This document shows, in pieces, positions 1 to 64,000 of a DNA stretch of 64,000 bases. This stretch comes from Arthrobacter sp. (lineage in GTDB: Bacteria > Actinomycetota > Actinomycetes > Actinomycetales > Micrococcaceae), in the NCBI GenBank assembly GCA_026393275.1, contig JAPLAM010000045.1, positions 74,795 through 138,794 on the forward strand, written 5' to 3'. Below the pieces are notes generated by a model. The model saw nothing but the letters and a program-made list of their open reading frames with translations. It ran no database searches and had not been told where the DNA came from. Within the stretch, counting starts at the first letter, position 1. Each line of letters opens with the position of its first letter. A program made the position numbers and the translations under genes.

Positions 1-26
1 TCAACTGAGACAGGAATTGAGGACAA

Positions 27-305
27 GTGCCGGCGAACCCCAGACCGCTCCCGGACCGCGATGAGGGTGAACCCGACTGGGCAACCACCCCAGGTGAGGC
101 CGCCGACCCAGATGTGCCGGTAATCCGGCAACAAGCCCAGGCCATCATCGACGCGGTTTTGTCCGGTTCAGGATCCGACGGAGCCGCTGCCCGGGAACAG
201 TTGCGTGGATGCGTGGAAGCAAACCCCGGTCAACCGGAACTTGCCCTCGCTGAGCACTTACTGACGCTCAGAACGCTGCCGGAGAGCGATCAGCCGGAGA
301 ACTAG
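27..305 (+). CDS. Hypothetical small acidic protein (92 aa)
   Basis: GTG start preceded by GAGGA; no recognisable motif. Confidence 0.55.
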   Translation: MPANPRPLPDRDEGEPDWATTPGEAADPDVPVIRQQAQAIIDAVLSGSGSDGAAAREQLRGCVEANPGQPELALAEHLLTLRTLPESDQPEN

Positions 306-660
306 ACCCGACTATGCCGCCGATGATCCCGGCCAACCCCAGCGGCACGGCAACGAGGGCGCTGACGTGCGGCAGCAGGCTGTCGCCGACCACCAGGTTG
401 AGCCCGGCGACCGCGACCGCCGGGGCGGCCACCAGGGTGCTGACCCAGCGGGGAGCGCCGCGGTAATGCGACCAGCCAGCAGCCGCCAAGCCGAGCGCAG
501 CCCCGGCCAGGATGAGCGCGTTGCCGGTCCGGTCGCGCTCATAAGCGTTGCCCACCTCTCCCAGATACAGGGTCTGGCTTAGGCCCAGGCAGAGTAGGAT
601 GAGGCTCGCCGCGGCGACTCCGGACCAGGCCGTCCGGGCTCTGACTGTCGTGGCTCTCAT
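268..660 (-). CDS. Hypothetical membrane protein (about 4 TM)
   Basis: Four hydrophobic stretches; GGGAAAG SD-like element upstream on the minus strand. Confidence 0.6.
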   Translation of the reverse strand: MRATTVRARTAWSGVAAASLILLCLGLSQTLYLGEVGNAYERDRTGNALILAGAALGLAAAGWSHYRGAPRWVSTLVAAPAVAVAGLNLVVGDSLLPHVSALVAVPLGLAGIIGGIVGSSSPADRSPAAF

Positions 661-711
661 CTGCTTTCCCCGTCGTCAGGTGGCTGTACGCCTCCGTATC
701 CGGATCGCACG

Positions 712-1914
712 CTAACGCCTGCCGGCGTGCAGCGCGAGCTCCAGTTCAAACCGCGCGTCCGGGTCCTCGAGCGCGTCCCCGAACAATTCCCGCAGCTGGG
801 CCGCCCGGTAGCCGACGGTCTGCGGATGGATGCCCAGCTCCGCGGCCACCGGTGCGCGCTGGCCCCAGTGGCGCAGCCAGGAGAGCAGGGTTTCGGCGAG
901 CCGCTCGCGCTGTGCCGGGCGTAGCCCCTCCAGCGGTGCGAGGCGGCGGTTGGCGAGCTCGGTGATGGCGGAGGGCTCGGCGCCGAGAATCACTGCTGCG
1001 AGGTGTTCGTCCGCCCAGATGGGCGGCTCCGCCGGGCCGTCCCGGAGCGGAAGGACCGATGCAGCCAGCACGGCCAGGCGCAGGGATTCGGGAACCTTCT
1101 CCCAGCCGCCGGCCGGGCCCACGGACGCGCCGCGGCCCCGCAGCGCCTTATCCAGCTCCTTCCGCGCGGACTTGGACTTGCGCGCCGGGACCAGCGCCAC
1201 GGCGTCGGTCTCGCGTTCTATCAGCAGGGTTCCCGGACCCAGCCGCAACCGCAGCCCGGCGGCCCGCTCCACCGGCAGCGTGACCACCGACATGCGCTGC
1301 GGCAGCGACCAGTCAGCCATGGCCGCGCTCTGGCGCAGCGCCGCCTCGTCCGCCTGCCCCAGCAGCAGCAGATCCAGCAGTTCGGTCCGGCGCCGGTCCA
1401 CGGCCCCGGCGCGTTCGGACTGCTCAAAGGCGTAGGCCTCGGCGCTGACGGCGGACAGCTCGTCGATGTACGCCAGAATCGATTCGCCCAGGTTCACCAC
1501 CACGTTCTGGCCGAGCTGGTGTTCCACAGAAACCTTGGACATTTCGCGGAACGTGACGCGGGCCCCCATCCGGTAGGCACTCAGCAGCGCGTCCATGCTC
1601 CGCCCCTGCCGGAACTCACCGCTGCCCAGGCCTGCCACGAGCTGCCGGCTTTCCACGGAAAGCGCCGGGAGCGTGGTCCCGGGAAGCTGCAGGAAACGAT
1701 CCAGCGCCGCCGCCACACCGCGCCGGAGGCCCCGCCCGAAGCGGCCCTCAATCGGCCGGGCATAGGCGGGAACCAGCTGCGGCACGGCCGCGATGATGGC
1801 CTCCACGATGCCCGGCATCGTGGGGCGCAGCATGTCGCTGACTTCCTTCGGCAGCGCCAGCCACGGCGGGTCGTAGGCGGGGTATCCGGTGGTGCCGGCG
1901 GGCGAAGCATCCAT
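712..1914 (-). CDS. PucR/CdaR-family transcriptional regulator
   Basis: C-terminal HTH 'VAAELGIHPQTVGYRAAQLRELFG'; N-terminal RsbRD-like region. Confidence 0.88.
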   Translation of the reverse strand: MDASPAGTTGYPAYDPPWLALPKEVSDMLRPTMPGIVEAIIAAVPQLVPAYARPIEGRFGRGLRRGVAAALDRFLQLPGTTLPALSVESRQLVAGLGSGEFRQGRSMDALLSAYRMGARVTFREMSKVSVEHQLGQNVVVNLGESILAYIDELSAVSAEAYAFEQSERAGAVDRRRTELLDLLLLGQADEAALRQSAAMADWSLPQRMSVVTLPVERAAGLRLRLGPGTLLIERETDAVALVPARKSKSARKELDKALRGRGASVGPAGGWEKVPESLRLAVLAASVLPLRDGPAEPPIWADEHLAAVILGAEPSAITELANRRLAPLEGLRPAQRERLAETLLSWLRHWGQRAPVAAELGIHPQTVGYRAAQLRELFGDALEDPDARFELELALHAGRR

Positions 1915-2012
1915 GGCGGGAATCCAAAAGTTGTTGTGCGGAGATAGTTTCTAAGCGTCGATCGTATGCCTTGGGTGAAGAATTATGGCTCCGGCTGACA
2001 TAAGCTAGGTAC

Positions 2013-3086
2013 ATGATCCGGCTCCGTAAGCTGGCGCGCGCCGCATCTCTACTGACCACCCCGCTAGCTCCAGAAGACATTCTGTCGCTGTTCAATCCCG
2101 TGTTTTCCGCCCGCCAGTTGCGCGGCGTGGTCACCCGGGTGGTCCCGGAAACGGCCGATTCCGCCACTATTTTCTTCCATCCCGGCCGAGGCTGGCAAGC
2201 ACACCGTGCCGGCCAGTGGGCCCGCATCGGCGTCGAACTCGACGGCGTCCGCCACTGGCGGTCCTACTCGCTCAGCGCGCCCGCCGGCGAGGACCCCGCC
2301 ATCACCGTCACGGACATGGGTGCCGTCTCCGGGACCCTGGTCCGCACCACCAAGCCCGGCGATGTCCTCTTCCTCGCACCCCCGCAGGGCGACTTCGTCC
2401 TGCCGGAACATCCGCGACCGCTGCTCATGCTCACCGCCGGCAGCGGCATCACCCCGGTGATGTCGATGATCCGCACGCTGGTGCCGCACCGCCCGGACGC
2501 CGACGTCGTGCTCATCCACACGGCCCGGACTGCCGCAGACGCCATCTTCCTCGAAGAACTGGCCGAACTGGCCGACCAATTCCCGAATTTCAAAGTTACC
2601 CACTGGTTCAGCGGGGAACACGGGCGGCTGGACTTCGGCGCCGCCGATGCGCTGGACCGGCTCTGCCCGGACTGGCGCAGCCGCGCCGCCTACGCCTGCG
2701 GCCCCGGGACATTCCTCGACGACGCCGAGGCGCTGTGGGAAGCGGAAGCGGCGGCAGACCCCGACGCCCCGGCCGCGAACCTGACCATCGAACGCTTCAA
2801 CACCAGCCTCGCCGGCGGTGAGGGACAGGCCGGCGGACTGGTCACCTTCGAAGCCTCCGACCGCGAAGTCGAAGCCGACGGCGATACGCCCCTGCTCGAC
2901 GTCGGCGAAGACGCCGGGGTGCTGATGCCCAGCGGTTGCCGGATGGGTATCTGCCACAGCTGCCTCATCCCGCTGCGCGCCGGCCAGATCCGCGACCTGC
3001 GGACCGGCGAAGTGCACGGCGAACCCGGCCAACTAATCCAAACCTGTGTCTCGGCAGCCGCCGGGCCCGTTAACCTCGACCTCTGA
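2013..3086 (+). CDS. Ferredoxin reductase (FAD/NAD-binding plus 2Fe-2S), desaturase redox partner
   Basis: RSYSLS FAD motif, AGSGITP NAD motif, YACGP, C-terminal CRMGICHSC...C; leaderless start (TAAGCT-N6-ATG). Confidence 0.92.
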   Translation: MIRLRKLARAASLLTTPLAPEDILSLFNPVFSARQLRGVVTRVVPETADSATIFFHPGRGWQAHRAGQWARIGVELDGVRHWRSYSLSAPAGEDPAITVTDMGAVSGTLVRTTKPGDVLFLAPPQGDFVLPEHPRPLLMLTAGSGITPVMSMIRTLVPHRPDADVVLIHTARTAADAIFLEELAELADQFPNFKVTHWFSGEHGRLDFGAADALDRLCPDWRSRAAYACGPGTFLDDAEALWEAEAAADPDAPAANLTIERFNTSLAGGEGQAGGLVTFEASDREVEADGDTPLLDVGEDAGVLMPSGCRMGICHSCLIPLRAGQIRDLRTGEVHGEPGQLIQTCVSAAAGPVNLDL

Positions 3087-3099
3087 GGAGAACCACCAG

Positions 3100-4299
3100 A
3101 TGACCACAGTTGCAGACAAGCCCGATCTCACCGCGGACGCCAGCCCCGGCTCCACCCCCGCCGGGACCGTTCCGGCCGTGAAGAAGCGGCCCGGCGCGCT
3201 CGCCGAGACGGGGAGCCCGCTGCTCCGGCCGCCCGCCGCGGCACACCTGTCCGACGAGCAGGTCGCCGAGCTGGGCCGCGAACTCGACGCCGTCCGCGAC
3301 GAAATCCTCGCCAAACGCGGCGCCTCCGACGCCGCCTACATCCGCCGCATGATCAAGATCCAGCGCGGCCTGGAGATCTCCGGCCGCGCGGCGCTGCTGG
3401 TCAGCAAGAATAAGACGGCCTGGGTCGCAGGCACCACCATGCTCAGCCTCGCCAAGATCCTGGAAAACATGGAGCTGGGCCACAACATCCTGCACGGCCA
3501 GTGGGACTGGATGCGGGACCCGGACATCCACTCCACCACCTGGGAATCGGACTTCGTCACCCCCGCACGTGCCTGGCAGCACACCCACAACGACCTGCAC
3601 CACCGCTGGACCAACGTCGTCGGCAAGGACAACGACATCGGGTACAACCTGCTGCGCATGGACCCCCAGCAGGAATGGACGCCCTTCAACCTGGGCAACC
3701 CGCTCTATAACGCACTGCTCGCCCCGGTCTTCGAGTGGGGCATCGCGATCTACGACCTTGAGCTCCAGGATTTCAAAGAGGGCAAGAAGTCCAAGGAGGC
3801 CCTCACCAAGGACCTCAAAGCTCTCGGCCGCAAGGCCCTGAAGCAGTTCACCAAGGACTACGCGGCCACCCCCGCCGTCGCCATGCTGACCGGCTCCGGC
3901 AAGCAAGCCCTCTACGGCACACTGACCGCCAACGCGGTACGGAACGTCTGGGCCCACGCGGTGATCTTCTGCGGCCACTTCCCGAACGGGGCGGACACCT
4001 TCACCGAAGAAATGGTGGACGGCGAGACCCGCGGCGACTGGTACGTGCGCCAGATGATCGGCTCGGCCAACATCTCCGGTTCCAAGTTCATGCACCTGAT
4101 GACCGGCAACCTCTCGCACCAGATCGAGCACCACCTCTTCCCGGACCTGCCGTCCAACCGCTACGCGGAGGTGGCGCCCAAGGTGCAGGACGTCTGCCGG
4201 CGGTACGGCTTGCCGTACACCACCGGCCCGATCTGGAAGCAGGTCGGCTCCACCTGGGCCAAGATCTTCAGGCTGGCTCTGCCGCCGAAAAAAGCCTAA
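3100..4299 (+). CDS. Acyl-CoA/fatty acid desaturase (mycobacterial DesA3-like)
   Basis: His boxes HNILH, HNDLHH, QIEHH; GAGGAG SD; directly after the reductase. Confidence 0.92.
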   Translation: MTTVADKPDLTADASPGSTPAGTVPAVKKRPGALAETGSPLLRPPAAAHLSDEQVAELGRELDAVRDEILAKRGASDAAYIRRMIKIQRGLEISGRAALLVSKNKTAWVAGTTMLSLAKILENMELGHNILHGQWDWMRDPDIHSTTWESDFVTPARAWQHTHNDLHHRWTNVVGKDNDIGYNLLRMDPQQEWTPFNLGNPLYNALLAPVFEWGIAIYDLELQDFKEGKKSKEALTKDLKALGRKALKQFTKDYAATPAVAMLTGSGKQALYGTLTANAVRNVWAHAVIFCGHFPNGADTFTEEMVDGETRGDWYVRQMIGSANISGSKFMHLMTGNLSHQIEHHLFPDLPSNRYAEVAPKVQDVCRRYGLPYTTGPIWKQVGSTWAKIFRLALPPKKA

Positions 4300-4370
4300 G
4301 CGCCGGCGCCCGTCGGCAGGGCCTGGACCGCTCCCGGGCGGTTTGAGCAGGTCCTCGACGGCGGGCGGCG

Positions 4371-4694
4371 CTAGGGGCCCTCGCCAAGTTCCGCCACATT
4401 CGCGCGGTACTGCTCCGCCGTGAGCTCGCCCTTCGCGAAGCGTTCATCGAGGATGAGCCGGGCCTGGCTCCTGCCGCCGGCGGCGCCGGGGCTGCCGCCC
4501 GGAACTCCAGGCTGGCCCCAGGGTCCAGCGGGCCCCGGACCCGGGCCCCGCGCCATGCCGCTTTGGCCGGCGGCGCCTTGGCTTGTGCCGCCGAATACCC
4601 GGATCGCCAGCAGCACGAGCACCGCGACCCCGACCAGCAGCAGCATGCCCCAAAGCCACATCCACCACAGGTTCTGCCCGAACCCCCACATCAT
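4371..4694 (-). CDS. SHOCT-domain small membrane protein
   Basis: N-terminal TM helix; C-terminal 'ILDERFAKGELTAEQY'. Confidence 0.8.
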   Translation of the reverse strand: MMWGFGQNLWWMWLWGMLLLVGVAVLVLLAIRVFGGTSQGAAGQSGMARGPGPGPAGPWGQPGVPGGSPGAAGGRSQARLILDERFAKGELTAEQYRANVAELGEGP

Positions 4695-4769
4695 GACCGG
4701 TCCCTTTCGTCACGGGAAGCTACTGATCCAATGGTGCGCCCGCAGGGAGGGGAGCGCCAGAGGCCAAGG

Positions 4770-6143
4770 TCAGCTGATGAGCAGGCTGAGGGCCTCCGTC
4801 AGGTGGCTGACTTCGCGGACCGAGAAGCCGGCCGGGACCGGGCCGGGGCCGTTGGGGCTGGCGGGCACCACCGCATGCGTGAAGCCCAACCGGTGGGCTT
4901 CCTGGATGCGCTGGTTGATCCCGGGCACCGGACGTACCTCCCCTGCCAGGCCCACCTCGCCGAAGGCGATGAGTCGCTGCGGGAGCGGTTTCTTGGCCTT
5001 GGCGGAGGCCACGGCCAGTGCCACGGCGAGGTCCGTGGCGGGTTCGCTGAGCTTCACCCCGCCCACCGTCGCCACGTAGGAGTCGTCCTTATGCAGCAGG
5101 CAGCCGGCGCGCTGCTGAAGTACGGCCAGCAGCATCGCCACCCGGGAGCTGTCCAGCCCGCTGGTGGCCCGGCGGGGCTGGGCGTTGGCGCTGTCGGCCA
5201 GAAGGGACTGGACCTCGGCCAGCAGCGGCCGGCGGCCCTCCAGTGTCACCGTGATGCAGGTGCCGGACACCGGATCCTTGGTGCGCGAGACGAAGAGGCC
5301 GCTGGGATCGGCCAGGCCCACGATGCCGTCCTCGTTCAGATCGAAACAGCCGACGTCGTCGGTGGGCCCGTAGCGGTTCTTGACCGCCCGCAGCAGTCGC
5401 AGCCGGGAGTGGCGTTCGCCCTCGAACTGGCAGACCACGTCCACCAGGTGCTCGAGCAGCCGGGGTCCGGCGATGGAGCCGTCCTTGGTGACGTGACCCA
5501 CCAGCAGAGTGGTCATGTTGCGGCGCTTGGCCGCGGCGATCAGGGACGCCGCGACTTCGCGGACCTGCGAGACGCCGCCGGCGCTGCCTTCCACGTCGGC
5601 GCTGCTCAGCGTCTGGACCGAGTCGACAACCAGCAGCCGCGGCTCGAGTTTTTCCACCTGTCCCAGCGCCTGGCCGAGGTCCGTTTCGGCGGACAGGTAC
5701 AGCGATTCGGCGACGGCGTCGATCCGGTCCGCGCGCAGCTTCACCTGGGCGGCCGATTCCTCGCCGGTGATGTAGAGGACGTCCTGGGCGGTGCGGGCGA
5801 ACTTGGCGGCGACGTCGAGCAGCAGCGTGGACTTGCCCACGCCGGGCTCGCCGGCCAGCAGGATCACCGCGCCGGGGACCAGGCCGCCGCCCAGCACACG
5901 GTCCAGCTCGTCCACCCCGGTGGGGAGGAACGCGGCCGTCGTGGCATCGACATCGGCGATCCTGCGGGCCGGCTCCAGGACGGTGGCCGCCGCCGTCGTC
6001 CGCGCCACGGCGCCGCCGGTCTCCTCGACTGTGCCCCACGCCTGGCATTCGCCGCACCGGCCCACCCACTTGACGGTGGTCCAGCCGCATTCCGCGCACT
6101 TATAGCCCGGCGCCTTGGCGGCGCGGGAAGTCTTTGTTGCCAT
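4770..6143 (-). CDS. radA: DNA repair protein RadA/Sms
   Basis: Zn finger CAECG...CGEC, Walker A GEPGVGKS, KNRYG motif, Lon-like C-terminus. Confidence 0.97.
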   Translation of the reverse strand: MATKTSRAAKAPGYKCAECGWTTVKWVGRCGECQAWGTVEETGGAVARTTAAATVLEPARRIADVDATTAAFLPTGVDELDRVLGGGLVPGAVILLAGEPGVGKSTLLLDVAAKFARTAQDVLYITGEESAAQVKLRADRIDAVAESLYLSAETDLGQALGQVEKLEPRLLVVDSVQTLSSADVEGSAGGVSQVREVAASLIAAAKRRNMTTLLVGHVTKDGSIAGPRLLEHLVDVVCQFEGERHSRLRLLRAVKNRYGPTDDVGCFDLNEDGIVGLADPSGLFVSRTKDPVSGTCITVTLEGRRPLLAEVQSLLADSANAQPRRATSGLDSSRVAMLLAVLQQRAGCLLHKDDSYVATVGGVKLSEPATDLAVALAVASAKAKKPLPQRLIAFGEVGLAGEVRPVPGINQRIQEAHRLGFTHAVVPASPNGPGPVPAGFSVREVSHLTEALSLLIS

Positions 6144-6242
6144 TGCTCCACCCTATCCGTGGGCACCGACGTCCGGGCCCGGGCGCCGCCGCCCCCGGTA
6201 CCGCTGCATTCAGCGCGGAAGAAAATCCTGCGAGGCAAAGCC

Positions 6243-6272
6243 TTGACCGTGGACGCCCGTTCCGCCCATGCT
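6243..6272 (+). promoter_or_regulatory. Putative sigmaA promoter TTGACC-N18-CATGCT
   Basis: Spacing counted by hand; lies upstream of the secreted hydrolase ORF. Confidence 0.45.
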
Positions 6273-6315
6273 GGGGTTTCTGTGTTGCCAAGAAGGCCCA
6301 ACCGGAAGGCCGACG

Positions 6316-7125
6316 ATGTCCCCTTGTACCCCAGCTGTTTTCCCGCAGCGTTTCCGGCTGTTGTTGGCCGCAGCCGCGGCGGCGCTACTGACGCTTGTAG
6401 CCCTGCCGGCCGAGGCAGCTACCACACCTGGCCCCGGCAACGACGTGTCATGGCCGCAGTGCGGCAAGGCGTTGCCGAAAGGCCAGACCTTCGGCATTGT
6501 CGGCGTGAACAACGGCCTGGCCACCACTACAAACCCGTGCCTCGGCGCACAGCTGACTTGGGCCGGAACGTCGAAGGGCGGAACGGGCCAGCCGCTGGTC
6601 GCCCTCTACGTCAACACCGCCAATCCCGGCGCGGCGGGGTCCTGGTGGCCCACCAGCAATACCTACGGCGGTACCACCGTGGCCAACCCGTACGGGGAGT
6701 GTACCCAGCGATCCTACGGAGCCGCCTGCTCGTACATGTACGGTTTCGCGAAGGCCTACGACGACGCCAACATCAGGGGCGTGAACAACCCGGGATCCTA
6801 CACCTGGTGGCTTGACGTGGAGACGGGCAACAGCTGGTCGACGGACACCTCGGCGAACCGTGCGGATCTGGAGGGCATGGCGGCCTACTACGCCAGCATC
6901 GGAGCCCGCACGGGGCTCTACTCCACCCGAAGCCAGTGGGACCAAATCGTCGGAGCGGTGCCGTCTTCCAGCAACCTCGACACACTGCCGAGCTGGCTCG
7001 CCGGCGCCAGGACCCTGGCCCTGGCCGATCGCAAATGCGCCGAGGCCCCGCTTACCGCCGGCGGCAAGGTCACCCTGACCCAATTTGTCTCCGGTGGGCT
7101 GGATTACGACCGCTCCTGCGTCTAG
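6316..7125 (+). CDS. Secreted GH25/DUF1906-like TIM-barrel glycoside hydrolase (putative)
   Basis: Signal peptide ending AEA; 'DVSWPQC' and 'WWLDVE' resemble GH25 catalytic segments; six Cys; start chosen at internal ATG. Confidence 0.6.
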   Translation: MSPCTPAVFPQRFRLLLAAAAAALLTLVALPAEAATTPGPGNDVSWPQCGKALPKGQTFGIVGVNNGLATTTNPCLGAQLTWAGTSKGGTGQPLVALYVNTANPGAAGSWWPTSNTYGGTTVANPYGECTQRSYGAACSYMYGFAKAYDDANIRGVNNPGSYTWWLDVETGNSWSTDTSANRADLEGMAAYYASIGARTGLYSTRSQWDQIVGAVPSSSNLDTLPSWLAGARTLALADRKCAEAPLTAGGKVTLTQFVSGGLDYDRSCV

Positions 7126-7177
7126 GGCTTCCGGGCGGCCCTAACGTGCAGGGGCGCCCCTAACCCGCCGGGCGGCC

Positions 7178-8305
7178 CTAGAGGGAGGGCAGCATGTCCC
7201 GCGCCTCGTCCGGGTTCATGCCGGTGGCTTCGAGGAGGTCCACCATGAGCGGCCGGAAGAGCATCACCACGGTTTCGCCTTCAAGCCGCTGCACGTCCAG
7301 CAGGCGCGGGTGCAGCCGGCCGGCCGTCTCGCTCAGCTCCACCTTGGCGGTGCGCAGGTGGGCGCGCCGGGCGCCGTCGTGCACCTCCGCCAGGCCCAGC
7401 CCCAGCTCATCGATCGCGGCCGCGGTCTCGAGCAGGACGTCCGCGATGTTCTCGGTGGCGTCGTCCGAGAGCGCGGCGTGATTGATTGCGCTGGTCAGCC
7501 GACGTGCGAACACGCGGCTGTTACGCAGCGCGAGGTCGATGAAGTCCACCGACTGCGCCAGCTGGTCCAGCTCGTCCCGGTACCGCCGGTAGGCGGGGGC
7601 CAGGGTGGCGACCTCGCCGGAGGAGCGTAGCGTCTGGCGCATGGCGTCGACCAGCGGCTGGCAGTTGCGGCCGCGGATCAACGCGTGCCAGGCCTGGGTG
7701 GAGTCGCTATGGCTCAGGGCGGACGCGCACTCGCGCAGCACCTCCGCCAGTTCATGCAGGAGCTTCTTGACGTCGTGGCGGGGTTCGCGCCGCGGATCCT
7801 TGGGGATCAGGAAAGTCAGCACCAGGGCGAACACGCCGCCCACCACGGCATCGATGCTCCGGGTGAAGGGCCCGCCCGCCGGGGCCGGCAACAGCACCAC
7901 CAGCAGGGACTGCAGGCCCAGTTGCGTGGTGAAGATCGTTCCGCTGTCCAGGAAGCGGGCCAGCAGAATCGAGAACAGAAGCACGACGGCGGCCTGCCAG
8001 ATCCCGGCGCCCAGCCAGTGCAGCAGCAGGTCGCCCACCACAATGCCGAGGGTGCAGCCCAGACCAACTTCCACGACCCGGCGCAGCCGCGGATCCCGGG
8101 AGAAGCCCAGGGCAATCAGGGAGGAGGTAGCGGCAAACAACGGTCCGGTGTGGCCCAGGACGTATTCGGCGAAGGCGTAGGCGCCCACGGCGCAGGCAGT
8201 CATCTGGACTGCCGGCAGCAGCGATTTGCGGCTCCGGATGAAACCGGTGCGGGCCCGGCCGCGCAGGAATCGTGCGCTTGCGGTGAATCCAGTAGCGGAG
8301 GCCAT
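7178..8305 (-). CDS. FUSC/aromatic acid exporter family membrane protein
   Basis: N-terminal TM block then helical C-terminus; TAGACT-N7-ATG supports start 8305. Confidence 0.85.
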   Translation of the reverse strand: MASATGFTASARFLRGRARTGFIRSRKSLLPAVQMTACAVGAYAFAEYVLGHTGPLFAATSSLIALGFSRDPRLRRVVEVGLGCTLGIVVGDLLLHWLGAGIWQAAVVLLFSILLARFLDSGTIFTTQLGLQSLLVVLLPAPAGGPFTRSIDAVVGGVFALVLTFLIPKDPRREPRHDVKKLLHELAEVLRECASALSHSDSTQAWHALIRGRNCQPLVDAMRQTLRSSGEVATLAPAYRRYRDELDQLAQSVDFIDLALRNSRVFARRLTSAINHAALSDDATENIADVLLETAAAIDELGLGLAEVHDGARRAHLRTAKVELSETAGRLHPRLLDVQRLEGETVVMLFRPLMVDLLEATGMNPDEARDMLPSL

Positions 8306-8431
8306 GCCCACCAGTCTATTTGCTCGCTCCGGTGGCCAGCTCCGGTGGCGAGGCCGCAGGCGAAACCCCTACGACTGTGACGCAGGATACGCAACAGCAA
8401 CCCGTCAGATGTGGGCGAATGGTCGGGAGTC

Positions 8432-8475
8432 GTTAACCCGCCGTTCACTTTGGACCATAGTTCCCTTCACTTGGG
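8432..8475 (+). promoter_or_regulatory. PHO-box-like 11-nt direct repeats upstream of pstS
   Basis: GTTAACC (8432), GTTCACT (8443), CTTCACT (8465) in exact 11-nt register. Confidence 0.7.
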
Positions 8476-8576
8476 ACGCTTAACTTCGGTAGAGGTACAA
8501 ACCGTATCCACCGTCTTATTGTTCGGACGTCTCCGGTCCGGCACGCATCTGAATAACCCTGGAAGGGGTACATCTA

Positions 8577-9695
8577 GTGAAGGCATCACGCATCGGCCGC
8601 AACTCGGCCATCGCTGTTATCGCAGCCGGCGCTCTCGCGCTCACCGCTTGCGGTTCCGACAACGCCACGAACACCGCGCAGTCGGCAGCGCCGTCCTCTT
8701 CGGTCAAGGTCACCGGCACGCTGACCGGCATCGGTTCGTCCGCGCAGGGTGCGGCCATGGACGTGTGGAAGACCAACTTCGCCTCCGCCAACCAGGGCGC
8801 CAACGTGCAGTACTCCCCGGACGGCTCCGGGGCCGGCCGCAAGGCGATCCTGGACGGCTCGGCGCAGTTCGCCGGCTCCGACGCCTACCTTTCCGACGCC
8901 GAGCTCGCCAGCTCCAAGGACAAGTGCGGCGCCGACGGTGCCCTGAACATCCCGGTCTACGTTTCCCCGATCGCCGTGGCCTTCAACCTCCCGGACGTCA
9001 AGGAGCTCAAGCTCGACGCTCCCACCGTGGCCAAGATTTTCCGCGGCCAGGTTGCCAAGTGGAACGACCCGGCCATCGCCGCGCTGAACCCCGACGCCAA
9101 GCTGCCTGACCTCAAGGTCACCCCGGTGAACCGCTCGGACGACTCCGGCACCACCTCCAACTTCACCGACTACCTGGCCGCCGCCGCGCCCGAGGTCTGG
9201 ACCGACAAGGCTGCCGGCATCTGGCCCGCATCCCTCAAGGGCGAAAACGCCAAGGGCACCTCCGGCGTCGTCAAGACGGTCACGGACACCCCCGGCGCCG
9301 TCACCTACGCCGATGACTCTGCCGTGAGCGGCAAGCTGGGCATCGCGCAGATCAAGGTCGGCGGTTCCTTCACCAAGATCTCCGCCGACGCCGCCGCTAA
9401 GGCTGTCGACGCCGGTAAGCCGGTCGACGGCCGCAACGCCAGCGACCTCTCCATCAAGCTGGACCGGAAGACCACGGTCGAGGGCGCTTACCCGATCGTG
9501 CTGGTCTCCTTCCACGTCGTTTGCACCACCTACCCCACGCAGGCAACTGCCGACCTGGTCAAGGCCTTCGAAAGCTACGTAGTGTCCGACGCCGGCCAGA
9601 AGGCTGCCGCCGACGCCGCCAAGTCCGCTCCGCTGTCCAAGACGCTGCAGGACAAGGCACTCAAGTCCATCGAATCCATCAAGGTCAAGGCCTAG
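8577..9695 (+). CDS. pstS: Phosphate ABC transporter substrate-binding lipoprotein
   Basis: Lipobox LTAC; GSS, DGSGAG, FAGSD, RSDDSGTT motifs. Confidence 0.96.
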   Translation: MKASRIGRNSAIAVIAAGALALTACGSDNATNTAQSAAPSSSVKVTGTLTGIGSSAQGAAMDVWKTNFASANQGANVQYSPDGSGAGRKAILDGSAQFAGSDAYLSDAELASSKDKCGADGALNIPVYVSPIAVAFNLPDVKELKLDAPTVAKIFRGQVAKWNDPAIAALNPDAKLPDLKVTPVNRSDDSGTTSNFTDYLAAAAPEVWTDKAAGIWPASLKGENAKGTSGVVKTVTDTPGAVTYADDSAVSGKLGIAQIKVGGSFTKISADAAAKAVDAGKPVDGRNASDLSIKLDRKTTVEGAYPIVLVSFHVVCTTYPTQATADLVKAFESYVVSDAGQKAAADAAKSAPLSKTLQDKALKSIESIKVKA

Positions 9696-9732
9696 GGATC
9701 TGTTGCGCTACTAAGGCATAGTGGAAACACCT

Positions 9733-9800
9733 GCCTGAGCGAGGTTCCCTGTTCCGAGAAGGCGGTTACTGACCGTCCGCCCGGGGCAGGGAACCTAGGC
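9733..9800 (+). other. Intercistronic stem-loop between pstS and pstC
   Basis: Perfect 10-bp inverted repeat AGGTTCCCTG (9742-9751)/CAGGGAACCT (9787-9796) with nested helices. Confidence 0.7.
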
Positions 9801-9889
9801 GTTTGTCCGAAGTACCAAAAGATTCACCGCCAATGGCCCGGAGAGATCCGCTTGGCCGCCGGTTCAGATCGAAGCTGAAGGATCGTGAA

Positions 9890-10822
9890 GTGACCACCAC
9901 CTCCCTGACCAAGTCCCGGGGCGCGGGCCGCGCCGGAGACAAAGTCTTTTCCGGAGCCACCTTGGCCGCAGGGTGCCTGATCCTGGCCGTGCTCTTCGGC
10001 GTCGCGCTCTTCCTAGTCGTCCAGGCGTTCCCGGCCCTCGTGGCATCGCCGGACAAGATCCAGGGCGGGCAGGGCTTCTTCGCCTACATCTGGCCGATCG
10101 TCGTCGGCACCCTGATCGCCGCCGTGATCGCGCTCGCGATCGCGACGCCGGTCGCGATCGGCGTCGCGCTGTTCATCTCGCACTTTGCCCCGCGGGGGCT
10201 GGCCTCCGGCCTCGGCTACGTGATCGACCTGCTGGCCGCCATCCCGTCCGTGGTCTACGGCGCCTGGGGCGCCGCGTTCCTGGCCAAGGAAATCTCGCCG
10301 CTCTACAACTGGCTCGCCGACAACATGGGCTGGGTGCCGCTCTTCCAAGGACCGGCGTCGGCCACCGGCAAGACCATCCTGACGGCCGGCATCGTGCTGG
10401 CGGTCATGGTCCTGCCGATCATCACCTCGCTCACGCGCGAAATCTTCCTGCAGACCCCCAAGCTGCACGAGGAGGCCGCACTCGCCCTCGGCGCCACCCG
10501 CTGGGAAATGATCCGGATGGCCGTGCTGCCGTTCGGCCGTGCCGGAATCGTCAGCGCCGTCATGCTGGGCCTGGGCCGCGCCCTCGGCGAGACCATGGCC
10601 GTTGCCCTGGTGCTCTCCTCCGGCGCCCTCACGGCAAGCCTGATCCAGTCCGGCAACCAGACCATCGCCGCCGAAATCGCCCTGAACTTCCCTGAGGCCA
10701 GCGGCCTGAAGGTCAGCACGCTGATCGCCGCCGGCCTGGTGCTCTTCGTCATCACGCTGGGCGTGAACATGATCGCCCGGTGGATCATCACCCGGCACAA
10801 AGAATTCTCGGGAGCCAACTAA
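9890..10822 (+). CDS. pstC: Phosphate ABC transporter permease
   Basis: 'LLAAIPSVVYG', 'EEAALALGATRWE', 'GRALGETMA'; GTG start after GAAGGA. Confidence 0.95.
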   Translation: MTTTSLTKSRGAGRAGDKVFSGATLAAGCLILAVLFGVALFLVVQAFPALVASPDKIQGGQGFFAYIWPIVVGTLIAAVIALAIATPVAIGVALFISHFAPRGLASGLGYVIDLLAAIPSVVYGAWGAAFLAKEISPLYNWLADNMGWVPLFQGPASATGKTILTAGIVLAVMVLPIITSLTREIFLQTPKLHEEAALALGATRWEMIRMAVLPFGRAGIVSAVMLGLGRALGETMAVALVLSSGALTASLIQSGNQTIAAEIALNFPEASGLKVSTLIAAGLVLFVITLGVNMIARWIITRHKEFSGAN

Positions 10823-11932
10823 ATGACCTCCACCCTCACCCCGGTCCGCAAGCGCTCGGCCCTCACCAAGGGCCAGCTGCCCAAGGCGGCGCCGTACATC
10901 GTCCTGGCCCTCGCGCTCATCATCGGCGCGGCCATCCTGGCCCTGATCGGCTTCAACGCCTTCGGCTGGGGCATCGTCGCCGCCATCCTCTTCACGGTCG
11001 GGCTGGTCGGCTGGAGCGCCGCCGTGGAAGGCTCCCGCAAGGCCAAAGACAAACTCGCCACCTGCCTCGTGGTGGGCGCCTTCCTGATCGCCCTGCTGCC
11101 GCTGATCTCGGTGATCTGGACGGTGCTGGTCAAGGGCCTGCCGGGCCTGCTGGATCCCGGGTTCCTGGGCACCTCAATGAACGGCGTCACCGGCGCGTTC
11201 GACAACAAGAGCGTCGAACAAGGTGCTCCCGTGATGGGCGGCATCTACCACGCGCTGGTGGGCACCGTGCAGATCACCCTGCTCGCAACCGTCATCTCCG
11301 TCCCGGTGGGCCTGCTGACCGCGATCTACCTGGTGGAATACGGCGAGGACCGTGCCCTGTCCCGCGCCATCACGTTCTTCGTCGACGTGATGACCGGCAT
11401 TCCCTCGATCGTGGCCGGCCTGTTTGCCGCCGCGTTCTTCCTGGCCGTCGTCGGCCCGGGCACCAAGACCGGCGCCGTCGCCGCCGTCGCGCTTTCCGTG
11501 CTGATGATCCCGGTGGTGGTCCGGTCCAGCGAGGAAATGCTCAAGATCGTCCCCAACGAACTCCGCGAAGCGGCGTACGCCCTCGGCGTCCGCAAATGGC
11601 GGACCATCCTCAAGGTAGTCATCCCGACGGCGATCTCGGGCATTGCCTCCGGCGTCACCCTCGCCATCGCCCGAGTGATCGGCGAGACCGCCCCGATCCT
11701 GGTCACCGCCGGTTTCGCCACCACCATCAACAACAACGTGTTCGGCGGCTGGATGGCCTCGCTGCCCACCTTCATCTACACGCAGATCCTCAACCCCACC
11801 TCGCCGTCAAACCCGGGTCCCTCCGACCAGCGGGCCTGGGGCGCAGCCCTGGTCCTCATCATCCTCGTGATGCTGCTCAACCTGGGCGCCCGCCTGGTGG
11901 CCCGCATCTTCGCCCCGAAGGCCGGCCGCTAG
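10823..11932 (+). CDS. pstA: Phosphate ABC transporter permease
   Basis: 'MTGIPSIVAG', 'REAAYALG', 'ARVIGETAP'. Confidence 0.95.
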   Translation: MTSTLTPVRKRSALTKGQLPKAAPYIVLALALIIGAAILALIGFNAFGWGIVAAILFTVGLVGWSAAVEGSRKAKDKLATCLVVGAFLIALLPLISVIWTVLVKGLPGLLDPGFLGTSMNGVTGAFDNKSVEQGAPVMGGIYHALVGTVQITLLATVISVPVGLLTAIYLVEYGEDRALSRAITFFVDVMTGIPSIVAGLFAAAFFLAVVGPGTKTGAVAAVALSVLMIPVVVRSSEEMLKIVPNELREAAYALGVRKWRTILKVVIPTAISGIASGVTLAIARVIGETAPILVTAGFATTINNNVFGGWMASLPTFIYTQILNPTSPSNPGPSDQRAWGAALVLIILVMLLNLGARLVARIFAPKAGR

Positions 11933-11976
11933 GCCCGCCGGCACCCGGCCCACATCTCCACAAGTGAAGGAACAGC

Positions 11977-12756
11977 ATGTCTAAGCGCATCGACGTCAAA
12001 GACCTGAACGTCTACTACAGCAAATTCCTTGCCGTCGAGGACGTCAACATCAACATTGACCCCAAGTCCGTCACCGCCTTCATTGGCCCGTCCGGCTGCG
12101 GCAAGTCCACCTTCCTGCGCACCTTGAACCGGATGCACGAAGTCATCCCGGGCGCCCGGGTGGAAGGCGAAGTGCTGCTCGACGGCGACAACCTTTACGG
12201 TCCCGGCGTGGATCCCGTCACGGTCCGCTCCCAGATCGGCATGGTCTTCCAGCGGCCCAACCCGTTCCCCACCATGTCCATCCGCGACAACGTGCTGGCC
12301 GGCGTGAAGCTGAACAACCATAAGATCTCCAAGGGCGAGGCGGACGCGCTCGTGGAGCGGTCCCTGCGCGGCGCCAACCTCTGGAACGAGGTCAAGGACC
12401 GCCTGGCCAAGCCCGGCTCGGGACTGTCCGGCGGCCAGCAGCAGCGCCTCTGCATTGCCCGCGCCATCGCCGTGGAGCCCCAAGTAATCCTGATGGACGA
12501 GCCCTGCTCCGCGCTGGACCCGATTTCCACGCTCGCCATTGAGGACCTCATCAACGATCTCAAGGACCAATACACCGTGGTGATCGTGACCCACAACATG
12601 CAGCAGGCGGCCCGCGTCTCGGACAAGACGGCGTTCTTCAACATCGCCGGCACCGGCAAGCCCGGCAAGCTGATCGAATACGGCGAAACCCACACCATCT
12701 TCAGCAACCCGAGCGTGAAGGCCACCGAGGACTACGTCTCCGGCCGCTTCGGATAA
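11977..12756 (+). CDS. pstB: Phosphate ABC transporter ATPase
   Basis: [33 protein letters not shown]; ends 'YVSGRFG'. Confidence 0.97.
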
Positions 12757-12833
12757 GGCCGTCCGCTTATCGGTTACTCCGTGGCCGCGCTTGTGAACAC
12801 TCTAAAGGCGGCTGCGGAGCAATGGACGAGTCC

Positions 12834-13850
12834 CTAGAGTTTGGTGAGGGGCGACAAGGCGAGTCCCAGCACGAAGGCGACCGCGGCGGTGACCAGCGGG
12901 GTCAGCACCCAGAAGGCCAGGATCCGGAGCACCAGCCGCCGGTTTGATGCCGGATACCTCTGGTTGGCGCCCGCCCCCAGCACGGCCGAGGTCACGGTGT
13001 GGGTGGTGGAGACCGGCCAATGCAGGCCGATCGCGCCGACCAGCAGCAGGACGCTGCTGAAGAGTTGCGCGACGAAGCCCCGCAGTGGATCCATCCGGAT
13101 CATCCGGTACCCGATGGTGTACGCAACCCGCCAGCCGCCCGCCAGGGTGCCCGCCGTCAGCATGCCAGCTGTCAGGAGGGCGACCCAGACCGGGATGGAA
13201 CCGCCGTCGGGCAGCCCCGCGGCCAGCGTCGCCAGGATCAGCACGGCGCTGGTGCGTTGGCCGTCCTGCAGGCCGTGGCCAAAGGCGACGGCACCCGCGG
13301 CGACGGCCTGGGCCCGCCGGGACCTCGAGTTCACAACGTTCGGCGGGGTGTAGCGCACCGCCCAGGTGGCGGGCCACACCAGCAGGTAGGCACCCGCGAA
13401 GGCGATGGCCGGGGACAGCAGCAGGGGCAGTACCACCTGGAAGAGCAGGGACTCGTCCACCCCCGCTACGCCGGGACCGCCCACCGCCACGCTGGCGATG
13501 CCGGCGCCGGCCAGGCCCCCAACGAGCGCGTGCGTCGAGGACGCGGGAATGCCGCGCCAATAGGTGTAAACGCCCCAGAGCACGGCACTGAGCAGTCCGG
13601 CGATGAGGATGGTCAGGCCGTTGCCGCCGGCCGGCAGAACCACCCAGGCCCGGCTGACCGCCAACGCCAGTCCCGCGCTGAGCCCGGCGCCCACGAAGTT
13701 GAACAGCCCGGCCAGGAGCACCGCGACGGTTGGAGTCAGTGCCCGCGTCCGGACCGCCAGGGCAACCGAGGACGAGGCGTCCTTGAAACCGTTGAGAAAG
13801 GCGAATGCCCCGGCGAAGACAACCACCAGGGCAAAGAAGACGAGGGTCAC
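12834..13850 (-). CDS. pit: PiT-family inorganic phosphate transporter
   Basis: N-terminal 'NGFKDA' and 'HGLQDGQ' PiT signatures; 'PVSTTH'. Confidence 0.9.
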   Translation of the reverse strand: MTLVFFALVVVFAGAFAFLNGFKDASSSVALAVRTRALTPTVAVLLAGLFNFVGAGLSAGLALAVSRAWVVLPAGGNGLTILIAGLLSAVLWGVYTYWRGIPASSTHALVGGLAGAGIASVAVGGPGVAGVDESLLFQVVLPLLLSPAIAFAGAYLLVWPATWAVRYTPPNVVNSRSRRAQAVAAGAVAFGHGLQDGQRTSAVLILATLAAGLPDGGSIPVWVALLTAGMLTAGTLAGGWRVAYTIGYRMIRMDPLRGFVAQLFSSVLLLVGAIGLHWPVSTTHTVTSAVLGAGANQRYPASNRRLVLRILAFWVLTPLVTAAVAFVLGLALSPLTKL

Positions 13851-13851
13851 C

Positions 13852-14469
13852 TCAAGATTCCTTGACGATGATGCTGCCCACCTGGGTGGCGATCCGCCGC
13901 ATGTCCCTGGTGACGTCCACGAGCTGGTCCGCGACGTCGCGGTGGCGCGCGTACTGGGCTGATTTCATGTCCTTGAGCATGTCCGCGACCCAGACCCGGT
14001 GGGTGCGTTCCGCCCGCTTTGTGAGCCGGAGGACCTCGATCCAATAGTCTTCCAGGTCATCCAGGTTGTTCAGCTGGCGCATGGCGTCGACAGTCAGCTC
14101 GGCCTGCCGGCTGATGATTTCCAGCTGCTCGGCCGCGCGCTTGGGCGGCCGCTCCAGCTTGTAGAGGAGGACGAGATCCGCGGCGGCGTCCAGCTTTTCC
14201 ATCGCTTCGTTGAGGTAGCGGGACAGTGCGTACATGTCCTCGCGGGGGAGCGGATTCAGGAAGCTGGTCCGCATGTGCGTCAAAAGGGCAAAATGCAGTT
14301 CCGCCGACTTGGCCTCGTGGTTGTGCATGTCCTCTACGAGCGGCACGTGCTCACTGGCGGGGGCGCCGAGGATCTCCGAAAAAGTTGCGGTGCCCAAGAC
14401 GATCTGGTGGGCCATCTGGGACAGCAGGTTCAGCCCGGTGGGCTCCTGGGGGAAAAGGCGTAACTTCAC
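13852..14469 (-). CDS. DUF47 (PhoU-like) phosphate transport regulator
   Basis: 'LMTSF..PLPREDMYALSRYL' pattern; immediately upstream of pit. Confidence 0.88.
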   Translation of the reverse strand: MKLRLFPQEPTGLNLLSQMAHQIVLGTATFSEILGAPASEHVPLVEDMHNHEAKSAELHFALLTHMRTSFLNPLPREDMYALSRYLNEAMEKLDAAADLVLLYKLERPPKRAAEQLEIISRQAELTVDAMRQLNNLDDLEDYWIEVLRLTKRAERTHRVWVADMLKDMKSAQYARHRDVADQLVDVTRDMRRIATQVGSIIVKES

Positions 14470-14656
14470 GTGGGGTTACCGGTCTCCGGACGAGGCTTAC
14501 ACGGGTCTTGTCTGCCGGCCCTGGTATGTGACGATGACCCGCGCATGTGCATTACTTTACCGTCCGGACTTGAACTGCCGGGAACCACCACCCGGCTATA
14601 CTCCACGCGCCGGTGCGGGCGGCGGTACAAGGTGGTCGGGGGGCGGGCATGAAAAT

Positions 14657-14740
14657 GGTGCCGAACCGGATACGCCTCTCGGCGGTAGGCCGCTCTAGGC
14701 GGCTAATTGTTGAAGCCCGGGGGTTTCGCGGTTCGGCACC
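14657..14740. ncRNA. Candidate structured non-coding RNA (strand unresolved)
   Basis: Perfect 12-bp helix GGTGCCGAACCG/CGGTTCGGCACC enclosing three hairpins; promoter-like elements on both sides. Confidence 0.5.
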
Positions 14741-14803
14741 GCCTTTAGTTTTCTACGTCGGCGGGACCAAGTCAACATTGACAGTGGGGGCCCGGCGTGC
14801 GTC

Positions 14804-14832
14804 TTGACAGCACCGAAAAGCCGCGCTAAATT
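14804..14832 (+). promoter_or_regulatory. Near-consensus sigmaA promoter TTGACA-N17-TAAATT facing the 3' end of the minus-strand hypothetical gene
   Basis: Direct motif match. Confidence 0.5.
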
Positions 14833-14882
14833 CACGAATTTTCGGGCCTCGCGTGCCTAGAAGGCCGCGCGCCCCAAAGGCC

Positions 14883-15539
14883 TTAGTCCAGTTCGCCCAG
14901 CCGCCACGCGTTGGCGGCGTGTTCAAGGTCCTCGGCGGTCTTAACCAGCAGGTGGGAATTCCGCGTCAGCTTGCTGGCATGGTTTTCGTTGCTGTGCTCC
15001 GCGCTGTCGGCAAGCGTGGCCTGGCCCAGTGCGACCACCCGGCAGAACGCGGCCGAGCGCTCCAGCGCGACGTCGAATTCGCCGTCGAACGCCCCGGAGA
15101 GGATGGCGTCCGCCATCGACTTCATTTCCTCGGCGCCCGGAGGCTCGGCCGCGCCGGCCACCACGTGGGACACCTGGGCGGTGTCCTTGCCCGCCCTGAA
15201 GTAGACCGAGATCCTCTCGGGGTCCCGGATCGCCGCGGCGCGCAGGGCGTATAGCCGCCAGAGGGCGCCAGGGAGGGACCGCGCCGGGCTCTCCGCCCAC
15301 ATTTCCGCGATGGCGTCGAGGCCTTGTTCATCGGCGAGTTTGACCAGCCGCCGGGTGACCTTGGGGTCGTCGCTGTCCCTGCCGCGGCGCACGAGCGCCT
15401 GCGCCGCGAGGTGCGCGGCCTCGGACACCCGCGCCGGATCTGCCCCGCCGGCGAACGGTTCGAAGTCGAGCGGCGCGAAGGGCTTCGGCTTATGGTGTCG
15501 GTGCGGTCCCGGGCTGCTGGCTCCTGCTTGCTCGTTCAT
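14883..15539 (-). CDS. Hypothetical protein (218 aa, helical)
   Basis: Coding-like composition; leaderless start TAGCGT-N6-ATG. Confidence 0.8.
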   Translation of the reverse strand: MNEQAGASSPGPHRHHKPKPFAPLDFEPFAGGADPARVSEAAHLAAQALVRRGRDSDDPKVTRRLVKLADEQGLDAIAEMWAESPARSLPGALWRLYALRAAAIRDPERISVYFRAGKDTAQVSHVVAGAAEPPGAEEMKSMADAILSGAFDGEFDVALERSAAFCRVVALGQATLADSAEHSNENHASKLTRNSHLLVKTAEDLEHAANAWRLGELD

Positions 15540-15764
15540 GCCACCACGCTACTCCTGTGCATTCCGGGAATCGAGCATGGTGCCGCCCGCCGGGGTGACC
15601 CCGGTACGCGAGTGGGACGGCGCCGGGCAGGCGGACGACGACGGCGTGTCGCGCCGGGTGAAAAAGCGCGCCCGGGTCTGGGGTACAGTATTAAACGTTC
15701 AGAAATGGACTGGGCCGACGTGCCCGTCGACGGCGGAATTTGCGCTGATTGATGGTGTCGGCTG

Positions 15765-15837
15765 GGGCCTTTAGCTCAGTTGGTAGAGCATCGGACTTTT
15801 AATCCGTGGGTCGTGGGTTCGATCCCCACAGGGCCCA
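15765..15837 (+). tRNA. tRNA-Lys (anticodon UUU), CCA not encoded
   Basis: Acceptor GGGCCTT/AGGGCCC, D-arm GCTCAGTTGGTAGAGC, anticodon loop CTTTTAA, T-arm GTGGG-TTCGATC-CCCAC. Confidence 0.97.
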
Positions 15838-15856
15838 CTCTTTTAGCGAAGAGTGG

Positions 15857-15899
15857 AAAAACCCCTGGCATCCTGGCGACAGGAAGCCAGGGGTTTTTT
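15857..15899 (+). terminator. Intrinsic terminator after tRNA-Lys
   Basis: AAAAACCCCTGGC...GCCAGGGGTTTTTT with inner TCCTG-GCGA-CAGGA. Confidence 0.85.
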
Positions 15900-15980
15900 G
15901 GCGTCACGGTGCAGGTTTCGCCGGCCGGGTTCCTGCAGAAAGCATGATGGCCTAGTTATCAGCCGGGCTAGTATTGTCGA

Positions 15981-16484
15981 ATGAACTCGGACAGCGCGGC
16001 AGGCTCGGGGTACTGGTATGGCCTGGAGGGCCGGCTGGATCCTCCGTCGGCCGTGTTGAGCGCCCTGAGGGGCTATCGGGCCGCCGAGGTCGCCACCAGG
16101 CGCTCCACCCGGGACTCCATGGGCATGGGGGAGACCGACCTGCTGGCGCTGCGGTTCCTGCTGCGCGCCCAGTCGGCGGGGGAGCGGGTGGGCCCCAAGG
16201 ACTTGAGCCGAAGCCTGGGGATCACCACGGCTTCCACCACCTCGCTGATCGACCGGCTCGTGGGCAGCGGCCACGTACGCCGTGAGCCGCACCCCACCGA
16301 CCGGCGCTCCCTGGTGATCGTTCCCACCGCCGTCACCGACTCGGAAGTCCGGGCCACGCTTGGCGACATGCACCAGCGGATGCTTGCGGTGGCCGGAGGG
16401 CTCAGTGCCGAGGAAAGCCGCATCGTCGTGGGATTCCTGCACCGCATGACGGAAGCCCTGGACGGACACACGGAACACCTCTAA
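15981..16484 (+). CDS. MarR-family transcriptional regulator
   Basis: 'LGITTASTTSLIDRL..SGHVRREPHPTDRRS'; leaderless TAGTAT-N6-ATG. Confidence 0.92.
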   Translation: MNSDSAAGSGYWYGLEGRLDPPSAVLSALRGYRAAEVATRRSTRDSMGMGETDLLALRFLLRAQSAGERVGPKDLSRSLGITTASTTSLIDRLVGSGHVRREPHPTDRRSLVIVPTAVTDSEVRATLGDMHQRMLAVAGGLSAEESRIVVGFLHRMTEALDGHTEHL

Positions 16485-16531
16485 ACCGAACATCATCCGG
16501 ACGAGACCGCCGGACGGGACCGCCAGGCGAG

Positions 16532-16593
16532 CAACTAGCTAGTTGACCTAGTGATATGTATGCTTACTAAGTTGTATGTAGGCTTACTAATTG
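16532..16593. promoter_or_regulatory. AT-rich operator-like cluster: 14-bp palindrome plus 20-bp tandem repeat
   Basis: CAACTAGCTAGTTG (16532-16545); TATGTA(T/G)GCTTACTAA at 16555 and 16575. Confidence 0.65.
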
Positions 16594-16620
16594 TCGGATA
16601 AGCGTGTGCGTGGAGGAGTC

Positions 16621-16923
16621 GTGGCTGAATTGTTGACGATCACCGGAACCCCGGGATGCGGTGCAGCACCGCTGGCTGCGCACCGGAGCCCGGCAATGCA
16701 AGGCACCGTAGCTCCCGCGCTGCCCCTGGACCCGGCCGGCCAGGCGCCCCGCCACTGCGGCACCCCGATGCGATGGACTGCCCCGGTTCTTGACGCCATG
16801 GCGGCCTACTCCTTCGACACCGGCAGCGGCCCAGCCAAACTTCCGCCTGTGTGGCGCTGCTCCTGTGGGTTCCAGCTCGACGGCATCGTCCACACGCCCA
16901 ACTCGCTGGCCGCGCTTTCGTGA
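16621..16923 (+). CDS. Small Cys/His (Zn-ribbon-like) protein
   Basis: GGAGGAG SD before GTG; HCGTPM and WRCSCGF knuckles. Confidence 0.7.
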   Translation: MAELLTITGTPGCGAAPLAAHRSPAMQGTVAPALPLDPAGQAPRHCGTPMRWTAPVLDAMAAYSFDTGSGPAKLPPVWRCSCGFQLDGIVHTPNSLAALS

Positions 16924-17855
16924 GGGTGGCGCCCGCGTCCGCTGTGCCCCGGCCCGCCGGTGCGTCATCCCGCCCCGGCACCGTAACCGCCGGGGCCGGC
17001 CTCAAGGCCATAACTTTGCCCCTGCCTGACGCCCCCGGCGGCCGCTTCCAGGTGCACGAGCTGCTGGGAAGGGGTGCTACCGCCACCGTTTTCCGCGGTA
17101 CGGACCTGGTCAACGACCGCCCGGTCGCCATCAAGGTGGCCGAAGGTCCGTCCGAGAAGGACGCCAGCCGGATCTACGCCGAGGCGCGGGTCCTCGCTTC
17201 CTTGAATCACCCGGCAGTTGTCGGTTTCGTTGCCGCGGGCACCGTCCCAGGCAACGGCCCGTGGGCGGGCCGGCCGTTCCTGGTTGAGGAATTTGCCTAC
17301 GGCGGGAGCCTGGCAGAGCGGATCCGCGGCGGCGCCTCCGGCTCGGAGGAGGTGGCGGGCTGGGGCGCCGCCGCCCTGTCCGGCCTTAGGCACGTCCACG
17401 AGCGCGGACTGATCCACCGCGACATCAAGCCGGCAAACATCCTGCTCAGTGCGCTCCGGAGATCCCCGGTGCGGCTCGCCGACTTTGGGATCGCCACTCC
17501 TGCCGGTACGGCGCCGGAACCCGGCGAGTCGTCGGGCACCGTGCACTACATGAGCCCGGAGCAGGCGGCCGGGCGGCCCCTGCAGGCATCTACCGATATT
17601 TATGCGCTGGGATTGGTGCTGCTCGAATGCCTCACCGGCGTGAAGGCCTACCCCGGGACGCCCGTCGAATCGCTTGTGGCCCGCACGCTGCGGGGCCCGG
17701 ACATCCCCGCTCAGCTGAGCGCCGGCTGGGTGTCGTTGCTGACGGCCATGACGGCGATGGATCCCGAGGCGCGGCCGCCGGCCGCCGCGGCACACAAGCT
17801 CGTCGCGAGGCTCCCTTCCGCCCGGACGCTGCCCCCGCTCCGCCTGGTCGGCTGA
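16920..17855 (+). CDS. Soluble Hanks-type Ser/Thr protein kinase
   Basis: GRGATATV, VAIK, HRDIKPAN, DFG, GTVHYMSPEQ, DIYALG; GTGA overlap with upstream stop; no TM seen. Confidence 0.93.
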   Translation: MRVAPASAVPRPAGASSRPGTVTAGAGLKAITLPLPDAPGGRFQVHELLGRGATATVFRGTDLVNDRPVAIKVAEGPSEKDASRIYAEARVLASLNHPAVVGFVAAGTVPGNGPWAGRPFLVEEFAYGGSLAERIRGGASGSEEVAGWGAAALSGLRHVHERGLIHRDIKPANILLSALRRSPVRLADFGIATPAGTAPEPGESSGTVHYMSPEQAAGRPLQASTDIYALGLVLLECLTGVKAYPGTPVESLVARTLRGPDIPAQLSAGWVSLLTAMTAMDPEARPPAAAAHKLVARLPSARTLPPLRLVG

Positions 17856-18013
17856 CCGCAGCCAAGGTAGCTCCAGGGCCGGCCCGGGCCCCGTCCCAGG
17901 CCTTCAAGCCTTCACGCCTGAAATCGTGGCATCCGCGGCCGTGCCCTCCCGTTTGGATAGCATGGGGCTTCCAGGACGTGCTGCCGGCAGCTTCGGTGGA
18001 AAGGGGTGATGCC

Positions 18014-18835
18014 ATGCCGCCTCGCGCCATGACGCGGCCCGAACTCATCGGGCGGCTCCGCGCAGCCGGTTGCGTGTTCGCCGAAGAAGAGGCCGCCCTG
18101 CTGGTGGAAGCAGCAGCCGGCGCCGCGGAGCTCGACGCGCTCGTCCGGCAACGGGTCTCGGGGCTGCCGCTGGAGCATGTGCTCGGCTGGGCGGAGTTCT
18201 GCGGCCTCCGCATCGCCGTGGACCGTCAGGTATTCGTGCCTCGACGGCGGACCGAATACCTCGTCAAGCGTGCAGCGCGGCTCTTGAGTGCCCGCCCGGC
18301 GGCGCCCCGGAGGCCGGTCGTCGTGGACCTCTGTTGTGGCTCGGGCGCGGTGGGTGCGGCGCTCGCCGCCGTGGCCGGGCCCCTCGAGCTGCATGCCGCC
18401 GACGTCGACCCCGCCGCGGCCGCCTGCGCGCGGCGCAACCTGCTCCGGCTGGGAGGCGAAGTCCATGAGGGCGACCTGTTCGACGCGCTGCCGGAGCGGC
18501 TCCGCGGCCGCGTCGACATCCTTGCGGTCAATGCGCCGTACGTTCCCTCGGAGATGATCGGGACGATGCCGCCGGAGGCCCGCCTGCACGAACCCCGGGC
18601 GTCCCTCGACGGCGGCCCGGACGGGCTGGAGCTGCAACGCCGAATAGCCGCCGCGGCGCCAGTGTGGCTGGCGCCGGGCGGCCACCTGCTGATCGAAACG
18701 AGCCGGCGGCAAGCACCGCAGACCGTCAAGATCTTCGCCGGGAACGGGCTCTCCGGCCGTGTGTTCAGCTCGCGGAGCCTTGATGCCACAGTCGTGCTGG
18801 GCGGCGTCGTGGCCGTGGATGCGAGTCAGCGCTGA
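18014..18835 (+). CDS. PrmC/HemK-related SAM-dependent N5-glutamine methyltransferase-like protein
   Basis: 'GLPLEHVLGWAEF', 'VFVPRRRTE', 'DLCCGSG', 'NAPY', 'LDGGPDGL'. Confidence 0.88.
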   Translation: MPPRAMTRPELIGRLRAAGCVFAEEEAALLVEAAAGAAELDALVRQRVSGLPLEHVLGWAEFCGLRIAVDRQVFVPRRRTEYLVKRAARLLSARPAAPRRPVVVDLCCGSGAVGAALAAVAGPLELHAADVDPAAAACARRNLLRLGGEVHEGDLFDALPERLRGRVDILAVNAPYVPSEMIGTMPPEARLHEPRASLDGGPDGLELQRRIAAAAPVWLAPGGHLLIETSRRQAPQTVKIFAGNGLSGRVFSSRSLDATVVLGGVVAVDASQR

Positions 18836-18856
18836 CGGCAACCGCTGCCGGAACCG

Positions 18857-19276
18857 TCAGTGCTTGTCCTGGTCCACGTTGGTGGCCGGGCCGGCGGGTG
18901 TGGCGCCGCCTTCATCCGACCAGTCCCGGCCGACTTCGTCGTTCAAGGCCGGATCGGAGCCGACGTCGAACGGGGTGCCGGCTGCGGCAGGGGTCTTCAC
19001 CGGGGCGGCAGCGCCGGAGACGGCGCCGTCGTCCCGGTGGACGGCGGAACTGATGACGGTAGCCGCTCGGCGGGCGGCTTCGCCGAGCTGGCTGGATACG
19101 TCGGGGGCCTTTTCCTTGACCGCCTCCGTTGACGCCGCCACCTTGTCTTGGACCGGTTTGCTATCCCAAAGGCCGATTGCGCGGGTTTTGAGTTTTTCGT
19201 AGGCAGCCCGTCCGGAGCGGGATCCGAGAACGTAACCTGCCGCGAGGCCGGTGCCGAAAAGAAATTTGCCTTTCAT
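18857..19276 (-). CDS. YtxH-like small membrane-anchored protein
   Basis: 'MKGKFLFGTGLAAGYVLGSRSGRAAYE'; AGGAG SD. Confidence 0.8.
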   Translation of the reverse strand: MKGKFLFGTGLAAGYVLGSRSGRAAYEKLKTRAIGLWDSKPVQDKVAASTEAVKEKAPDVSSQLGEAARRAATVISSAVHRDDGAVSGAAAPVKTPAAAGTPFDVGSDPALNDEVGRDWSDEGGATPAGPATNVDQDKH

Positions 19277-19333
19277 GCTGTACTCCTGCTCTTGCTGCTC
19301 TGGAAGTTGTGCTGCGAAAGTTAGCCGGTTACC

Positions 19334-19371
19334 AAAAAAGCCGGCCCCGGGAAAGTCCCGGGGCCGGCTTT
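19334..19371 (-). terminator. Intrinsic terminator of the GlsB/YeaQ gene
   Basis: 16-bp perfect stem AAAGCCGGCCCCGGGA/TCCCGGGGCCGGCTTT, U6 tract on minus strand. Confidence 0.88.
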
Positions 19372-19385
19372 CGGCAGCTTCGGCT

Positions 19386-19649
19386 TTAGCGGGCCGTACG
19401 CTTGGTGATCATGCCGTAAACCAGCAGGACGATGATCGAACCGAGGATGGCCAGGAGCCACGTCGACAGCGAGAAGAAGTCGTTGATGCCGGTGCCGAAG
19501 AGCAATCCGCCAATCCAGCCGCCCAGGAAAGCTCCGACGACGCCGAGCAGCAGGGTGATCAGAATGCCACCGCCCTGACGTCCCGGCAGGATGGCCTTAG
19601 CAATTGCGCCGGCAATAAGACCCAGAATCAGAAATGCGAAAAAACCCAT
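19386..19649 (-). CDS. GlsB/YeaQ/YmgE family stress membrane protein
   Basis: 'ILGLIAGAIAKAILPG..GGG..ITLLLGVVGAFLGG'. Confidence 0.92.
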   Translation of the reverse strand: MGFFAFLILGLIAGAIAKAILPGRQGGGILITLLLGVVGAFLGGWIGGLLFGTGINDFFSLSTWLLAILGSIIVLLVYGMITKRTAR

Positions 19650-19718
19650 TGTTTTGGCCCTTCTCTTTCATTGAGGAGACACCCGGGTTGCCGGGTGCGC
19701 TTCATCCTTCTGCCTAAA

Positions 19719-19736
19719 TACTAATCATGCTTACTA
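19719..19736. promoter_or_regulatory. Imperfect 18-bp palindrome TACTAATCATGCTTACTA
   Basis: Two mismatches from perfect TAGTAAGCATGCTTACTA; 70 bp upstream of the GlsB/YeaQ gene. Confidence 0.55.
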
Positions 19737-19854
19737 TCAAAACGCCACTCGGCCGGCGGAAAAGTTGAGAAAATCCTATTGTTCACACGGAATTTCCCAC
19801 TGTTCCGTGGTTGGAATTTTTCGTGACGTAGCCGTCTCCGGGGCACAGGGAACC

Positions 19855-20826
19855 TCACCAGGCATAGTCCTCGGGGGCCGGCCGGTGGCCTGGAAAGATG
19901 GCGTCGAGGCGCTTGAGGGCTTCGGCGTCGAGCGCCACGCTGAGAGCCTGGAGGGCGGTGTCCAACTGCTCCTGAGTGCGCGGGCCGACAATGGGCGCCG
20001 TCACGGCAGGTTGATGCAGCAGCCAGGCCAGTGCCAGCACCCCGGGCTCCTGGCCGAGCTCATCCGCGAAGTCCTCATATCGGCGGATCTGGTTACGGTG
20101 CTTCGTCAGGGCTTCAAGGGACCGGCCTTCCGCCCGGCGGACGCCGGCTTCCTCTTTCTTGAGCACTCCGCCCAGCAGCCCGCCATTCAACGGGGACCAG
20201 GGCAGGAGCCCCAGGCCATAGTGCTGCGCGGCCGGGATCACCTCGAGTTCGGCGTTGCGGGTCAGCAGGTTGTAGATGGACTGCTCGCTGACCAGGCCGT
20301 TCGTGTGCCGGCGGGCCGCAGCTTCCTGCGCCAGGGCAAGGTGCCATCCGGCGAAGTTGCTGCTGCCCGAGTAGAGGATTTTGCCCTGCTGGACCGCCAC
20401 ATCAACGGCTTGCCAGATCTCCTCCCAGGGAGTGTCCCGGTCAACATGGTGGAACTGGTACAGGTCGATGTAGTCCGTGCCGAGGCGTTTGAGGCTGGCG
20501 TCGAGGGCGCGGCGGATGTTCAGGGCGGAAAGCCTGGAGTCGTTGGGCCGGTCCGACATGGTGCCGTACACCTTGGTGGCGAGCACCGTGCGTTCACGGC
20601 GCTCGCCGCCCTTGGCGAACCATCGGCCAACAATCTCCTCGGTCCAACCCCGTGCCTTGGACCCGCCATAGACGTTGGCCGTGTCAAAGAAATTGATGCC
20701 GGCGTCCAGGGCGGAATCCATGATCGCGTGGGCGGCCGGCTCCTCGGTCTGGGGCCCGAAGTTCATGGTGCCCAGGCAGAGACGGGAGACTTTGAGGCCG
20801 GAGCGGCCCAGCTGGCTGTACTGCAT
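19855..20826 (-). CDS. Aldo/keto reductase
   Basis: 'CLGTMNFG', 'FFDTANVYG', 'ATKV', 'YIDLYQFH', 'WSPL.GG.L'. Confidence 0.95.
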   Translation of the reverse strand: MQYSQLGRSGLKVSRLCLGTMNFGPQTEEPAAHAIMDSALDAGINFFDTANVYGGSKARGWTEEIVGRWFAKGGERRERTVLATKVYGTMSDRPNDSRLSALNIRRALDASLKRLGTDYIDLYQFHHVDRDTPWEEIWQAVDVAVQQGKILYSGSSNFAGWHLALAQEAAARRHTNGLVSEQSIYNLLTRNAELEVIPAAQHYGLGLLPWSPLNGGLLGGVLKKEEAGVRRAEGRSLEALTKHRNQIRRYEDFADELGQEPGVLALAWLLHQPAVTAPIVGPRTQEQLDTALQALSVALDAEALKRLDAIFPGHRPAPEDYAW

Positions 20827-20844
20827 TCGGGGACCTCCCGGACG

Positions 20845-21054
20845 TTAGCGCTCCAGCCGGAACCCGAGCTTGATCGTTACCTGCCAGTCGCTCACCTGGC
20901 CGTTCTCGAGGTGCCCGCGGATCTCCTTGACTTCGAACCAGTCCAGGTTCCGCAGCGTCTTCGCAGCCTCGGAGACTCCGTTGCGGACGGCGGCGTCCAC
21001 ACCTTCGTTCGAGGTCCCGACAATTTCGGAAATGCTGTAGGTGTGATTAGGCAA
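20845..21054 (-). CDS. Dodecin (flavin-binding)
   Basis: 'EIVGTS..GVDAAVRN...A.KTLRNLDWFEV.EIRG.......WQVTIKLGF.LE'. Confidence 0.95.
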   Translation of the reverse strand: MPNHTYSISEIVGTSNEGVDAAVRNGVSEAAKTLRNLDWFEVKEIRGHLENGQVSDWQVTIKLGFRLER

Positions 21055-21140
21055 CTTCGCTCCTCGTGATCGTTCGTGGGACCGCTCTGGTCTACGGCTG
21101 GGGGCCGTGCCGAAAGGTTAGCCGACAGTTTCCGGCCGGG

Positions 21141-21992
21141 CTAGGGGTGCGTCGCTTCGCCGGGTCCGCCGAAGACCGGGCCGGGCTCGGGGCGCTTCGC
21201 GGGAGGGGGCCCATCACCGCCGTGCGGCCGGACCCGCTGCACCATCCAGGGCAGCAGGTAATGCGTAGCCCAGGCCAGGTCGCCGGCCCGGGTCTCCCGC
21301 CAGTTGCCGGCCGGCAGTGGTTTGGGTTGCAGCGGTTGCAGGGTGTGCGGGACGTTCAGCGTGTCCAGCACCATGCTGGCGATTGTGTGGTGGCCGAGCG
21401 GGGAGAAGTGCAGGCGGTCCGGATCCCACATCCGGGGGTCGCGTAGTTGCCGGAGCGTCCACAAGTCGGCGATCACGCCGTGGTGCCGGACGGCGATGGT
21501 CCGGATGTTCTCGTTGAAGACAGCCACCTTGCCACGGATATGGCCGAAGATCGGGGTGTCGCCCCAGTCCGGCCCGGTGAACAGCACGACAGTCGCGCCG
21601 GTGGCGGAGAGCGCCGCCACCGCTTCATCCAGGCTCACCGCCAGACGGTCCGGATCGCGCCGGTGAAAGACCAGGTCATTGCCGCCGGCGGAGAGCGTGA
21701 CGAGGTCCGGTTTCAGGGCGATCGCCGGGCCGAGCTGCTGGTCCACGATCTGCTGCAGCACCAGGCCGCTGATCGCCAGGTTGGCGTAGGAAAAATCCCT
21801 GCGGGAGGCGTTGAATTCCTCGGCAATCCGGTCCGCCCAGCCCCTCATGCCGCCCGGGTTCATGGGCTCGGGATCGCCGAGGCCGGCCGTGAACGAGTCT
21901 CCCAGGGCGACGTAGCGTTTCCAGGGCCCGGGACCGGTTGCGGGGGCGCCGTTGCGGGCGCTCGCCGGGTTGATAAAGCTGGCCGCGTTCAC
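21141..21992 (-). CDS. SGNH/GDSL hydrolase
   Basis: GDSF block I, GGND block III, DRLH block V; no signal peptide seen. Confidence 0.92.
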   Translation of the reverse strand: MNAASFINPASARNGAPATGPGPWKRYVALGDSFTAGLGDPEPMNPGGMRGWADRIAEEFNASRRDFSYANLAISGLVLQQIVDQQLGPAIALKPDLVTLSAGGNDLVFHRRDPDRLAVSLDEAVAALSATGATVVLFTGPDWGDTPIFGHIRGKVAVFNENIRTIAVRHHGVIADLWTLRQLRDPRMWDPDRLHFSPLGHHTIASMVLDTLNVPHTLQPLQPKPLPAGNWRETRAGDLAWATHYLLPWMVQRVRPHGGDGPPPAKRPEPGPVFGGPGEATHP

Positions 21993-22136
21993 CTCCCCAG
22001 CAATACGCCGGAAAGGCCGACGCCGCTAGGTCCTTTTGTCCCCTTATCTAACGAGATCCGGGTCTTGCCATCCCACGGGGTGGGCCGACAATGGAGGAAA
22101 GCGACCGTTGAGCCGGCCGCCACGGTAAGGAACGCG

Positions 22137-23468
22137 ATGCAGCAGACCGCAGGCGCCGAAGCAGCAGCTGCGCCCGAGCGCGACCTGGTGATAGACCTCG
22201 CCCGGTTCTTCTGCCTCGCGCTGGTCGTGGTCGGGCACACGCTGATGGTGAGCCCGGTACTGCACCCGGACGGCACCGTGAGCTCCGAAAACACGCTGGG
22301 GGAGCAGCGCTGGTTCGAGCCGGTGGTCTGGGTGCTGCAGGTGATGCCCCTGTTTTTCGTCGCCGGCGGCGTGACCGGCCTGTATTCCTGGCACCGGCTG
22401 CGGGCTGCCGGCGGCGATGCCGTCGAATTCGTCCAGGGCCGGTTGTTGCGGTTGATCCGCCCGGCCGCAGTCCTACTGGCCGCCATGTTCACCGGCCTGT
22501 GGGCGGCGCGGCTCAGCGGTGTGGACCCGCAGGTGATCCAGCTGCTGGCCAGCGGCGCGGGCATGCCGCTGTGGTTCCTGGCTGCTTACCTCGCGGCGCA
22601 GCTGAATCTCCCGTGGCTGGCCGCGCTTCACGCCCGTGCGCCCTGGCCGACTCTGGCGGCCCTCGTCTCGCTGGTCGTGGCGGTGGACTGCCTCCGCGGA
22701 GCGCTGCCGGGACTGGCCTACGCCAACATGGTCTTCCTGTGGTGCGCAGTGCAGGAGCTTGGCTTCTTCGTGGCCGACGGCAGGCTGCAGGGACTCAGGC
22801 TGTCCGGACTGCTAGGCCTGGTGGCGGCGAGCAACCTACTGCTCGGTCTGCTTGTGGTGCTGCGGCTGTATTCCGGCAACATGCTCGTCAACCTCAACCC
22901 GCCGACCCTGCCGCTGTTCCTCCTGGCCGTCTCCCAGGCCGCGGCGCTGCAGCTTCTGCGGCCCCCGCTGGTCCGGCTGGCGGTCCACGCCCCGGTCCGC
23001 AGGCTGCTGGCCGGGGCGGGACGGCACTCCCTGACCGTCTACCTCTGGCACCTGCCGCTGCTCGCGGCCATGTCCGGCCTGCTGCTGCTCACCGGTCTTC
23101 CGCAGCCCGCCGGGGGAACTGCCGCCTGGTGGTGGACCCGGCCGCTGGTGCTGCTGGCCGTCGTCGCCCTGTTGCTGCCGGTGCTGGCCGTGTTCGGGCG
23201 GTTGGAACAGCGGCCGACGTCGCCGGGCCACTCGCGCGCGCGGCCGGCGGCCGCCGTGGTGACGGCCGCCGCCGTCGTCTTCATCCCGGTAGCCGACGCG
23301 GCCCTCCACGGGCTTACGCAGGGGCTGCTCGGCGGCGGGACTGCTTGCTTCGCGCTGGCCGTGCTGCTGCTGGGCCGAGTCCCGGTCCGGGGTGCCGGCC
23401 GCGTCGGTCCGGGCGGATCCGGACTGCCATTGCCACACCCGCCGTTAAGTGCCAATGTCGAACCATGA
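22137..23468 (+). CDS. Acyltransferase family 3 (multi-TM)
   Basis: 'RDLVIDLAR..CLALVVVGH', 'QVMPLFF..GG', 'PLWFLAAY', 'SLTVYLWH'. Confidence 0.88.
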   Translation: MQQTAGAEAAAAPERDLVIDLARFFCLALVVVGHTLMVSPVLHPDGTVSSENTLGEQRWFEPVVWVLQVMPLFFVAGGVTGLYSWHRLRAAGGDAVEFVQGRLLRLIRPAAVLLAAMFTGLWAARLSGVDPQVIQLLASGAGMPLWFLAAYLAAQLNLPWLAALHARAPWPTLAALVSLVVAVDCLRGALPGLAYANMVFLWCAVQELGFFVADGRLQGLRLSGLLGLVAASNLLLGLLVVLRLYSGNMLVNLNPPTLPLFLLAVSQAAALQLLRPPLVRLAVHAPVRRLLAGAGRHSLTVYLWHLPLLAAMSGLLLLTGLPQPAGGTAAWWWTRPLVLLAVVALLLPVLAVFGRLEQRPTSPGHSRARPAAAVVTAAAVVFIPVADAALHGLTQGLLGGGTACFALAVLLLGRVPVRGAGRVGPGGSGLPLPHPPLSANVEP

Positions 23469-23809
23469 CGGAGAACTCGGTAGACACTGAAGATACGTTC
23501 GCAACGGACGTCTCCACCACCCGCAATGATGCCCTGCACCGTTACGAGCTGCATGTTGGCGGTGAACTCGCGGTCCAGGTCCGCTACATCGACCGGCCGG
23601 GCCACGTGGACTTCATCCACACCGAGACCGCTGAAAAGTTCAAGGGAAAGGGGCTGGCCGGGGTGCTTGTGCACTTCGCCCTCGACGACGTGGTGGCCTC
23701 GGGGAAGCGGATCATCCCGGACTGCCCCTACGTCTACCGCTACCTGCGCAAACATGACGCCTACAACCAGTGCATCGACTGGCCGGAGCAAGAGCCCGCA
23801 GGGGCCTAA
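23465..23809 (+). CDS. GNAT-family N-acetyltransferase (YjdJ-like)
   Basis: 'FIHTET...FKGKGLAG', 'IPDCPYV'; ATGA overlap with the acyltransferase stop. Confidence 0.9.
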   Translation: MTENSVDTEDTFATDVSTTRNDALHRYELHVGGELAVQVRYIDRPGHVDFIHTETAEKFKGKGLAGVLVHFALDDVVASGKRIIPDCPYVYRYLRKHDAYNQCIDWPEQEPAGA

Positions 23810-23892
23810 ACGCTTGTGAGCCATAAGACAATTCCGTATGGTTGAGCTTGAGTTATGCAGTTGGCTCAAGGACCAGTCTTTGGAGTACCCCC

Positions 23893-24564
23893 ATGAACCA
23901 CAAACTGCGTGTGCTTGTCCGTGTGGAAGTCGATCCCGGACACGTGACTCTCGAAGTCGCCGGCTGCCTCACACAGGCAAATTACCCCGCCCTGCTGCAC
24001 ATCATGCGGCGCGCCAGCCGGCTTGCCGCCGGCTCGGATGTCAGCATCGACCTGCATGCCGCCTCCCACCTTGACCCGGAAATCCTGCTTTACCTGCGGC
24101 AGCTTGCGGCAGCCCAGGCCGAGGGCTTCCGGCTGCTCCTCCAGGAACCGGCCGAGCTGCCGATCTGCCTGCTTCACGTGGGGTCCGACGGTGAGGTCCT
24201 CGCCGGCCTGGACGGGGACCTCCCGGGCGCCGTCAACGGCCGGCTGATGGCCGAGCTTGACCGGCTCGACGGCCCTCAGGGCGCGGGGGTCGGCCCGGCG
24301 CCGGACGGTTCGGACCTCATTGAGGGCCTGGAGCTCGCCGACTACTTCGAGGGCACGATGGACCCTGCCGCCACCGTGCAGGCGCTGTCCGACGTTGCCC
24401 TGGGGCAACTGGCCGACGCCCTCTACCGCCACCTCGACACCCCCAACCCCTCTTTCGGAGCCCACACCTGGTACGAGCTGGCGGCCGAAGAGCTGCAGCA
24501 ACGCTACCGGGCTGTCGCAGGCCCGGCGGAAGACGAGCTTGCCACGCCTCCGGCCCTGGCCTGA
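23893..24564 (+). CDS. Hypothetical protein with N-terminal STAS-like segment
   Basis: 'VTLEVAGCLT...VSIDLHAASHLDPE' resembles STAS beta-alpha pattern; GGAG SD. Confidence 0.55.
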   Translation: MNHKLRVLVRVEVDPGHVTLEVAGCLTQANYPALLHIMRRASRLAAGSDVSIDLHAASHLDPEILLYLRQLAAAQAEGFRLLLQEPAELPICLLHVGSDGEVLAGLDGDLPGAVNGRLMAELDRLDGPQGAGVGPAPDGSDLIEGLELADYFEGTMDPAATVQALSDVALGQLADALYRHLDTPNPSFGAHTWYELAAEELQQRYRAVAGPAEDELATPPALA

Positions 24565-24597
24565 GACCCCGGCGGGCAGCGACGTTAGGCTGTGGCT

Positions 24598-25386
24598 ATG
24601 AACATGCCCGCCGAAGGACCAGCCACCACGGCCACCACTGCCCTGATCACCGGCGCCACGGCGGGGCTCGGTGCCGAGTTCGCCCGCCAGCTCGCCGAAC
24701 AAGGACACAACGTGGTCCTGGTGGCCCGCGACACTGCACGCCTGCAGGCCAGCGCGGCCGAGCTGGAGAACCGCTACGGTGTCCAGGCCGAGGTGCTCGC
24801 CGCCGACCTGACCGACGACGCCGGCGTGGCCGCCGTCGTCGAACGCCTCAGCGATCCGGCGCGGCCCGTGGAGATCCTGGTGAACAATGCCGGCATTGGG
24901 CTGTTGCGCTCCTTCGCGGACAATGACATCGCCGAGGAAAAGCGGCACCTCAAGCTGCACGTCGAGACGGGGATGGAACTGGCCCACGCCGCGCTGCAGG
25001 GGATGCTGCAACGGCACTCCGGGCGGGTCATCAATGTTGCGTCCGTGGCGGCGTACCTGCCGCGCGGGACGTATTCCGCCGCAAAGGCATGGCTGCTCAG
25101 CTTCAGCCGCTGGGCGAACCTCGCCTACGCCGGCGGCGGGGTGAAGGTGACGGCCGTGTGCCCGGGTTTGACGCACACCGAATTCCACGACCGCATGGGC
25201 ATGGACAAGGGCGTGGCTCCGGCCTGGATGTGGCTGAGGGCCGAACAGGTGGTACGCGAGGGTCTGGCTGACAACGAAAAGGGCAGGGCCGTCTCGATTC
25301 CGAGCAAACGCTACAAGATCTTCATGGCGGCGGCGCGCGTGCTTCCCTACCGGTTCGTTGCGGGGCCGCCGCGGCGCCCGAAGTAG
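24598..25386 (+). CDS. Short-chain dehydrogenase/reductase
   Basis: TGATAGLG, NNAG, YSAAK; leaderless TAGGCT-N6-ATG. Confidence 0.93.
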   Translation: MNMPAEGPATTATTALITGATAGLGAEFARQLAEQGHNVVLVARDTARLQASAAELENRYGVQAEVLAADLTDDAGVAAVVERLSDPARPVEILVNNAGIGLLRSFADNDIAEEKRHLKLHVETGMELAHAALQGMLQRHSGRVINVASVAAYLPRGTYSAAKAWLLSFSRWANLAYAGGGVKVTAVCPGLTHTEFHDRMGMDKGVAPAWMWLRAEQVVREGLADNEKGRAVSIPSKRYKIFMAAARVLPYRFVAGPPRRPK

Positions 25387-25397
25387 GCGGCGGCAGA

Positions 25398-26468
25398 TTA
25401 CGTGCCGGTGGACTTTCGGGGGCGCGGCCGGCGGCGCCGAATCAGGACCACGACGGCGATGCCGGTGCAGGCGCCGATCAGGGTCTCCACCGCCCGCTCC
25501 GTCACAAGAACCCGAGGATCGGCTGGGAAGGCCAGTTGCGTCATCAGCAGGATGACGGGCGTGAAGGACACCATCGCGAGCCCGTAGTGCCGGGTCATGA
25601 AGAGCTCGGTGGTGAATTGCAGGACGATCACCAGGACCGCCAGGACGGCTGTCTCGTGGCCGGGCGAGACCCGCAGCGGCGACCACGCCCACGGAAAGAG
25701 AACGACGGCGACCACCATCAGGCCCAGCAGGGTGCCGATGATGCGGTGCAACCCGCGGTAGACGCTGCTGGGCAGGTCAGCCCCCGCAAGGGGAACGGCT
25801 GCAGCGGCCATCGCCCAGTGCGGGTGCCCGCTGCCGCTGACCACCCCAATGCTGCCTGCCGTTGCAACTGCGGCGAGATACCGCGCCGCATGGATCCAGG
25901 CTGCGCGGCGGCGTATCCCTAACAGGGGCGGCACTTCGCGTTCTGCCCCGCGCTCCCAGACTCGGCCGCGGATCCACCCGCCAAAGCCGACCGCCATGGA
26001 GAAAGCCGCGGCCGCCGCGCCGATCAGCAGGGCGACGTGCCACGGAACCGCGGTGGGGATGGAGGCACAGGCACCCAGCGCCAGGATCCCGAAGAAGGGG
26101 CCGTTCGGCTTCAACCCGACCTTGTCAGCGAAGAGGGATCCAGCGGCAGCCAGGACCGACTCCACCGCTACGAGCGCCCAGGAATGGACGTGGTTTACCG
26201 AGAGCAGGACGCCCACGCCCAGCCCGCCGACCAGCACCAACGCCGCCTGGAGCTGGTGCCTTAGCCTGAGCTGGTGGGGTTCGGAACGGCCGTACATGCC
26301 GGTGAGGGCGCCGAAGACGGCGTAGATGATGAGGTCCGGCCGCCCGGCGGCGAGCAGCACCAGCGAAGGCACAGCCACGCTGACGGCGACGCGCAGCGCG
26401 GAGACATGGTCGCGGTTCGCCGGGCCAAGGCGGTGCAGCAGACGGAAGTGCCGTAGCAGCGACTGAAC
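25398..26468 (-). CDS. FUSC-family membrane protein (start uncertain)
   Basis: Repeated TM blocks, 'HRIIGTLLG', 'ERAVETLIG'; GGAGG SD sits before a GTT codon. Confidence 0.8.
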   Translation of the reverse strand, partial: VQSLLRHFRLLHRLGPANRDHVSALRVAVSVAVPSLVLLAAGRPDLIIYAVFGALTGMYGRSEPHQLRLRHQLQAALVLVGGLGVGVLLSVNHVHSWALVAVESVLAAAGSLFADKVGLKPNGPFFGILALGACASIPTAVPWHVALLIGAAAAAFSMAVGFGGWIRGRVWERGAEREVPPLLGIRRRAAWIHAARYLAAVATAGSIGVVSGSGHPHWAMAAAAVPLAGADLPSSVYRGLHRIIGTLLGLMVVAVVLFPWAWSPLRVSPGHETAVLAVLVIVLQFTTELFMTRHYGLAMVSFTPVILLMTQLAFPADPRVLVTERAVETLIGACTGIAVVVLIRRRRPRPRKSTGT

Positions 26469-26658
26469 GGAGACCTCCAGGAGGTTCGGAAAAGGGTGCG
26501 GGTAAGGGGCAGGCAACGGTGGTGGGCCCGGCAGTGCGGGGCCGGAAGCTGGCGGGCCCGCCAAAGGCCCGCCCCGCGTGCTTCCCTCCTCGGGAAAGGC
26601 GCGCGCGACGGGCCTACACGGGCGGGGCGCTGGAGTTGCGTTCCTGGCTGGCCTGGGA

Positions 26659-28248
26659 CTAGACCCGGGCCGGAACCTTGCCGGCGTCGCCGTCGTTGCT
26701 TTCAACCGCGGTGAGCGGCATGTCCATGTGCTCGAGGTCGATGAGCGGGTTCTCGTCCTGCGTCGCGACCAGTTCGCGGGCCTCGGCCTGGGTGTCCACG
26801 CTGGGCATCGAGCCGGGCAGCGGCATCTGGGCCGACTCCTTGAGGAAGTAGATCGCCACGGCGCCGATCGCCGAGGTGGCCATCAGGTAGTAGGCCGGCA
26901 TCATGTCGTTGCCGGTGGCGTTGATCAGGGCGGCAACGATGAACGGGGTGGTGCCGCCGAAGATGGCCACCGAGAAGTTGTACGCGATACCCATGGCGCC
27001 GTAACGGCTGGCCGTCGGGAACTGGGCCGGCAGTGCCGACGCCAGGTTGGCCACGTAGAACGTCACCGGGAAGGCGATCAGGGCGAGGCCGGCCAACGTG
27101 GACCAGATCTCGCCGACGCCGATCAGGAGGAACGCGGGGGTGGCCAGGACCACGGTGCTGATGGCACCGATCCACAGCACGGGGCGGCGGCCGATCCGGT
27201 CGGAGAGCTTGCCGGTCAGCGGGATGCAGAGGCTCATGATGACCAGCACGGGGATGGTCAGCAGGGTGCCGTGCACCTCGTCGTAGCCCTTGGACTCGGT
27301 AAGGTAGGTCGGCATGTACGACGTCAGGGCGTAGCCGGCGGTGTTGGCTGCGGCTACCAGGATCATGGCGACGATGATGGAGCGCCAGTAGGCCTTCACG
27401 ATGCCCACCGGGCCCTTGGACGCGGCCGTGTCACCGGCGGTGGCATCCTTGGCGAGGTTTTCCTGAGCATCCAGGGTGGCCTGGAACTGGGGGGATTCCT
27501 CGATCTTGCTCCGGAAGTAGACGGCAATCAGGCCCAGCGGACCGGCCAGGAGGAACGGAATGCGCCAACCCCACTGCTCCATGGTGTCCTGGCCGAGGGT
27601 CAGCTGCAGCACGGACACAAGGGCGGCGCCGGCGGCAAAACCGAGGTAGCTGCCCATGTCCAGGAAGCTGGCGAAGAATCCGCGCCGCTTGTCCGGGGCG
27701 TACTCGCTCACGAAGGTTGTGGCGCCGGCGTACTCGCCGCCGGTGGAGAAGCCCTGGACCACCTTGAACAGGACCAGCAGGACGGCAGCCCAGATGCCGA
27801 TCTGGGCGTACCCCGGCAGGAGGCCGACGGCGAAGGTGCTGGCCGCCATGATCATGAGTGTCGCGGCGAGGACCTTCTGGCGGCCGATCTTGTCGCCAAG
27901 CCAGCCGAACACGACTCCGCCGAGGGGGCGGGCGATGAAGGTGGCGGCGAAGGTGCCGAGCAGGAAGAGGGTCTGGACGGACTTGTCCGCCTCGGGCAGG
28001 AACACCGGACCCATGGTGGTGATCAGGTAGCCGAACACGCCGACGTCGTACCATTCCATGGTGTTACCCACGATGGTGCCGCCGAGTGCTTTCTTAAGCA
28101 TCGGCTGGTCGACAACGTTGACGTCGGACTCGCGGAGTCGACGGCGACGCAGCTTCGGTTTCTTGGCACCCTTGGGTGCAACTTGGTTGGTTCCGCTGGC
28201 GTTCAATACGCCTGCTGAAGAGTCGGTCGTGCTTCGGTCTTTGGGCAT
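26659..28248 (-). CDS. proP: MFS proline/glycine betaine transporter (MHS family)
   Basis: 'GNTMEWYD.G', 'QGFSTGGEYAGA', 'LSDRIGRR', 'PGSMPSV'. Confidence 0.88.
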   Translation of the reverse strand: MPKDRSTTDSSAGVLNASGTNQVAPKGAKKPKLRRRRLRESDVNVVDQPMLKKALGGTIVGNTMEWYDVGVFGYLITTMGPVFLPEADKSVQTLFLLGTFAATFIARPLGGVVFGWLGDKIGRQKVLAATLMIMAASTFAVGLLPGYAQIGIWAAVLLVLFKVVQGFSTGGEYAGATTFVSEYAPDKRRGFFASFLDMGSYLGFAAGAALVSVLQLTLGQDTMEQWGWRIPFLLAGPLGLIAVYFRSKIEESPQFQATLDAQENLAKDATAGDTAASKGPVGIVKAYWRSIIVAMILVAAANTAGYALTSYMPTYLTESKGYDEVHGTLLTIPVLVIMSLCIPLTGKLSDRIGRRPVLWIGAISTVVLATPAFLLIGVGEIWSTLAGLALIAFPVTFYVANLASALPAQFPTASRYGAMGIAYNFSVAIFGGTTPFIVAALINATGNDMMPAYYLMATSAIGAVAIYFLKESAQMPLPGSMPSVDTQAEARELVATQDENPLIDLEHMDMPLTAVESNDGDAGKVPARV

Positions 28249-28660
28249 TTGGGCCGCTCCTAGGGAGGTCATTTGCTTGCGACTTGTAGCTGCCCCGCTC
28301 CGGGCAGGCTTTCAATTTTACGTGGTTTCTGTGGATTTTCCGATTTCGGTGCCGTATGATGCCGGGATTTTTGGCCCAATCGGCCTTCAATCGCAGAGTT
28401 CTTTTCCCCGCTTTCACCGCCCGGCTGCTGGGAACGGGAGGCATTCGTGCCGAACGCGCCAAAGTTTTTCCGCCGACGTCGTCCGGCGGCCGGTTTTACG
28501 CCCGGATCGCTGCCCTGGGAGCTTCCGAGGGGCACGTCGCGGGGGCCCGTCGCGGAACGTCGGAACGAGGGTGTTCAAGGGGATCCGATCCCGCATAAAG
28601 TGGAGCCACCCGGGTGCCGGGACCAGGCCGGCCGGCCAGGCCATACGAGGAGAGCGTTCC

Positions 28661-28894
28661 ATGACCGACAACGACAGCAATAAGAGCAGCGATGCAGAGG
28701 TCGAAGACGCCGGGAAGCAGCGCACAGCCGAGTCCCCCGGCGCGGGCATCAAATCCCGCCTAACCGAGGCGCAGAAGGAGATGCTCGCCAGCAAATCGCG
28801 GGGCGGTGCCTCCTCGCAGAGCGTCGGTCACAGCCACAAGCCCACGCACGCAAGCGGCAAGCAGGGTCCGGCGGAGAAAAAGGTCCGCTGGTAG
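28661..28894 (+). CDS. Small hydrophilic hypothetical protein (77 aa)
   Basis: GAGGAGAG SD; low-complexity, basic C-terminus. Confidence 0.65.
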   Translation: MTDNDSNKSSDAEVEDAGKQRTAESPGAGIKSRLTEAQKEMLASKSRGGASSQSVGHSHKPTHASGKQGPAEKKVRW

Positions 28895-29001
28895 CTCCTG
28901 CAGACATCTCCTCTTGGCCGACCTACGATGGATCAACACTTCGTTTCACAGCGCATCGTTGGTCGGCGCATCCTTCGTCGGCACAGGGGAAAGGAAGAGC
29001 A

Positions 29002-29259
29002 ATGGCGGAACACCACTCCGGAGACGGGATCGAGCCTGAGGTAGCCAGCCACCTGGCTGAAACCATGGACGAGGCGCCCGGCCCCGAACCCGTGCACCAC
29101 CTTCCGCCTGCTGCGTCCGAGGGCCAGCAATGGCCGGACGGCAGCGGCAAGCATCGCCACCCCAAGGAACATGACGCCAAACACGGCCGGCCGGGCCAGG
29201 AGGCAGCGGTAAACGCGGTTCACCGGACCGGCAAACCGGACGTCCCGCACTCCTCGTAG
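29002..29259 (+). CDS. Small His-rich hypothetical protein (85 aa)
   Basis: GGAAGGAAGAG SD-like element; His-rich hydrophilic sequence. Confidence 0.55.
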   Translation: MAEHHSGDGIEPEVASHLAETMDEAPGPEPVHHLPPAASEGQQWPDGSGKHRHPKEHDAKHGRPGQEAAVNAVHRTGKPDVPHSS

Positions 29260-29347
29260 GAGCATGGGCCGGCAGAGGCCCCGGGCTGCTTCAGCTTCCC
29301 ACGTGGTGGGGCCGTTGGGAGGTTGGGCCTGGCGGGTTGCCCCGAGT

Positions 29348-29760
29348 GGACATGCGCCGCGTCGAGGCCCGCGGATGGGCATGTTCCCGTTGTGTCCAAT
29401 CCTGGGTGTGACCACTGGGCATGTCCGGGTGTGACCACTGGGCATGTCCGACTGAGAACCGGGCCGCGTCTGCCGAAAAATGGGCATGTCCGGCCGTGGC
29501 GCGCACCGCTTCCTGGGGACATGCGCCGCGCCGAGGCCCGCGGATGGGCATGTTCCCGTTGTGTCCAATCCTGGGTGTGACCACTGGGCATATCCTACTG
29601 AGGATTGGCGTCGCTTCCTGGGGATATGCGCCGCGTCGAGGCCCGCGGATGGGCATGTTCCCGTTGTGTCCAATCCTGGGTGTGACCACTGGGCATGTCC
29701 TCCCGAAACCTGTGCCGCGCGTCGCGAAGATTGGGCATGTCCTACTGAGAACCGGGCCGC
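29348..29760. repeat. Repeat array 1: three 79-bp units with GGACATGC/GCATGTCC ends plus TGGGCATGTCC satellites
   Basis: Units at 29348-29426, 29517-29595, 29622-29700; 23-bp tandem duplication 29404-29449. Confidence 0.93.
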
Positions 29761-29780
29761 GCTTCCGACGAGGTTCACCC

Positions 29781-30902
29781 CTACGGGCAGTCCGCCTGAC
29801 CGGTGGTGGACGCGCGCTCGATGAGCGTGCTGGCCAGGGTCAGCTGCGGCTCGGCGAGCATATTGCCCTGCATCAGTTCCTTCAACGCCCGGCCCGCTTG
29901 TTCCCCGAGGGCCGCCGCCGGTAGGTGCACGCTGGTCAGCGCCGGGCTGCTGGTGGCCGAATAGGGCAGGTCGTCGAATCCGGCCACGGCCAGCCGCTCC
30001 GGAACCGCGACGCCGGCCACCCGGGCCTCCTGCAGCACACCGTAGGCGTGCGTGTCCGTACAGCAGACGACGGCGGTGATCCCGCTGCGCTGCCAGGCTG
30101 GCCACGAGTCGGCAAAGGCGGCGGCCGCGGCGCCGACGTCGATGGGGGTGCTGGCGATGGCGCCGTCGGGCACCTGGATGCCGCTGGCGGCGGCCTGGGC
30201 CAGAAACGCTTCCCGCCGCACCTGGAAGGTGGCCGTCCCGCTGGTGCTGTCCAGATAGGCCACCCGCACATGCCCCAGGTTCGCCAGGTGCTTGGCCAGC
30301 TCGCGGGCGCCGTGCCCCACATCAAGGTTCACGGACGGCGCGTAGCCCTCAACCCCGGGCGCGTCCAGCAGCACCACGGGGGCGGTGCTGTGCAGCCGGT
30401 CCAGGAACGCTGCATCGGGGGCATCCACCAGCAGGCCGGCCGGCCGTAGCGACATCAGGGCGCGGACCTCCTCCGGCGTGGGCAGCTGGCCGGGCTCGCT
30501 GACCGCCAGGAGCAGCTGGTACTCCGCGCCCAGCGCGTTGCGCACGCCGGCGATCACCTTGGCAAAGAAGGGGTTGGCGACGTCCGGCGCCGCCAGAATG
30601 ACCAGGTTGCTGCCGCCGCGGGCAAGCGAGCTGCCGATGCCGTCCACCACGTAGCCGAGCTCGTCAATCGCCTGGCTGACGCGGGCGACTTTGTCCGCCG
30701 AGACGCGGCCCTCGGTCTTGCCGTTGGCCACCAGGGAGACGGTCGCGATCGAGACGCCGGCCCGGGCGGCCACCATTGCCGCCGTGACGCGCGCACCGGG
30801 CCTGCCGCCCACGGTTCTTGCCGCAGCCCCGGCGCGAAGGGCGCGGGCGGCTTGGGCGGGGACAGCGTGGGGGTGGGGGACGGATTCGTCATTGGACCGC
30901 AT
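29781..30902 (-). CDS. LacI-family transcriptional regulator (UriR-like)
   Basis: HTH 'MVAARAGVSIATVSLV', 'NPFFAKV', 'GFDD....P.LTSV'; TACCAT-N6-ATG supports start 30902. Confidence 0.92.
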   Translation of the reverse strand: MRSNDESVPHPHAVPAQAARALRAGAAARTVGGRPGARVTAAMVAARAGVSIATVSLVANGKTEGRVSADKVARVSQAIDELGYVVDGIGSSLARGGSNLVILAAPDVANPFFAKVIAGVRNALGAEYQLLLAVSEPGQLPTPEEVRALMSLRPAGLLVDAPDAAFLDRLHSTAPVVLLDAPGVEGYAPSVNLDVGHGARELAKHLANLGHVRVAYLDSTSGTATFQVRREAFLAQAAASGIQVPDGAIASTPIDVGAAAAAFADSWPAWQRSGITAVVCCTDTHAYGVLQEARVAGVAVPERLAVAGFDDLPYSATSSPALTSVHLPAAALGEQAGRALKELMQGNMLAEPQLTLASTLIERASTTGQADCP

Positions 30903-30947
30903 GCCTCGATGGTATCCGTCCGGGAGCCTTCCGCGCGGAATATGGCA

Positions 30948-30987
30948 TCAAGCGTTTGACGCAATGTTAGTTAAGCGTTTGACGCAA
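30948..30987. promoter_or_regulatory. Tandem LacI-type operators (AAGCGTTTGACGCAA x2, period 23)
   Basis: TCAAGCGTTTGA (30948) and TTAAGCGTTTGA (30971) with central CG, between divergent regulator and operon. Confidence 0.75.
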
Positions 30988-31062
30988 CGGCGGCGTGGTG
31001 CCACACTTTTTCTATCTGACTCTGCATGCCCCGTGCAGAGGCCCCAAAGACGTGGAGTAATC

Positions 31063-32028
31063 ATGACTGTCCCATCCGGCAAGCCGCGCAAGATCATCCT
31101 GGACTGCGACCCCGGCCACGATGACGCCGTCGCCCTCCTGCTGGCGCACGGCAACCCGAACATCGACCTGCTGGCCGTGACCACCGTGGTCGGCAACCAG
31201 ACGCTGGAAAAGGTGACCCGCAACGCCCTGGCCGTGGGCACCATCGCCGGCATCACCGGCGTCCCCTTCGCCGCAGGCTGCGACCGCCCGCTGGTGCGGA
31301 AAATCGAAACGGCGCCCGACATCCACGGCGATTCCGGCATGGATGGCCCGGACCAGCCGGAGCCGGCCATCACCCTGGACCCGCGCCACGCCGTCGACCT
31401 CATCATTGAAACGATCATGGCCCACGAGCCCGGCACCGTGACCCTGGTCCCCACCGCGGGGCTGACCAACATTGCCATGGCGGCCCGTAAGGAGCCGCGC
31501 ATTGTTGAACGCGTGCAGGAGGTTGTCCTGATGGGCGGCGGCTACCACGTAGGCAACTGGAGCGCCGTAGCCGAATTCAACATCAAGATCGACCCCGAGG
31601 CCGCCCACATCGTCTTCAACGAGAAGTGGCCAGTGGTCATGGTGGGCCTGGACCTGACGCACCAGGCGCTCGCCACCCCCGAGGTGGTGGCGCAGATCGA
31701 GGCCGTGGGCACCAAGCCGGCCAAGTTCGTGATGGAGCTGATGGAGTTCTTCACCAAGACGTATAAGGACGCCCAAGGCTTCGACTACCCGCCGGTGCAC
31801 GACCCCTGCGCCGTGGCCTACGTCATCGACCCGACCGTCATGACCACCCGCAAGGTACCGGTGGACATCGAGCTCACCGGCACGCTGACCCTCGGCATGA
31901 CCGTGGCCGATTTCCGCGCCCCGGCACCCGACGACTGCCACACCTCCGTGGCCGTGGATCTGGACCACGAGAAGTTCTGGAACCTGGTCACGGACGCCCT
32001 CGTGCGCATCGGGGAGGTTGACCTGTGA
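31063..32028 (+). CDS. Inosine-uridine preferring nucleoside hydrolase
   Basis: DCDPGHDD, IHGDSGMDG, AEFNI..DPEAA, VHDPCAV. Confidence 0.95.
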   Translation: MTVPSGKPRKIILDCDPGHDDAVALLLAHGNPNIDLLAVTTVVGNQTLEKVTRNALAVGTIAGITGVPFAAGCDRPLVRKIETAPDIHGDSGMDGPDQPEPAITLDPRHAVDLIIETIMAHEPGTVTLVPTAGLTNIAMAARKEPRIVERVQEVVLMGGGYHVGNWSAVAEFNIKIDPEAAHIVFNEKWPVVMVGLDLTHQALATPEVVAQIEAVGTKPAKFVMELMEFFTKTYKDAQGFDYPPVHDPCAVAYVIDPTVMTTRKVPVDIELTGTLTLGMTVADFRAPAPDDCHTSVAVDLDHEKFWNLVTDALVRIGEVDL

Positions 32029-33449
32029 GCAACTCCCTGACCGGCTCCAAGACCGGTACCGCCAACGTCGCCGCGCTGATGACGGCACTGCTGGCCGCCT
32101 GCGTGGCGTTCCAGCTCAACGCCTCCATGCTCAGCCCCGCCCTGGTCACCATGGGCCGGGAGCTGAACGCGGACCAGGCCGTCATCGGGCTGTCCCAGAC
32201 CTCGTTCTTCACCGCCGCGGCGCTGTTCTCGCTCTTCCTGCCGCGCCTGAGCGACATTGTGGGCCGCAAGAAGATCCTGGTCATCATGATGATCCTGATG
32301 GCCGCAGGCTCCGTGATTTCGGCCCTCGCGCCCGACGTCACCTGGCTCTTCGTGGGCCGCATCATCCAGGGCGTCAGCGGCCCCACGGTCCCGCTGTGCC
32401 TGATCATGCTGCACTCGGCCGTCAGTGAGCCGAAGAAATACGGCGTGCTGATGGGCCTCATCACCGCCGTCAACGGCGGCATCGCCGGCGTCGACTCCTT
32501 CGTGGGCGGCTACTTCGCCGAGCACTACGGCTTCCGAAGCATCTTCTGGCTGATGGTGGTCCTGGGCGTCGTCGCCACGGCCCTGGTTGTCTGGCTGGCC
32601 GGCGAAAGCAAGCCGGGCGAGGGCACCAAGATGGACTGGGCGGGCGTGTTCTTCATCGTGGTGGCCGTCGGCGCGCTGCTGACCGCGCTCAACCAGGCCT
32701 CCGGCCTGCTGGCCGGCTTCTCCGCCGCCACGCTGGCGTGGTCCGTGGGCCTGGCGGTCGTCGCTGTCGTGGCCTTCGCACTGTTCTGGAACACGGAAAA
32801 GCGCTCCACGCACCCCATGGTGGAGGTGGCCCACCTGCGCCAGCGCGCCACCTGGGCCCCACTGCTGACCACCACGCTGACCATGACGGGCATCTTCGCC
32901 GTGATCAATGGCATTGTGCCCGCCTTCGTGCAGGCCGCCGACCCCGGCTTCGGGATCGGCGCCACGGAGATGTCGCTGCTGATCCTCACCCCCTACGCGC
33001 TGCTGGGCTGGGTCTTTGGCCCGATCAGCGGCCGGCTCGCACCCGTGCTGGGCTACACCCGCGTGCTGCGCATCGGCATGGTGGGCTCGCTGGTGGCACT
33101 GGCCATCATCGGCTTCTTTGGCCTGCATAACCTCGGGCTGATGATCGCCGGCACCGTGCTGCTGGGCATCATGTACGCCGGCACCGTGAACATCATGCTC
33201 AACGGCCTGGGCGTGGTGCTCTCGCCCAAGGGCAACCCCGGGTTCCTGCCGGGCATGAACGCCGGCGCCTTCAACCTGGGCGCCGGGCTGAGCTTCCTGG
33301 TGCTGCCGGCCGTGCTGGCGGCCGCCGGCTCCATGGGCGGCGCGGGCTCCTACCTGGTCACCGTCGTGGTGGCACTGGTGCTCACCGCACTGGCGCTGGG
33401 CGCATCGATGCTGATCCCCAAGCCGGTCGAGGCCGAGGTGACGCACTGA
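32025..33449 (+). CDS. MFS transporter, UriT-like (nucleoside uptake)
   Basis: About 14 TM; 'LSDIVGRKK'; context between nucleoside hydrolase and ribokinase. Confidence 0.85.
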   Translation: MSNSLTGSKTGTANVAALMTALLAACVAFQLNASMLSPALVTMGRELNADQAVIGLSQTSFFTAAALFSLFLPRLSDIVGRKKILVIMMILMAAGSVISALAPDVTWLFVGRIIQGVSGPTVPLCLIMLHSAVSEPKKYGVLMGLITAVNGGIAGVDSFVGGYFAEHYGFRSIFWLMVVLGVVATALVVWLAGESKPGEGTKMDWAGVFFIVVAVGALLTALNQASGLLAGFSAATLAWSVGLAVVAVVAFALFWNTEKRSTHPMVEVAHLRQRATWAPLLTTTLTMTGIFAVINGIVPAFVQAADPGFGIGATEMSLLILTPYALLGWVFGPISGRLAPVLGYTRVLRIGMVGSLVALAIIGFFGLHNLGLMIAGTVLLGIMYAGTVNIMLNGLGVVLSPKGNPGFLPGMNAGAFNLGAGLSFLVLPAVLAAAGSMGGAGSYLVTVVVALVLTALALGASMLIPKPVEAEVTH

Positions 33450-33451
33450 CC

Positions 33452-34402
33452 ATGAACGCACCGACGAACGCCCCGAACGCCGGCAGCATAGTGGTGGTGG
33501 GCTCCCTGAACGCGGACCTGACCATCTACACCGAGCGGCTGCCGCTGCCGGGCGAAACCCTGCACGGGAGCGGCTTCGCCGTGAACCCGGGCGGCAAGAG
33601 CGCCAACCAGGCCGTGGCCGCGGCCCGGCTGGGCGGCGCCGTCACGCTGATCGGCGCGGTGGGCGCAGACGACAACGGCGCCATGCTGCTGGCCTCCACG
33701 GCCGGCGCGGGCGTGGACGTCACCCGCGTCCGGCAAACCGCCGAGCCCACCGGCGTCGCCGTGATTTCCGTGGACGCGGCCGGGGAGAACTCCATCATCA
33801 TCGCCGCCGGGGCCAACGGAACGCTGGCACCGGCGGACGTGGATCCGGCCGCGTTCGACGGCGCCGCCGTCGTAGGCCTCTGCCTGGAGGTGCCGGTGGA
33901 GACGGTGCAGGCGGCAGCGCAGGCCGGGCACGACGCCGGCGCCCGGGTGCTTCTGAACCTCTCGCCGTATGCGCCCATTCCGGAGGCCCTGGCCGGGCTC
34001 ACGGACGTGCTGCTGGTCAACGCCCACGAGGCCTCGCAGTTCCTTGGCGGCTTCGAGTTGCCATCACCGGAGGCTCCGGAAGCCGAGTGGGAGCCCGCCG
34101 TGGCGCAGTTTGCCGCGCACGGGCTGGCGCAGGTGTTGGTGACGCTGGGCTCGCAGGGCTCGGTGGTGCTGGACTCCTCGGCCGGCACCCCGGTGGTACG
34201 GATCGCGCCCACCCGGGTGGACGCCGTGGACACCACCGGTGCCGGGGACGCCTTCACCGGCGCCGTCGCCGCGCGCCTGGCCGCGGGGGACACCCTGGTG
34301 GACTCCGCCCGCTACGCCTCCGTGGCCGCGGCCATGGCCGCCACCCGCAAGGGCACCCAGACGGCCTACCCGACTGCGGCCGAGGTCAACGACTTCCGCT
34401 AG
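33452..34402 (+). CDS. rbsK: Ribokinase
   Basis: GSLNAD, PGGKSANQA, N.HEA, DTTGAGDAF. Confidence 0.92.
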   Translation: MNAPTNAPNAGSIVVVGSLNADLTIYTERLPLPGETLHGSGFAVNPGGKSANQAVAAARLGGAVTLIGAVGADDNGAMLLASTAGAGVDVTRVRQTAEPTGVAVISVDAAGENSIIIAAGANGTLAPADVDPAAFDGAAVVGLCLEVPVETVQAAAQAGHDAGARVLLNLSPYAPIPEALAGLTDVLLVNAHEASQFLGGFELPSPEAPEAEWEPAVAQFAAHGLAQVLVTLGSQGSVVLDSSAGTPVVRIAPTRVDAVDTTGAGDAFTGAVAARLAAGDTLVDSARYASVAAAMAATRKGTQTAYPTAAEVNDFR

Positions 34403-34441
34403 CTCCCGCAGCTGATCGTGAGGGCCCGCCGCAGCGGGCCC

Positions 34442-36979
34442 TCACTGGGGTTCGACGACGACGTCCGCTGGGGCCTTGTCCAGGCGCCAGCCGCGCCAGA
34501 CCGGGTGCCGGAGCTTCCCGCTTCCGGTCCAGTCGCCGAAGGTGACCTCGCCCACGAGTCTGGCGGACACCCACCGGGCATCCGCGGCGTCCTCCGCCGG
34601 GACGTCCGCAAAGGGCGACGTCTTGCGCGGCATGGCATCGAGCTGCTGCCGCAGTTCCTCGAGTTCGCGGGTGCTGAACCCGCTGCCCACCCGGCCCACG
34701 TAGCGCAGCTTCGGCCCGTCCGGGATACCCAGCAGCAGCGAACCGACCGAGTCGCGGCGCTCGCCGTTGCCGGGCCGCCAGCCGCCGACCACCACCTCCT
34801 GGGTTTTCTCGAACTTGAGCTTGAGCCAGGAGCGGCTCCGCTGCCCGACGTAGCGCCCGTCGACGCGTTTGGCCATCACACCTTCCAGCCCCAGTTCCTC
34901 GGCGCTCGCCAGGATGTGCCCGACGTCGGCGTCGATCACCGCGGACAGTTCCACCGGACAGCCGCCGGGCGGAGGGCCGGCGCCGAGGAAGGCTTCGAGC
35001 CGGCTCCGGCGCTCCTTCAGCGGGCGGCGGCGGAGATCCTCGCCGCCCTCGGTGAGCAGGTCGAAGAGCATCAGGCGCACCGGGGTGGCGGTCCGCGCCT
35101 TCGCGACGTCGCCGGCCTTGGTCAGCTTCATCCGTTCCTGCAGCAGCCCGAAGTCGGGACGGCCGGACGGGCCGACGGCGATGATCTCACCGTCGGCGGC
35201 GAAGTCCTGCGGCGGCCAGCAGGCCCGGTCCGTGAGCTCCGGGTAGCTGGCAGACATGTCGTTGCCGTTGCGGCTGATCAGCCGGATCCGGTCCGCGTCG
35301 CCCAGGACCAGGGCCCGCACGCCGTCCCACTTGAGCTCGAACTGCCAATCCTTGTCCGCCAGGTCCGCCCTGGTCCCGGCGCTGGCCAGCATCGGGGCGA
35401 GCAACCCCGGGTCCGGGGCGGGGGCCGGGGTAGGGTTGGCGCCCTGGGCCGGAGCCGGGCGGGTCGCGGGAAGTTCCGCCGCCGGCGCCGGGTGGGCCGG
35501 CCGCCCACCCGGGGCGTCCATGAGGTGGATGAGCCATTGGTCGTTGGCCTGGCCGGTGTGGATCAGCGCGAACCTCCGGACACCGCCCAGCCCGCCGCCC
35601 TCCTGCCCGGTGAGGGTGGCGATGACTTCCTTACCCGCGATCCACTTCTCGCATTCGTAGTGCCCCCGGTCCCAGATGGTGACGGTGCCGGCGCCGTACT
35701 GGCCCTTGGGGATGGTGCCTTCGAAGTCCGCGTAGTCCATCGGGTGGTCCTCCGTCTGGACCGCGAGATGGTTCTGGGCCTTGCTGGTGGGGACTCCCTT
35801 GGGGAGCGCCCAAGACACCAGCACGCCGTCGCGCTCGAGGCGGAAGTCAAAGTGCAGCCGGCTGGCGTGGTGCTCCTGGATGACGAAACTCTCCCGGAGC
35901 GCGCCGCCGTCGTTCCTGCTGAGATGCTGCTCGGCCGTGAACGGCTCCGGGGTGGCTGCGGCGTTCCGTTTGGTGCGGTATTCCGCCAGCCGGGGGTCGG
36001 CGTCGCCCCCGTTGCCGCTGCCAGCGGGCCGTTGCGATCCCCGCGCCGCGGATCCGGCGTCGTCGAAGGCCGCGGGAGTGCCGTGGTGCGCGCCGCCGGA
36101 GATGACGGCGAAGGGGTCCTTGCCGGCCCGGACCCGCTTGATCACTTCCTGGTAGTCGAGCTGGTGCAGCGAAGTGGAGCGGAGCTCCTGCCACGTCCGC
36201 GGCGCCGCCACGGTGGGGCGGAGCCTGCCGCGCAGGGAGTAGGGCACGATGGTGGTCTTCGCGGCGCTGTTCTGGCTCCAGTCCACCAGCACCTTGCCGG
36301 TGCGCAGGGTCTTTTTCATGTCGCTCACTGCCAGCTCCGGGTGGTCCGCCTCCAGCGCTCGGGCCAGTTCGTGCGCAAACTCGGACACCTGGTCCGAGCT
36401 TTGCGTCCCGTCCAGGCCGGCGTAGAGGTGGATGCCCTTGCTACCGCTGGTCACGGGCACCGGGTCCAGGCCGACGTCCTGCAGGATGCCGCGGGCCAGC
36501 AAGGCGACCTCCACGCACTCGGCCAGCCCGGCGCCGTCGCCGGGATCCAGGTCCAGCACCAGCCTGTCCGGCGGCAGGGCGTTGCCGTGCGGATCCACCC
36601 GCCACTGCGGCACATGGATTTCCAGCGCCGCGATCTGCGCCAGCCAGGTGAGGGTGGCCAGATCGTTGACCAGCGGGTACTGGATGGCGCGCTCCTTGTG
36701 CGTAATAGAGGCGCGCGGCACCCAGCCCGGCGTGGAGTGGTCCAGGTTCTTCTGGAAGAACATCTCGCCCGGCGCTTCGGCGGTCCCCACGCCGTGCACC
36801 CAGCGCTTCCGGGTGGCGGGCCGGTTCGCCGCCGCGGGGATCAGCACCGGCGCCACCACGGCGTAGTAGGCGAGGACGTCGGCCTTGGTGGTCCCGGTTT
36901 CCGGATACATGATCTTGTCCAGGTTGGTCAGCACCAGTTCCCTGCCATCAACCCGGACGCGTTCCTTACTCTCGGCCAA
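34442..36979 (-). CDS. ligD: Multifunctional NHEJ ligase D (Pol-PE-Lig)
   Basis: 'TNLDKIMYP', 'DLDPG', PE 'QEHHASRLHFDFRLE...EDHP', ligase 'KWDG', 'LRHPVWRGWR.DK'. Confidence 0.95.
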   Translation of the reverse strand: MAESKERVRVDGRELVLTNLDKIMYPETGTTKADVLAYYAVVAPVLIPAAANRPATRKRWVHGVGTAEAPGEMFFQKNLDHSTPGWVPRASITHKERAIQYPLVNDLATLTWLAQIAALEIHVPQWRVDPHGNALPPDRLVLDLDPGDGAGLAECVEVALLARGILQDVGLDPVPVTSGSKGIHLYAGLDGTQSSDQVSEFAHELARALEADHPELAVSDMKKTLRTGKVLVDWSQNSAAKTTIVPYSLRGRLRPTVAAPRTWQELRSTSLHQLDYQEVIKRVRAGKDPFAVISGGAHHGTPAAFDDAGSAARGSQRPAGSGNGGDADPRLAEYRTKRNAAATPEPFTAEQHLSRNDGGALRESFVIQEHHASRLHFDFRLERDGVLVSWALPKGVPTSKAQNHLAVQTEDHPMDYADFEGTIPKGQYGAGTVTIWDRGHYECEKWIAGKEVIATLTGQEGGGLGGVRRFALIHTGQANDQWLIHLMDAPGGRPAHPAPAAELPATRPAPAQGANPTPAPAPDPGLLAPMLASAGTRADLADKDWQFELKWDGVRALVLGDADRIRLISRNGNDMSASYPELTDRACWPPQDFAADGEIIAVGPSGRPDFGLLQERMKLTKAGDVAKARTATPVRLMLFDLLTEGGEDLRRRPLKERRSRLEAFLGAGPPPGGCPVELSAVIDADVGHILASAEELGLEGVMAKRVDGRYVGQRSRSWLKLKFEKTQEVVVGGWRPGNGERRDSVGSLLLGIPDGPKLRYVGRVGSGFSTRELEELRQQLDAMPRKTSPFADVPAEDAADARWVSARLVGEVTFGDWTGSGKLRHPVWRGWRLDKAPADVVVEPQ

Positions 36980-37019
36980 AACTCTTCACCTCCGTGCGGC
37001 TCTGGTGTTCACTTGAGCC

Positions 37020-38072
37020 ATGAGAGCCATCTGGAAAGGCGCGATAGCGTTCGGGCTGGTCAACGTACCGGTCAAGGTCTATAGCGCGACCGAGGACCAC
37101 GACATCAGTCTGCATCAGGTCCATAACGCCGACGGCGGCCGGATCCGCTACCAGCGCCGGTGCGAGATCTGCAGCAAGGTCATCGACTATGAAGACATCG
37201 ACAAGGCCTACGAGGACGATGGCCGCACGGTAATTCTCAACCGGGAGGAACTCAAGTCGATCCCGGCGGAGAACAGCCATGAGATCGAGGTAGTGCAGTT
37301 CGTGCCCGCGGAGCAGCTCGACCCGATGATGTTTGAGAAGAGCTATTACCTTGAGCCGGACGCCAAGTCGCCCAAGGCCTATGTGCTGCTGCGCCGGGCC
37401 TTGGAAGACACCGACCGGGTGGCTGTCGTGCAGTTCGCGCTGCGGGAAAAGACGCGGCTTGGTGCGTTGCGGGTCCGCGGCGATGTGCTGGTGTTGCAGG
37501 GGCTGCTGTGGGCCGACGAGGTGCGCGAGGCGAGCTTTCCCGCGCTCGAGACCAGCGTGCGGATCTCGACGCAGGAGCGGGAAATGTCCGCGGCCCTGGT
37601 GGACTCGATGGCGACCGACTTCGACCCGGCGCAGTTCACCGACGACTACCAGTTGCAGTTGCGGAAGCTGATCGATGCCAAGATCGAGCAGGGCGAGTCG
37701 CTGGACACGGAGGAGACCTTCGGCGCCCCGGCGGCGGAGGCCGGAACCGGCGAGGTGATCGACTTGATGGAGGCCCTCAAGCGCAGTATTGAGCGAAAGC
37801 GCGGGACGGCTGCCGGCGCAGGCGGCGGTGCTGCCGCCGACGACGACGCCGCCGACCGCGGGGAGACCGGCAGCCAAGGGAAAACCGCTGCAAGGGCGCC
37901 CCGGTCCACGGCCGCTCCGAAGGCCGCAGCCAGTTCCTCCGCGAAGACTACTGCGGCGAAGACTACGGCCGCGAAGGCCACGGCGGCGAAGACTACGGGG
38001 GATAAGACCACTGCCGCGAAGGCCCGCGCATCCAAGACGGCTGCGCCGAAGGAGGCCCGTAAGGGCGCCTGA
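37020..38072 (+). CDS. ku: Ku protein with Lys/Ala/Thr-rich tail
   Basis: 'MRAIWKGAIAFGLVNVPVK', 'KSYYLEP', 'VIDLMEALKRS'. Confidence 0.96.
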   Translation: MRAIWKGAIAFGLVNVPVKVYSATEDHDISLHQVHNADGGRIRYQRRCEICSKVIDYEDIDKAYEDDGRTVILNREELKSIPAENSHEIEVVQFVPAEQLDPMMFEKSYYLEPDAKSPKAYVLLRRALEDTDRVAVVQFALREKTRLGALRVRGDVLVLQGLLWADEVREASFPALETSVRISTQEREMSAALVDSMATDFDPAQFTDDYQLQLRKLIDAKIEQGESLDTEETFGAPAAEAGTGEVIDLMEALKRSIERKRGTAAGAGGGAAADDDAADRGETGSQGKTAARAPRSTAAPKAAASSSAKTTAAKTTAAKATAAKTTGDKTTAAKARASKTAAPKEARKGA

Positions 38073-38114
38073 GCCGGTGCCTGGGTGCCATGCCTGCGGC
38101 CCCGGCGTCATTGC

Positions 38115-38402
38115 TCAGGAATTCCGCAGAGCGGAGATCAGGTCGCTCTTCTTCTGGGCCGAATAGCCCCTGAGGCCGATCTCCTTGGCCTTTTCCTTAA
38201 GTTGCGGCACGGTCCAGTCCTCATAGTCTCCGGATTTGCCGCCCTTACGGCCCACGGAGGAGCGGCCGCGCTTGGCTGCGGCATTCGAAATGCGCGCTGC
38301 TTTCTGCTTCGAGGCGCCGTCCTTCAGCAGCGCTTCGTAGAGTTCGGGGTCTTTGATGCTGGGGCTCTCGGAACCCTGCGGCGCCCCCTTCTTCGCGGGC
38401 AT
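38115..38402 (-). CDS. Small basic protein with C-terminal Rho-N/HEH-like domain
   Basis: 'SIKDPELYEAL...GASKQKAARISN', 'WTVPQLKEKAKEIGLRGYSAQKKSDLISALR'. Confidence 0.85.
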   Translation of the reverse strand: MPAKKGAPQGSESPSIKDPELYEALLKDGASKQKAARISNAAAKRGRSSVGRKGGKSGDYEDWTVPQLKEKAKEIGLRGYSAQKKSDLISALRNS

Positions 38403-38404
38403 GG

Positions 38405-38917
38405 CTAGCGCGGCCCCTCGGCGGCGGGAGCGGCGGGGCCGACGTCGTCGACGTCGTTGACCTCGCCGCGGTCAACGGAGGAGCGCCACTCGCCGGTTTC
38501 GATGCCGCGGGCCTCGATGAACGACTTGAACCTGCCCAGGTCCGCGCTTACCTGACGGCCGTCCGCACCGACGGCGGAACCGGCCTTCTCCAGCACGCCC
38601 TCGGGCTCCCACTCGAGTTCGACGCTGACGCGGCTGCGCTCGGGGCCGAGGGACTCAAACGTGACGGTGCCGGCATTGCGGGGTTTGTCCGTGCTGACCC
38701 ACGGGATCCTGCGGTCCGGGGTCTGCTCGGTGATCTGGGCCAGGTACTCACGCCGCACTCCGGCAATGTCGGTGCGGAACTGGAGGGAGGTTTCGTCTAT
38801 CTGTTCCACGGCTTCGACCCCCTTCATGAACTCAGGGAAGGTCTCGAACTGGGTCCACTGGTTGTACGCGGTGGATACCGGGACATCGACTTCGATGCTT
38901 TCCTGCACGCTTGCCAC
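38405..38917 (-). CDS. SRPBCC (polyketide cyclase-like) protein
   Basis: 'SIEVDVPVSTAYNQWTQFETFPEFM.GV'; AGGAGA SD before GTG 38917. Confidence 0.9.
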   Translation of the reverse strand: MASVQESIEVDVPVSTAYNQWTQFETFPEFMKGVEAVEQIDETSLQFRTDIAGVRREYLAQITEQTPDRRIPWVSTDKPRNAGTVTFESLGPERSRVSVELEWEPEGVLEKAGSAVGADGRQVSADLGRFKSFIEARGIETGEWRSSVDRGEVNDVDDVGPAAPAAEGPR

Positions 38918-39073
38918 GGGGTGATCTCCTTCGGGGCGGGGACGCGGTCCAGCGGCAACCAATGGTGGCGCCGCGGCTTCAAAACTATCGGCGCCTGCCG
39001 GCCGTGACAAGCATTCACGTCTCGCGCCCAGAGTGGGGACCTTGATGTTGGCTTTGGTGAGCGCTGCATCCAA

Positions 39074-39619
39074 GGGACATGCCCTCCGGGTCGTCCCGCC
39101 ACTGGACATAGTGCCTATACGTCCACTCGCGGCGGCCAGGACTGGGCATGTCCCCCCCGGGCTGGTCTCGAAAATTGGGCATGTCCCCCCGGGCTGGTCT
39201 CGAAAATTGGGCATGTCCCACCGCGCCGGGAGAATCCACGGGACATGCACTCCGGATGGGGCCGCCACTGGACATAGTGCCTATATGTCCACGGACATAG
39301 TGCCTATATGTCCACGCGCGGCGGCCAGGACTGGGCATGTCCCCCCCGGGCTCGTCTCGAAAATTGGGCATGTCCCCCCGGGCTGGTCTCGAAAATTGGG
39401 CATGTCCCCCCGGGCTGGTCTCGAAAATTGGGCATGTCCCCCCGGGCTGGTCTCGAAAATTGGGCATGTCCCACCGCGCCGGGAGAATCCACGGGACATG
39501 CACTCCGGATGGGGCCGCCACTGGACATAGTGCCTATATGTCCACGCACTCCGGATGGGGCCGCCACTGGACATAGTGCCTATATGTCCACGCGCCGCGG
39601 CCAGGACTGGGCATGTCCC
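39074..39619. repeat. Repeat array 2: modular array of 32/33-bp units and 23-bp palindromes
   Basis: Six TGGGCATGTCCCCCC(C)GGGCTGGTCTCGAAAAT units; five TGGACATAGTGCCTATATGTCCA-type palindromes. Confidence 0.95.
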
Positions 39620-39712
39620 ACCGGGCCGGCAACGAGAACTGGGCCTTAACCACGGACGGCCGCCGGCGCGCCGCCCGACAGGGCAACGGACCGGCGGCCG
39701 CACGCAGTGGAA

Positions 39713-39991
39713 CTATTCGGCGTCGTGGTCCGTCTCGAGGATCTGGACGAGGCGGTCCAGAGCGGCGTCGGCGCCGTCACCGTCGGCACGCAGCACCACA
39801 ACCTCGCCGTGCGATGCGCCCAGGCTCATCAGCGACAGGATGCTCGCGGCGTCCATGGCCTCGTCCTCCGGTTCGCCGAGTCGCGCGATGGTGATGTCGA
39901 GATCGAACTCGCCTGCGGCCTCGGCAAAGATGGCGGCCGGGCGGGCATGCAGCCCAACGCGGCTGGCAATGGTGGCGTTACGTTCGGTCAT
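39713..39991 (-). CDS. ptsH: PTS phosphocarrier HPr
   Basis: GLHARPA; 'ASILSLMSLG'. Confidence 0.95.
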   Translation of the reverse strand: MTERNATIASRVGLHARPAAIFAEAAGEFDLDITIARLGEPEDEAMDAASILSLMSLGASHGEVVVLRADGDGADAALDRLVQILETDHDAE

Positions 39992-40050
39992 TTCTGCTCC
40001 TTGAATTCAGCTTTGGAATATCAGCTTGGGAAGGTCTGTCGCGGACCGGC

Positions 40051-42111
40051 TCAGACGGTTACGGGAACCGGTTCAACCGTATCAACGGTCTTCTTGACTG
40101 CCCAGCGCTTAAGTGCGATCACGGACAGGGCGGTGATGACGGTACCCACGGCGATCGAGACGACGAACATCAGGAAGTTGTCGATCGCGAAGAAGACGAA
40201 GAGCCCGCCGTGCGGAGCCTTGGATCCGACGCCCGCCGCCATCGAAATGGCGCCGGTCACGGCACCGCCGAGCATGCTGGCGGGGATGACGCGCAGCGGG
40301 TCGGCGGCGGCGAACGGGATGGCGCCTTCCGAGATGAAGGATGCTCCCAGCAGCCAGGCGGCCTTGCCGTTTTCACGCTCGGCCAGGCTGAAGCGCTGCT
40401 TGTCCAGCACCGTCGAAGCGAGGGCCATGGCCAGCGGCGGAACCATGCCGGCAGCCATCACCGCGGCCATGATCTGCCACGGCGCCTGGTTGTCCATGCT
40501 GGCGGCGCCGAGGCCGGCGACGGCGAAGGAGTAGGCCACCTTGTTGACCGGGCCGCCGAGGTCGAAGCACATCATCAGACCCAGGATCACGCCGAGGGCG
40601 ATCGCGCTGGCACCGGTGAGGCCGGACAACCAGCTGTTCAGGCCCTTGGTGATGGCGACGATCGGTCCGCCCAGGATCAGGAACATCAGGCCGGACGCAA
40701 CAAGCGAGGCCAGCAGCGGAATGATAACCACCGGCATCAGGCCGCGCAGCCAGCGGGCCACCTGGAGCCGCCCGATCACGAGGGCGATGTAACCGGCGAG
40801 CAGGCCGCCGACGATGCCGCCGAGGAAGCCGGCGCCCATGAATCCGGCGACGGCACCTGCGACGAAGCCCGGCGCGATGCCCGGCCGGTCAGCGATGCCG
40901 TAGGCGATGTAGCCGGCCAGCGCCGGCACCAGGAAGCCCAGTGACAGGGCGCCGATCTTGAACAGCACGGCACCGAGGTAGGCGCCGAGCGGACCCCAGG
41001 CGTTGTCCGGGAACTCGGTGGGCAGGTTGAAGAGGCTGTTCTGGACCACGATGGTGTCCGCGTACTTGGTGATCAGGTAGCCGCCCATGAGGAAGCCAAG
41101 GGCGATCAGCAGGCCGCCGCCGGCCACGAACGGGATCATGTAACTGACACCGGTGAGGAGCGCCTTCTTGAGTTTCTGGCCGATGTGCTCGCCCTTTTCC
41201 TCGGCGTCGTGCTGGGCCTGTTCCTCGGCGCCGAAGTGCGGCACGCGCCGGGCGTTGGGGTTGTCGGCCGCGGCAAGGGCCTCCTGGACCATCTTGTCCG
41301 GCTCGTCGATGCCCCGCTTGACCGGGGCGTTGATGACGGGCTTGCCGGCGAACCGCTCCTTGCCGCGCACATCGACGTCGACGGCGAAGATGACGGCGTC
41401 GGCCGCCGCGATCACGGCAGGGTCCAGAGCCTTCGTGCCGGAGGAGCCCTGGGTCTCCACCTGCAGGTCGACGCCCATTTCCTTGGCAGCCGCCACGAGG
41501 GAGTCGGCCGCCATGTAGGTGTGGGCAATGCCGGTGGGGCAGGCGGTGACGGCGACGAGCCGCTTGATGCGCGGAGCGCCGGCGCCAGCGGCACCGGTTG
41601 AACCGGCCATCACCGGCGCCGCGGGCGCGCTGGCTTCGGCCGGGGCGGCAGCGGCGGGTTTGTCCGCCAGGGCGCCTTCAACCAGTTCCACGACCTCAGC
41701 CGGGGTGGCTGCGGCCCGCAAGGCACCGGTGAAGTCCTTTTTGATCAGGGACCGGGCCAGCCTGGACAGCAGTTTAAGGTGCTCCTGGTCCGCGCCCTCG
41801 GGTGCGGCGATGAAGAAGACCAGGTCCGCCGGGCCGTCTTTGGCGCCGAAGTCGACCGGCTGGGACAGTCGGGCCATGGCCAGCGTCGGCTCCAGGACCG
41901 CCGTCGAACGGCAGTGCGGGATCGCGATGCCGCCCGGCACGCCGGTGGCGGTCTTCGACTCGCGGGCGAAGGCGTCGGCGAACAGCCCCTCGACTTCGGT
42001 AGCGCGTCCGTTGGCGGCAACTCTGCCCGCCAGATGCCGGATCACGTCTTCGGGCGAATTGCCTAGATTCTGGTCGAGCTCGACCAGATCGGTAGTAATG
42101 AGCTGAGTCAC
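40051..42111 (-). CDS. fruA: Fructose PTS EIIABC
   Basis: EIIA 'GIAIPHCRS', EIIB 'AVTACPTGIAHT', EIIC 'FDLGGPVNK', 'ISEGAIPFAA'. Confidence 0.94.
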   Translation of the reverse strand: MTQLITTDLVELDQNLGNSPEDVIRHLAGRVAANGRATEVEGLFADAFARESKTATGVPGGIAIPHCRSTAVLEPTLAMARLSQPVDFGAKDGPADLVFFIAAPEGADQEHLKLLSRLARSLIKKDFTGALRAAATPAEVVELVEGALADKPAAAAPAEASAPAAPVMAGSTGAAGAGAPRIKRLVAVTACPTGIAHTYMAADSLVAAAKEMGVDLQVETQGSSGTKALDPAVIAAADAVIFAVDVDVRGKERFAGKPVINAPVKRGIDEPDKMVQEALAAADNPNARRVPHFGAEEQAQHDAEEKGEHIGQKLKKALLTGVSYMIPFVAGGGLLIALGFLMGGYLITKYADTIVVQNSLFNLPTEFPDNAWGPLGAYLGAVLFKIGALSLGFLVPALAGYIAYGIADRPGIAPGFVAGAVAGFMGAGFLGGIVGGLLAGYIALVIGRLQVARWLRGLMPVVIIPLLASLVASGLMFLILGGPIVAITKGLNSWLSGLTGASAIALGVILGLMMCFDLGGPVNKVAYSFAVAGLGAASMDNQAPWQIMAAVMAAGMVPPLAMALASTVLDKQRFSLAERENGKAAWLLGASFISEGAIPFAAADPLRVIPASMLGGAVTGAISMAAGVGSKAPHGGLFVFFAIDNFLMFVVSIAVGTVITALSVIALKRWAVKKTVDTVEPVPVTV

Positions 42112-42113
42112 TT

Positions 42114-43103
42114 TCAATCCTTCTTCAGGGCCGTGATGGTAACGGCATCGGGGGTGGTTTGGTGGACTGCCGGGACAGTGGAGCCAGGCAGCGAGGCAGC
42201 GGCGGCACCGTGGGCCACCGCCTGACGCAGGCAATCGGCCGGGGCGGCGCCCTGGCCGGCGGCGAGCAGGTAGCCGGCCAGCGAGGAATCGCCGGCGCCG
42301 ACCGTGCTGACCGCCTTGACCGGCGGGTGCGTGGCCAGCCACGCGCCGTCGGCCGTTACAAGGACCGCACCCTTGGAACCGAGGGTGGCGAGTACGGCAC
42401 CCACTCCGGAACGCACGACGGCGGCGGCGGCTGCCGCGGCAGCCTCCGGATCGGCTTCGAGTTCCTCGGCGGACTTGTCCGTGGCGAATCCGGCTGCGGC
42501 AGCCAGTTCCGCCAGTTCCTCGGCATTGGGTTTGAGTAGATCCGGTTTCCCCAGGGCGTCCCCGGAGATCACGGCGGCGAGCGGTTCGCCGGAGGAGTCG
42601 ACGGCGATGAGGGGTACCTCGGTGCCGTCGTCGTGCAGGGAGCGCAGCCGCCGGGTGACGGTTGCGTAGAAGTCGGCCGGAACTCCGGGCGGGAGCGAGC
42701 CGGCCAGGACCACCCAGCTGGCACCGCGGGCGGAATCCAGCAGCAGCTCGATCAGGGCCTCCTGCTGCTCGGCGCTCAGGACGGGCCCGGGCTCGTTGAT
42801 CTTGGTGGTGACGCCCCCGGGCTCCGTGAGCGCCATGTTGCTGCGCAGGGCCTCGCCGATCGGCAGGGCCGCGAAGGGTACGTCGGTGTCCCGCAGCCCG
42901 GCGAGGACGGGGTCCGCTTCGCCGCCCGGCAGGACGGCCAGGGTTTTCATCCCGGAGGCCACGAGGGCGCGGGAGACGTTGACGCCCTTGCCGCCGGACT
43001 CCTGCCGGACAGAAATGGCGCGTTGGACTTCCCCGCGGAGCAGCGGGCCGGGTAGTGCCACTGTGCGGTCCAGGCTGGGGTTGGCGGTGAAGGTGACGAT
43101 CAT
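42114..43103 (-). CDS. fruK: 1-phosphofructokinase family hexose kinase
   Basis: 'TANPSLD', 'GGKGVNVS', 'KPNAEEL', 'STVGAGDS'. Confidence 0.92.
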   Translation of the reverse strand: MIVTFTANPSLDRTVALPGPLLRGEVQRAISVRQESGGKGVNVSRALVASGMKTLAVLPGGEADPVLAGLRDTDVPFAALPIGEALRSNMALTEPGGVTTKINEPGPVLSAEQQEALIELLLDSARGASWVVLAGSLPPGVPADFYATVTRRLRSLHDDGTEVPLIAVDSSGEPLAAVISGDALGKPDLLKPNAEELAELAAAAGFATDKSAEELEADPEAAAAAAAAVVRSGVGAVLATLGSKGAVLVTADGAWLATHPPVKAVSTVGAGDSSLAGYLLAAGQGAAPADCLRQAVAHGAAAASLPGSTVPAVHQTTPDAVTITALKKD

Positions 43104-43918
43104 ACGACCACCACCTCGACTCCCGCTTCCGCGAGGGCCGCGGCCAGGGCCGGGCTGGGATTCGTGTCTGTGATCACGGTGTCCAGATCTTTCAGGGAGG
43201 CGAACTGGACCAGCGTTTCCGCGTCCAGCTTGGAGGAATCAGCCAGCACCACGATGCGGCGCGCTGAAAGGACGAAGGCGGCCTTGACGGCTGCTTCTTC
43301 AGGATCGGGAGTGCTCAGCCCGAAGGCTGCAGAAATGCCGTTGGTGCCGACGAACGCGATGTCCGGCCGGATCCGCCGGGCGGCTTCCACGGTGGACTGC
43401 CCGACGGCGGCTTGGGTCAGTCCGCGGACTCTGCCGCCGAGCAGGTGGAGGGCAATGCCCTGCTCGCCGGACAGCTTTGCAGCGATGGGCAGTGCGTGGG
43501 TGATGACGACGAGTTCGCCGTCGCCCGCGGCGCCACCCGCGTTCGCGGCTCCGCCGCCTGCCGAGGAGCGGGCGGCGAGCAGTTCCGCGAGGGCCTCGGT
43601 GGTGGAGCCGGCGTCGATCAGGATGCTGCCGGAACGGCCCTGCGGGATGAGGGCGAGGGCCGCCTCGGCAATCCGGGACTTTTCGGACTGCCGCTGCACG
43701 GTGCGCTCGAGGATGCTTTCTTCCGTGGTGCTGAAGCGCTCCGGCGAAACGGCGCCCCCATGGACCCGGCGGACGGTGCCGGCGGTCTCGAGGGCGACCA
43801 GGTCGCGGCGGACAGTTTCGGTGGTGATGCTGAAGCGCTCGGCGAGGTCGGTGACGCTGGCCCGACCGCTGGCGGCGACGAGCTCCACGATCAGTTGCTG
43901 GCGTTCCTCGGCGAACAC
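43100..43918 (-). CDS. fruR: DeoR/GlpR-family regulator
   Basis: 'TTETVRRDL..LE', 'RVHGGA', 'DAGST', 'ADSSK'. Confidence 0.9.
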   Translation of the reverse strand: MFAEERQQLIVELVAASGRASVTDLAERFSITTETVRRDLVALETAGTVRRVHGGAVSPERFSTTEESILERTVQRQSEKSRIAEAALALIPQGRSGSILIDAGSTTEALAELLAARSSAGGGAANAGGAAGDGELVVITHALPIAAKLSGEQGIALHLLGGRVRGLTQAAVGQSTVEAARRIRPDIAFVGTNGISAAFGLSTPDPEEAAVKAAFVLSARRIVVLADSSKLDAETLVQFASLKDLDTVITDTNPSPALAAALAEAGVEVVVV

Positions 43919-44039
43919 TTGCCCTCCATTGCGACGGTTAGTTCGGTGGTGCTACTTCGGGTGTTACTGCGTGGTGCGTGCCCCGGCTTCGATGCCGCGA
44001 GTCTCGGTGACTCCGATCACATCGAAGTGGAATTGATTG

Positions 44040-44069
44040 ACTTTATCTTTGTTCATGTGGCTTTGTCAA
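44040..44069 (-). promoter_or_regulatory. sigmaA promoter of the fru operon TTGACA-N18-TAAAGT
   Basis: Direct near-consensus match on the minus strand. Confidence 0.8.
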
Positions 44070-44107
44070 CGAAAAACAACAAGAACGCAGAATTGGGCTA
44101 TTCGTTG

Positions 44108-44284
44108 GGGGACATCCCCATCCTTGGTGCCCGCGGTTCGCTGGACATGCCCGTTGCTGGGCTTGGGCGTGGGACATGTCCAGAGGCGGTGCTGCCCAGT
44201 GTGGGACATGCCCAGTCCTTGAGCTCAGGAGTGGACACTTCGGGCCCATGTCCTTTGGTCAGGCCGGGGGTTGGGCATGTCCCC
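44108..44284. repeat. Repeat array 3: degenerate copies of the GGACATG/CATGTCC core
   Basis: Cores at 44108, 44143, 44171, 44203, 44271; 44203-44218 is the exact reverse complement of GGACTGGGCATGTCCC in array 2. Confidence 0.75.
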
Positions 44285-44416
44285 TGGTTGCGCGGAGCCG
44301 GGCGCGCCGGGAAGAAGCCTGGGAAGTGGCAGGTTAAACGGCCGACGCCGGGCCAGGCCTGAGCGGCCCGGCCCGGCGTTCGGGTCGGTTGGATGGCGCA
44401 GTGCTGCGCCACGGGA

Positions 44417-44680
44417 TCAGATTCCGGCGTCGCGGCTCTCGTTGCGGGTGATGGTCTCGCCGGTGTTGGGGTCGACGACGGAGCGGGTTTCGCTGACCCG
44501 GCGGGTGCGGCTGCGGCCGGGGGAGGCCAGGATCAGGGATGCGACCAGTCCGATGACGCCGACCACCATGAGGATGTAGCCGATCATGGTCTGGTCGACG
44601 TTCGGGATCAGGCCGGGCGTGATGGCCCAGGCGAGGATGGCGCCGAGGGCGATGAGGAAAATGGAGGAACCGATTCTCAT
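44417..44680 (-). CDS. Small 2-TM protein (DUF6458-like)
   Basis: 'MRIGSSIFLIALGAILAWA......IGYILMVVGVIGL'; AAGGAG SD. Confidence 0.8.
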   Translation of the reverse strand: MRIGSSIFLIALGAILAWAITPGLIPNVDQTMIGYILMVVGVIGLVASLILASPGRSRTRRVSETRSVVDPNTGETITRNESRDAGI

Positions 44681-44901
44681 GACTTGCTCCTTGTTGTCCG
44701 GTGGGACCGATGGGTATTGCTAAGCATGCTGTCCACCGTCACGCTACAGCCCGGTACATGTCGTTTCAACGATTTTGGCGCAGGCCCGCCGTAAATTCAC
44801 TCCGTTGTGACCTGGCCCGCCCGGTGCCGCTCAGCTTCCGCGGGGTTTCGGACGTGCTCGGCGGGCGGACGCCCCCGCCGCCCGATGGCTAGGCTGGCTC
44901 C

Positions 44902-45519
44902 ATGGAGACTGTCGTCTGGTCGAAGCCGGAGCATCAGCGTGCCGGCACGCCGCTGCTGGTGATGCTGCACGGCTACGGCACGGACGAAGCCCGGATGGCG
45001 GAACTGTTCGGCAGCCTGCCGCCCGAGTTCACCTGCGCCGCCCTCCGCGGCCCCAAGGTGATCGGCGACCACTACGGCTGGTTCCTGCTGGACTACTTCC
45101 TCACCCACGACTTCGCGGACGTCGTCTCCGCCACGAATTCGGCTTTCGCCCGGATCGAGGCGGTCAAAGCACGGCACAGCAGCGTCAGCCTGCTGGGTTA
45201 CTCCCAGGGCATGGCGATGGCCAGCACGTTGCTTCGGCTGCGGCCGGAGGCGTTCCGCGCGGTGGTCGGGCTGTCGGGCTTCGTGCTGGACAACGAACTG
45301 CTGGCCATGAGCGAGTCCTTCGACGCGCCGCCCCCGTTCTTCTGGGGGCGGGACAAGCAGGACCTCGTGATCAACGACGCCGCGACGGCACACACCGAGG
45401 AGTGGCTGCACCGCAACACGCAACTCACGGCACGGAGCTACCCCGGCATGGGCCACTCGATCTCCCCGGCGGAGCTTGTGGATGTGAGCGCCTTCCTGCG
45501 CCACTACGTGCTGCGCTGA
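44902..45519 (+). CDS. Alpha/beta hydrolase (phospholipase/carboxylesterase family)
   Basis: LHGYG, GYSQG nucleophile, 'D.VI', 'GMGHSI'; leaderless TAGGCT-N6-ATG. Confidence 0.9.
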   Translation: METVVWSKPEHQRAGTPLLVMLHGYGTDEARMAELFGSLPPEFTCAALRGPKVIGDHYGWFLLDYFLTHDFADVVSATNSAFARIEAVKARHSSVSLLGYSQGMAMASTLLRLRPEAFRAVVGLSGFVLDNELLAMSESFDAPPPFFWGRDKQDLVINDAATAHTEEWLHRNTQLTARSYPGMGHSISPAELVDVSAFLRHYVLR

Positions 45520-45579
45520 ACTGGCTCCGACGCCGGCCGTGCCCGACCCGGCGGACCATGCCGCGCGGCAACCGGCCCC

Positions 45580-45609
45580 TTGCGCACGGAATTTGTAAGC
45601 GCTTACACT
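45580..45609 (+). promoter_or_regulatory. Promoter TTGCGC-N18-TACACT overlapped by perfect LacI-type operator TGTAAGCGCTTACA (45594-45607)
   Basis: 14-bp perfect palindrome with central CG. Confidence 0.75.
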
Positions 45610-46011
45610 TTATTTTGGCCAATTTGATCGGCCCACTACTGCAGGGGGAAGAAAGGTCTAGGCCCGTGTTGCATGGCTGAGGCTCCCCGCGTGACCGTCC
45701 CGGACGTAGCCGCCGTTCCCGCGGTCAGCTGGCCGCCCGGCCTGAAGGCGATTGCCCAGCGGGCCGCCGGTCAAGGACCGTTCGCGACCGACCATCCGAT
45801 CGGGGGACTCCGCCGGCAGGAGTTTCCGCTTTCCGCGCCAACCACCCGCTCGAAATCAGGCTGGTGGCGCGCGGGAGCACCCGCCGCCGCTGATGCCCGC
45901 CGACGCCCGGAACGGCGCCCGTCGCTTCGACGCTGCGCCCATTGCGCCCTCGACCGCCCACCGCTTCCCCGCCACCGTCTGCACTCCACCGTCTGAGAGG
46001 ACATTCGATCC

Positions 46012-46758
46012 ATGACTGAGATTTCCAACGGCACCGCCCGCGCCGCCGGCGTGCTGTCCGGCGCGTCCGCCATCCTGTTTGACCTCGACGGCGTGCTGAC
46101 CCCCACCGCGGTGGTGCACGAGCGCGCCTGGCAGGAGCTCTTCGACGGCTTCCTTAAAGGTGTGCCCGAGGCGCCGCACTACCGCGGGAGCGATTACTTC
46201 GACCACATCGACGGCAAGCCCCGCTTCGACGGCGTCCGCGACTTCCTGGCCTCGCGGGACATCGTCCTGCCCGAGGGCCCGGCTGACGACGATCCGGCCC
46301 ACGACACCGTCCACGGCCTCGGCAACCGCAAGAACAAAGTTTTCAACGATATTGTCGCGGCCGGCGGCGTAGAGCCGTATGAAGGTTCCGTCCGCTTCAT
46401 AGAGGCTGCACTCAAGCGCGGACTCAAGCTCGCCGTCGTCTCCTCCTCCCGGAACGCCGTCCCGGTACTCAAAGCCGCCGGACTCTCGGACTATTTCCCG
46501 GTGGTGGTCGACGGCGTCGTCGCGGTGTCCGAGGGCCTGCCCGGCAAGCCCAGCCCGGCCACCTACCAGTACGCCGCCCGCTTGCTGGGCCTTCCCAGTG
46601 AAGAGTGCGTCGTCGTCGAAGATGCCGTCTCCGGTGTCCAGGCTGGAAGCGCGGGGAGCTTCCACTCGGTCATCGGAGTGGACCGCGGAGCGGGCCGGAC
46701 AACCCTGCTCGACGCCGGCGCCACGATTGTGGTCAACGACCTGGCCGAACTGCTCTAG
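46012..46758 (+). CDS. HAD hydrolase, beta-phosphoglucomutase family
   Basis: DLDGV, SSSRNA, GKPSP, VEDA..GV. Confidence 0.9.
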   Translation: MTEISNGTARAAGVLSGASAILFDLDGVLTPTAVVHERAWQELFDGFLKGVPEAPHYRGSDYFDHIDGKPRFDGVRDFLASRDIVLPEGPADDDPAHDTVHGLGNRKNKVFNDIVAAGGVEPYEGSVRFIEAALKRGLKLAVVSSSRNAVPVLKAAGLSDYFPVVVDGVVAVSEGLPGKPSPATYQYAARLLGLPSEECVVVEDAVSGVQAGSAGSFHSVIGVDRGAGRTTLLDAGATIVVNDLAELL

Positions 46759-46846
46759 CCGCCAGCCGGCCACCGCACCGCGCAAACCGCACCACGCAAA
46801 CCGCAGCACCCACCCGCACAACCCTCACCGCCAAAGGACCCCAACC

Positions 46847-49180
46847 ATGGCTCTCATCACGTCGGACCGCGCCAGGTTCCCCAACGATCCCTGGCAGCTC
46901 GTGGAAACCGTCCACCTGCCAGGCAACGCCGGAGCCCTGGAAACCCTCTTCAGCCTCGGCAACGGCCACCTGGGCATCCGGGGCGCGCACTGGGCCGCCG
47001 CCGATGCCGAACTTCCGGGCAGCTTCATCAACGGCTTCCACGAGATCTGGGATATCAAGCACGCCGAAAACGCCTACGGCTTCGCCCGCACGGGCCAGCG
47101 CATCCTCTATATCCCGGACGCCAACAACTTCGTCGTGGTGGTCGACGGCGAACTGCTCACCCTGGCGGAGTCCACGGTCCTGGACTACCGGCGGAGTGTG
47201 GACTTCGCCACCGGCATGTACGAATGCCGGATCGTCTGGCAGTGCCGTTCCGGGGCCACCGTGACCACCACCGAACGCCGCGCGGTGGGGTACGAGGCCC
47301 GCGGTGCCCTCGGTATCTCACTGGAAGTAGCGGCCGACCGTGACATCTCCGCCGACGTGACCTCCGCCGTCGTGAACCGGCAGGACCAGCCGACGGGCGA
47401 CCACTCGGCCCATGACCCGCGCCGCGCCGGCCGGCACGCCGGACGCGTGCTGCTTCCGGTGCGGCTCGACGGCGGTGACGGCTCGCTCCGGCTGTCCTGG
47501 GAGACCGCCGAGTCCAAGCAGCGGCTCGGCATGGCCGTGGACCACTGGACCTCCGCCGGCGTCCAGCCGTTCGATACCCTGATCGACCAGGACGACAGCA
47601 GCGTCCGCTACGTCCTCGCCATCGGCGCGGACGCGCCGTTCGTGCTGGAGAAAAGCGTCAGCTACGCGGTGGGCTGGGCGGGCGACGAGGACCTCGCCGA
47701 CACCGCCGAAGCCGGCCTGCTGCCGGTGGCCGAGATCTTCGCCCAGAGCCAGGCACACTACCGCGACTACTGGACCACCAGCGACATCGTGGTGGGCGGC
47801 CAGGCCGAACTGCAGCAGGCCGTCCGCTGGAACCTCTTCCAGCTGGCCCAGGCCACTGCCTGCGCCGACGTCGCCGGCATCCCTGCCAAGGGTGTGTCCG
47901 GCTCCGGCTACGACGGACACTACTTCTGGGACCAGGAGGTGTACCTGCTGCCCTACCTGACCTACACCAGTCCCGGCAACGCCCGCCAGGTCCTCGAATT
48001 CCGCCACCAACTGCTCCCCGAAGCCCGGGTCCGGGCCAAGGAGCTCAGCGTGGACGGCGCCCTGTTCCCCTGGCGCACCATCAACGGCCTGGAGGCCAGC
48101 GCCTACTACGCCGCCGGCACCGCGCAGTTCCACATCGCCGCCGCGATTGCCTTCGCCACGAACCGCTACAGCTGGGCCACCGGGGACACGGAATTCAAGG
48201 AGACCCTTGGCGCCGAACTGCTGATCGAGACGGCGCGGATGTGGGCCTCGCTGGGCTTCTTCGGCAAGGACGGGCTGTTCCACATCCACGGCGTCACCGG
48301 CCCCGACGAGTACACCGCCGTCGTCAACGACAACCTGTACACCAACGTCATGGCCCGCTTCAATCTGCGTGCCGCCGCGGCGCTGGACCACCCGGCGATC
48401 GACGACGCCGAGCGGGAGCTCTGGGAGCAGGCCGCGAACCGGATGCAGCTGCCCTACGACGAGGACCTCCAGGTCTACTCGCAGGACAACGACTTCATGA
48501 CCCTCGAGCCGTGGGACTGGGACACGCCGCGGTCCAAGTACCCGCTGTTGCTGAACTTCCACCCGCTGGTGATCTACCGGCACCAGGTCCTCAAACAGGC
48601 TGACACGGTCCTGGCGATGTTTCTGCTCTGGCAGGACTTCAACGCCGAGGAGAAGCGCCGCGCCTTCGACTTCTACGACCCGATCACCACCGGCGACTCC
48701 ACCCTGTCCGCCTGCGTGCAGGGCATCATGGCCGCGGAAGTGGGCCACAGCAACGCCGCGCTGGGGCACTTCATCCACGCCCTGTACATCGATCTTGACG
48801 ACACCCACGGCAACACGATCGACGGCGTGCACATCGCCTCCGCCGGCGGGGTCTGGAGCGCGCTGGTCAGCGGATTCGCAGGGCTCCGGGACCAGGGCGA
48901 AGTTCCTTATTTCGATCCGCGGCTGCCCGCCGACTGGGATTCCCTGGACTTTCACCTGATGCTCCGGGGCGGGCTGCTGCACGTCGAACTGGACCACACG
49001 GCGCTCCGCCTGACCCTCGGGGACGCCTCGCCGATGGAGGTCAATGTGCGGGGTGAACGGTTCACGGTCGGGAGCGAACCGGTGAACGTGCCGCTCCACG
49101 CCGTCGTAAGCCCGCCGCCCACGGTGTTCCCCAGCGGACCGCCGACGTCGTCGATGCCGGTGGTCCGCGCCCTCAGTTGA
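46847..49180 (+). CDS. Glycoside hydrolase family 65 (disaccharide phosphorylase)
   Basis: 'GYDGHYFWDQE', catalytic 'GPDEY', 'KQAD', 'DSTLS'. Confidence 0.93.
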   Translation: MALITSDRARFPNDPWQLVETVHLPGNAGALETLFSLGNGHLGIRGAHWAAADAELPGSFINGFHEIWDIKHAENAYGFARTGQRILYIPDANNFVVVVDGELLTLAESTVLDYRRSVDFATGMYECRIVWQCRSGATVTTTERRAVGYEARGALGISLEVAADRDISADVTSAVVNRQDQPTGDHSAHDPRRAGRHAGRVLLPVRLDGGDGSLRLSWETAESKQRLGMAVDHWTSAGVQPFDTLIDQDDSSVRYVLAIGADAPFVLEKSVSYAVGWAGDEDLADTAEAGLLPVAEIFAQSQAHYRDYWTTSDIVVGGQAELQQAVRWNLFQLAQATACADVAGIPAKGVSGSGYDGHYFWDQEVYLLPYLTYTSPGNARQVLEFRHQLLPEARVRAKELSVDGALFPWRTINGLEASAYYAAGTAQFHIAAAIAFATNRYSWATGDTEFKETLGAELLIETARMWASLGFFGKDGLFHIHGVTGPDEYTAVVNDNLYTNVMARFNLRAAAALDHPAIDDAERELWEQAANRMQLPYDEDLQVYSQDNDFMTLEPWDWDTPRSKYPLLLNFHPLVIYRHQVLKQADTVLAMFLLWQDFNAEEKRRAFDFYDPITTGDSTLSACVQGIMAAEVGHSNAALGHFIHALYIDLDDTHGNTIDGVHIASAGGVWSALVSGFAGLRDQGEVPYFDPRLPADWDSLDFHLMLRGGLLHVELDHTALRLTLGDASPMEVNVRGERFTVGSEPVNVPLHAVVSPPPTVFPSGPPTSSMPVVRALS

Positions 49181-49221
49181 GCGGCGGTCCGGCGCTTCCC
49201 GGAATTAAAGTTCCCACGACT

Positions 49222-49248
49222 TGTCCTCTTGGCGACATCCCGACCGTC
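49222..49248 (+). promoter_or_regulatory. Candidate ECF42 promoter TGTCCT-N17-CGTC
   Basis: Resembles reported ECF42 TGTCGA...CGTC-like motif; upstream of the DGPF gene. Confidence 0.45.
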
Positions 49249-49281
49249 GTACAGGTGTAGCAACCCCAAGAAGGAGTCATC

Positions 49282-49617
49282 GTGGAATACATGCTTTTCA
49301 TCTGTAACGATCCCGCAGCGCCGGAATATGTGGCCGCCGAAGATAACATCGTGGAATGGGCGGCCGAGATGGAATCGCGCGGCGTCGCCCGCCACGGCGA
49401 CCGGTTGCGTCCGGTCGAGGATGCCACCATAGTCACCGTGCGCGGCGGTGAGGTGGTGGTCTCGGACGGGCCGTTTGCGGAGACGAAGGAGTGGATCGCG
49501 GGCTATGACGTTATCGCGTGCGCGGATCTCGACGAGGCCATCGAGGTGGCGTCGAAACACCCGATGGCACGGTTCGGCAAGATCGAGATCAGGCCCGTGT
49601 GGCCGCTCGGGCTGTAG
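49282..49617 (+). CDS. YciI/DGPF-family protein
   Basis: 'SDGPFAETKEWIAGY'; AAGGAG SD. Confidence 0.92.
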   Translation: MEYMLFICNDPAAPEYVAAEDNIVEWAAEMESRGVARHGDRLRPVEDATIVTVRGGEVVVSDGPFAETKEWIAGYDVIACADLDEAIEVASKHPMARFGKIEIRPVWPLGL

Positions 49618-49661
49618 CCGCCCGGCCGACGCGTGACGCTGATGATGCCAGGACTGACGGC

Positions 49662-51005
49662 TTGGAACCGGGCCTGACGGAGGCGCGGGCGGCCGTCGAG
49701 GCTGCCTCCGCCACGGACACCGCGCTCATCACAGCCACCCTGATCCGCATCACCGGCGACTGGACCCTGGCCGAGGACTGTGTCCAGGATGCGTTTGCTC
49801 GCGCGCTCGTCGACTGGCCGGAGCGTGGAGTCCCCAGGAATCCGGGGGCATGGCTGACAACCGTGGCCAAGAACCGGGCGATCGACCGGATGCGGAGTGC
49901 GGCCACCGAAAAGAGGGCGGTCCGGGACCTGGCGGTCCTTGCGGAGCTCGAAGTGCCGGCCGCCGAGGGCTTCAGCGATCCGGCGGCCGACGACGACCGG
50001 CTGCGGCTGATCCACACCTGTTGCCACCCGGCCCTGCCGCTCGAAGCCCGGGTGGCATTGACGCTGCGCACGGTCGCGGGGCTGACGACAGCTGAGATCG
50101 CACGCGCGTTCCTGGTCTCGGAGGCCACCATGTCGAAAAGGCTGGTCCGGGCCCGGGCCAAGATACGGAATGCGGGGATCCCGTACCGGGTGCCGCCGCC
50201 CGAGCTAATCCACGAGCGCACGGGCGGGATACTGGCCGTGCTCTACCTGATGTTCAACGAGGGCTATTCGGCCACCGGCGGGGACTCAGTGGGCCGCGAA
50301 CCTCTTGTCCGGGAAGCGATCCGCCTCACCCGCCTGCTGGCTGCGCTGCTGGATGGCGCCCCGCAAGAGCCCGAGGCTTTGGGTCTCCTGGCGCTCATGC
50401 TGTTCCACCACGCCAGGCGAAGGACACGCACCGACGCCGCAGGGGACCTGGTGACGCTGGAGCATCAGGACCGCGGATCCTGGGACCGGGCGGCGACGGC
50501 GGAGGCGGTGGCGCTGCTGGCCGCAGCGGACCGGATTGGCGTTGCCCGCAGGACCGGGAGCGGGAGCTACCGTGTCCAGGCCGCCATCGCCGCGTGCCAC
50601 ATGACGGCCCCCGATGCTGGGAGTACCGACTACGCACGAGTGGCCTTGCTGTACGAGGATCTTGCGCGGATTGCCCCGTCCCCGGTCGTTGAGCTCAACC
50701 GAGCCGTCGCCGTCGCCATGTCCCAAGGACCGGCGGCGGGGCTCGACCTCATCGACCGGCTGGACCAAGCACGTTCCCTCGAGGGGTACTACCTCGTGCC
50801 GGCCGCGAAAGCTGACCTCCTGCGCCGCCTTGGCAGAAGGACAGAGGCCAGCCGGGAATATCAGCGGGCCCGGGACCTCGCACCGTCCGAGGCGGAACGC
50901 CGCTACCTCAGCAGGCGCCTGGCGGAAACCAGCGCAGGGCCTGCGCATCCATTTGAATCCGACCAGAACCAGCGCCCGGCTGCCGCCGGGAAGGAGAGAA
51001 AATGA
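49662..51005 (+). CDS. ECF42-type RNA polymerase sigma factor with C-terminal TPR-like extension (start uncertain)
   Basis: 'AEDCVQDAF..AL..WP..G.P.NPGAWL', 'DDRLRLI..CCHPAL', 'SPVVELNRAVA'; DGPF neighbours. Confidence 0.88.
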   Translation: MEPGLTEARAAVEAASATDTALITATLIRITGDWTLAEDCVQDAFARALVDWPERGVPRNPGAWLTTVAKNRAIDRMRSAATEKRAVRDLAVLAELEVPAAEGFSDPAADDDRLRLIHTCCHPALPLEARVALTLRTVAGLTTAEIARAFLVSEATMSKRLVRARAKIRNAGIPYRVPPPELIHERTGGILAVLYLMFNEGYSATGGDSVGREPLVREAIRLTRLLAALLDGAPQEPEALGLLALMLFHHARRRTRTDAAGDLVTLEHQDRGSWDRAATAEAVALLAAADRIGVARRTGSGSYRVQAAIAACHMTAPDAGSTDYARVALLYEDLARIAPSPVVELNRAVAVAMSQGPAAGLDLIDRLDQARSLEGYYLVPAAKADLLRRLGRRTEASREYQRARDLAPSEAERRYLSRRLAETSAGPAHPFESDQNQRPAAAGKERK

Positions 51006-51340
51006 AACACCTCTTGCTCATCCAAAACAATGTTGACACCTGGAACGAACTCCCGACGTCCGAGATCGAGGGGATCATGCGGGCCCACGCTGCCGTGCAA
51101 CAGGAACTCAGGGCGACCGGAGAGTTTGTCGAGGCCCATGAGCTCGGCGAAGAAGCCAAATTCGTACGAAATGGCGCCGGCACTTACAGCGTGACCGACG
51201 GTCCGTTCATCGAGACAAAGGAAATCGTGGCCGGGTATTACATCGTCGACTGCGCGGACATGGGCCGCGCCGTGGAAATTGCCGCCAAGTTCGGAGAGGC
51301 CAGGCTGTGGCCGATCGAGGTACGCCGAATCGACCCCTGA
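51002..51340 (+). CDS. Second YciI/DGPF-family protein
   Basis: 'TDGPFIETKEIVAGY'; ATGA overlap with sigma stop. Confidence 0.9.
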   Translation: MKHLLLIQNNVDTWNELPTSEIEGIMRAHAAVQQELRATGEFVEAHELGEEAKFVRNGAGTYSVTDGPFIETKEIVAGYYIVDCADMGRAVEIAAKFGEARLWPIEVRRIDP

Positions 51341-51401
51341 CCAAAAACCGGTCGACGTCGCGCGTACCGGCGGCGAGCGAGGCGGGAGGCATACTGTGAA
51401 C

Positions 51402-51845
51402 ATGAAATTCATAACGACCATCCAGGGCAGCGACACCAAAGCGGGCATCGAGGTCCCCGAGGACATCGTCAACGCACTCGATGCCGGCAGGCGCCCGCCG
51501 GTGGTCGTGACCATCAACGGCCACAGCTACCGCAGCAGCATCGCGGTGATGGGCGGCAAGAACATGGTGGGAGTCAGCGCGGCCAACCGTGAGCTGACGG
51601 CCACTTCCGCCGGGGACACCGTGGAGGTGGACCTCGCACTGGACACGCAGCCGCGGGTTATCGAGGTCCCCGACGACCTCGTCGCCGCCTTGGATGCGGA
51701 ACCCCAGGCGAAGGCCTTCTACGCAACGCTGAACTACAGCAGCCAGCGTCGGTACGTAGAGCCGATCGCCGACGCTAAAACGGCCGACACCCGCGCCCGC
51801 CGGATCGCCAAGATCGTCACCGACCTCAAGGCAGGCAAGAAGTAG
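51402..51845 (+). CDS. DUF1905 plus YdeI/OmpD-associated domain protein
   Basis: 'PVVVTING..YRSSIAVMGG', 'VPDDL.AAL...A.AFY..LNYS.QRRY..I..AK...TRARRI'. Confidence 0.88.
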   Translation: MKFITTIQGSDTKAGIEVPEDIVNALDAGRRPPVVVTINGHSYRSSIAVMGGKNMVGVSAANRELTATSAGDTVEVDLALDTQPRVIEVPDDLVAALDAEPQAKAFYATLNYSSQRRYVEPIADAKTADTRARRIAKIVTDLKAGKK

Positions 51846-51968
51846 CCCGGGCTTTGGCAGTGGCCGTCGGGCGCCGGCGGCCCGGGGTGCCCGGAACAGC
51901 CGGCCGTGCCGTGGCCTAGTGTTAAGTGCGGACGAAAGTTCAGCACCCTTATGGTTTACGGAGAGGCG

Positions 51969-52820
51969 ATGATGGCCAAGCGCAGCAACCCGGCAATGAA
52001 AATTGCCCAGAAGACCGCCCACAGCGCAATGTTCGACGCCGACGGCAAGCCCAAGCCGGGCGTCCACAACATGCTCTTGCGCGCGGTGGAAATCCAGCGG
52101 CCGCTGGTCCTGGCGAACCTGCGCCGGCTGCAGCGGAAGCACCCCCATGCCACCGCAGCGCAGCTCGCCGCCACGTTGGAACGCAATTACCTGGCCGCCG
52201 TCACCGGCGGCGGGGCTCTCGTCGGCGGCTCCGCCGTCATCCCCGGTGTCGGCACCGTGGCCGCCCTGGGGCTCTCAGCCGTGGCGACCGTCGGCTTCCT
52301 GGAGGCCACCGCGCTGTACGCCACCTCGCTGGCGGAACTCCACGGCGTGCGGATGGTGGATCCGGAGAAAGCCAGCACCCTGGTCATGGCCATCATGCTC
52401 GGCGAGGAAGGCACTGCGCTGCTGAGTTCCCTGAGCGGCCAGGCGGCCGGCCAGGGCTCCGGACCCACGCAGGCCTGGGGTACGCTGTTCGCGCGCCGCG
52501 GGCCGCTGATCGGGTTCGGCTCGGTGCGGCAGCGGATCCAGCAGGCCTTCCTGCGGAACCTGCTCAAGCGCCAGGGCACCGCGTTGCTGGGCCGGGCGCT
52601 GCCCTTCGGCGTCGGCGCCGTGGTCGGCGGCGTCGGCAACCGGATCATGGGACGCGCCGTCGTCGCAAACGCCAAGGAGGCCTTCGGCGCCATGCCGGAA
52701 ACCATCCCCGGTGAACTGACGTCCGGAGCGTCCGGCGAAGGCCGCCCGGCGGAGCCGGCAATGGCGCTGCAAGCCGGAGACCCGGCATCGAAAGGCGGTC
52801 CCCGTGGATCTGAACGCTGA
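51969..52820 (+). CDS. Hypothetical protein (EcsC-like membrane-associated)
   Basis: Gly/Ala-rich hydrophobic hairpins 'GGSAVIPGVGT' and 'ALPFGVGAVVGG.GN'. Confidence 0.7.
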   Translation: MMAKRSNPAMKIAQKTAHSAMFDADGKPKPGVHNMLLRAVEIQRPLVLANLRRLQRKHPHATAAQLAATLERNYLAAVTGGGALVGGSAVIPGVGTVAALGLSAVATVGFLEATALYATSLAELHGVRMVDPEKASTLVMAIMLGEEGTALLSSLSGQAAGQGSGPTQAWGTLFARRGPLIGFGSVRQRIQQAFLRNLLKRQGTALLGRALPFGVGAVVGGVGNRIMGRAVVANAKEAFGAMPETIPGELTSGASGEGRPAEPAMALQAGDPASKGGPRGSER

Positions 52821-53553
52821 CCTGGGGGAGTCCTTCGGCTCCTGGACCATGGGCGATGACGCGGCGATGTTCCCGCTCGTCACCAGCGCCAGCGCGGCCT
52901 GCGGTGTGTACGGCGGGGACCCCGTCACCATGCTCGACACCTGCCGCGCGGCCTACGAACTCGACGTCAACGTCGGGGCCCATCTGGGCTACCCGGACCT
53001 GGGCGGCTTCGGCCTCCGGGCGATGGACATGACCTTCGACGACCTGTTCGGGTTGGTCCTCTACCAGCTTGGGGCGCTCGACGGCGTGGCGCATGCGGTG
53101 GGCGCCTCGGTGGACTACGTCAAAGTGCACGGCGGCCTCTACGACCGTACGGTGCACGACGCCGAACAGGCCTCCGCCGTCGTCGCAGCCGTCCAGGCCT
53201 ACGACCCGGGGCTGCCGATCCTTGGCCTGGAGGGCTCGGTCCTGCTCGCAGCCGCCCGGGAGGCCGGCCATCCCGTGTTCCATGAAGCCTTCGCCGACCG
53301 CGCCTACCTTCCGGACGGCACCCTGGTGCCTCGGCTGGAGGAGGAATCGGTGATTGAGGACCCCGACGAGATCGTTGAGCGGGCGCTCCGCCTGGCCCTC
53401 AAGGGCGAGGTCCTGGCAGTGGACGGAACCGTTGTCAGGCTCACGCCCCATTCCCTGTGCCTGCACGGCGATACCCCCGGTGCGGTGGCCGCGGCCGCCG
53501 CCGTCCGCGCCGCGCTGGAGCAGGCCGGCGTGGAGCTGGAGTCCTTCGCCTAA
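52804..53553 (+). CDS. pxpA: LamB/YcsF (5-oxoprolinase subunit A-like), divergent motifs
   Basis: 'DLNADLGES', 'EAFADRAY..DG.LVPR', 'SLCLHGD'. Confidence 0.85.
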   Translation: MDLNADLGESFGSWTMGDDAAMFPLVTSASAACGVYGGDPVTMLDTCRAAYELDVNVGAHLGYPDLGGFGLRAMDMTFDDLFGLVLYQLGALDGVAHAVGASVDYVKVHGGLYDRTVHDAEQASAVVAAVQAYDPGLPILGLEGSVLLAAAREAGHPVFHEAFADRAYLPDGTLVPRLEEESVIEDPDEIVERALRLALKGEVLAVDGTVVRLTPHSLCLHGDTPGAVAAAAAVRAALEQAGVELESFA

Positions 53554-53639
53554 GCCAACTTCCCGTCCGGCCCGTCGCGCGGCAGCCAAGGGGCCGTAAG
53601 GCCCTATCCGGGCCCTAACACGGGCCATAACTTGAGGGC

Positions 53640-56600
53640 ATGACTGCCGGAGGCTCCGCGGGGTTGGACGGACCCGCCTCGGATGCGATGTTGAAGCTGG
53701 GCCGATTCTTCACGAAGTGGGACCAGACCGACGACGGCAGGGCGGTGTTCCGGGAAGGCGGCCGCAAGGGCGACATCTTCTACCGCGACAGGTGGAGCCA
53801 CGACAAGGTGGTCCGCTCCACCCACGGGGTGAACTGCACCGGGTCCTGCTCCTGGAAGGTGTACGTCAAGGACGGCATCATCACCTGGGAATCCCAGCAG
53901 ACCGATTACCCGTCGGTGGGCCCGGACAGCCCGGAATACGAGCCGCGAGGCTGCCCGCGCGGGGCCGCCTTCTCCTGGTACACGTACTCGCCCACCCGGG
54001 TCCGGTTCCCGTACGCCCGCGGCGTGCTCGTCGAGATGTACCGGGAGGCCAAGGCCCGGCTGCGCGACCCCGTGCTGGCCTTCGCCGACGTCGTGGGCGA
54101 CCCGGAGCGGCGCCGCCGCTACCAGCAGGCCCGCGGCAAGGGCGGCCTGGTCCGCGTTTCCTGGCAGGAAGCGATCGAGATCGCCGCCGCCGCGCACGTC
54201 AACACGATCAAGACCTACGGACCGGACCGCTGCGCCGGGTTCTCGCCGATCCCCGCGATGTCCATGGTCTCGCACGCCGTGGGCACCCGTTTCATCCAGC
54301 TGATCGGCGGGGTGATGACGTCCTTCTACGACTGGTACGCGGACCTGCCCGTGGCCAGCCCGCAGGTCTTCGGCGACCAGACCGATGTCCCCGAGTCCGG
54401 CGACTGGTGGGACGCGCGCTACCTCATGATGTGGGGCTCCAACGTCCCTGTGACCCGGACCCCGGACGCGCACTGGATGGCCGAGGTGCGGTACCGCGGC
54501 ACCAAGGTGGTCACGGTCAGCCCGGACTACGCGGACAACACCAAGTTCGCCGACGAATGGCTCCCCGCCCAGGCCGGAACCGACGCCGCACTTGCCATGG
54601 CGATGGGGCACGTCATGCTGAAGGAATTCTTCGTGGACCGCGACGTCCCGTTCTTCTCCGACTACGTGCGGCAGTACACGGACCTGCCATTCCTGGTCCG
54701 TTTGGAACGGCGCGACGACGGCGCCCTCACCCCGTCCAAGTTCCTCACCGCCCGCGACCTCCCTGCCGAGTCCGGGGCCGAGGACGCGGCCTTCCGCACC
54801 GTGCTGTTCGACAAGAAGGCCGGGCGGCCAGCGGTGCCCAACGGGTCCATGGGGTTCCGGTACTCGGCCAGCGGCGAGGGCAAATGGAACCTGGATCTCG
54901 ACGGCATCGAGCCGGCGCTGTCGCTCCGCGAGGTCTCGGCCGAGAGCGCCGAAATCCTGCTGCCCTGCTTTGAGGACGCCGACGGCGCCGGCAGCGTCCT
55001 CCGGCGCGGCGTGCCCGTCATCGAGGTGGACGGCCAACTGGTCACCACCGTCTTCGACCTCATGCTGGCCCAGTACGGCGTGGGCCGTGAGGGTCTGCCG
55101 GGGGACTGGGCCAAGGGCTACGACGACGCCGCGACCCCCTACACCCCGGCCTGGCAGGAAGAGATCACCTCCGTCCCGGCGCAGGCCTGCATCCGGGTGG
55201 CCCGCGAATTCGCCCGCAACGCCGAACAGTCCAAGGGCCGGTCCATGATCATCATGGGCGCCGGGATCTGCCAGTGGTTCCACGGCGACGCCACCTACCG
55301 GGCCGTGCTGGCCCTGGTGATGCTGACCGGCTGCATGGGCCGCAACGGCGGCGGCTGGGCGCACTACGTCGGCCAGGAAAAGACCCGCCCCGCCACCGGC
55401 TGGGTGTCCCTGGCGAACGCGCTGGACTGGTCCCGGCCGCCGCGGACCATGATCGGCACCGGCTACTGGTACATGCACACGGACCAGTGGCGGCAGGACG
55501 GCTACTCCGCGGACGCGCTGAAATCCCCGCTGTCCACCGGTGCCCTGGACGGCATGCACACCGCGGACGCGATGGCCCAGTCCGCGCGGCTCGGCTGGAT
55601 GCCGTTCTACCCGCAATTCGACCGCAACCCGCTGGACCTCGCCGACGAGGCGGAGGCCGCCGTCGCCGCCGGGACCGCGAAGGACACCCCCGGCTACATC
55701 GCGGACGCCCTCAAGAACCGCACCCTGAACCCGGCGATCGAGGACGTGGATGCCCCGGAAAACTGGCCGCGGACCCTCGTGCTGTGGCGCTCCAACCTGT
55801 TCGGCTCCTCGGCCAAGGGCAACGAGTACTTCCTGCGGAACCTGCTGGGCACCCACAACAACGTCCTGGGCAAGGACCACGCCGAAGGGCTCAAACCCCG
55901 CGACGTGAAATGGCACGAGCAGGCGCCGGAAGGGAAGCTGGACCTGCTGGTCTCCGCCGACTTCAGGATGACCTCCACCACGCTGCTGTCCGACGTCGTG
56001 TTCCCGGCCGCCACCTGGTACGAGAAGCACGACTTGTCCTCCACCGACATGCACCCGTTTGTGCACGCCTTCACCCCGGCGATCGACCCGCCGTGGGAAA
56101 CCAAGACGGACTTCGACACCTTCCACCTGCTGGCGCAGGAGTTCTCCCGGATGGCGAAAACCCACCTGGGCGTCCGCCGGGACCTGGTCAGCGTGCCGCT
56201 GCAGCATGACACCCCCGGCCAACTCGCCCAGCCCGGCGGGATCGTCCGCGACTGGCGGGACGCGTCCATCCCGGCCGTCCCCGGGCAGAACATGCCCATT
56301 TTCTCCGTGGTGGAGCGGGACTACACCGCCATCGCCGACAAGCTGGCCGCCGTCGGGCCGCTGGCCGACAAACTCGGCTTCACGGTCAAGAACGTCACCT
56401 ACAAACTCGCCGGCCCGTTGGAACGGCTCAGCCGCGCCAACGGCGTGATGCTCGGCGGTGCCGCCGACGGCCGGCCGGCAATCGACACCGACGCGAAAAT
56501 GGCGGAGGCCATCCTCGCCTTCTCCGGGACCACCAACGGCGCCCTGTCCGTGCAGGGCTTCAAGGATCTGGAGGTCCGCACCGGCCGGAAACTGGCGGAC

Positions 56601-57350
56601 CTCTCCGAGGGTTCCGAGGAAAAGTTCATCACCTTCGCCCAGACCCAGGCCGGCCCGGTGCCGGTGATCACCTCGCCGGAGTGGTCCGGCTCCGAGACCG
56701 GCGGCCGGCGCTACGCCCCGTTCACCATCAACATCGAACGGCTCAAGCCCTTCCACACCCTGACCGGACGGATGCATTTCTTCCTGGACCACGACTGGAT
56801 GATTGACATCGGCGAGGCCCTGCCGATCTACCGGCCGCCGCTGGACATGCACCGCCTGTTCGGCGAACCGAAGCTTGGCCAGGACGGGTCCATGGAGGTG
56901 GTGGTCCGCTACCTGACGCCCCACTCCAAGTGGTCCATCCACTCCGAATACCAAGACAACCTGCTGATGCTCTCCTTGTCCCGCGGCGGCCCCACGGTGT
57001 GGATGAGCCCGGCGGACGCCGAATCCATCGAGGTCAAGGACAACGACTGGGTGGAGTGCGTCAACATCAACGGCGTCCTCGTGGCCAGGGCGATCGTCAG
57101 CCACCGGATGCCAGCCGGCGTGGTCTACGTGCACCACGCGCAGGAACGCACCATCGACGTGCCGAAGTCCGAGGCCACGGGACGGCGCGGCGGCATCCAC
57201 AACTCGGTCACCAGGCTGCTGGTCAAACCCTCGCACCTGATCGGCGGCTACGCCCAGCTGGCCTACGCGTTCAACTACCTTGGCCCCACCGGAAACCAGC
57301 GCGACATGGTGGCCACCGTCCGCCGTCGTTCCCAGGAGGTGCAGTACTGA
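53640..57350 (+). CDS. narG: Respiratory nitrate reductase alpha subunit
   Basis: 'STHGVNCTGSC', 'PRGCPRG', 'SFYDWYADLP', 'TPHSKWSIHS'. Confidence 0.98.
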   Translation: MTAGGSAGLDGPASDAMLKLGRFFTKWDQTDDGRAVFREGGRKGDIFYRDRWSHDKVVRSTHGVNCTGSCSWKVYVKDGIITWESQQTDYPSVGPDSPEYEPRGCPRGAAFSWYTYSPTRVRFPYARGVLVEMYREAKARLRDPVLAFADVVGDPERRRRYQQARGKGGLVRVSWQEAIEIAAAAHVNTIKTYGPDRCAGFSPIPAMSMVSHAVGTRFIQLIGGVMTSFYDWYADLPVASPQVFGDQTDVPESGDWWDARYLMMWGSNVPVTRTPDAHWMAEVRYRGTKVVTVSPDYADNTKFADEWLPAQAGTDAALAMAMGHVMLKEFFVDRDVPFFSDYVRQYTDLPFLVRLERRDDGALTPSKFLTARDLPAESGAEDAAFRTVLFDKKAGRPAVPNGSMGFRYSASGEGKWNLDLDGIEPALSLREVSAESAEILLPCFEDADGAGSVLRRGVPVIEVDGQLVTTVFDLMLAQYGVGREGLPGDWAKGYDDAATPYTPAWQEEITSVPAQACIRVAREFARNAEQSKGRSMIIMGAGICQWFHGDATYRAVLALVMLTGCMGRNGGGWAHYVGQEKTRPATGWVSLANALDWSRPPRTMIGTGYWYMHTDQWRQDGYSADALKSPLSTGALDGMHTADAMAQSARLGWMPFYPQFDRNPLDLADEAEAAVAAGTAKDTPGYIADALKNRTLNPAIEDVDAPENWPRTLVLWRSNLFGSSAKGNEYFLRNLLGTHNNVLGKDHAEGLKPRDVKWHEQAPEGKLDLLVSADFRMTSTTLLSDVVFPAATWYEKHDLSSTDMHPFVHAFTPAIDPPWETKTDFDTFHLLAQEFSRMAKTHLGVRRDLVSVPLQHDTPGQLAQPGGIVRDWRDASIPAVPGQNMPIFSVVERDYTAIADKLAAVGPLADKLGFTVKNVTYKLAGPLERLSRANGVMLGGAADGRPAIDTDAKMAEAILAFSGTTNGALSVQGFKDLEVRTGRKLADLSEGSEEKFITFAQTQAGPVPVITSPEWSGSETGGRRYAPFTINIERLKPFHTLTGRMHFFLDHDWMIDIGEALPIYRPPLDMHRLFGEPKLGQDGSMEVVVRYLTPHSKWSIHSEYQDNLLMLSLSRGGPTVWMSPADAESIEVKDNDWVECVNINGVLVARAIVSHRMPAGVVYVHHAQERTIDVPKSEATGRRGGIHNSVTRLLVKPSHLIGGYAQLAYAFNYLGPTGNQRDMVATVRRRSQEVQY

Positions 57351-59044
57351 TGCGTGTCATGGCTCAAATGGGCATGGTCATGAATCTGGACAAATGCATC
57401 GGCTGCCACACCTGTTCGGTGACCTGCAAACAGGCCTGGACCAACCGTGCCGGCACCGAGTATGTCTGGTTCAACAACGTCGAAACCCGCCCCGGGCAGG
57501 GGTACCCGCGCCGCTACGAGGACCAGGAGAAGTGGCACGGCGGCTGGGTGCTGAACAAGCGCGGCAAGCTGGTGCTGAAGGCCGGCGGTCGGGTCAAGAA
57601 GCTCTTCGGGATCTTCGCTAGCCCGGTCCAGCCCGAACTCAAGGACTACTACGAGCCGTGGACCTACGACTACAAGACCCTCGTGGATGCGCCGCTGGGC
57701 GATGACTTCCCCGTGGCCCGGCCCAAATCCCTGATCACCGGGGAGGATACCAAGATCACCTGGTCCGCGAACTGGGACGACGACCTGGGCGGCTCCACGG
57801 AGCACGGCCACCTGGACCCGATCGTGGAGAAAATCCGGCGCGAATCCGAAGACAAGATCAAGTTCGCCTACGAGCAGACGTTCATGTTCTACCTGCCGCG
57901 GATCTGCGAGCACTGCCTGAACCCCTCCTGCATGGCGTCCTGTCCCTCCGGTGCCATCTACAAGCGGGTGGAGGACGGGATTGTCCTGGTGGACCAGGAC
58001 AAATGCCGCGGCTGGCGGCAGTGCGTCACCGGCTGCCCGTACAAGAAGATCTACTTCAACCACAAGACCGGCAAGGCCGAGAAGTGCACGTTCTGCTACC
58101 CGCGGGTGGAGGTGGGGCTGCCGACGGTCTGCTCGGAGACCTGCGTGGGGCGGCTGCGGTACCTCGGGTTGTTCCTGTACGACGCCGACGCCGTCACCGC
58201 GGCGGCCGCGGTGACGGACCCGCGGGAGCTCTACGACGCCCAGATGGACGTCCTGCTGGACCCGAACGACCCCGCCGTCCAGGCCGAGGCCCGGGCCCAG
58301 AACATTCCGGAGGACTGGATCGACGCCGCCCGGCGCTCGCCGGTCTACGCCCTGGCCAAGGTGTACAAGGTGGCGCTGCCGCTGCATCCCGAGTACCGGA
58401 CCATGCCGATGGTCTGGTATGTCCCGCCGCTCTCACCGGTGGTGGACCTGCTGCGCGACCAGGGGCACGACGGCGAGGACGCCGGCAACCTGTTCGGCGC
58501 CATCGACGCGCTGCGCATCCCGGTGGAATACCTCGCGGAACTCTTCACCGCGGGGGACACGGACCGGGTCACCGCGGTGCTGCGGAAACTCGCGGCGATG
58601 CGCTCCTTCATGCGCGGCATCAGCCTGGGCAACGACCCCGACGACGCCATCCCCGAGTCCGTGGGGATGGACAGCCAGACCATGTACGAGATGTACCGGC
58701 TGATGGCGATCGCGAAATACGAGGAACGCTACGTCATCCCCAAGGCCCACGTGGAGCAGGCCCATGACCTCGAGGAGATGGGCTGTTCCCTGGACTTCGA
58801 GGGCGGCCCGGGAATGCAGGACACCGCCCACTTCGGCGAAGCCAGCGGCCGGCCCGTCCCGGTGGCGGTGGAAACGTTCAACGCCCTCCGCGACCGGCAG
58901 ACCTCGGACGAGATGGGGTCCGGGTCCGGCCTCCGTGGCCGTGTCAACCTGCTGAACTGGGACGGGCGCGGGGCGCCCCCCGGGCTCTTCCCGGGCCGGT
59001 CGCGCCCCGAACCAGGTTCTTCGGCGGACGGGGAACGGCCGTGA
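57350..59044 (+). CDS. narH: Nitrate reductase beta subunit
   Basis: CIGCHTC, CEHCLNPSC, CRGWRQCVTGC, KCTFCYP; TGATG overlap. Confidence 0.98.
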   Translation: MRVMAQMGMVMNLDKCIGCHTCSVTCKQAWTNRAGTEYVWFNNVETRPGQGYPRRYEDQEKWHGGWVLNKRGKLVLKAGGRVKKLFGIFASPVQPELKDYYEPWTYDYKTLVDAPLGDDFPVARPKSLITGEDTKITWSANWDDDLGGSTEHGHLDPIVEKIRRESEDKIKFAYEQTFMFYLPRICEHCLNPSCMASCPSGAIYKRVEDGIVLVDQDKCRGWRQCVTGCPYKKIYFNHKTGKAEKCTFCYPRVEVGLPTVCSETCVGRLRYLGLFLYDADAVTAAAAVTDPRELYDAQMDVLLDPNDPAVQAEARAQNIPEDWIDAARRSPVYALAKVYKVALPLHPEYRTMPMVWYVPPLSPVVDLLRDQGHDGEDAGNLFGAIDALRIPVEYLAELFTAGDTDRVTAVLRKLAAMRSFMRGISLGNDPDDAIPESVGMDSQTMYEMYRLMAIAKYEERYVIPKAHVEQAHDLEEMGCSLDFEGGPGMQDTAHFGEASGRPVPVAVETFNALRDRQTSDEMGSGSGLRGRVNLLNWDGRGAPPGLFPGRSRPEPGSSADGERP

Positions 59045-59661
59045 GCCGGCGAGCTCAGGTGGTCTATCTGGCCGCCGCGTGGTGCTTGTCCTACCCGGAT
59101 GAAGATCTGATTGCCAAGGTGCCGCTGATGCGGGCCGCGCTGGCCGAGTTCCCCGGTGCCGGGCAGGACTTCGCGGGGGTCCTGGATCGGCTGGAATCCA
59201 CGCCGCCGATGGAGATCCAGGCGCACTACGTCCGGGAGTTCGATCTCGGAAAGCGCCACGCCCTGCACCTGTCCTATTGGACCGACGGGGACACCCGGCG
59301 CCGGGGCGAAGTGCTGGGAAACTTCAAGCAGACCTACCGGCAAAGCGACATCCTGGTGGACACGCACGGGGAACTGCCGGACTACCTCCCGATGGTGCTG
59401 GAATACGCCGCGCTGGTGGACCTCGCGGCCGGCCGCGCCCTGCTGAGCCGGTTCCGGGCGAGCCTGGAGATGCTGCGCTTTGGCCTGCTCCGGGACGAGC
59501 TGCCGCATGCCAGCGTCCTGCAGGCCATCTGTGCCACGCTGCCCGGGAAATCGCCCGCGGATGAGCAGGCGGTGATGCGGATGGCCGGTTACGGGCCGCC
59601 CACCGAGGCGGTAGGCCTGGACCCGTACGATCCGCGCCTGCTGCCCGTGAAGGGGGCCTGA
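59041..59661 (+). CDS. narJ: Nitrate reductase molybdenum cofactor assembly chaperone
   Basis: 'Y...FD......L.L.YW..GDTRRRG', 'ELPDYLPMVLEY'. Confidence 0.93.
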   Translation: MSRRAQVVYLAAAWCLSYPDEDLIAKVPLMRAALAEFPGAGQDFAGVLDRLESTPPMEIQAHYVREFDLGKRHALHLSYWTDGDTRRRGEVLGNFKQTYRQSDILVDTHGELPDYLPMVLEYAALVDLAAGRALLSRFRASLEMLRFGLLRDELPHASVLQAICATLPGKSPADEQAVMRMAGYGPPTEAVGLDPYDPRLLPVKGA

Positions 59662-59663
59662 GA

Positions 59664-60485
59664 ATGCTGGCATTCGAAGCCGCCGGGTCCGCCGTCGAAC
59701 TCTCCGCGCTGGATATCGTGCTGTGGGGCGTGCTGCCGTACGTCATGGTCGTCCTGCTGGTGGGCGGCCTCATCTGGCGCTACAAGTATGACCAGTTCGG
59801 CTGGACCACACGGTCCTCGCAGCTCTACGAGTCGCGGCTGCTCCGGATCGCCTCGCCGCTGTTCCACTTCGGCCTGCTCGCCGTGATCGCCGGGCACTTC
59901 TTCGGGCTGGTCATCCCGATGGTGTGGACCCAGGCCGTGGGCATGAGCCAGGAGTTCTACCACTTCAACGCCCTGCTGGTCGGCGGCGTCGCCGGCGTGG
60001 GAACCCTGGGCGGGATCATCCTGCTGATCTACCGCCGCCGCACCACCGGGCCCGTCTTCATGGCCACCACCAACAACGACAAGACCATGTACGTGGTGCT
60101 GACGGCGGCCATCGTCTTCGGGTTGTGGACCACCCTGGCCAGCGTCTTCGAGGGCGAGCACGGGCACAATTACCGCGAAACCGTGGCCCCGTGGTTCCGC
60201 TCGCTGTTCGTCTTCCAGCCGGACATCGCGGCGATGGCGGCGGCCCCGTTCTCCTTCCACCTGCACACCCTTGTGGGCATGACGCTGTTCGTGATCTGGC
60301 CCTTCACCCGGCTGGTCCACGCGTTTACGGCACCTTTCCACTACCTCTTCCGCCCCTACATCGTGTACCGCTCGCGGGACCGGGACGCCAGCGGGGCAGG
60401 CGCCGCTGCCCGGTCCTCCGGTACCGCAGCCCGACGCGGCTGGTCCGCCGTCGGCACCCGCGACCGTGACACCCGCAACCGGTGA
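59664..60485 (+). CDS. narI: Nitrate reductase gamma subunit (cytochrome b)
   Basis: 'YDQFGWTTRSSQLYE', 'LFHFG...GH', 'PFTRLVH'. Confidence 0.96.
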   Translation: MLAFEAAGSAVELSALDIVLWGVLPYVMVVLLVGGLIWRYKYDQFGWTTRSSQLYESRLLRIASPLFHFGLLAVIAGHFFGLVIPMVWTQAVGMSQEFYHFNALLVGGVAGVGTLGGIILLIYRRRTTGPVFMATTNNDKTMYVVLTAAIVFGLWTTLASVFEGEHGHNYRETVAPWFRSLFVFQPDIAAMAAAPFSFHLHTLVGMTLFVIWPFTRLVHAFTAPFHYLFRPYIVYRSRDRDASGAGAAARSSGTAARRGWSAVGTRDRDTRNR

Positions 60486-60544
60486 CCGGAACCTGCTGAC
60501 CTGAACCTGCTGAAACCGCGTTCCCGAATCGAGAGGAGACCCCC

Positions 60545-61768
60545 GTGGCCGGAGCAGTGCCCCAGCCCGCCGCCGCCCAGGACGGCCGGATGCGCAACCT
60601 GGTGCTCGCCACCGCCGCCTCGGTGGCCGGGTTCTGGGCGTGGAATTCCGTGGCCACCCTGGGGGCGTTCTACACCCAAAACCTGCACCTCAACGCTGCC
60701 ACCACGGGCATCCTCGTCGCGATGCCGGTCTTCGTCGGCTCGCTGGGGAGGATCGTCGTCGGCACCCTGACGGACAAGTACGGCGGCCGTGCCCTGTTCA
60801 GCTTCGTCCTGCTGGCTGCCATCATCCCGATTCTGCTGGTGGCCATCGGCGGCACCATCCGCTCCTTCGCCCTGGTGCTGGGCGCCGGCCTGCTCCTGGG
60901 TGTTGCCGGAACGGTCTTCGCCGTCGGCATCCCGTTCGTCAGCGCCTGGTTCGAGCCGTCACGCCGCGGCTTCGCCACCGGGGTCTTCGGCGCCGGGATG
61001 GGGGGCACCGCCCTGGCCGCCTTCCTGAATCCCCGCCTGGTCGCCTGGATCGGGTACTTCCCCACGCACCTCCTGATCGCCGGAGTCCTGGCCATCATGG
61101 CCGCGCTGGTGTGGTTCCTGATGAAGGAAGCCCCCGGCTGGAGCCGCAACAACGCCCCGGTCCTGCCCAAGCTGCTCGACGCCGCGAAGACCCCCGTCAC
61201 CTGGAAGATGTGCTTCCTCTACGCGGTCGTTTTCGGCGGCTTCGTGTCCTTTGCGACCTACCTGCCCACCTACCTCCGCGACGTTTACAGCTTCGATCCC
61301 AGCGCCGCCGGTGCCCGCACGGCCGGCTTCGCTCTGGCTGCGGTGCTGGCGCGGCCGGTGGGCGGCGTCCTCGCGGACCGGTTCGGTCCCAAACCCGTGG
61401 TGGTGGTCTCGCTCGCCGGCGTCGCCGTGCTCGCCTGGGTGGTGAACCTCCAGCCCGACGGCGATGTGCCCGCCGGCCTGACATTCGTCGCCATGGCGGC
61501 AGCCCTGGGGCTCGGCACCGGCGGCGTCTTCGCCTGGGTCGGTGTGCTCGCCCCGCCCGGCAAGGTGGGCAGCATCAGCGGGGTGGTCAGCGCCGCCGGC
61601 GGGCTCGGCGGCTACTTCCCGCCGCTCGTCATGGGCGCCACCTACGACGCCGCGACCCACAGCTACTCGATCGGGCTGCTGCTGCTGGTGGTCACGGCGC
61701 TGGCAGCGCTGGCCTTCACGGTTTTCGCCCTGCAAGGCCGCGCCCGGGCGAAGGTCGCGCACGTCTAG
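60545..61768 (+). CDS. narK: Nitrate/nitrite MFS transporter
   Basis: 'GSLGRI..G.LTDKYGGR', 'GFATGVFGAG..G', 'RPVGG.LADRFG'. Confidence 0.9.
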   Translation: MAGAVPQPAAAQDGRMRNLVLATAASVAGFWAWNSVATLGAFYTQNLHLNAATTGILVAMPVFVGSLGRIVVGTLTDKYGGRALFSFVLLAAIIPILLVAIGGTIRSFALVLGAGLLLGVAGTVFAVGIPFVSAWFEPSRRGFATGVFGAGMGGTALAAFLNPRLVAWIGYFPTHLLIAGVLAIMAALVWFLMKEAPGWSRNNAPVLPKLLDAAKTPVTWKMCFLYAVVFGGFVSFATYLPTYLRDVYSFDPSAAGARTAGFALAAVLARPVGGVLADRFGPKPVVVVSLAGVAVLAWVVNLQPDGDVPAGLTFVAMAAALGLGTGGVFAWVGVLAPPGKVGSISGVVSAAGGLGGYFPPLVMGATYDAATHSYSIGLLLLVVTALAALAFTVFALQGRARAKVAHV

Positions 61769-61813
61769 AGGCCCGGGGCCGCAAGCATGCCGCAGGGGCT
61801 CGTCAAAGAGTGA

Positions 61814-63124
61814 TCAGCCAAAGACCAGGTGCGCCGCGGTGAAGATGGCCAGCCCGGCGAGGGCACCCACCACGGTGCCGTTGATCCGGATGAACTGCAG
61901 GTCCTTGCCGATCTGGAGCTCGATCTTCTGCGAGGTTTCCTGGGCGTCCCAGCGGGCCACGGTATCGGTGATCACGCCCGCAATGTCCGAGCGGTACGTC
62001 TTGACGAGGTAGCCGGCGGCGTCCCCGATCCATTTGTTCACCTTGCCGGCCAGCTCCGGATCGACCACCAGACGGGTGCCGAAGTCGTGCACTGCAGCCT
62101 TGAACCGCACGCTCAGTTCGCTGTGCGGATCGTCGACGGCGGTGAGCAGTGCCGCCTTGATGGTGCCCCAGGTGCGGGAGGCCAGTTCCCGGATCTCGGG
62201 GTCGCCCAGCACCTGGGCCTTCACACCTTCGGCGCGCGCGATCATGACCGGATCGTGCTGCAGGTCCTGGGCCAGTTCCTTGAGGTACTTGTCGATCGAC
62301 AGCCGGACCTGGTGCTGCGGATCCGACTGCACGGCCCGGGTGAACTTGAGGATCTCCACGTAGACCTTGTCGCCCACCAGCCCGTCCACGAAGGTTGGAA
62401 CCCAGGTGGGGGAGCGGTCCGTGACGAGCCGGTTGACCGTCTCGTGGTTGTCCCGCACCCAGTCCACGGTACGGTCCACGAGCAGGTCCACTAGCGCGTG
62501 GTGGTGGCCGTCCTCGAACACGCGCTGCGCGAGCCGGCCCACGGGAGGTCCCCATGGCGGGGTCAGCAAGTGCCGGCGGACCATGCCCTCGATGACCGCC
62601 TGGACGTCGTCGTCGTTCAGCACCTTGAACGCGCCGCGGATCACCGCGGCGCCTTCCTTGGCTACCCGCTCGGCGCCGCCCGGCCCGGACAGCCAGCCGC
62701 CGACCTTGCGGGCGATGTCCACGCTGGCCAGTTTCTCCTTCACCACCTGTTCGGACAGGAAGTTGGTCTCCACGAATTCGCCCAGCGATGCCCCGATCTG
62801 GTCCTTGCGCCGCGGAATGATCGCCGTGTGCGGGATCTTCAGGCCCATCGGGTACTTGAACAGGGCCGTCACGGCGAACCAGTCGGCGAGGGCGCCCACC
62901 ATGCCGCCCTCCGACGCGGCCCTGACGTACTCGAGCCACGGGTACTGCTTCTGCAGGGCGAACGCAACGATGAAGATGACAGCCATGCCGATTAGCAGCG
63001 ACACCGCCAGCAGTTTCATCTTCCGCAGCGCGGCGGCCTTGTCGGCATCCGCGGCGGAGAGCCGGTGTTCGGCGCCGGGCGGCGCGGAGGCCGGACGAAG
63101 GGGTTGCTCAGTGTTCACCTGCAT
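61814..63124 (-). CDS. DUF445 family membrane protein
   Basis: 'GMVGALADWFAVTALF', 'HTAIIPRRKD', 'GKDLQFIRINGT.VG'. Confidence 0.92.
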   Translation of the reverse strand: MQVNTEQPLRPASAPPGAEHRLSAADADKAAALRKMKLLAVSLLIGMAVIFIVAFALQKQYPWLEYVRAASEGGMVGALADWFAVTALFKYPMGLKIPHTAIIPRRKDQIGASLGEFVETNFLSEQVVKEKLASVDIARKVGGWLSGPGGAERVAKEGAAVIRGAFKVLNDDDVQAVIEGMVRRHLLTPPWGPPVGRLAQRVFEDGHHHALVDLLVDRTVDWVRDNHETVNRLVTDRSPTWVPTFVDGLVGDKVYVEILKFTRAVQSDPQHQVRLSIDKYLKELAQDLQHDPVMIARAEGVKAQVLGDPEIRELASRTWGTIKAALLTAVDDPHSELSVRFKAAVHDFGTRLVVDPELAGKVNKWIGDAAGYLVKTYRSDIAGVITDTVARWDAQETSQKIELQIGKDLQFIRINGTVVGALAGLAIFTAAHLVFG

Positions 63125-63174
63125 GTGCCCAGCCTAGCCCGGCATCCGTCACGGACGTCCGCTAACGTGTCAGC

Positions 63175-64000
63175 ATGACCACCGAGGAGTACGCTGCCGC
63201 CCGTCCGCTCGTCTACGCCCACCGCGGCTCCAGTGCGGCCTTCGCCGAGCACACTCGTGCCGCCTATCTTCAGGCGATCGCCGACGGCGTCGACGGCGTC
63301 GAGTGCGACGTGCACCTGACCCGCGACCAGCACGCCGTGCTGCTCCATGACGCCAACCTGGACCGCACCTCGGACGGGACCGGCCCGGTCGCAGACCGCA
63401 CCCTTGAGGAGCTGCGGCTGCTGGACTTCTGCTCCTGGAAGGGCGCCCGGATTCCCGAGGAATACGGTGCCCGGTCCGAGCAATTCCTGACGCTGCCCGA
63501 GCTGCTGGACCTCCTGCGCCAGGCCGGCCGCGAGATCGGGCTGGCGATTGAACTCAAGCACCCGAGCCCCTACCAGCTCAAGCTCGAGGACCGGGTCTTA
63601 GAGGTGCTCGAGGCCGAGGGCTGGGACCCTGCCACCTCGATGCTGGACAACATCCGGGTCTCCTTCATGAGCTTCAGCCCGGACTCGGTGAAGCACCTGC
63701 TGGAGTCCGTACCGGCGTCGGCCATCTGCCAGCTCGTGGACGACGTGAACGTCGAGGAAATCCGGGAGGAACTGGGCCTGGGTCCCGTCACCGGCGGCGC
63801 GGTCGCCAACGTCCTGAAGGCGGCGCAGACCGAGGGGGAGCGGATCCTGGACGACTGCGAAGTGGGCCTGGCCGGACCCGGCATCGGCTACGTCCGCGGG
63901 CACGCCCGCACGGTCCGGCGCTGGCTCGAGTCGGGCCGCCGCTTCCGGGTCTGGACCGTGGATTCCGAGGCCGACGTCGCCCTCTGCCGCGAGCTCGGTA
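63175..64000 (+). CDS. Glycerophosphodiester phosphodiesterase (3' end beyond window)
   Basis: Translated by hand: 'AHRGSS..FAEHT.AAY..AI.DG.DGVECDVHLTRD...V..HD', 'LAIELKHP'; missing from the ORF track because no stop falls in the window. Confidence 0.92.
   Translation, partial: MTTEEYAAARPLVYAHRGSSAAFAEHTRAAYLQAIADGVDGVECDVHLTRDQHAVLLHDANLDRTSDGTGPVADRTLEELRLLDFCSWKGARIPEEYGARSEQFLTLPELLDLLRQAGREIGLAIELKHPSPYQLKLEDRVLEVLEAEGWDPATSMLDNIRVSFMSFSPDSVKHLLESVPASAICQLVDDVNVEEIREELGLGPVTGGAVANVLKAAQTEGERILDDCEVGLAGPGIGYVRGHARTVRRWLESGRRFRVWTVDSEADVALCRELG

What the first reader, a model, noticed from the sequence alone, without database searches (positions are those of the whole stretch)
14597..14785. 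Candidate unannotated structured ncRNA (84-nt four-way junction) between DUF47 and a hypothetical gene
Seen: perfect 12-bp helix (14657-14668/14729-14740) enclosing three hairpins: CGCC-GAGA-GGCG (GNRA loop on minus), GCCGC-N5-GCGGC, and GAAGCC-CGGG-GGTTTC. Minus-strand reading: TTGACT(14775-14770)-N17-AAAACT puts the TSS at 14740, the first base of the helix, using the local N6 rule, and the helix is followed by AUUUU, giving an RNA of about 89 nt. Plus-strand reading: several G-U wobbles fit better and TATACT lies at 14597-14602. The pit operon has its own TAAAGT box at 14554-14559, so the element need not be its leader. It does not match tRNA, SRP, 6C or hammerhead cores by eye. Function unknown; an RNA-polymerase-binding RNA (as Ms1 is in other Actinobacteria) or a cis regulator of Pi uptake are both speculative options.
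Basis: partly seen in the sequence, partly recalled or inferred. Interest (0 to 1): 0.72.

Follow-up and report, generated by a model that had tools for sequence, protein, structure and literature searches.

The report
Conserved actinomycete small structured RNA gene
The flagged intergenic element is a real, free-standing gene for a roughly 90-nt folded RNA on the minus strand; it belongs to a family present in over half of sampled Actinomycetes genomes, is missing from Rfam, and has no known function.

Summary
A perfect 12-bp helix (14657-14668/14729-14740) encloses conserved hairpins and folds far better than shuffles. It is not a local oddity. A covariance model built from it hits 173 of 301 genomes of the class, nearly always once per genome, and none of about 186 genomes from other classes of the phylum. 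Hits include Streptomyces, Nocardia, Microbacterium, Cellulomonas and Rhodococcus plasmids.

Covariation is strong: 96.8% of cells paired, 19 of 24 pairs with compensatory changes, 0 of 500 shuffles as good. G·U outnumbers A·C by 187 to 14, so the RNA is on the window's minus strand. The supported fold is a three-way junction (P1, P2, P3) plus an invariant C-rich joining strand.

The RNA has its own promoter. Here it is sigma-A-like. In about a third of relatives it is a SigH/SigR-type GGAAT-N18-GTT motif, often followed by a separate terminator. It is not a pit leader, an ORF, a tRNA or any Rfam family.

By position and size it is very probably the family of Streptomyces sRNA scr2952 (84 nt, beside SCO2952), whose function is unknown. 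My best guess is a trans-acting, usually stress-induced RNA that works as a folded particle.

The parts
14657..14740 (-). Structured core of the sRNA (84 nt). RNA position 1 is 14740 and position 84 is 14657.
   Evidence: R1 covariance model scores 104.6 bits, E = 4e-19. Conserved exactly over these bounds in other families of the order. Covariation.
14729..14740 (-). P1 5' arm (GGUGCCGAACCG). It pairs with 14657-14668.
   Evidence: Every P1 pair shows compensatory changes across 66 sequences. Within the genus, variants on this arm give G·U pairs only when read on the minus strand.
14657..14668 (-). P1 3' arm (CGGUUCGGCACC).
14726..14728 (-). Bulged C (14728) and the P1b 5' half GA (14727-14726). 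GA pairs with UC at 14670-14669.
   Evidence: P1b pair across 142 sequences: GC 57, CG 55, AU 7. Helix 2.
14704..14725 (-). J1/2: joining strand AACCCCCGGGCUUCAACAAUUA. It holds the near-invariant C-rich core CCCCGGGYYCCA followed by a variable 4-6 nt linker. It can form at most a weak 3-4 bp mini-hairpin.
   Evidence: The core columns CCCC, GG and CA are over 97% identical in 142 sequences. Folds of the isolated segment give only -2 to -8 kcal/mol and no covariation.
14689..14703 (-). P2 hairpin, GCCGC-CUAGA-GCGGC (family consensus GYCGC-YNNGA-GCGRC).
   Evidence: Second pair CG 84 / UA 53; third pair CG 139 / GC 2.
14673..14684 (-). P3 hairpin, CGCC-GAGA-GGCG, with a GNGA tetraloop (GAGA, GUGA or GCGA in the family).
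   Evidence: Basal pair CG 110 / UG 28 / UA 3; inner pairs invariant.
14651..14656 (-). AUUUUC tract directly after P1. Probable 3' end or terminator tail in this genus.
   Evidence: ATTTTC or ATTTTT in all 25 genomes of the genus. Conservation fades a few bases beyond it.
14747..14752 (-). -10 box AAAACT (Micrococcaceae consensus nAnAnT).
   Evidence: Conserved as AAAACT, AACACT, AAGACT, AAAATT or GATAAT, 17-18 nt after TTGAC(A/T), in Micrococcaceae loci while the spacer varies. It fails the simple TATAAT scan (3 of 6 matches).
14770..14775 (-). -35 box TTGACT.
   Evidence: Invariant TTGAC(T/A) in the same-genus genomes and in other Micrococcaceae.
14771..14782 (.). Palindrome GTCAA-CA-TTGAC overlapping the -35 box. 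Possible operator.
   Evidence: Both arms are invariant in the genus while the central 2 nt vary (CA, TC, CG).
14883..15539 (-). p218: conserved 218-aa acidic, all-helical hypothetical protein. It is the recurrent neighbour of the RNA.
   Evidence: Adjacent in 69 of 142 loci: 62 upstream on the same strand, 6 convergent, 1 divergent. No Pfam, NCBIfam or PDB match.

Best explanation
Window 14741 to about 14650, minus strand, is a free-standing gene for a small RNA of about 87-90 nt.

Shown:
- The RNA folds into a three-way junction. P1 has 12 bp, a bulged C and 2 more bp. P2 has 5 bp and a YNNGA loop. P3 has 4 bp and a GNGA tetraloop.
- A roughly 20-nt joining strand carries an almost invariant C-rich core (CCCCGGGYYCCA).
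- The family is single-copy in most genomes and is found in about 57% of sampled genomes of the class Actinomycetes. It was not found in other classes of the phylum.
- Copies also occur on Rhodococcus plasmids.
- It is absent from Rfam 15.

Inferred from conserved sequence patterns:
- The RNA has its own promoter. In Micrococcaceae this is sigma-A-like (TTGACT-N17-AAAACT, start about 14740).
- Elsewhere the promoter is often ECF SigH/SigR-type (GGAAT-N18-GTT). In much of the class the RNA would then be induced by thiol-oxidative or heat stress.
- Transcription ends at the U-tract after P1 in this genus. In other lineages it ends at a separate terminator hairpin 5-25 nt downstream.

Inferred from position and size only: it is the same family as Streptomyces sRNA scr2952, which is 84 nt, lies between SCO2951 and SCO2952, and was seen by RNA-seq in three Streptomyces species.

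Mechanism (inference, about 45% of my belief): it acts in trans as a compact folded particle. P2, P3, their loops and the junction strand form a fixed surface recognised by a conserved cellular partner, either a protein or another macromolecule. P1 only closes the fold. This would explain why P1 covaries freely while the inner pairs of P2 and P3 and the loops are frozen across the whole class. The partner is unknown.
For: - Real fold: z = -4.3/-4.4.
- Single copy in the own genome.
- Conserved in all 24 other genomes of the genus, and in 6 other families of the order exactly over 14657-14740.
- Class sample 173/301. Phylum sample gives 0 hits outside the class. Named hosts.
- Covariation: 96.8% of cells paired, 19/24 pairs with changes on both sides, 0/500 shuffles, slid controls about 35%.
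- Strand: G·U 187 against A·C 14.
- Promoters: conserved boxes with a variable spacer in Micrococcaceae. GGAA[TC]-N16-19-GTT lies within 45 nt upstream in 48/142 loci, against 0.11% of random windows.
- Separate terminators with a U-rich tail in 48/141 loci.
- Plasmid copies carry the same promoter and terminator module.
- Not cis-regulatory: downstream genes vary.
- scr2952 locus: Moody et al. 2013 supplement lists scr2952 at 3208719-3208802, 84 nt, between sco2951 and sco2952, conserved as sar5126 and svr2719 (PMC3765725). The Streptomyces homologues found here lie next to a HelD-like helicase with murA about 2.7 kb away. SCO2952 and SVEN_2719 are HelD homologues (PMC10719064).
- Frozen inner pairs of P2/P3 against a variable P1.
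Against: - No transcript evidence for this genome.
- The -10 box here is weak (AAAACT) and fails the simple sigma-70 scan.
- Identity with scr2952 rests on synteny and length, not sequence. One paper says scr2952 is in Rfam (PMC8388888), yet Rfam 15 gives no hit on the Streptomyces loci.
- No partner was identified. The syntenic protein p218 is acidic (median pI 5.3), is absent from more than half of the RNA-bearing genomes, and has no recognisable fold.
- The invariant C-rich strand fits a base-pairing seed equally well.
Confidence: 0.6

Rival explanations
1. It is a base-pairing sRNA. The junction is only a stable scaffold, and the invariant unpaired C-rich strand (CCCC...UCCCA) is a seed that pairs with G-rich Shine-Dalgarno regions of several mRNAs. 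This would repress translation under stress without Hfq, as 6C RNA does in Actinobacteria.
For: J1/2 is the longest invariant stretch and is predicted largely unpaired. The gene is trans-encoded with its own promoter and terminator, and many promoters are stress-sigma type. From my own knowledge, not tested here: C-rich loops are the known seed type in high-GC Gram-positive bacteria (6C) and in S. aureus Rsa RNAs.
Against: Seed-type sRNAs rarely keep stems and loops invariant across a whole class, but here the inner pairs of P2/P3 and both loops are 99-100% fixed. The central GGG of the strand can pair with the flanking Cs. A crude scan of the own genome for 11-mers complementary to J1/2 gave only scattered, chance-level hits. 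No conserved complementary site was seen in front of the neighbouring p218 gene.
Confidence: 0.25
2. It is a cis-acting leader or riboswitch for the downstream gene (here DUF47-pit, phosphate uptake), with P1 plus the U-tract as the switchable terminator.
For: In this genus the RNA lies 188 nt upstream of DUF47-pit on the same strand, and P1 is followed by a U-tract. The pattern of a conserved core with a variable P1 resembles an aptamer. In Pseudonocardia an ORF starts 34 nt after the second tandem copy.
Against: DUF47-pit is downstream in only 7 of 66 loci. Downstream genes differ between lineages. Terminators elsewhere are self-contained hairpins that do not overlap P1. The conserved neighbour lies upstream, not downstream. 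Plasmid copies sit among unrelated genes.
Confidence: 0.05
3. It is a catalytic or small-molecule-binding RNA acting in trans: a new ribozyme or aptamer whose core is formed by the junction, the GNGA loop and the YNNGA loop.
For: It has the conservation signature of functional cores: invariant junction and loop nucleotides with a freely covarying closing helix. A GNRA-type loop is available for tertiary docking. The RNA is short and self-contained, and it is kept on plasmids in several copies.
Against: No match to any ribozyme or riboswitch family in Rfam, even at E <= 10. No hammerhead, twister, pistol or hatchet core seen by eye. No gene association points to a metabolite.
Confidence: 0.1

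Closest known systems
scr2952 of Streptomyces coelicolor (Vockenhuber et al. 2011; Moody et al. 2013, PMC3765725 supplement; homologues sar5126, svr2719)
   Same: Small intergenic RNA of 84 nt next to the HelD-like gene SCO2952. It is conserved in three Streptomyces species and has no conserved ORF. The Streptomyces members of the family found here are 87 nt from P1 to P1 and lie next to the same helicase, near murA.
   Different: Identity was not verified at the sequence level. As far as I could find, scr2952 is described only as an expressed transcript in Streptomyces. I found no published structure, promoter type, distribution outside Streptomyces or function. Rfam 15 has no model that hits it.
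6C RNA (Rfam RF01066)
   Same: An Actinobacteria-wide, trans-encoded, roughly 60-100 nt sRNA with invariant C-rich unpaired nucleotides, working without Hfq.
   Different: 6C has two hairpins with C-rich loops and is driven by SigA/SigB (PMC5014011, abstract listed). This RNA is a three-way junction with the C-rich stretch in a joining strand, plus GNGA and YNNGA loops, and often has an ECF-type promoter. There was no RF01066 hit on the window element. A 17.5-bit chance hit lay beside, not on, the Streptomyces copy.
ECF sigma-dependent sRNAs of enterobacteria (RybB, MicA, MicL)
   Same: Small RNA genes placed directly behind a stress ECF-sigma promoter and followed by their own terminator.
   Different: No sequence or structural relation. 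Those are Hfq-dependent seed RNAs with little conserved structure. This comparison rests on my own knowledge and on scan note e1-5246421.
Protein-binding structured sRNAs (bacterial Y RNA, 6S, Ms1)
   Same: Free-standing, highly structured RNAs whose conserved surface, not a seed, carries the function. Y RNAs also keep synteny with a partner gene.
   Different: No Ro/Rsr gene next to the RNA. There is no long rod with a central bubble (6S/Ms1 are 180-300 nt). No Rfam hit. The syntenic protein here is acidic and of unknown fold.

Membership tests
scr2952 (Streptomyces sRNA) | Lies in the intergenic region flanking SCO2952 (HelD-like helicase), near SCO2949-2951. | tested here: met
   In 21 Streptomyces/Kitasatospora loci the model hit lies 60-150 nt from a 773-aa HelD-like ORF (17 tandem, 4 convergent), with murA about 2.7 kb away. 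scr2952 is listed between sco2951 and sco2952.
scr2952 (Streptomyces sRNA) | Transcript of about 84 nt. | tested here: met
   P1-to-P1 length is 87 nt in Streptomyces and 84 nt in the window, against 84 nt in Moody et al..
scr2952 (Streptomyces sRNA) | Sequence identity with S. coelicolor 3208719-3208802, + strand. | not testable with these tools
The Vockenhuber 2011 paper is not held.
Any Rfam 15 family | Score at or above the family's gathering threshold. | tested here: not met
   The only window hit is the tRNA at 15765-15837. At E <= 10 there are only two chance hits under 15 bits. No hits on five homologous loci.
tRNA / tmRNA-like | Cloverleaf recognised by ARAGORN. | tested here: not met
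   ARAGORN finds only tRNA-Lys at 15765-15838.
Riboswitch / cis-regulatory leader | Consistent position in the 5' UTR of functionally related genes. | tested here: not met
   Downstream genes vary. The conserved neighbour is upstream. Independent terminators follow the RNA.
Small protein-coding ORF (52-64 aa, + strand) | Open frame and codon-patterned conservation in relatives. | tested here: not met
   CTA-TAA is in frame in L025, L027, L029, L032 and L033. Substitutions follow helix pairing, not codons.
6S / Ms1 RNAP-binding RNAs | Rod-like hairpin of 180-300 nt with a central bubble; RNAP co-purification. | tested here: not met
   The architecture is an 84-nt three-way junction. RNAP binding is not testable here.
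SigH/SigR (ECF) regulon member | GGAAT-N18-GTT promoter at the correct distance from the start. | tested here: inconclusive
   Met in 48/142 relatives, including Streptomyces, Nocardia, Microbacterium, Kribbella and Rhodococcus plasmids. Not met in the window itself, whose promoter is TTGACT-N17-AAAACT. No expression data.

The most novel reading that the evidence does not exclude
This may be a previously unmodelled RNA class specific to the class Actinomycetes, with a new three-way-junction fold whose frozen loops and C-rich junction strand form the binding or catalytic core of a stress-induced ribonucleoprotein, aptamer or ribozyme. It would be wired into the SigH/SigR thiol-stress regulon and spread onto Rhodococcus megaplasmids. 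On this reading it is neither a seed-type sRNA nor a riboswitch, and it would be a new functional RNA on the scale of 6C or Ms1.
Probability: 0.35. Interest if true: 0.85.

Novelty: new member of a known kind. Interest (0 to 1): 0.72.

Why it matters
Few structured RNAs are conserved across all of Actinomycetes, the class that holds Streptomyces, Nocardia and the mycobacterial relatives. Those that are known (6C, Ms1, SRP, RNase P, tmRNA) each opened a field. This RNA is as widespread as those in the sampled genomes, has unusually clean covariation, and is absent from Rfam, so it goes unannotated in thousands of genomes.

In many lineages it sits behind a SigH/SigR-type promoter. It could therefore be a missing RNA arm of the thiol-oxidative and heat-stress response. 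That is directly testable in sigR or sigH mutants of laboratory Streptomyces or Corynebacterium/Mycolicibacterium strains.

An immediate practical gain is a covariance model, with the likely link to scr2952, that lets existing Streptomyces RNA-seq and Northern data be reused for the whole class.

Tried and rejected
- Rfam at gathering and at E <= 10, on the window and on Streptomyces, Nocardia and Pseudonocardia loci: nothing. A guess that RF02832 was Scr2952 was wrong; it is Scr5676.
- ARAGORN: no tRNA-like gene.
- Repeat or mobile element: single copy in the own genome. No phage hits.
- Small ORF: in-frame stops.
- Plus-strand RNA: rejected by the G·U against A·C asymmetry.
- pit leader: rejected by synteny.
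- p218 as a clue to function: no Pfam, NCBIfam or PDB sequence match. The AlphaFold model (pLDDT 80, all-helical) has no Foldseek match at E <= 0.001. The protein is acidic and has no profile similarity to the Streptomyces HelD neighbour.
- HelD in the window: absent.
- Seed-target idea: 11-mer complementarity scan of the own genome and inspection of p218 leaders were uninformative.
- Literature: Vockenhuber 2011 and Heueis 2014 are not held. Nothing relevant in RIViT-seq or in the 50-genomes ncRNA survey that included S. avermitilis.
- Pfam of neighbours in a Mycobacteriales locus (AccD-like, HTH, ParA/MinD-like, EVE, pirin) gave no theme.

Full report
**1. The observation**

- A perfect 12-bp inverted repeat, 14657-14668 with 14729-14740.
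- Inside it, CGCC-N4-GGCG at 14673-14684, GCCGC-N5-GCGGC at 14689-14703, and GAAGCC-CGGG-GGTTTC at 14711-14726.
- On the minus strand, TTGACT (14775-14770), a 17-nt spacer, AAAACT (14752-14747), and AUUUUC directly after the helix (14656-14651).

The 101-nt stretch folds much better than dinucleotide shuffles on either strand, with z about -4.3 to -4.4 and 0 of 200 shuffles as good. It is single-copy in its 3.96-Mb genome, so it is not a repeat element.

**2. It is conserved far beyond the genus**

BLAST of the intergenic region against relatives found one copy in each of the other 24 genomes of the genus, at 85-96% identity over window 14644-14802. It also found copies in six other families of the order at 73-80% identity. 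Those more distant matches end exactly at the bounds of the helix, 14657-14740.

A covariance model was built from 12 sequences (R1). It gave these results:
- It hit 173 of 301 genomes sampled across the class (91 of 150 genera), almost always once per genome.
- A phylum-wide sample of 200 genomes gave hits only in genomes of the same class, and none in about 186 genomes of other classes.
- An exact-pattern scan of named genomes found the RNA in Streptomyces, Kitasatospora, Nocardia, Pseudonocardia, Kribbella, Nocardioides, Aeromicrobium, Cellulomonas, Microbacterium, Clavibacter, Leifsonia, Brevibacterium, Rothia, Sinomonas, Modestobacter and others.
- Protein names place the window itself in Pseudarthrobacter/Arthrobacter (Micrococcaceae).

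**3. Structure and strand**

On the 66-sequence model alignment, 96.8% of cells form standard pairs. Nineteen of 24 pairs carry changes on both sides. None of 500 shuffles reaches any of the five measures, and sliding the 3' partners drops pairing to about 35%.

An independent MAFFT alignment of 142 distinct sequences shows the same pattern:
- P1 covaries at every position. One example pair reads CG 48, GC 36, AU 24, GU 20.
- A 2-bp extension beyond a bulged C covaries as GC 57, CG 55, AU 7.
- P2 shows CG 84 / UA 53 and CG 139 / GC 2.
- P3 shows CG 110 / UG 28 / UA 3 at its base.

Across the 20 pairs there are 187 G·U cells and only 14 A·C cells. A G·U pair on one strand is an A·C mismatch on the other, so the RNA is read from the window's minus strand. 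The same conclusion holds within the genus. Every variant in the outer helix sits on the minus-strand 5' arm and gives G·U or U·G pairs.

On the minus strand it has an A·C mismatch. Across the family this segment is an almost invariant C-rich strand (CCCCGGGYYCCA) that forms at most a weak 3-4 bp mini-hairpin without covariation.

The supported model is therefore a three-way junction of P1/P1b, P2 (loop YNNGA) and P3 (loop GNGA), plus a conserved roughly 20-nt J1/2 strand. For the window sequence this structure costs -39.1 kcal/mol, against an MFE of -42.0 kcal/mol.

**4. It is not coding, not a tRNA and not a known family**

- The plus-strand ORF has an in-frame TAA in five species of the genus.
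- ARAGORN finds only the tRNA-Lys at 15765-15838.
- Rfam 15 gives nothing at gathering thresholds, and only chance hits under 15 bits at E <= 10.
- Streptomyces, Nocardia and Pseudonocardia homologues also have no Rfam hit.

**5. It is a free-standing gene**

Within Micrococcaceae the conservation pattern on the minus strand is that of a promoter. There is an invariant TTGAC(T/A), then 17-18 variable bases, then nAnAnT (AAAACT, AACACT, AAGACT, AAAATT or GATAAT), then 6-7 bases, then P1. The simple sigma-70 scan does not score this weak -10 box, so the promoter call rests on conservation.

After P1, all same-genus genomes have AUUUU(U/C), and conservation then fades.

In other lineages the upstream motif is different and striking. 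GGAA(T/C)-N16-19-GTT ends 4-13 nt before P1 in 48 of 142 loci, against 0.11% of random 45-nt windows from the same loci. It is nearly invariant in Streptomyces as GGGAAT-N19-GTTAGCCTGG. This is the SigH/SigR-type ECF promoter consensus; that assignment rests on established knowledge of those regulons and on PMC10012870 and PMC3489674 as listed.

A self-contained terminator hairpin with a U-rich tail follows, at a median of about 10 nt, in 48 of 141 loci. Further hairpins without a U-tail are also visible.

**6. Gene neighbourhood**

DUF47-pit lies downstream only in the window's own family, in 7 of 66 loci. The element is therefore not a phosphate-uptake leader.

The recurrent neighbour is the 218-aa "hypothetical" gene at 14883-15539, here called p218.
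- It is adjacent in 69 of 142 loci. It is usually upstream on the same strand, but convergent in six loci and divergent in one.
- Its profile is found in 76 of 301 class genomes. From the per-genome tables, 74 of those 76 also carry the RNA, while the RNA occurs in 173.
- p218 is therefore nested inside the RNA's distribution and cannot be a universal partner.
- It has no Pfam, NCBIfam or PDB relative.
- A confident all-helical AlphaFold model (pLDDT 80) has no Foldseek match.
- It is acidic, with a median pI of 5.3.

In Streptomyces and Kitasatospora the neighbour is instead a 773-aa HelD-like helicase, tandem in 17 loci and convergent in 4, with murA about 2.7 kb away. p218 and this helicase are unrelated.

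Full-length copies also sit on Rhodococcus plasmids, in 29 records with up to five places per record. Each of the two copies examined in detail has a GGAATA-N16/17-GTTG motif and its own terminator. These plasmid copies lie next to varied genes: Rep, mihF and lsr2, DNA ligase, and a GAF-ANTAR gene.

**7. Link to the literature**

Moody et al. 2013 (PMC3765725, supplementary file 1) list the sRNA scr2952 between sco2951 and sco2952, on the plus strand at 3208719-3208802. It is 84 nt and was first reported by Vockenhuber et al. 2011. It is conserved as sar5126 and svr2719 and has no conserved short ORF. SCO2952 and SVEN_2719 are HelD homologues (PMC10719064). PMC8388888 states that scr2952 expression was confirmed.

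Position and size match the Streptomyces members of the family found here, which are 87 nt from P1 to P1. I could not check sequence identity. One inconsistency remains: PMC8388888 says scr2952 is in Rfam, but Rfam 15 has no family that hits these loci.

This agrees with what I saw independently in Pseudonocardia. It is an AI note, not independent evidence.

**8. How it most likely works**

Shown: a structured RNA with class-wide conservation, read from the minus strand, standing alone in the genome.

Inferred from sequence patterns: its own promoter, stress-sigma control in many lineages, and its 3' end.

Inferred without a direct test: the mode of action.
- The contrast between a freely covarying P1 and inner P2/P3 pairs, loops and junction strand that are 97-100% fixed is the signature of RNAs that act through a folded surface. 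Examples are protein- or ligand-binding RNAs and ribozymes. I put this first, at about 45%.
- A 6C-like C-rich seed mechanism is second, at about 25%.
- A trans-acting aptamer or ribozyme gets about 10%.
- A cis-acting leader is nearly excluded, at about 5%.

**9. Verdict**

The finding is real and more significant than a local curiosity. The window holds the Micrococcaceae member of an Actinomycetes-wide small structured RNA family that no Rfam 15 model detects. It was probably first seen as scr2952 in Streptomyces, and its function is unknown.

Noticed in passing
window 14771-14782: The palindrome GTCAA-NN-TTGAC overlaps the -35 box of the sRNA promoter. Both arms are invariant in all genomes of the genus while the central two bases vary. 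It looks like an operator for a dimeric regulator, or like back-to-back -35 boxes.
   Followed up: partly
window 14804-14832 (+) and 14837-14821 (-): A plus-strand promoter-like site, TTGACA-17-TAAATT (10 of 12 matches), points into the 3' end of the p218 gene as a possible antisense start. A terminator-like hairpin on the minus strand just after the p218 stop codon is probably the p218 terminator. Neither lies within the block conserved across the genus.
   Followed up: no
window 14883-15539 (-): p218 is a well-conserved acidic, all-helical protein family of about 200 aa. It has invariant W81, R161 and F165 and a nearly invariant AEPPGP-like stretch. It has no Pfam, NCBIfam, PDB or Foldseek relative. 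Some UniRef entries label it 'DNA-directed RNA polymerase subunit beta' or 'histone acetyltransferase'. It is present in 76/301 class genomes.
   Followed up: partly
L123:5449-5708 (Pseudonocardia yuanmonensis): Two tandem copies of the RNA, each behind its own GGAAT-N18-GTT motif. The first carries an insertion of about 25 nt in the P2 region. An 86-aa ORF starts 34 nt after the second copy.
   Followed up: partly
L233, L234, L235-L238 (Rhodococcus plasmids): The sRNA gene is carried on large Rhodococcus plasmids, in 29 records with up to 5 places in pRB98. In two plasmids it lies between mihF and lsr2. In others it lies beside a DNA ligase or directly after a Rep gene. These are neighbourhoods of nucleoid and DNA-metabolism genes.
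   Followed up: partly
L047, L051, L053, L062, L070, L107, L186, L172 (upstream of the RNA): In several lineages a short conserved hairpin with a UUCG-type loop (for example GGCGACAGCCUUCGGGCCCUCGC) lies between the promoter-like -10 box and P1. Those RNAs would then carry an extra 5' stem-loop.
   Followed up: no
L090:2501-2606, L098:2501-2612: Two family members carry insertions of 15-25 nt at P2. One is a partial duplication of the P2 hairpin. P2 therefore tolerates expansion.
   Followed up: no
window 15843-16496 (-), 16851-17855 (+): Pfam finds no domain in the 217-aa ORF at 15843-16496, which another first-stage note calls a leaderless marR. The ORF at 16851-17855 is a Ser/Thr protein kinase.
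   Followed up: no

What the first reader, a model, noticed from the sequence alone, without database searches (positions are those of the whole stretch)
39074..39619. Array 2: hierarchical repeat with variable copy number built from the same GGACAT/ATGTCC word
Seen: with D = 23-bp palindrome TGGACATAGTGCCTATATGTCCA, E = GC linker, B = 32/33-bp unit, A = TGGGCATGTCCC, C = linker holding an inverted GGGACATGCA, the order is D E B B A C D D E B B B B A C D (part C) D E A. D at 39103, 39269, 39292, 39522, 39568; B at 39143, 39176, 39332, 39365, 39397, 39429. The linkers differ from array 1 but the core is shared, so the core is the conserved signal. The 32-bp period is about three helical turns, as expected for phased protein binding. 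Copy-number changes point to recent expansion. Function unknown: nuclease substrate, nucleoid or topoisomerase site, or RNA processing element.
Basis: partly seen in the sequence, partly recalled or inferred. Interest (0 to 1): 0.68.

Follow-up and report, generated by a model that had tools for sequence, protein, structure and literature searches.

The report
Amplified REP-like repeat cluster, Arthrobacter
The flagged array is a real, recently expanded cluster of an undescribed family of 79-base foldback repeats scattered between genes in one Arthrobacter lineage, and a single DNA-binding nuclease gene that always sits between such repeats may be their partner enzyme.

Summary
It is one locus of a dispersed intergenic repeat family. 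The unit is a rigid 79-nt foldback: GGACATGCCC, 19 nt, GGACATA-N7-TATGTCC, 19 nt, GGGCATGTCC. The outer arms are often amplified in tandem.

The genome holds 48 full units in 30 intergenic regions and none in genes, mostly at gene 3' ends. The family was found only in one clade of the window's genus (Arthrobacter/Pseudarthrobacter): 52 of 151 genomes, and no other Micrococcaceae genus sampled.

Array 2 lies beyond ptsH's own terminator hairpin. It occurs only here and, much smaller, in the nearest relative, so its modules expanded recently.

The genome has no RAYT, the units have no target duplications, and Rfam gives no match. In form the family is REP/BIME/REPIN-like.

A single-copy gene elsewhere in the genome encodes an AbiEi-type winged helix fused to a Vsr-like nuclease. 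It is flanked on both sides by these repeats in all 34 species inspected and is under purifying selection. That parallels REP/RAYT and NTS/Ssn pairs, but the link is phylogenetically confounded and enzymatically untested (about 0.35).

Earlier notes of this scan report the same pairing on other DNA.

The parts
39075..39153 (.). Unit 1: complete 79-nt foldback unit (GGACATGCCC, 19 nt, GGACATAGTGCCTATACGTCC, 19 nt, GGGCATGTCC)
   Evidence: Sequence. It fits the fixed 10+19+21+19+10 geometry. It folds as a long hairpin on both strands: -53.3 and -48.5 kcal/mol, z = -5.4 and -4.7.
39144..39218 (+).
   Evidence: TRF 32 nt x2.4, 95% matches. Box positions 39144, 39177, 39209. No fold signal on its own, z = +0.27.
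39241..39342 (.). Unit 2: left arm variant GGACATGCAC, then the central palindrome duplicated in tandem (39270-39290 and 39293-39313), then the right arm at 39333-39342
   Evidence: TRF 23 nt x2.2 at 39265-39316; sequence; unit table.
39333..39471 (+). Tandem right arms of unit 2: five GGGCATGTCC boxes (39333, 39366, 39398, 39430, 39462), period 32-33 nt
   Evidence: TRF 32 nt x4.5, 97% matches; the repeat finder family D3.
39494..39618 (.). Unit 3: left arm variant at 39494-39503, a 46-nt duplication of [left spacer + D] (D at 39523-39543 and 39569-39589), right arm at 39609-39618
   Evidence: TRF 46 nt x2.0, 100% matches, 39500-39593.
39153..39549 (.). Higher-order segmental duplication: 144-nt blocks 39153-39296 and 39406-39549, 99% identical
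   Evidence: the repeat finder family D1.
39649..39708 (-). ptsH's own terminator-like G+C-rich hairpin (no U tract), between ptsH and the array
   Evidence: Fold -53.3 kcal/mol, z = -5.1. A comparable inverted repeat is visible by eye at this position in L120 and L132. The consensus terminator scan found no U-tract terminator.
39713..39991 (-). ptsH (HPr), the gene upstream of the array in the direction of transcription
   Evidence: Pfam PTS-HPr, E = 1.4e-25.
38405..38908 (-). SRPBCC / polyketide-cyclase-family gene, downstream neighbour of the array
   Evidence: Pfam Polyketide_cyc, E = 1.2e-17; start chosen by my own coding-potential model.
29338..29763 (.). Array 1 of the same family: three 79-nt units with a variant centre GGGCATGTTCCCGTTGTGTCC, plus extra arms, between convergent genes
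   Evidence: units C94_104171, 104340, 104445; TRF 105 nt x1.9.
44110..44282 (.). Array 3 of the same family: one degenerate unit plus extra boxes, upstream of the fruR-fruK-fruA-ptsH operon
   Evidence: unit C94_119027. Boxes are also present at the orthologous site in G021, G004 and G019.

Best explanation
Array 2 is a locally amplified cluster of a clade-specific family of REP/BIME/REPIN-like intergenic foldback repeats.

Shown:
- The family unit is a rigid 79-nt element. It has two inverted 10-nt boxes (GGACATGCCC ... GGGCATGTCC), each 19 nt from a central 21-nt palindrome (GGACATA-N7-TATGTCC).
- Units sit only between genes and mostly at gene 3' ends.
- The outer boxes multiply in tandem on the outward side of the centre, giving [<]n-D-[>]m.
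- Most sites are shared among related species, but module counts differ.
- Array 2 itself exists only in this genome and its nearest relative. Here it has grown to 3 units, 5 centres and 9 right arms through near-identical 23-, 32-, 46- and 144-nt duplications.

Inferred:
- Growth and shrinkage occur by slippage or unequal recombination between modules.
- The boxes are recognised by a single-copy protein encoded elsewhere in the genome (G000:C42:126043-126852). It has an AbiEi-type winged-helix DNA-binding domain fused to a Vsr / I-Bth0305I-like PD-(D/E)XK nuclease, and its gene is itself framed by mirror-image arrays of the same boxes.
- Nicking or cutting at the boxes, followed by repair, would seed duplication, homogenisation and occasional new insertions. 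This parallels what RAYTs are thought to do for REP/REPINs and the way Ssn nucleases act on NTS repeats.

Likelihoods: the repeat-family reading is about 0.9. The claim that this nuclease is the cognate enzyme is about 0.35. A terminator or mRNA-stabiliser side effect of the hairpins is compatible with either and untested.
For: Anatomy:
- Every match in this genome to the D+arm pattern is 50 nt long and every match to the full-unit pattern is 79 nt long. There are 48 full units.
- The D-to-arm spacer is 19 nt in 13/13 cases here and 175/175 in relatives.
- Units fold as hairpins: mean z = -3.1, and arms pair with each other in 37/48. Unit 1 gives z = -5.4 and -4.7 on the two strands.

Placement:
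- 0 of 48 units overlap genes.
- The 30 host intergenic regions are 15 tandem, 10 convergent and 5 divergent. The background for regions of at least 150 nt is 535, 101 and 360.
- The core word is about 15-fold denser in intergenic DNA.

Distribution:
- More than 118 loci in a public genome scan, nearly all titled Arthrobacter or Pseudarthrobacter, the rest unclassified or Micrococcaceae MAGs.
- 0 matches in 373 genomes of 37 other Micrococcaceae genera, with a reversed control also at 0.
- 52 of 151 genomes of the genus.

Dynamics:
- At the ptsH locus, boxes occur only in G000 (17) and G021 (6) among the 20 same-genus loci with readable downstream sequence.
- 38 of 46 other G000 repeat sites also hold boxes in G021, G004 or G019, with different module counts.

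Nuclease link:
- The domains are AbiEi_4 plus REase_MTES_1575.
- The AF2 model has pLDDT 90. It matches AbiEi 6y8q, Rv2827c, I-Bth0305I, Vsr and NGO0050.
- D199, E209, D211 (and G212) are invariant and H216 nearly so across 31 homologues.
- Median dN/dS is 0.10.
- Orthologues of at least 66% identity occur in 48 of 151 genomes. 45 of those are repeat-positive, and the other 3 carry variant repeats.
- All 34 orthologous loci inspected are flanked on both sides, '<' upstream and '>' downstream.
- Paralogues and the 50%-identical positional orthologue of repeat-free sister species are not flanked.
- The one subclade that deleted or truncated the gene keeps only 5-14 strict units, against a median of about 21.
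- In an unbiased look at 118 loci, 6 of the 12 ORFs framed by boxes are this gene.

Published precedents for repeat-plus-flanked-nuclease pairs are PMC3116915 (REPIN/RAYT) and PMC11893778 (NTS/Ssn).
Against: Against the nuclease link:
- No enzymology, binding data or transcript data exist.
- On a ptsH-fruA tree the repeat-positive genomes form essentially one clade (7 of 8 rows in one 100/100 clade). The gene-repeat co-occurrence is therefore one or two evolutionary events, not 45.
- Repeat sites are generally conserved (83%), so 34/34 flanking at the nuclease locus is only modestly more than inheritance alone predicts.
- A DUF1810-like gene is also recurrently framed by boxes (3 of 12).
- The gene loss is a single event.
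- The two paralogues in this genome have no detectable repeat family of their own.
- Pfam's nuclease hit is below its gathering score (29.7 against 38.2 bits).
- An earlier scan note on a related family records a later check that priced the 'nuclease spreads the repeats' claim at only 18/100.

Against a simple hairpin reading:
- The 19-nt spacers of a unit are no more complementary to each other than to spacers of other loci.

Against the exact counts:
- Array copy numbers come from a 115-contig draft and were not checked against reads.
Confidence: 0.7

Rival explanations
1. The boxes are binding sites for a host DNA-binding protein. This could be a nucleoid or topological factor, or the winged-helix protein acting only as a repressor whose operator has multiplied. 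The arrays would work on duplex DNA as insulators, domain boundaries or protein sinks, with no nuclease-driven copying.
For: - There are three conserved near-palindromic boxes at strictly fixed 19-nt spacing, while the spacer sequence drifts.
- Spacers within a unit are not specifically complementary, which argues against selection for a perfect hairpin.
- The N-terminal domain of the linked protein resembles the AbiEi antitoxin. From my own recollection of the literature, AbiEi is an autorepressor that binds inverted repeats.
- Perfect palindromes GGACATGTCC lie just upstream of the gene.
Against: - The arm-to-arm period is not fixed (modes 29 and 32-33 nt), so helical phasing is not conserved.
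- Heterotypic boxes are strongly preferred over perfect palindromes (80 against 19 and 7 intergenic).
- The nuclease residues are invariant and under purifying selection, which would be unnecessary for a pure repressor.
- Repeat-free sister species do without these sites.
Confidence: 0.2
2. The units act at the RNA level as bidirectional U-tract-less terminators or 3'-end stabilising hairpins, and are kept for that reason. The arrays would be by-products of selection for strong termination between genes.
For: - There is a 3'-end bias: 25 of 30 host regions abut at least one gene end, and convergent regions are about 3-fold enriched.
- Units are symmetric and fold stably on both strands.
- That actinobacterial terminators often lack U tracts is general knowledge, not tested here.
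Against: - ptsH already has its own strong hairpin before the array.
- The tandem B arms have no fold signal (z = +0.27).
- 5 host regions are divergent promoter regions.
- Termination does not explain conserved box sequences at fixed spacing, clade restriction, or the framed nuclease gene.
- There is no Rfam match.
- Transcript data were unobtainable.
Confidence: 0.15
3. The units are MITEs, internally deleted copies of a conventional DDE-type insertion sequence that used the inverted boxes as terminal inverted repeats and is now lost or rare.
For: - The arms are inverted repeats, the elements are short and non-coding, and they are dispersed.
- The [<]n ... [>]m layout recalls transposon ends with multiple transposase-binding sites (my own knowledge of Tn7 and Mu ends).
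Against: - There are no target-site duplications above chance for k = 2-6 at three offsets.
- No coding element other than the single-copy nuclease gene was seen between box arrays in this genome.
- Sites are mostly shared among species rather than polymorphic.
- Units end at variable numbers of arms.
- I did not systematically search all transposase families.
Confidence: 0.07
4. The array, or at least its copy numbers, is an assembly artefact of a short-read draft.
For: - The genome is a 115-contig draft.
- Perfect 32-nt and 46-nt tandem copies are hard to count from short reads.
- Reads could not be inspected.
Against: - The array lies inside a 160-kb contig with unique flanks.
- A homologous but smaller array sits at the same site in an independent genome (L120).
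- Comparable arrays occur in single-contig relatives, for example the locus from G018:C1.
- The family is present in more than 50 independent assemblies.
Confidence: 0.05

Closest known systems
REP / BIME elements and REPIN-RAYT systems of Proteobacteria (PMC3116915, PMC3337134, PMC5581495)
   Same: - Short palindromic, non-coding, strictly extragenic repeats biased to gene 3' ends.
- They are organised into mosaic clusters of variable copy number and lack target-site duplications.
- They are largely vertically inherited at conserved sites.
- A single-copy gene under purifying selection, framed by inverted copies of the same repeats, goes with them.
   Different: - There is no Y1/HUH RAYT in the genome (PF01797 absent at 99.4% completeness).
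- The core carries no GTAG-type tag.
- The unit is a three-box, 79-nt element of rigid geometry rather than two REPs.
- The candidate enzyme is a winged-helix plus Vsr-like PD-(D/E)XK nuclease.
- The host is an actinobacterium.
NTS repeats and the Ssn site-specific ssDNA nucleases (GIY-YIG) of Neisseria and others (PMC11893778)
   Same: A dispersed short repeat present in many copies is associated with one nuclease gene. For NTS/Ssn the paper demonstrates the specificity of the nuclease for its repeat; here that specificity is only inferred.
   Different: - The nuclease superfamily differs (GIY-YIG against PD-(D/E)XK/Vsr-like with an AbiEi-type wHTH).
- Here no cleavage or binding has been shown.
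- The repeat architecture differs: three boxes with tandem arms.
BOX elements of Streptococcus pneumoniae (boxA-boxB(n)-boxC); comparison from my own knowledge, not tested here
   Same: A modular intergenic repeat in which an internal or outer module varies in tandem copy number between loci and strains; foldback potential; no encoded protein.
   Different: The sequence and host phylum are unrelated. No cognate protein is known for BOX. Here the variable module is the terminal arm, and a candidate enzyme exists.
AbiEi antitoxin / Rv2827c-type proteins, and Vsr / I-Bth0305I / DUF559 endonucleases (structures 6y8q, 1zel, 1cw0, 3r3p, 3hrl)
   Same: The linked protein's model matches AbiEi and Rv2827c over the N-terminal winged helix and middle domain. 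Its C-terminal domain matches Vsr-fold nucleases, including a homing endonuclease.
   Different: - No AbiEii toxin gene is adjacent, so it is not an AbiE toxin-antitoxin pair.
- It is not a T:G mismatch repair enzyme by context.
- It is not inside an intron or intein like classical homing endonucleases.

Membership tests
REP/BIME, REPIN-RAYT | Short palindromic repeats confined to intergenic DNA, in many copies per genome | tested here: met
   48 full units in 30 intergenic regions and 0 in genes. 80 of 115 exact core words lie in the 13% of the genome that is intergenic. Hairpin folds have mean z = -3.1.
REP/BIME, REPIN-RAYT | Preference for gene 3' ends (convergent or co-directional gaps) | tested here: met
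   Tandem 15, convergent 10, divergent 5, against a background of 535, 101 and 360. The gene calls are my own crude model.
REP/BIME, REPIN-RAYT | A cognate RAYT (IS200/IS605-like Y1 HUH transposase, PF01797) in the genome, flanked by the repeats | tested here: not met
   No PF01797 match in the 99.4%-complete genome, while the control genomes respond. The gene that is flanked by the repeats belongs to another fold.
REP/BIME, REPIN-RAYT | Conserved GTAG-type tetranucleotide at the foot of the REP hairpin | tested here: not met
   The unit consensus shows GGACATGCCC / GGGCATGTCC boxes and no conserved GTAG at the unit ends.
REP/BIME, REPIN-RAYT | The flanked gene is single-copy, vertically inherited and under purifying selection | tested here: met
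   There is one orthologue per genome. It is syntenic (typA - membrane gene - repeats - gene - repeats - orf82 - fdxA) in the loci whose flanks were long enough to read. Median dN/dS is 0.10. This feature is met by an unrelated enzyme.
MITE | Terminal inverted repeats | tested here: met
   The left and right boxes are reverse complements of each other, and they pair in 37 of 48 minimum-energy folds.
MITE | Target-site duplications flanking each copy | tested here: not met
   Flank identity for k = 2-6 at three offsets equals the permutation expectation.
MITE | A parent insertion sequence with the same ends and a transposase | tested here: inconclusive
   None was seen among the repeat clusters of this genome. 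No systematic transposase search was done.
NTS/Ssn system | The associated nuclease is a GIY-YIG (Ssn) protein | tested here: not met
   Pfam gives AbiEi_4 and REase_MTES_1575. The fold matches Vsr, I-Bth0305I and DUF559 nucleases.
NTS/Ssn system | The nuclease demonstrably binds and cleaves at its repeat | not testable with these tools
   This needs purified protein and oligonucleotide substrates.
AbiE (type IV) toxin-antitoxin | An AbiEi antitoxin gene paired with an adjacent AbiEii nucleotidyltransferase toxin gene | tested here: not met
   The neighbours are a 124-aa membrane protein, an 82-aa ORF and fdxA, with no second gene in an operon. The C-terminus is a nuclease domain instead.
Known structured RNA families (Rfam 15) | A match to a curated covariance model | tested here: not met
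   There is no hit in the array at gathering thresholds. At E <= 1 the only hit is a chance-level Atu_L6 match outside the array.

The most novel reading that the evidence does not exclude
The repeats are the genomic substrate of a previously uncharacterised class of repeat-associated enzyme: an AbiEi-type winged helix fused to a Vsr-like PD-(D/E)XK nuclease. This protein would recognise the GGRCATGYCC boxes. Its nicking would drive the tandem amplification seen in array 2, the homogenisation of units, and rare new insertions such as the one behind ptsH. That would make it an actinobacterial, mechanistically independent counterpart of REP/RAYT and NTS/Ssn.
Probability: 0.3. Interest if true: 0.8.

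Novelty: new variant of a known kind. Interest (0 to 1): 0.6.

Why it matters
How REP-like repeats arise, persist and expand is understood only for the RAYT-serviced families of Proteobacteria and, more recently, for Ssn/NTS. This family differs on three counts. Its geometry is unusually rigid and easy to recognise. It has a clear phylogenetic onset inside one genus, with repeat-free sister species that carry a 50%-identical positional orthologue of the candidate enzyme. It also has one natural loss of the gene.

Together these make the question 'does a dedicated nuclease maintain a repeat population?' directly testable in culturable soil bacteria.

If the protein proves to be a sequence-specific nuclease or nickase for a 10-bp box, it would also assign a function to a branch of the widespread AbiEi/DUF559-type proteins of Actinobacteria. 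Practically, the arrays are hypervariable markers for strain typing and a likely cause of contig breaks in Arthrobacter drafts.

Tried and rejected
- **Rfam:** no family matches the array at gathering or E-value thresholds.
- **RAYT:** PF01797 is absent.
- **CRISPR-like reading of the 32-nt period:** rejected, because the 'spacers' between B arms are identical and the conserved part is only 10-18 nt.
- **Whole-array folds:** uninformative (z = -2.3 and -1.6).
- **Spacer covariation:** in-register pairing of the 19-nt spacers is only 19-58% Watson-Crick. Spacers within a unit are no more complementary than spacers from different loci. I therefore dropped the idea of a selected, fully paired hairpin.
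- **Target-site duplications:** none.
- **Repeat families of the two paralogous nuclease genes in this genome:** none detected, although blastn-short is insensitive even for the true family.
- **Insertion boundaries:** the ptsH locus and the C84 locus compared with G021 gave indels that include non-repeat DNA or flanks too diverged to read, so no target site could be read.
- **Co-occurrence as evidence:** I first treated gene-repeat co-occurrence (45 both, 3 gene only, 5 repeat only, 98 neither) as strong evidence. The tree and the site-conservation survey showed it is largely one clade with inherited sites, so I down-weighted it.
- **Literature:** searches for Arthrobacter REP-like repeats, DUF559 with repeats, REase_MTES_1575, and AbiEi with DUF559 found no description.
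Full report
**1. Observation**

- TRF finds 32 nt x2.4 (39143-39219), 23 nt x2.2 (39265-39316), 32 nt x4.5 (39332-39476) and 46 nt x2.0 (39500-39593).
- The repeat finder adds a 144-nt block present twice at 99% identity, 39153-39296 and 39406-39549.
- The core GGGCATGTCC (up to 1 mismatch) occurs 42 times in the window against 9 +/- 3 in shuffles. These fall in three clusters: 29348-29742, 39075-39618 and 44110-44282.
- The array lies between ptsH (39713-39991, minus strand; Pfam PTS-HPr) and an SRPBCC/polyketide-cyclase-family gene (38405-38908, minus strand).
- ptsH is followed first by its own strong hairpin at 39649-39708 (-53.3 kcal/mol, z = -5.1). The array is therefore not ptsH's terminator.

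**2. What the array is made of**

The window's genome is 3.96 Mb, 67% G+C and 115 contigs. In it the exact core occurs 115 times against about 17 expected from composition, in 66 clusters.

Aligning all copies of the central palindrome shows one rigid unit:
- GGACATGCCC (10 nt), 19 nt, GGACATA-N7-TATGTCC (21 nt), 19 nt, GGGCATGTCC (10 nt).
- Every match to the centre-plus-arm pattern is 50 nt long, and every full-unit match is 79 nt long.
- The centre-to-arm spacer is 19 nt in 13/13 cases here and 175/175 in loci from other species. Those loci were selected with an N19 pattern, but their additional units could have differed and did not.
- The two arms are reverse complements of each other, and the spacer sequences drift.
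- Arms multiply in tandem on the outward side of the centre, giving [<]n-D-[>]m.

Array 2 is three such units:
- 39075-39153 is intact.
- 39241-39342 has its centre duplicated.
- 39494-39618 has a 46-nt duplication of spacer plus centre.
- The right arms are present 3, 5 and 1 times.

**3. Properties of the family**

Placement:
- With a home-made coding-potential gene caller (3600 genes, 87% coding), all 48 full units lie in 30 intergenic regions and none overlaps a gene.
- Those regions are 15 co-directional, 10 convergent and 5 divergent. The background for gaps of at least 150 nt is 535, 101 and 360.
- The exact core is about 15-fold denser in intergenic than in coding DNA. The palindromic centre is 27:0 intergenic to coding. 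The reversed control word has 0 intergenic copies.

Structure:
- Single units fold as long hairpins, with mean z = -3.1 and arms paired to each other in 37/48. Unit 1 gives z = -5.4 and -4.7 on the two strands.
- The 19-nt spacers of a unit are not more complementary to each other than to spacers of other loci.
- The tandem B arms alone have no fold signal (z = +0.27).
- The conserved features are therefore three boxes at fixed distances, not a fully paired stem.

Spacing and other tests:
- The arm-to-arm period has modes at 29 and 32-33 nt across the family. This weakens the three-helical-turns argument.
- There are no target-site duplications.
- There is no Rfam match.
- There is no RAYT: PF01797 is absent in a 99.4%-complete genome.

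**4. Distribution and dynamics**

Distribution:
- A scan of one genome per species found more than 118 loci. Nearly all are titled Arthrobacter or Pseudarthrobacter; the rest are unclassified Actinomycetota, Micrococcaceae or unnamed-bacterium MAGs.
- Among 401 Micrococcaceae genomes of 38 genera, the unit pattern occurs only in the window's genus, and a reversed control pattern gives 0.
- Within the genus, 52 of 151 genomes are positive, with 3-57 strict matches each apart from two single-hit genomes.
- On a ptsH-fruA tree, 7 of 8 sampled positives form one 100/100 clade.

The ptsH site:
- Boxes are present only in this genome (17) and its nearest relative G021 (6 boxes, 2 units). They are absent in the 18 other same-genus loci with readable downstream sequence, including two with the same ptsH-SRPBCC synteny.
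- Array 2 is therefore a comparatively young site that has expanded in this lineage. The near-identity of its internal duplications says the same.

Other sites:
- 38 of 46 orthologous counterparts of this genome's other repeat sites in G021, G004 and G019 also carry boxes, with different module counts.
- The family behaves like REP/REPIN populations. Sites are mostly inherited, modules expand and contract locally, and sites are occasionally gained or lost.

**5. A candidate partner gene (outside the window)**

Screening repeat clusters for genes framed on both sides turned up G000:C42:126043-126852.

The protein:
- It is 269 aa and has an AbiEi_4 winged helix (E = 1e-7) plus a REase_MTES_1575 nuclease domain. 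The nuclease hit scores 29.7 bits, below Pfam's cut-off.
- An AlphaFold model built from 31 homologues has pLDDT 90.
- The model matches AbiEi (6y8q) and Rv2827c (1zel), and over the C-terminal domain the homing endonuclease I-Bth0305I (3r3p), Vsr (1cw0) and the DUF559-like NGO0050 (3hrl).
- D199, E209, D211 and G212 are invariant and H216 nearly so.
- Median pairwise dN/dS among 23 orthologues is 0.10.

Association with the repeats:
- Orthologues of at least 66% identity exist, one per genome, in 48 of 151 genomes of the genus.
- 45 of these are repeat-positive by the strict pattern. The other three (G009, G216, G465) have variant repeats beside the gene.
- All 34 orthologous loci inspected are flanked within 500 nt on both sides by boxes, predominantly '<' upstream and '>' downstream.
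- Those with long enough flanks lie in the same syntenic slot: typA, membrane gene, gene, orf82, fdxA.
- Paralogues are not flanked.
- Repeat-free sister species carry a 50%-identical positional orthologue with no repeats, or an empty slot.
- Four repeat-positive species lack the gene. They share one rearranged locus, with the gene deleted in two and reduced to an N-terminal remnant in two. They hold only 5-14 strict units, against a median of about 21.
- A fifth repeat-positive genome without the gene, G024, is only 86% complete.
- In an unbiased pass over the 118 loci, 6 of the 12 ORFs framed by boxes are this gene.

**6. How strong is the link?**

It is weaker than the raw counts suggest.
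- The co-occurrence reduces to roughly one gain and one loss.
- Repeat sites are generally conserved (83%), so constant flanking is partly inheritance.
- A DUF1810-like gene is also recurrently framed (3 of 12).
- The two paralogues here show no repeat family of their own.
- Nothing biochemical is known.

What favours the link is the combination of five things: a sequence-specific DNA-binding module fused to an intact nuclease under purifying selection; mirror-image framing; the coincidence of the family's origin with a sharp divergence of this protein (50% identity against 95-98% for its neighbours); fewer units after loss; and two published precedents of the same logic with unrelated enzymes (REPIN/RAYT, PMC3116915; NTS/Ssn, PMC11893778).

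I put the partnership at about 0.35 and some functional binding relation at about 0.5.

**7. Earlier notes of this scan**

I queried the notebook of earlier findings after I had found the gene.
- It holds many AI notes of AbiEi/DUF559-type nuclease genes framed by their own repeats in other actinobacterial genomes. One concerns another Arthrobacter genome (e1-5225352).
- It also holds a later check of a related case that priced the 'nuclease spreads the repeats' claim at 18/100 (e1-2301526).
- The pairing was therefore found before by this scan on other DNA. I treat these notes as leads, not support, and the low price tempered my odds.
- Notes on this window's array 1 and on the bracketing of the fru operon agree with what I see.

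**8. Comparison and novelty**

In form and behaviour the family is REP/BIME/REPIN-like, and in modularity it is BOX-like. It fails the defining membership tests of REP/RAYT (no RAYT, no GTAG tag), of MITEs (no target duplications, no parent element seen) and of Ssn/NTS (different nuclease superfamily).

I found no description of it in the searchable literature. I class it as a new variant of a known kind.

Limits of this work:
- The genome is a draft.
- Gene calls are my own.
- The tree rests on a single locus.

Noticed in passing
window 39649-39708 (- strand): A strong G+C-rich hairpin without a U tract lies directly after ptsH (-53.3 kcal/mol, z = -5.1). A comparable inverted repeat is visible by eye at this position in relatives. 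It is probably the real ptsH/fru operon terminator.
   Followed up: partly
window 38115-38402 (- strand): A 95-aa protein with DUF7218 plus a Rho_N/SAP-like C-terminal domain lies immediately downstream of the SRPBCC gene (stop-start overlap region 38402-38408).
   Followed up: partly
window 34442-36979 (-) and 37020-38072 (+): A divergent pair that reads by eye as LigD (845 aa) and Ku (350 aa). Ku has a C-terminal low-complexity tail encoded by a 15-nt tandem repeat (37941-38021; TRF 15 nt x5.4). Neither was Pfam-tested.
   Followed up: no
L027:1877-2371, L059:3183-3743, L068:6736-7173 (other Arthrobacter genomes): A second gene, which looks by eye like a DUF1810 family member (not Pfam-tested), is also framed on both sides by boxes of this repeat family in three species. 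Being framed is therefore not unique to the nuclease gene.
   Followed up: partly
G000:C17:~107420, G000:C51:~74757, and upstream of the orthologues in L187, L188, L189, L157: All members of the AbiEi-Vsr-like gene family looked at share a TCCACAT(A/G)G-like motif 60-100 nt upstream of the start codon. It may be a common operator or promoter element.
   Followed up: no
G000:C51:74757-75030: About 105 nt upstream of one paralogous nuclease gene is directly repeated twice. No other copy was found in the genome by blastn-short.
   Followed up: partly
genome-wide (G000): Heterotypic boxes (one GGACAT half and one GGGCAT half) far outnumber the two perfect palindromes in intergenic DNA (80 against 19 and 7). 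The GGGCAT half always faces the central palindrome, so the boxes are directional copies rather than symmetric operators.
   Followed up: partly
L132 (G018) between ptsH and the SRPBCC gene: At the site of array 2, this relative instead carries an extra small ORF (about 165 aa, plus strand) and no repeats, so the intergenic region is a hotspot for different insertions.
   Followed up: no
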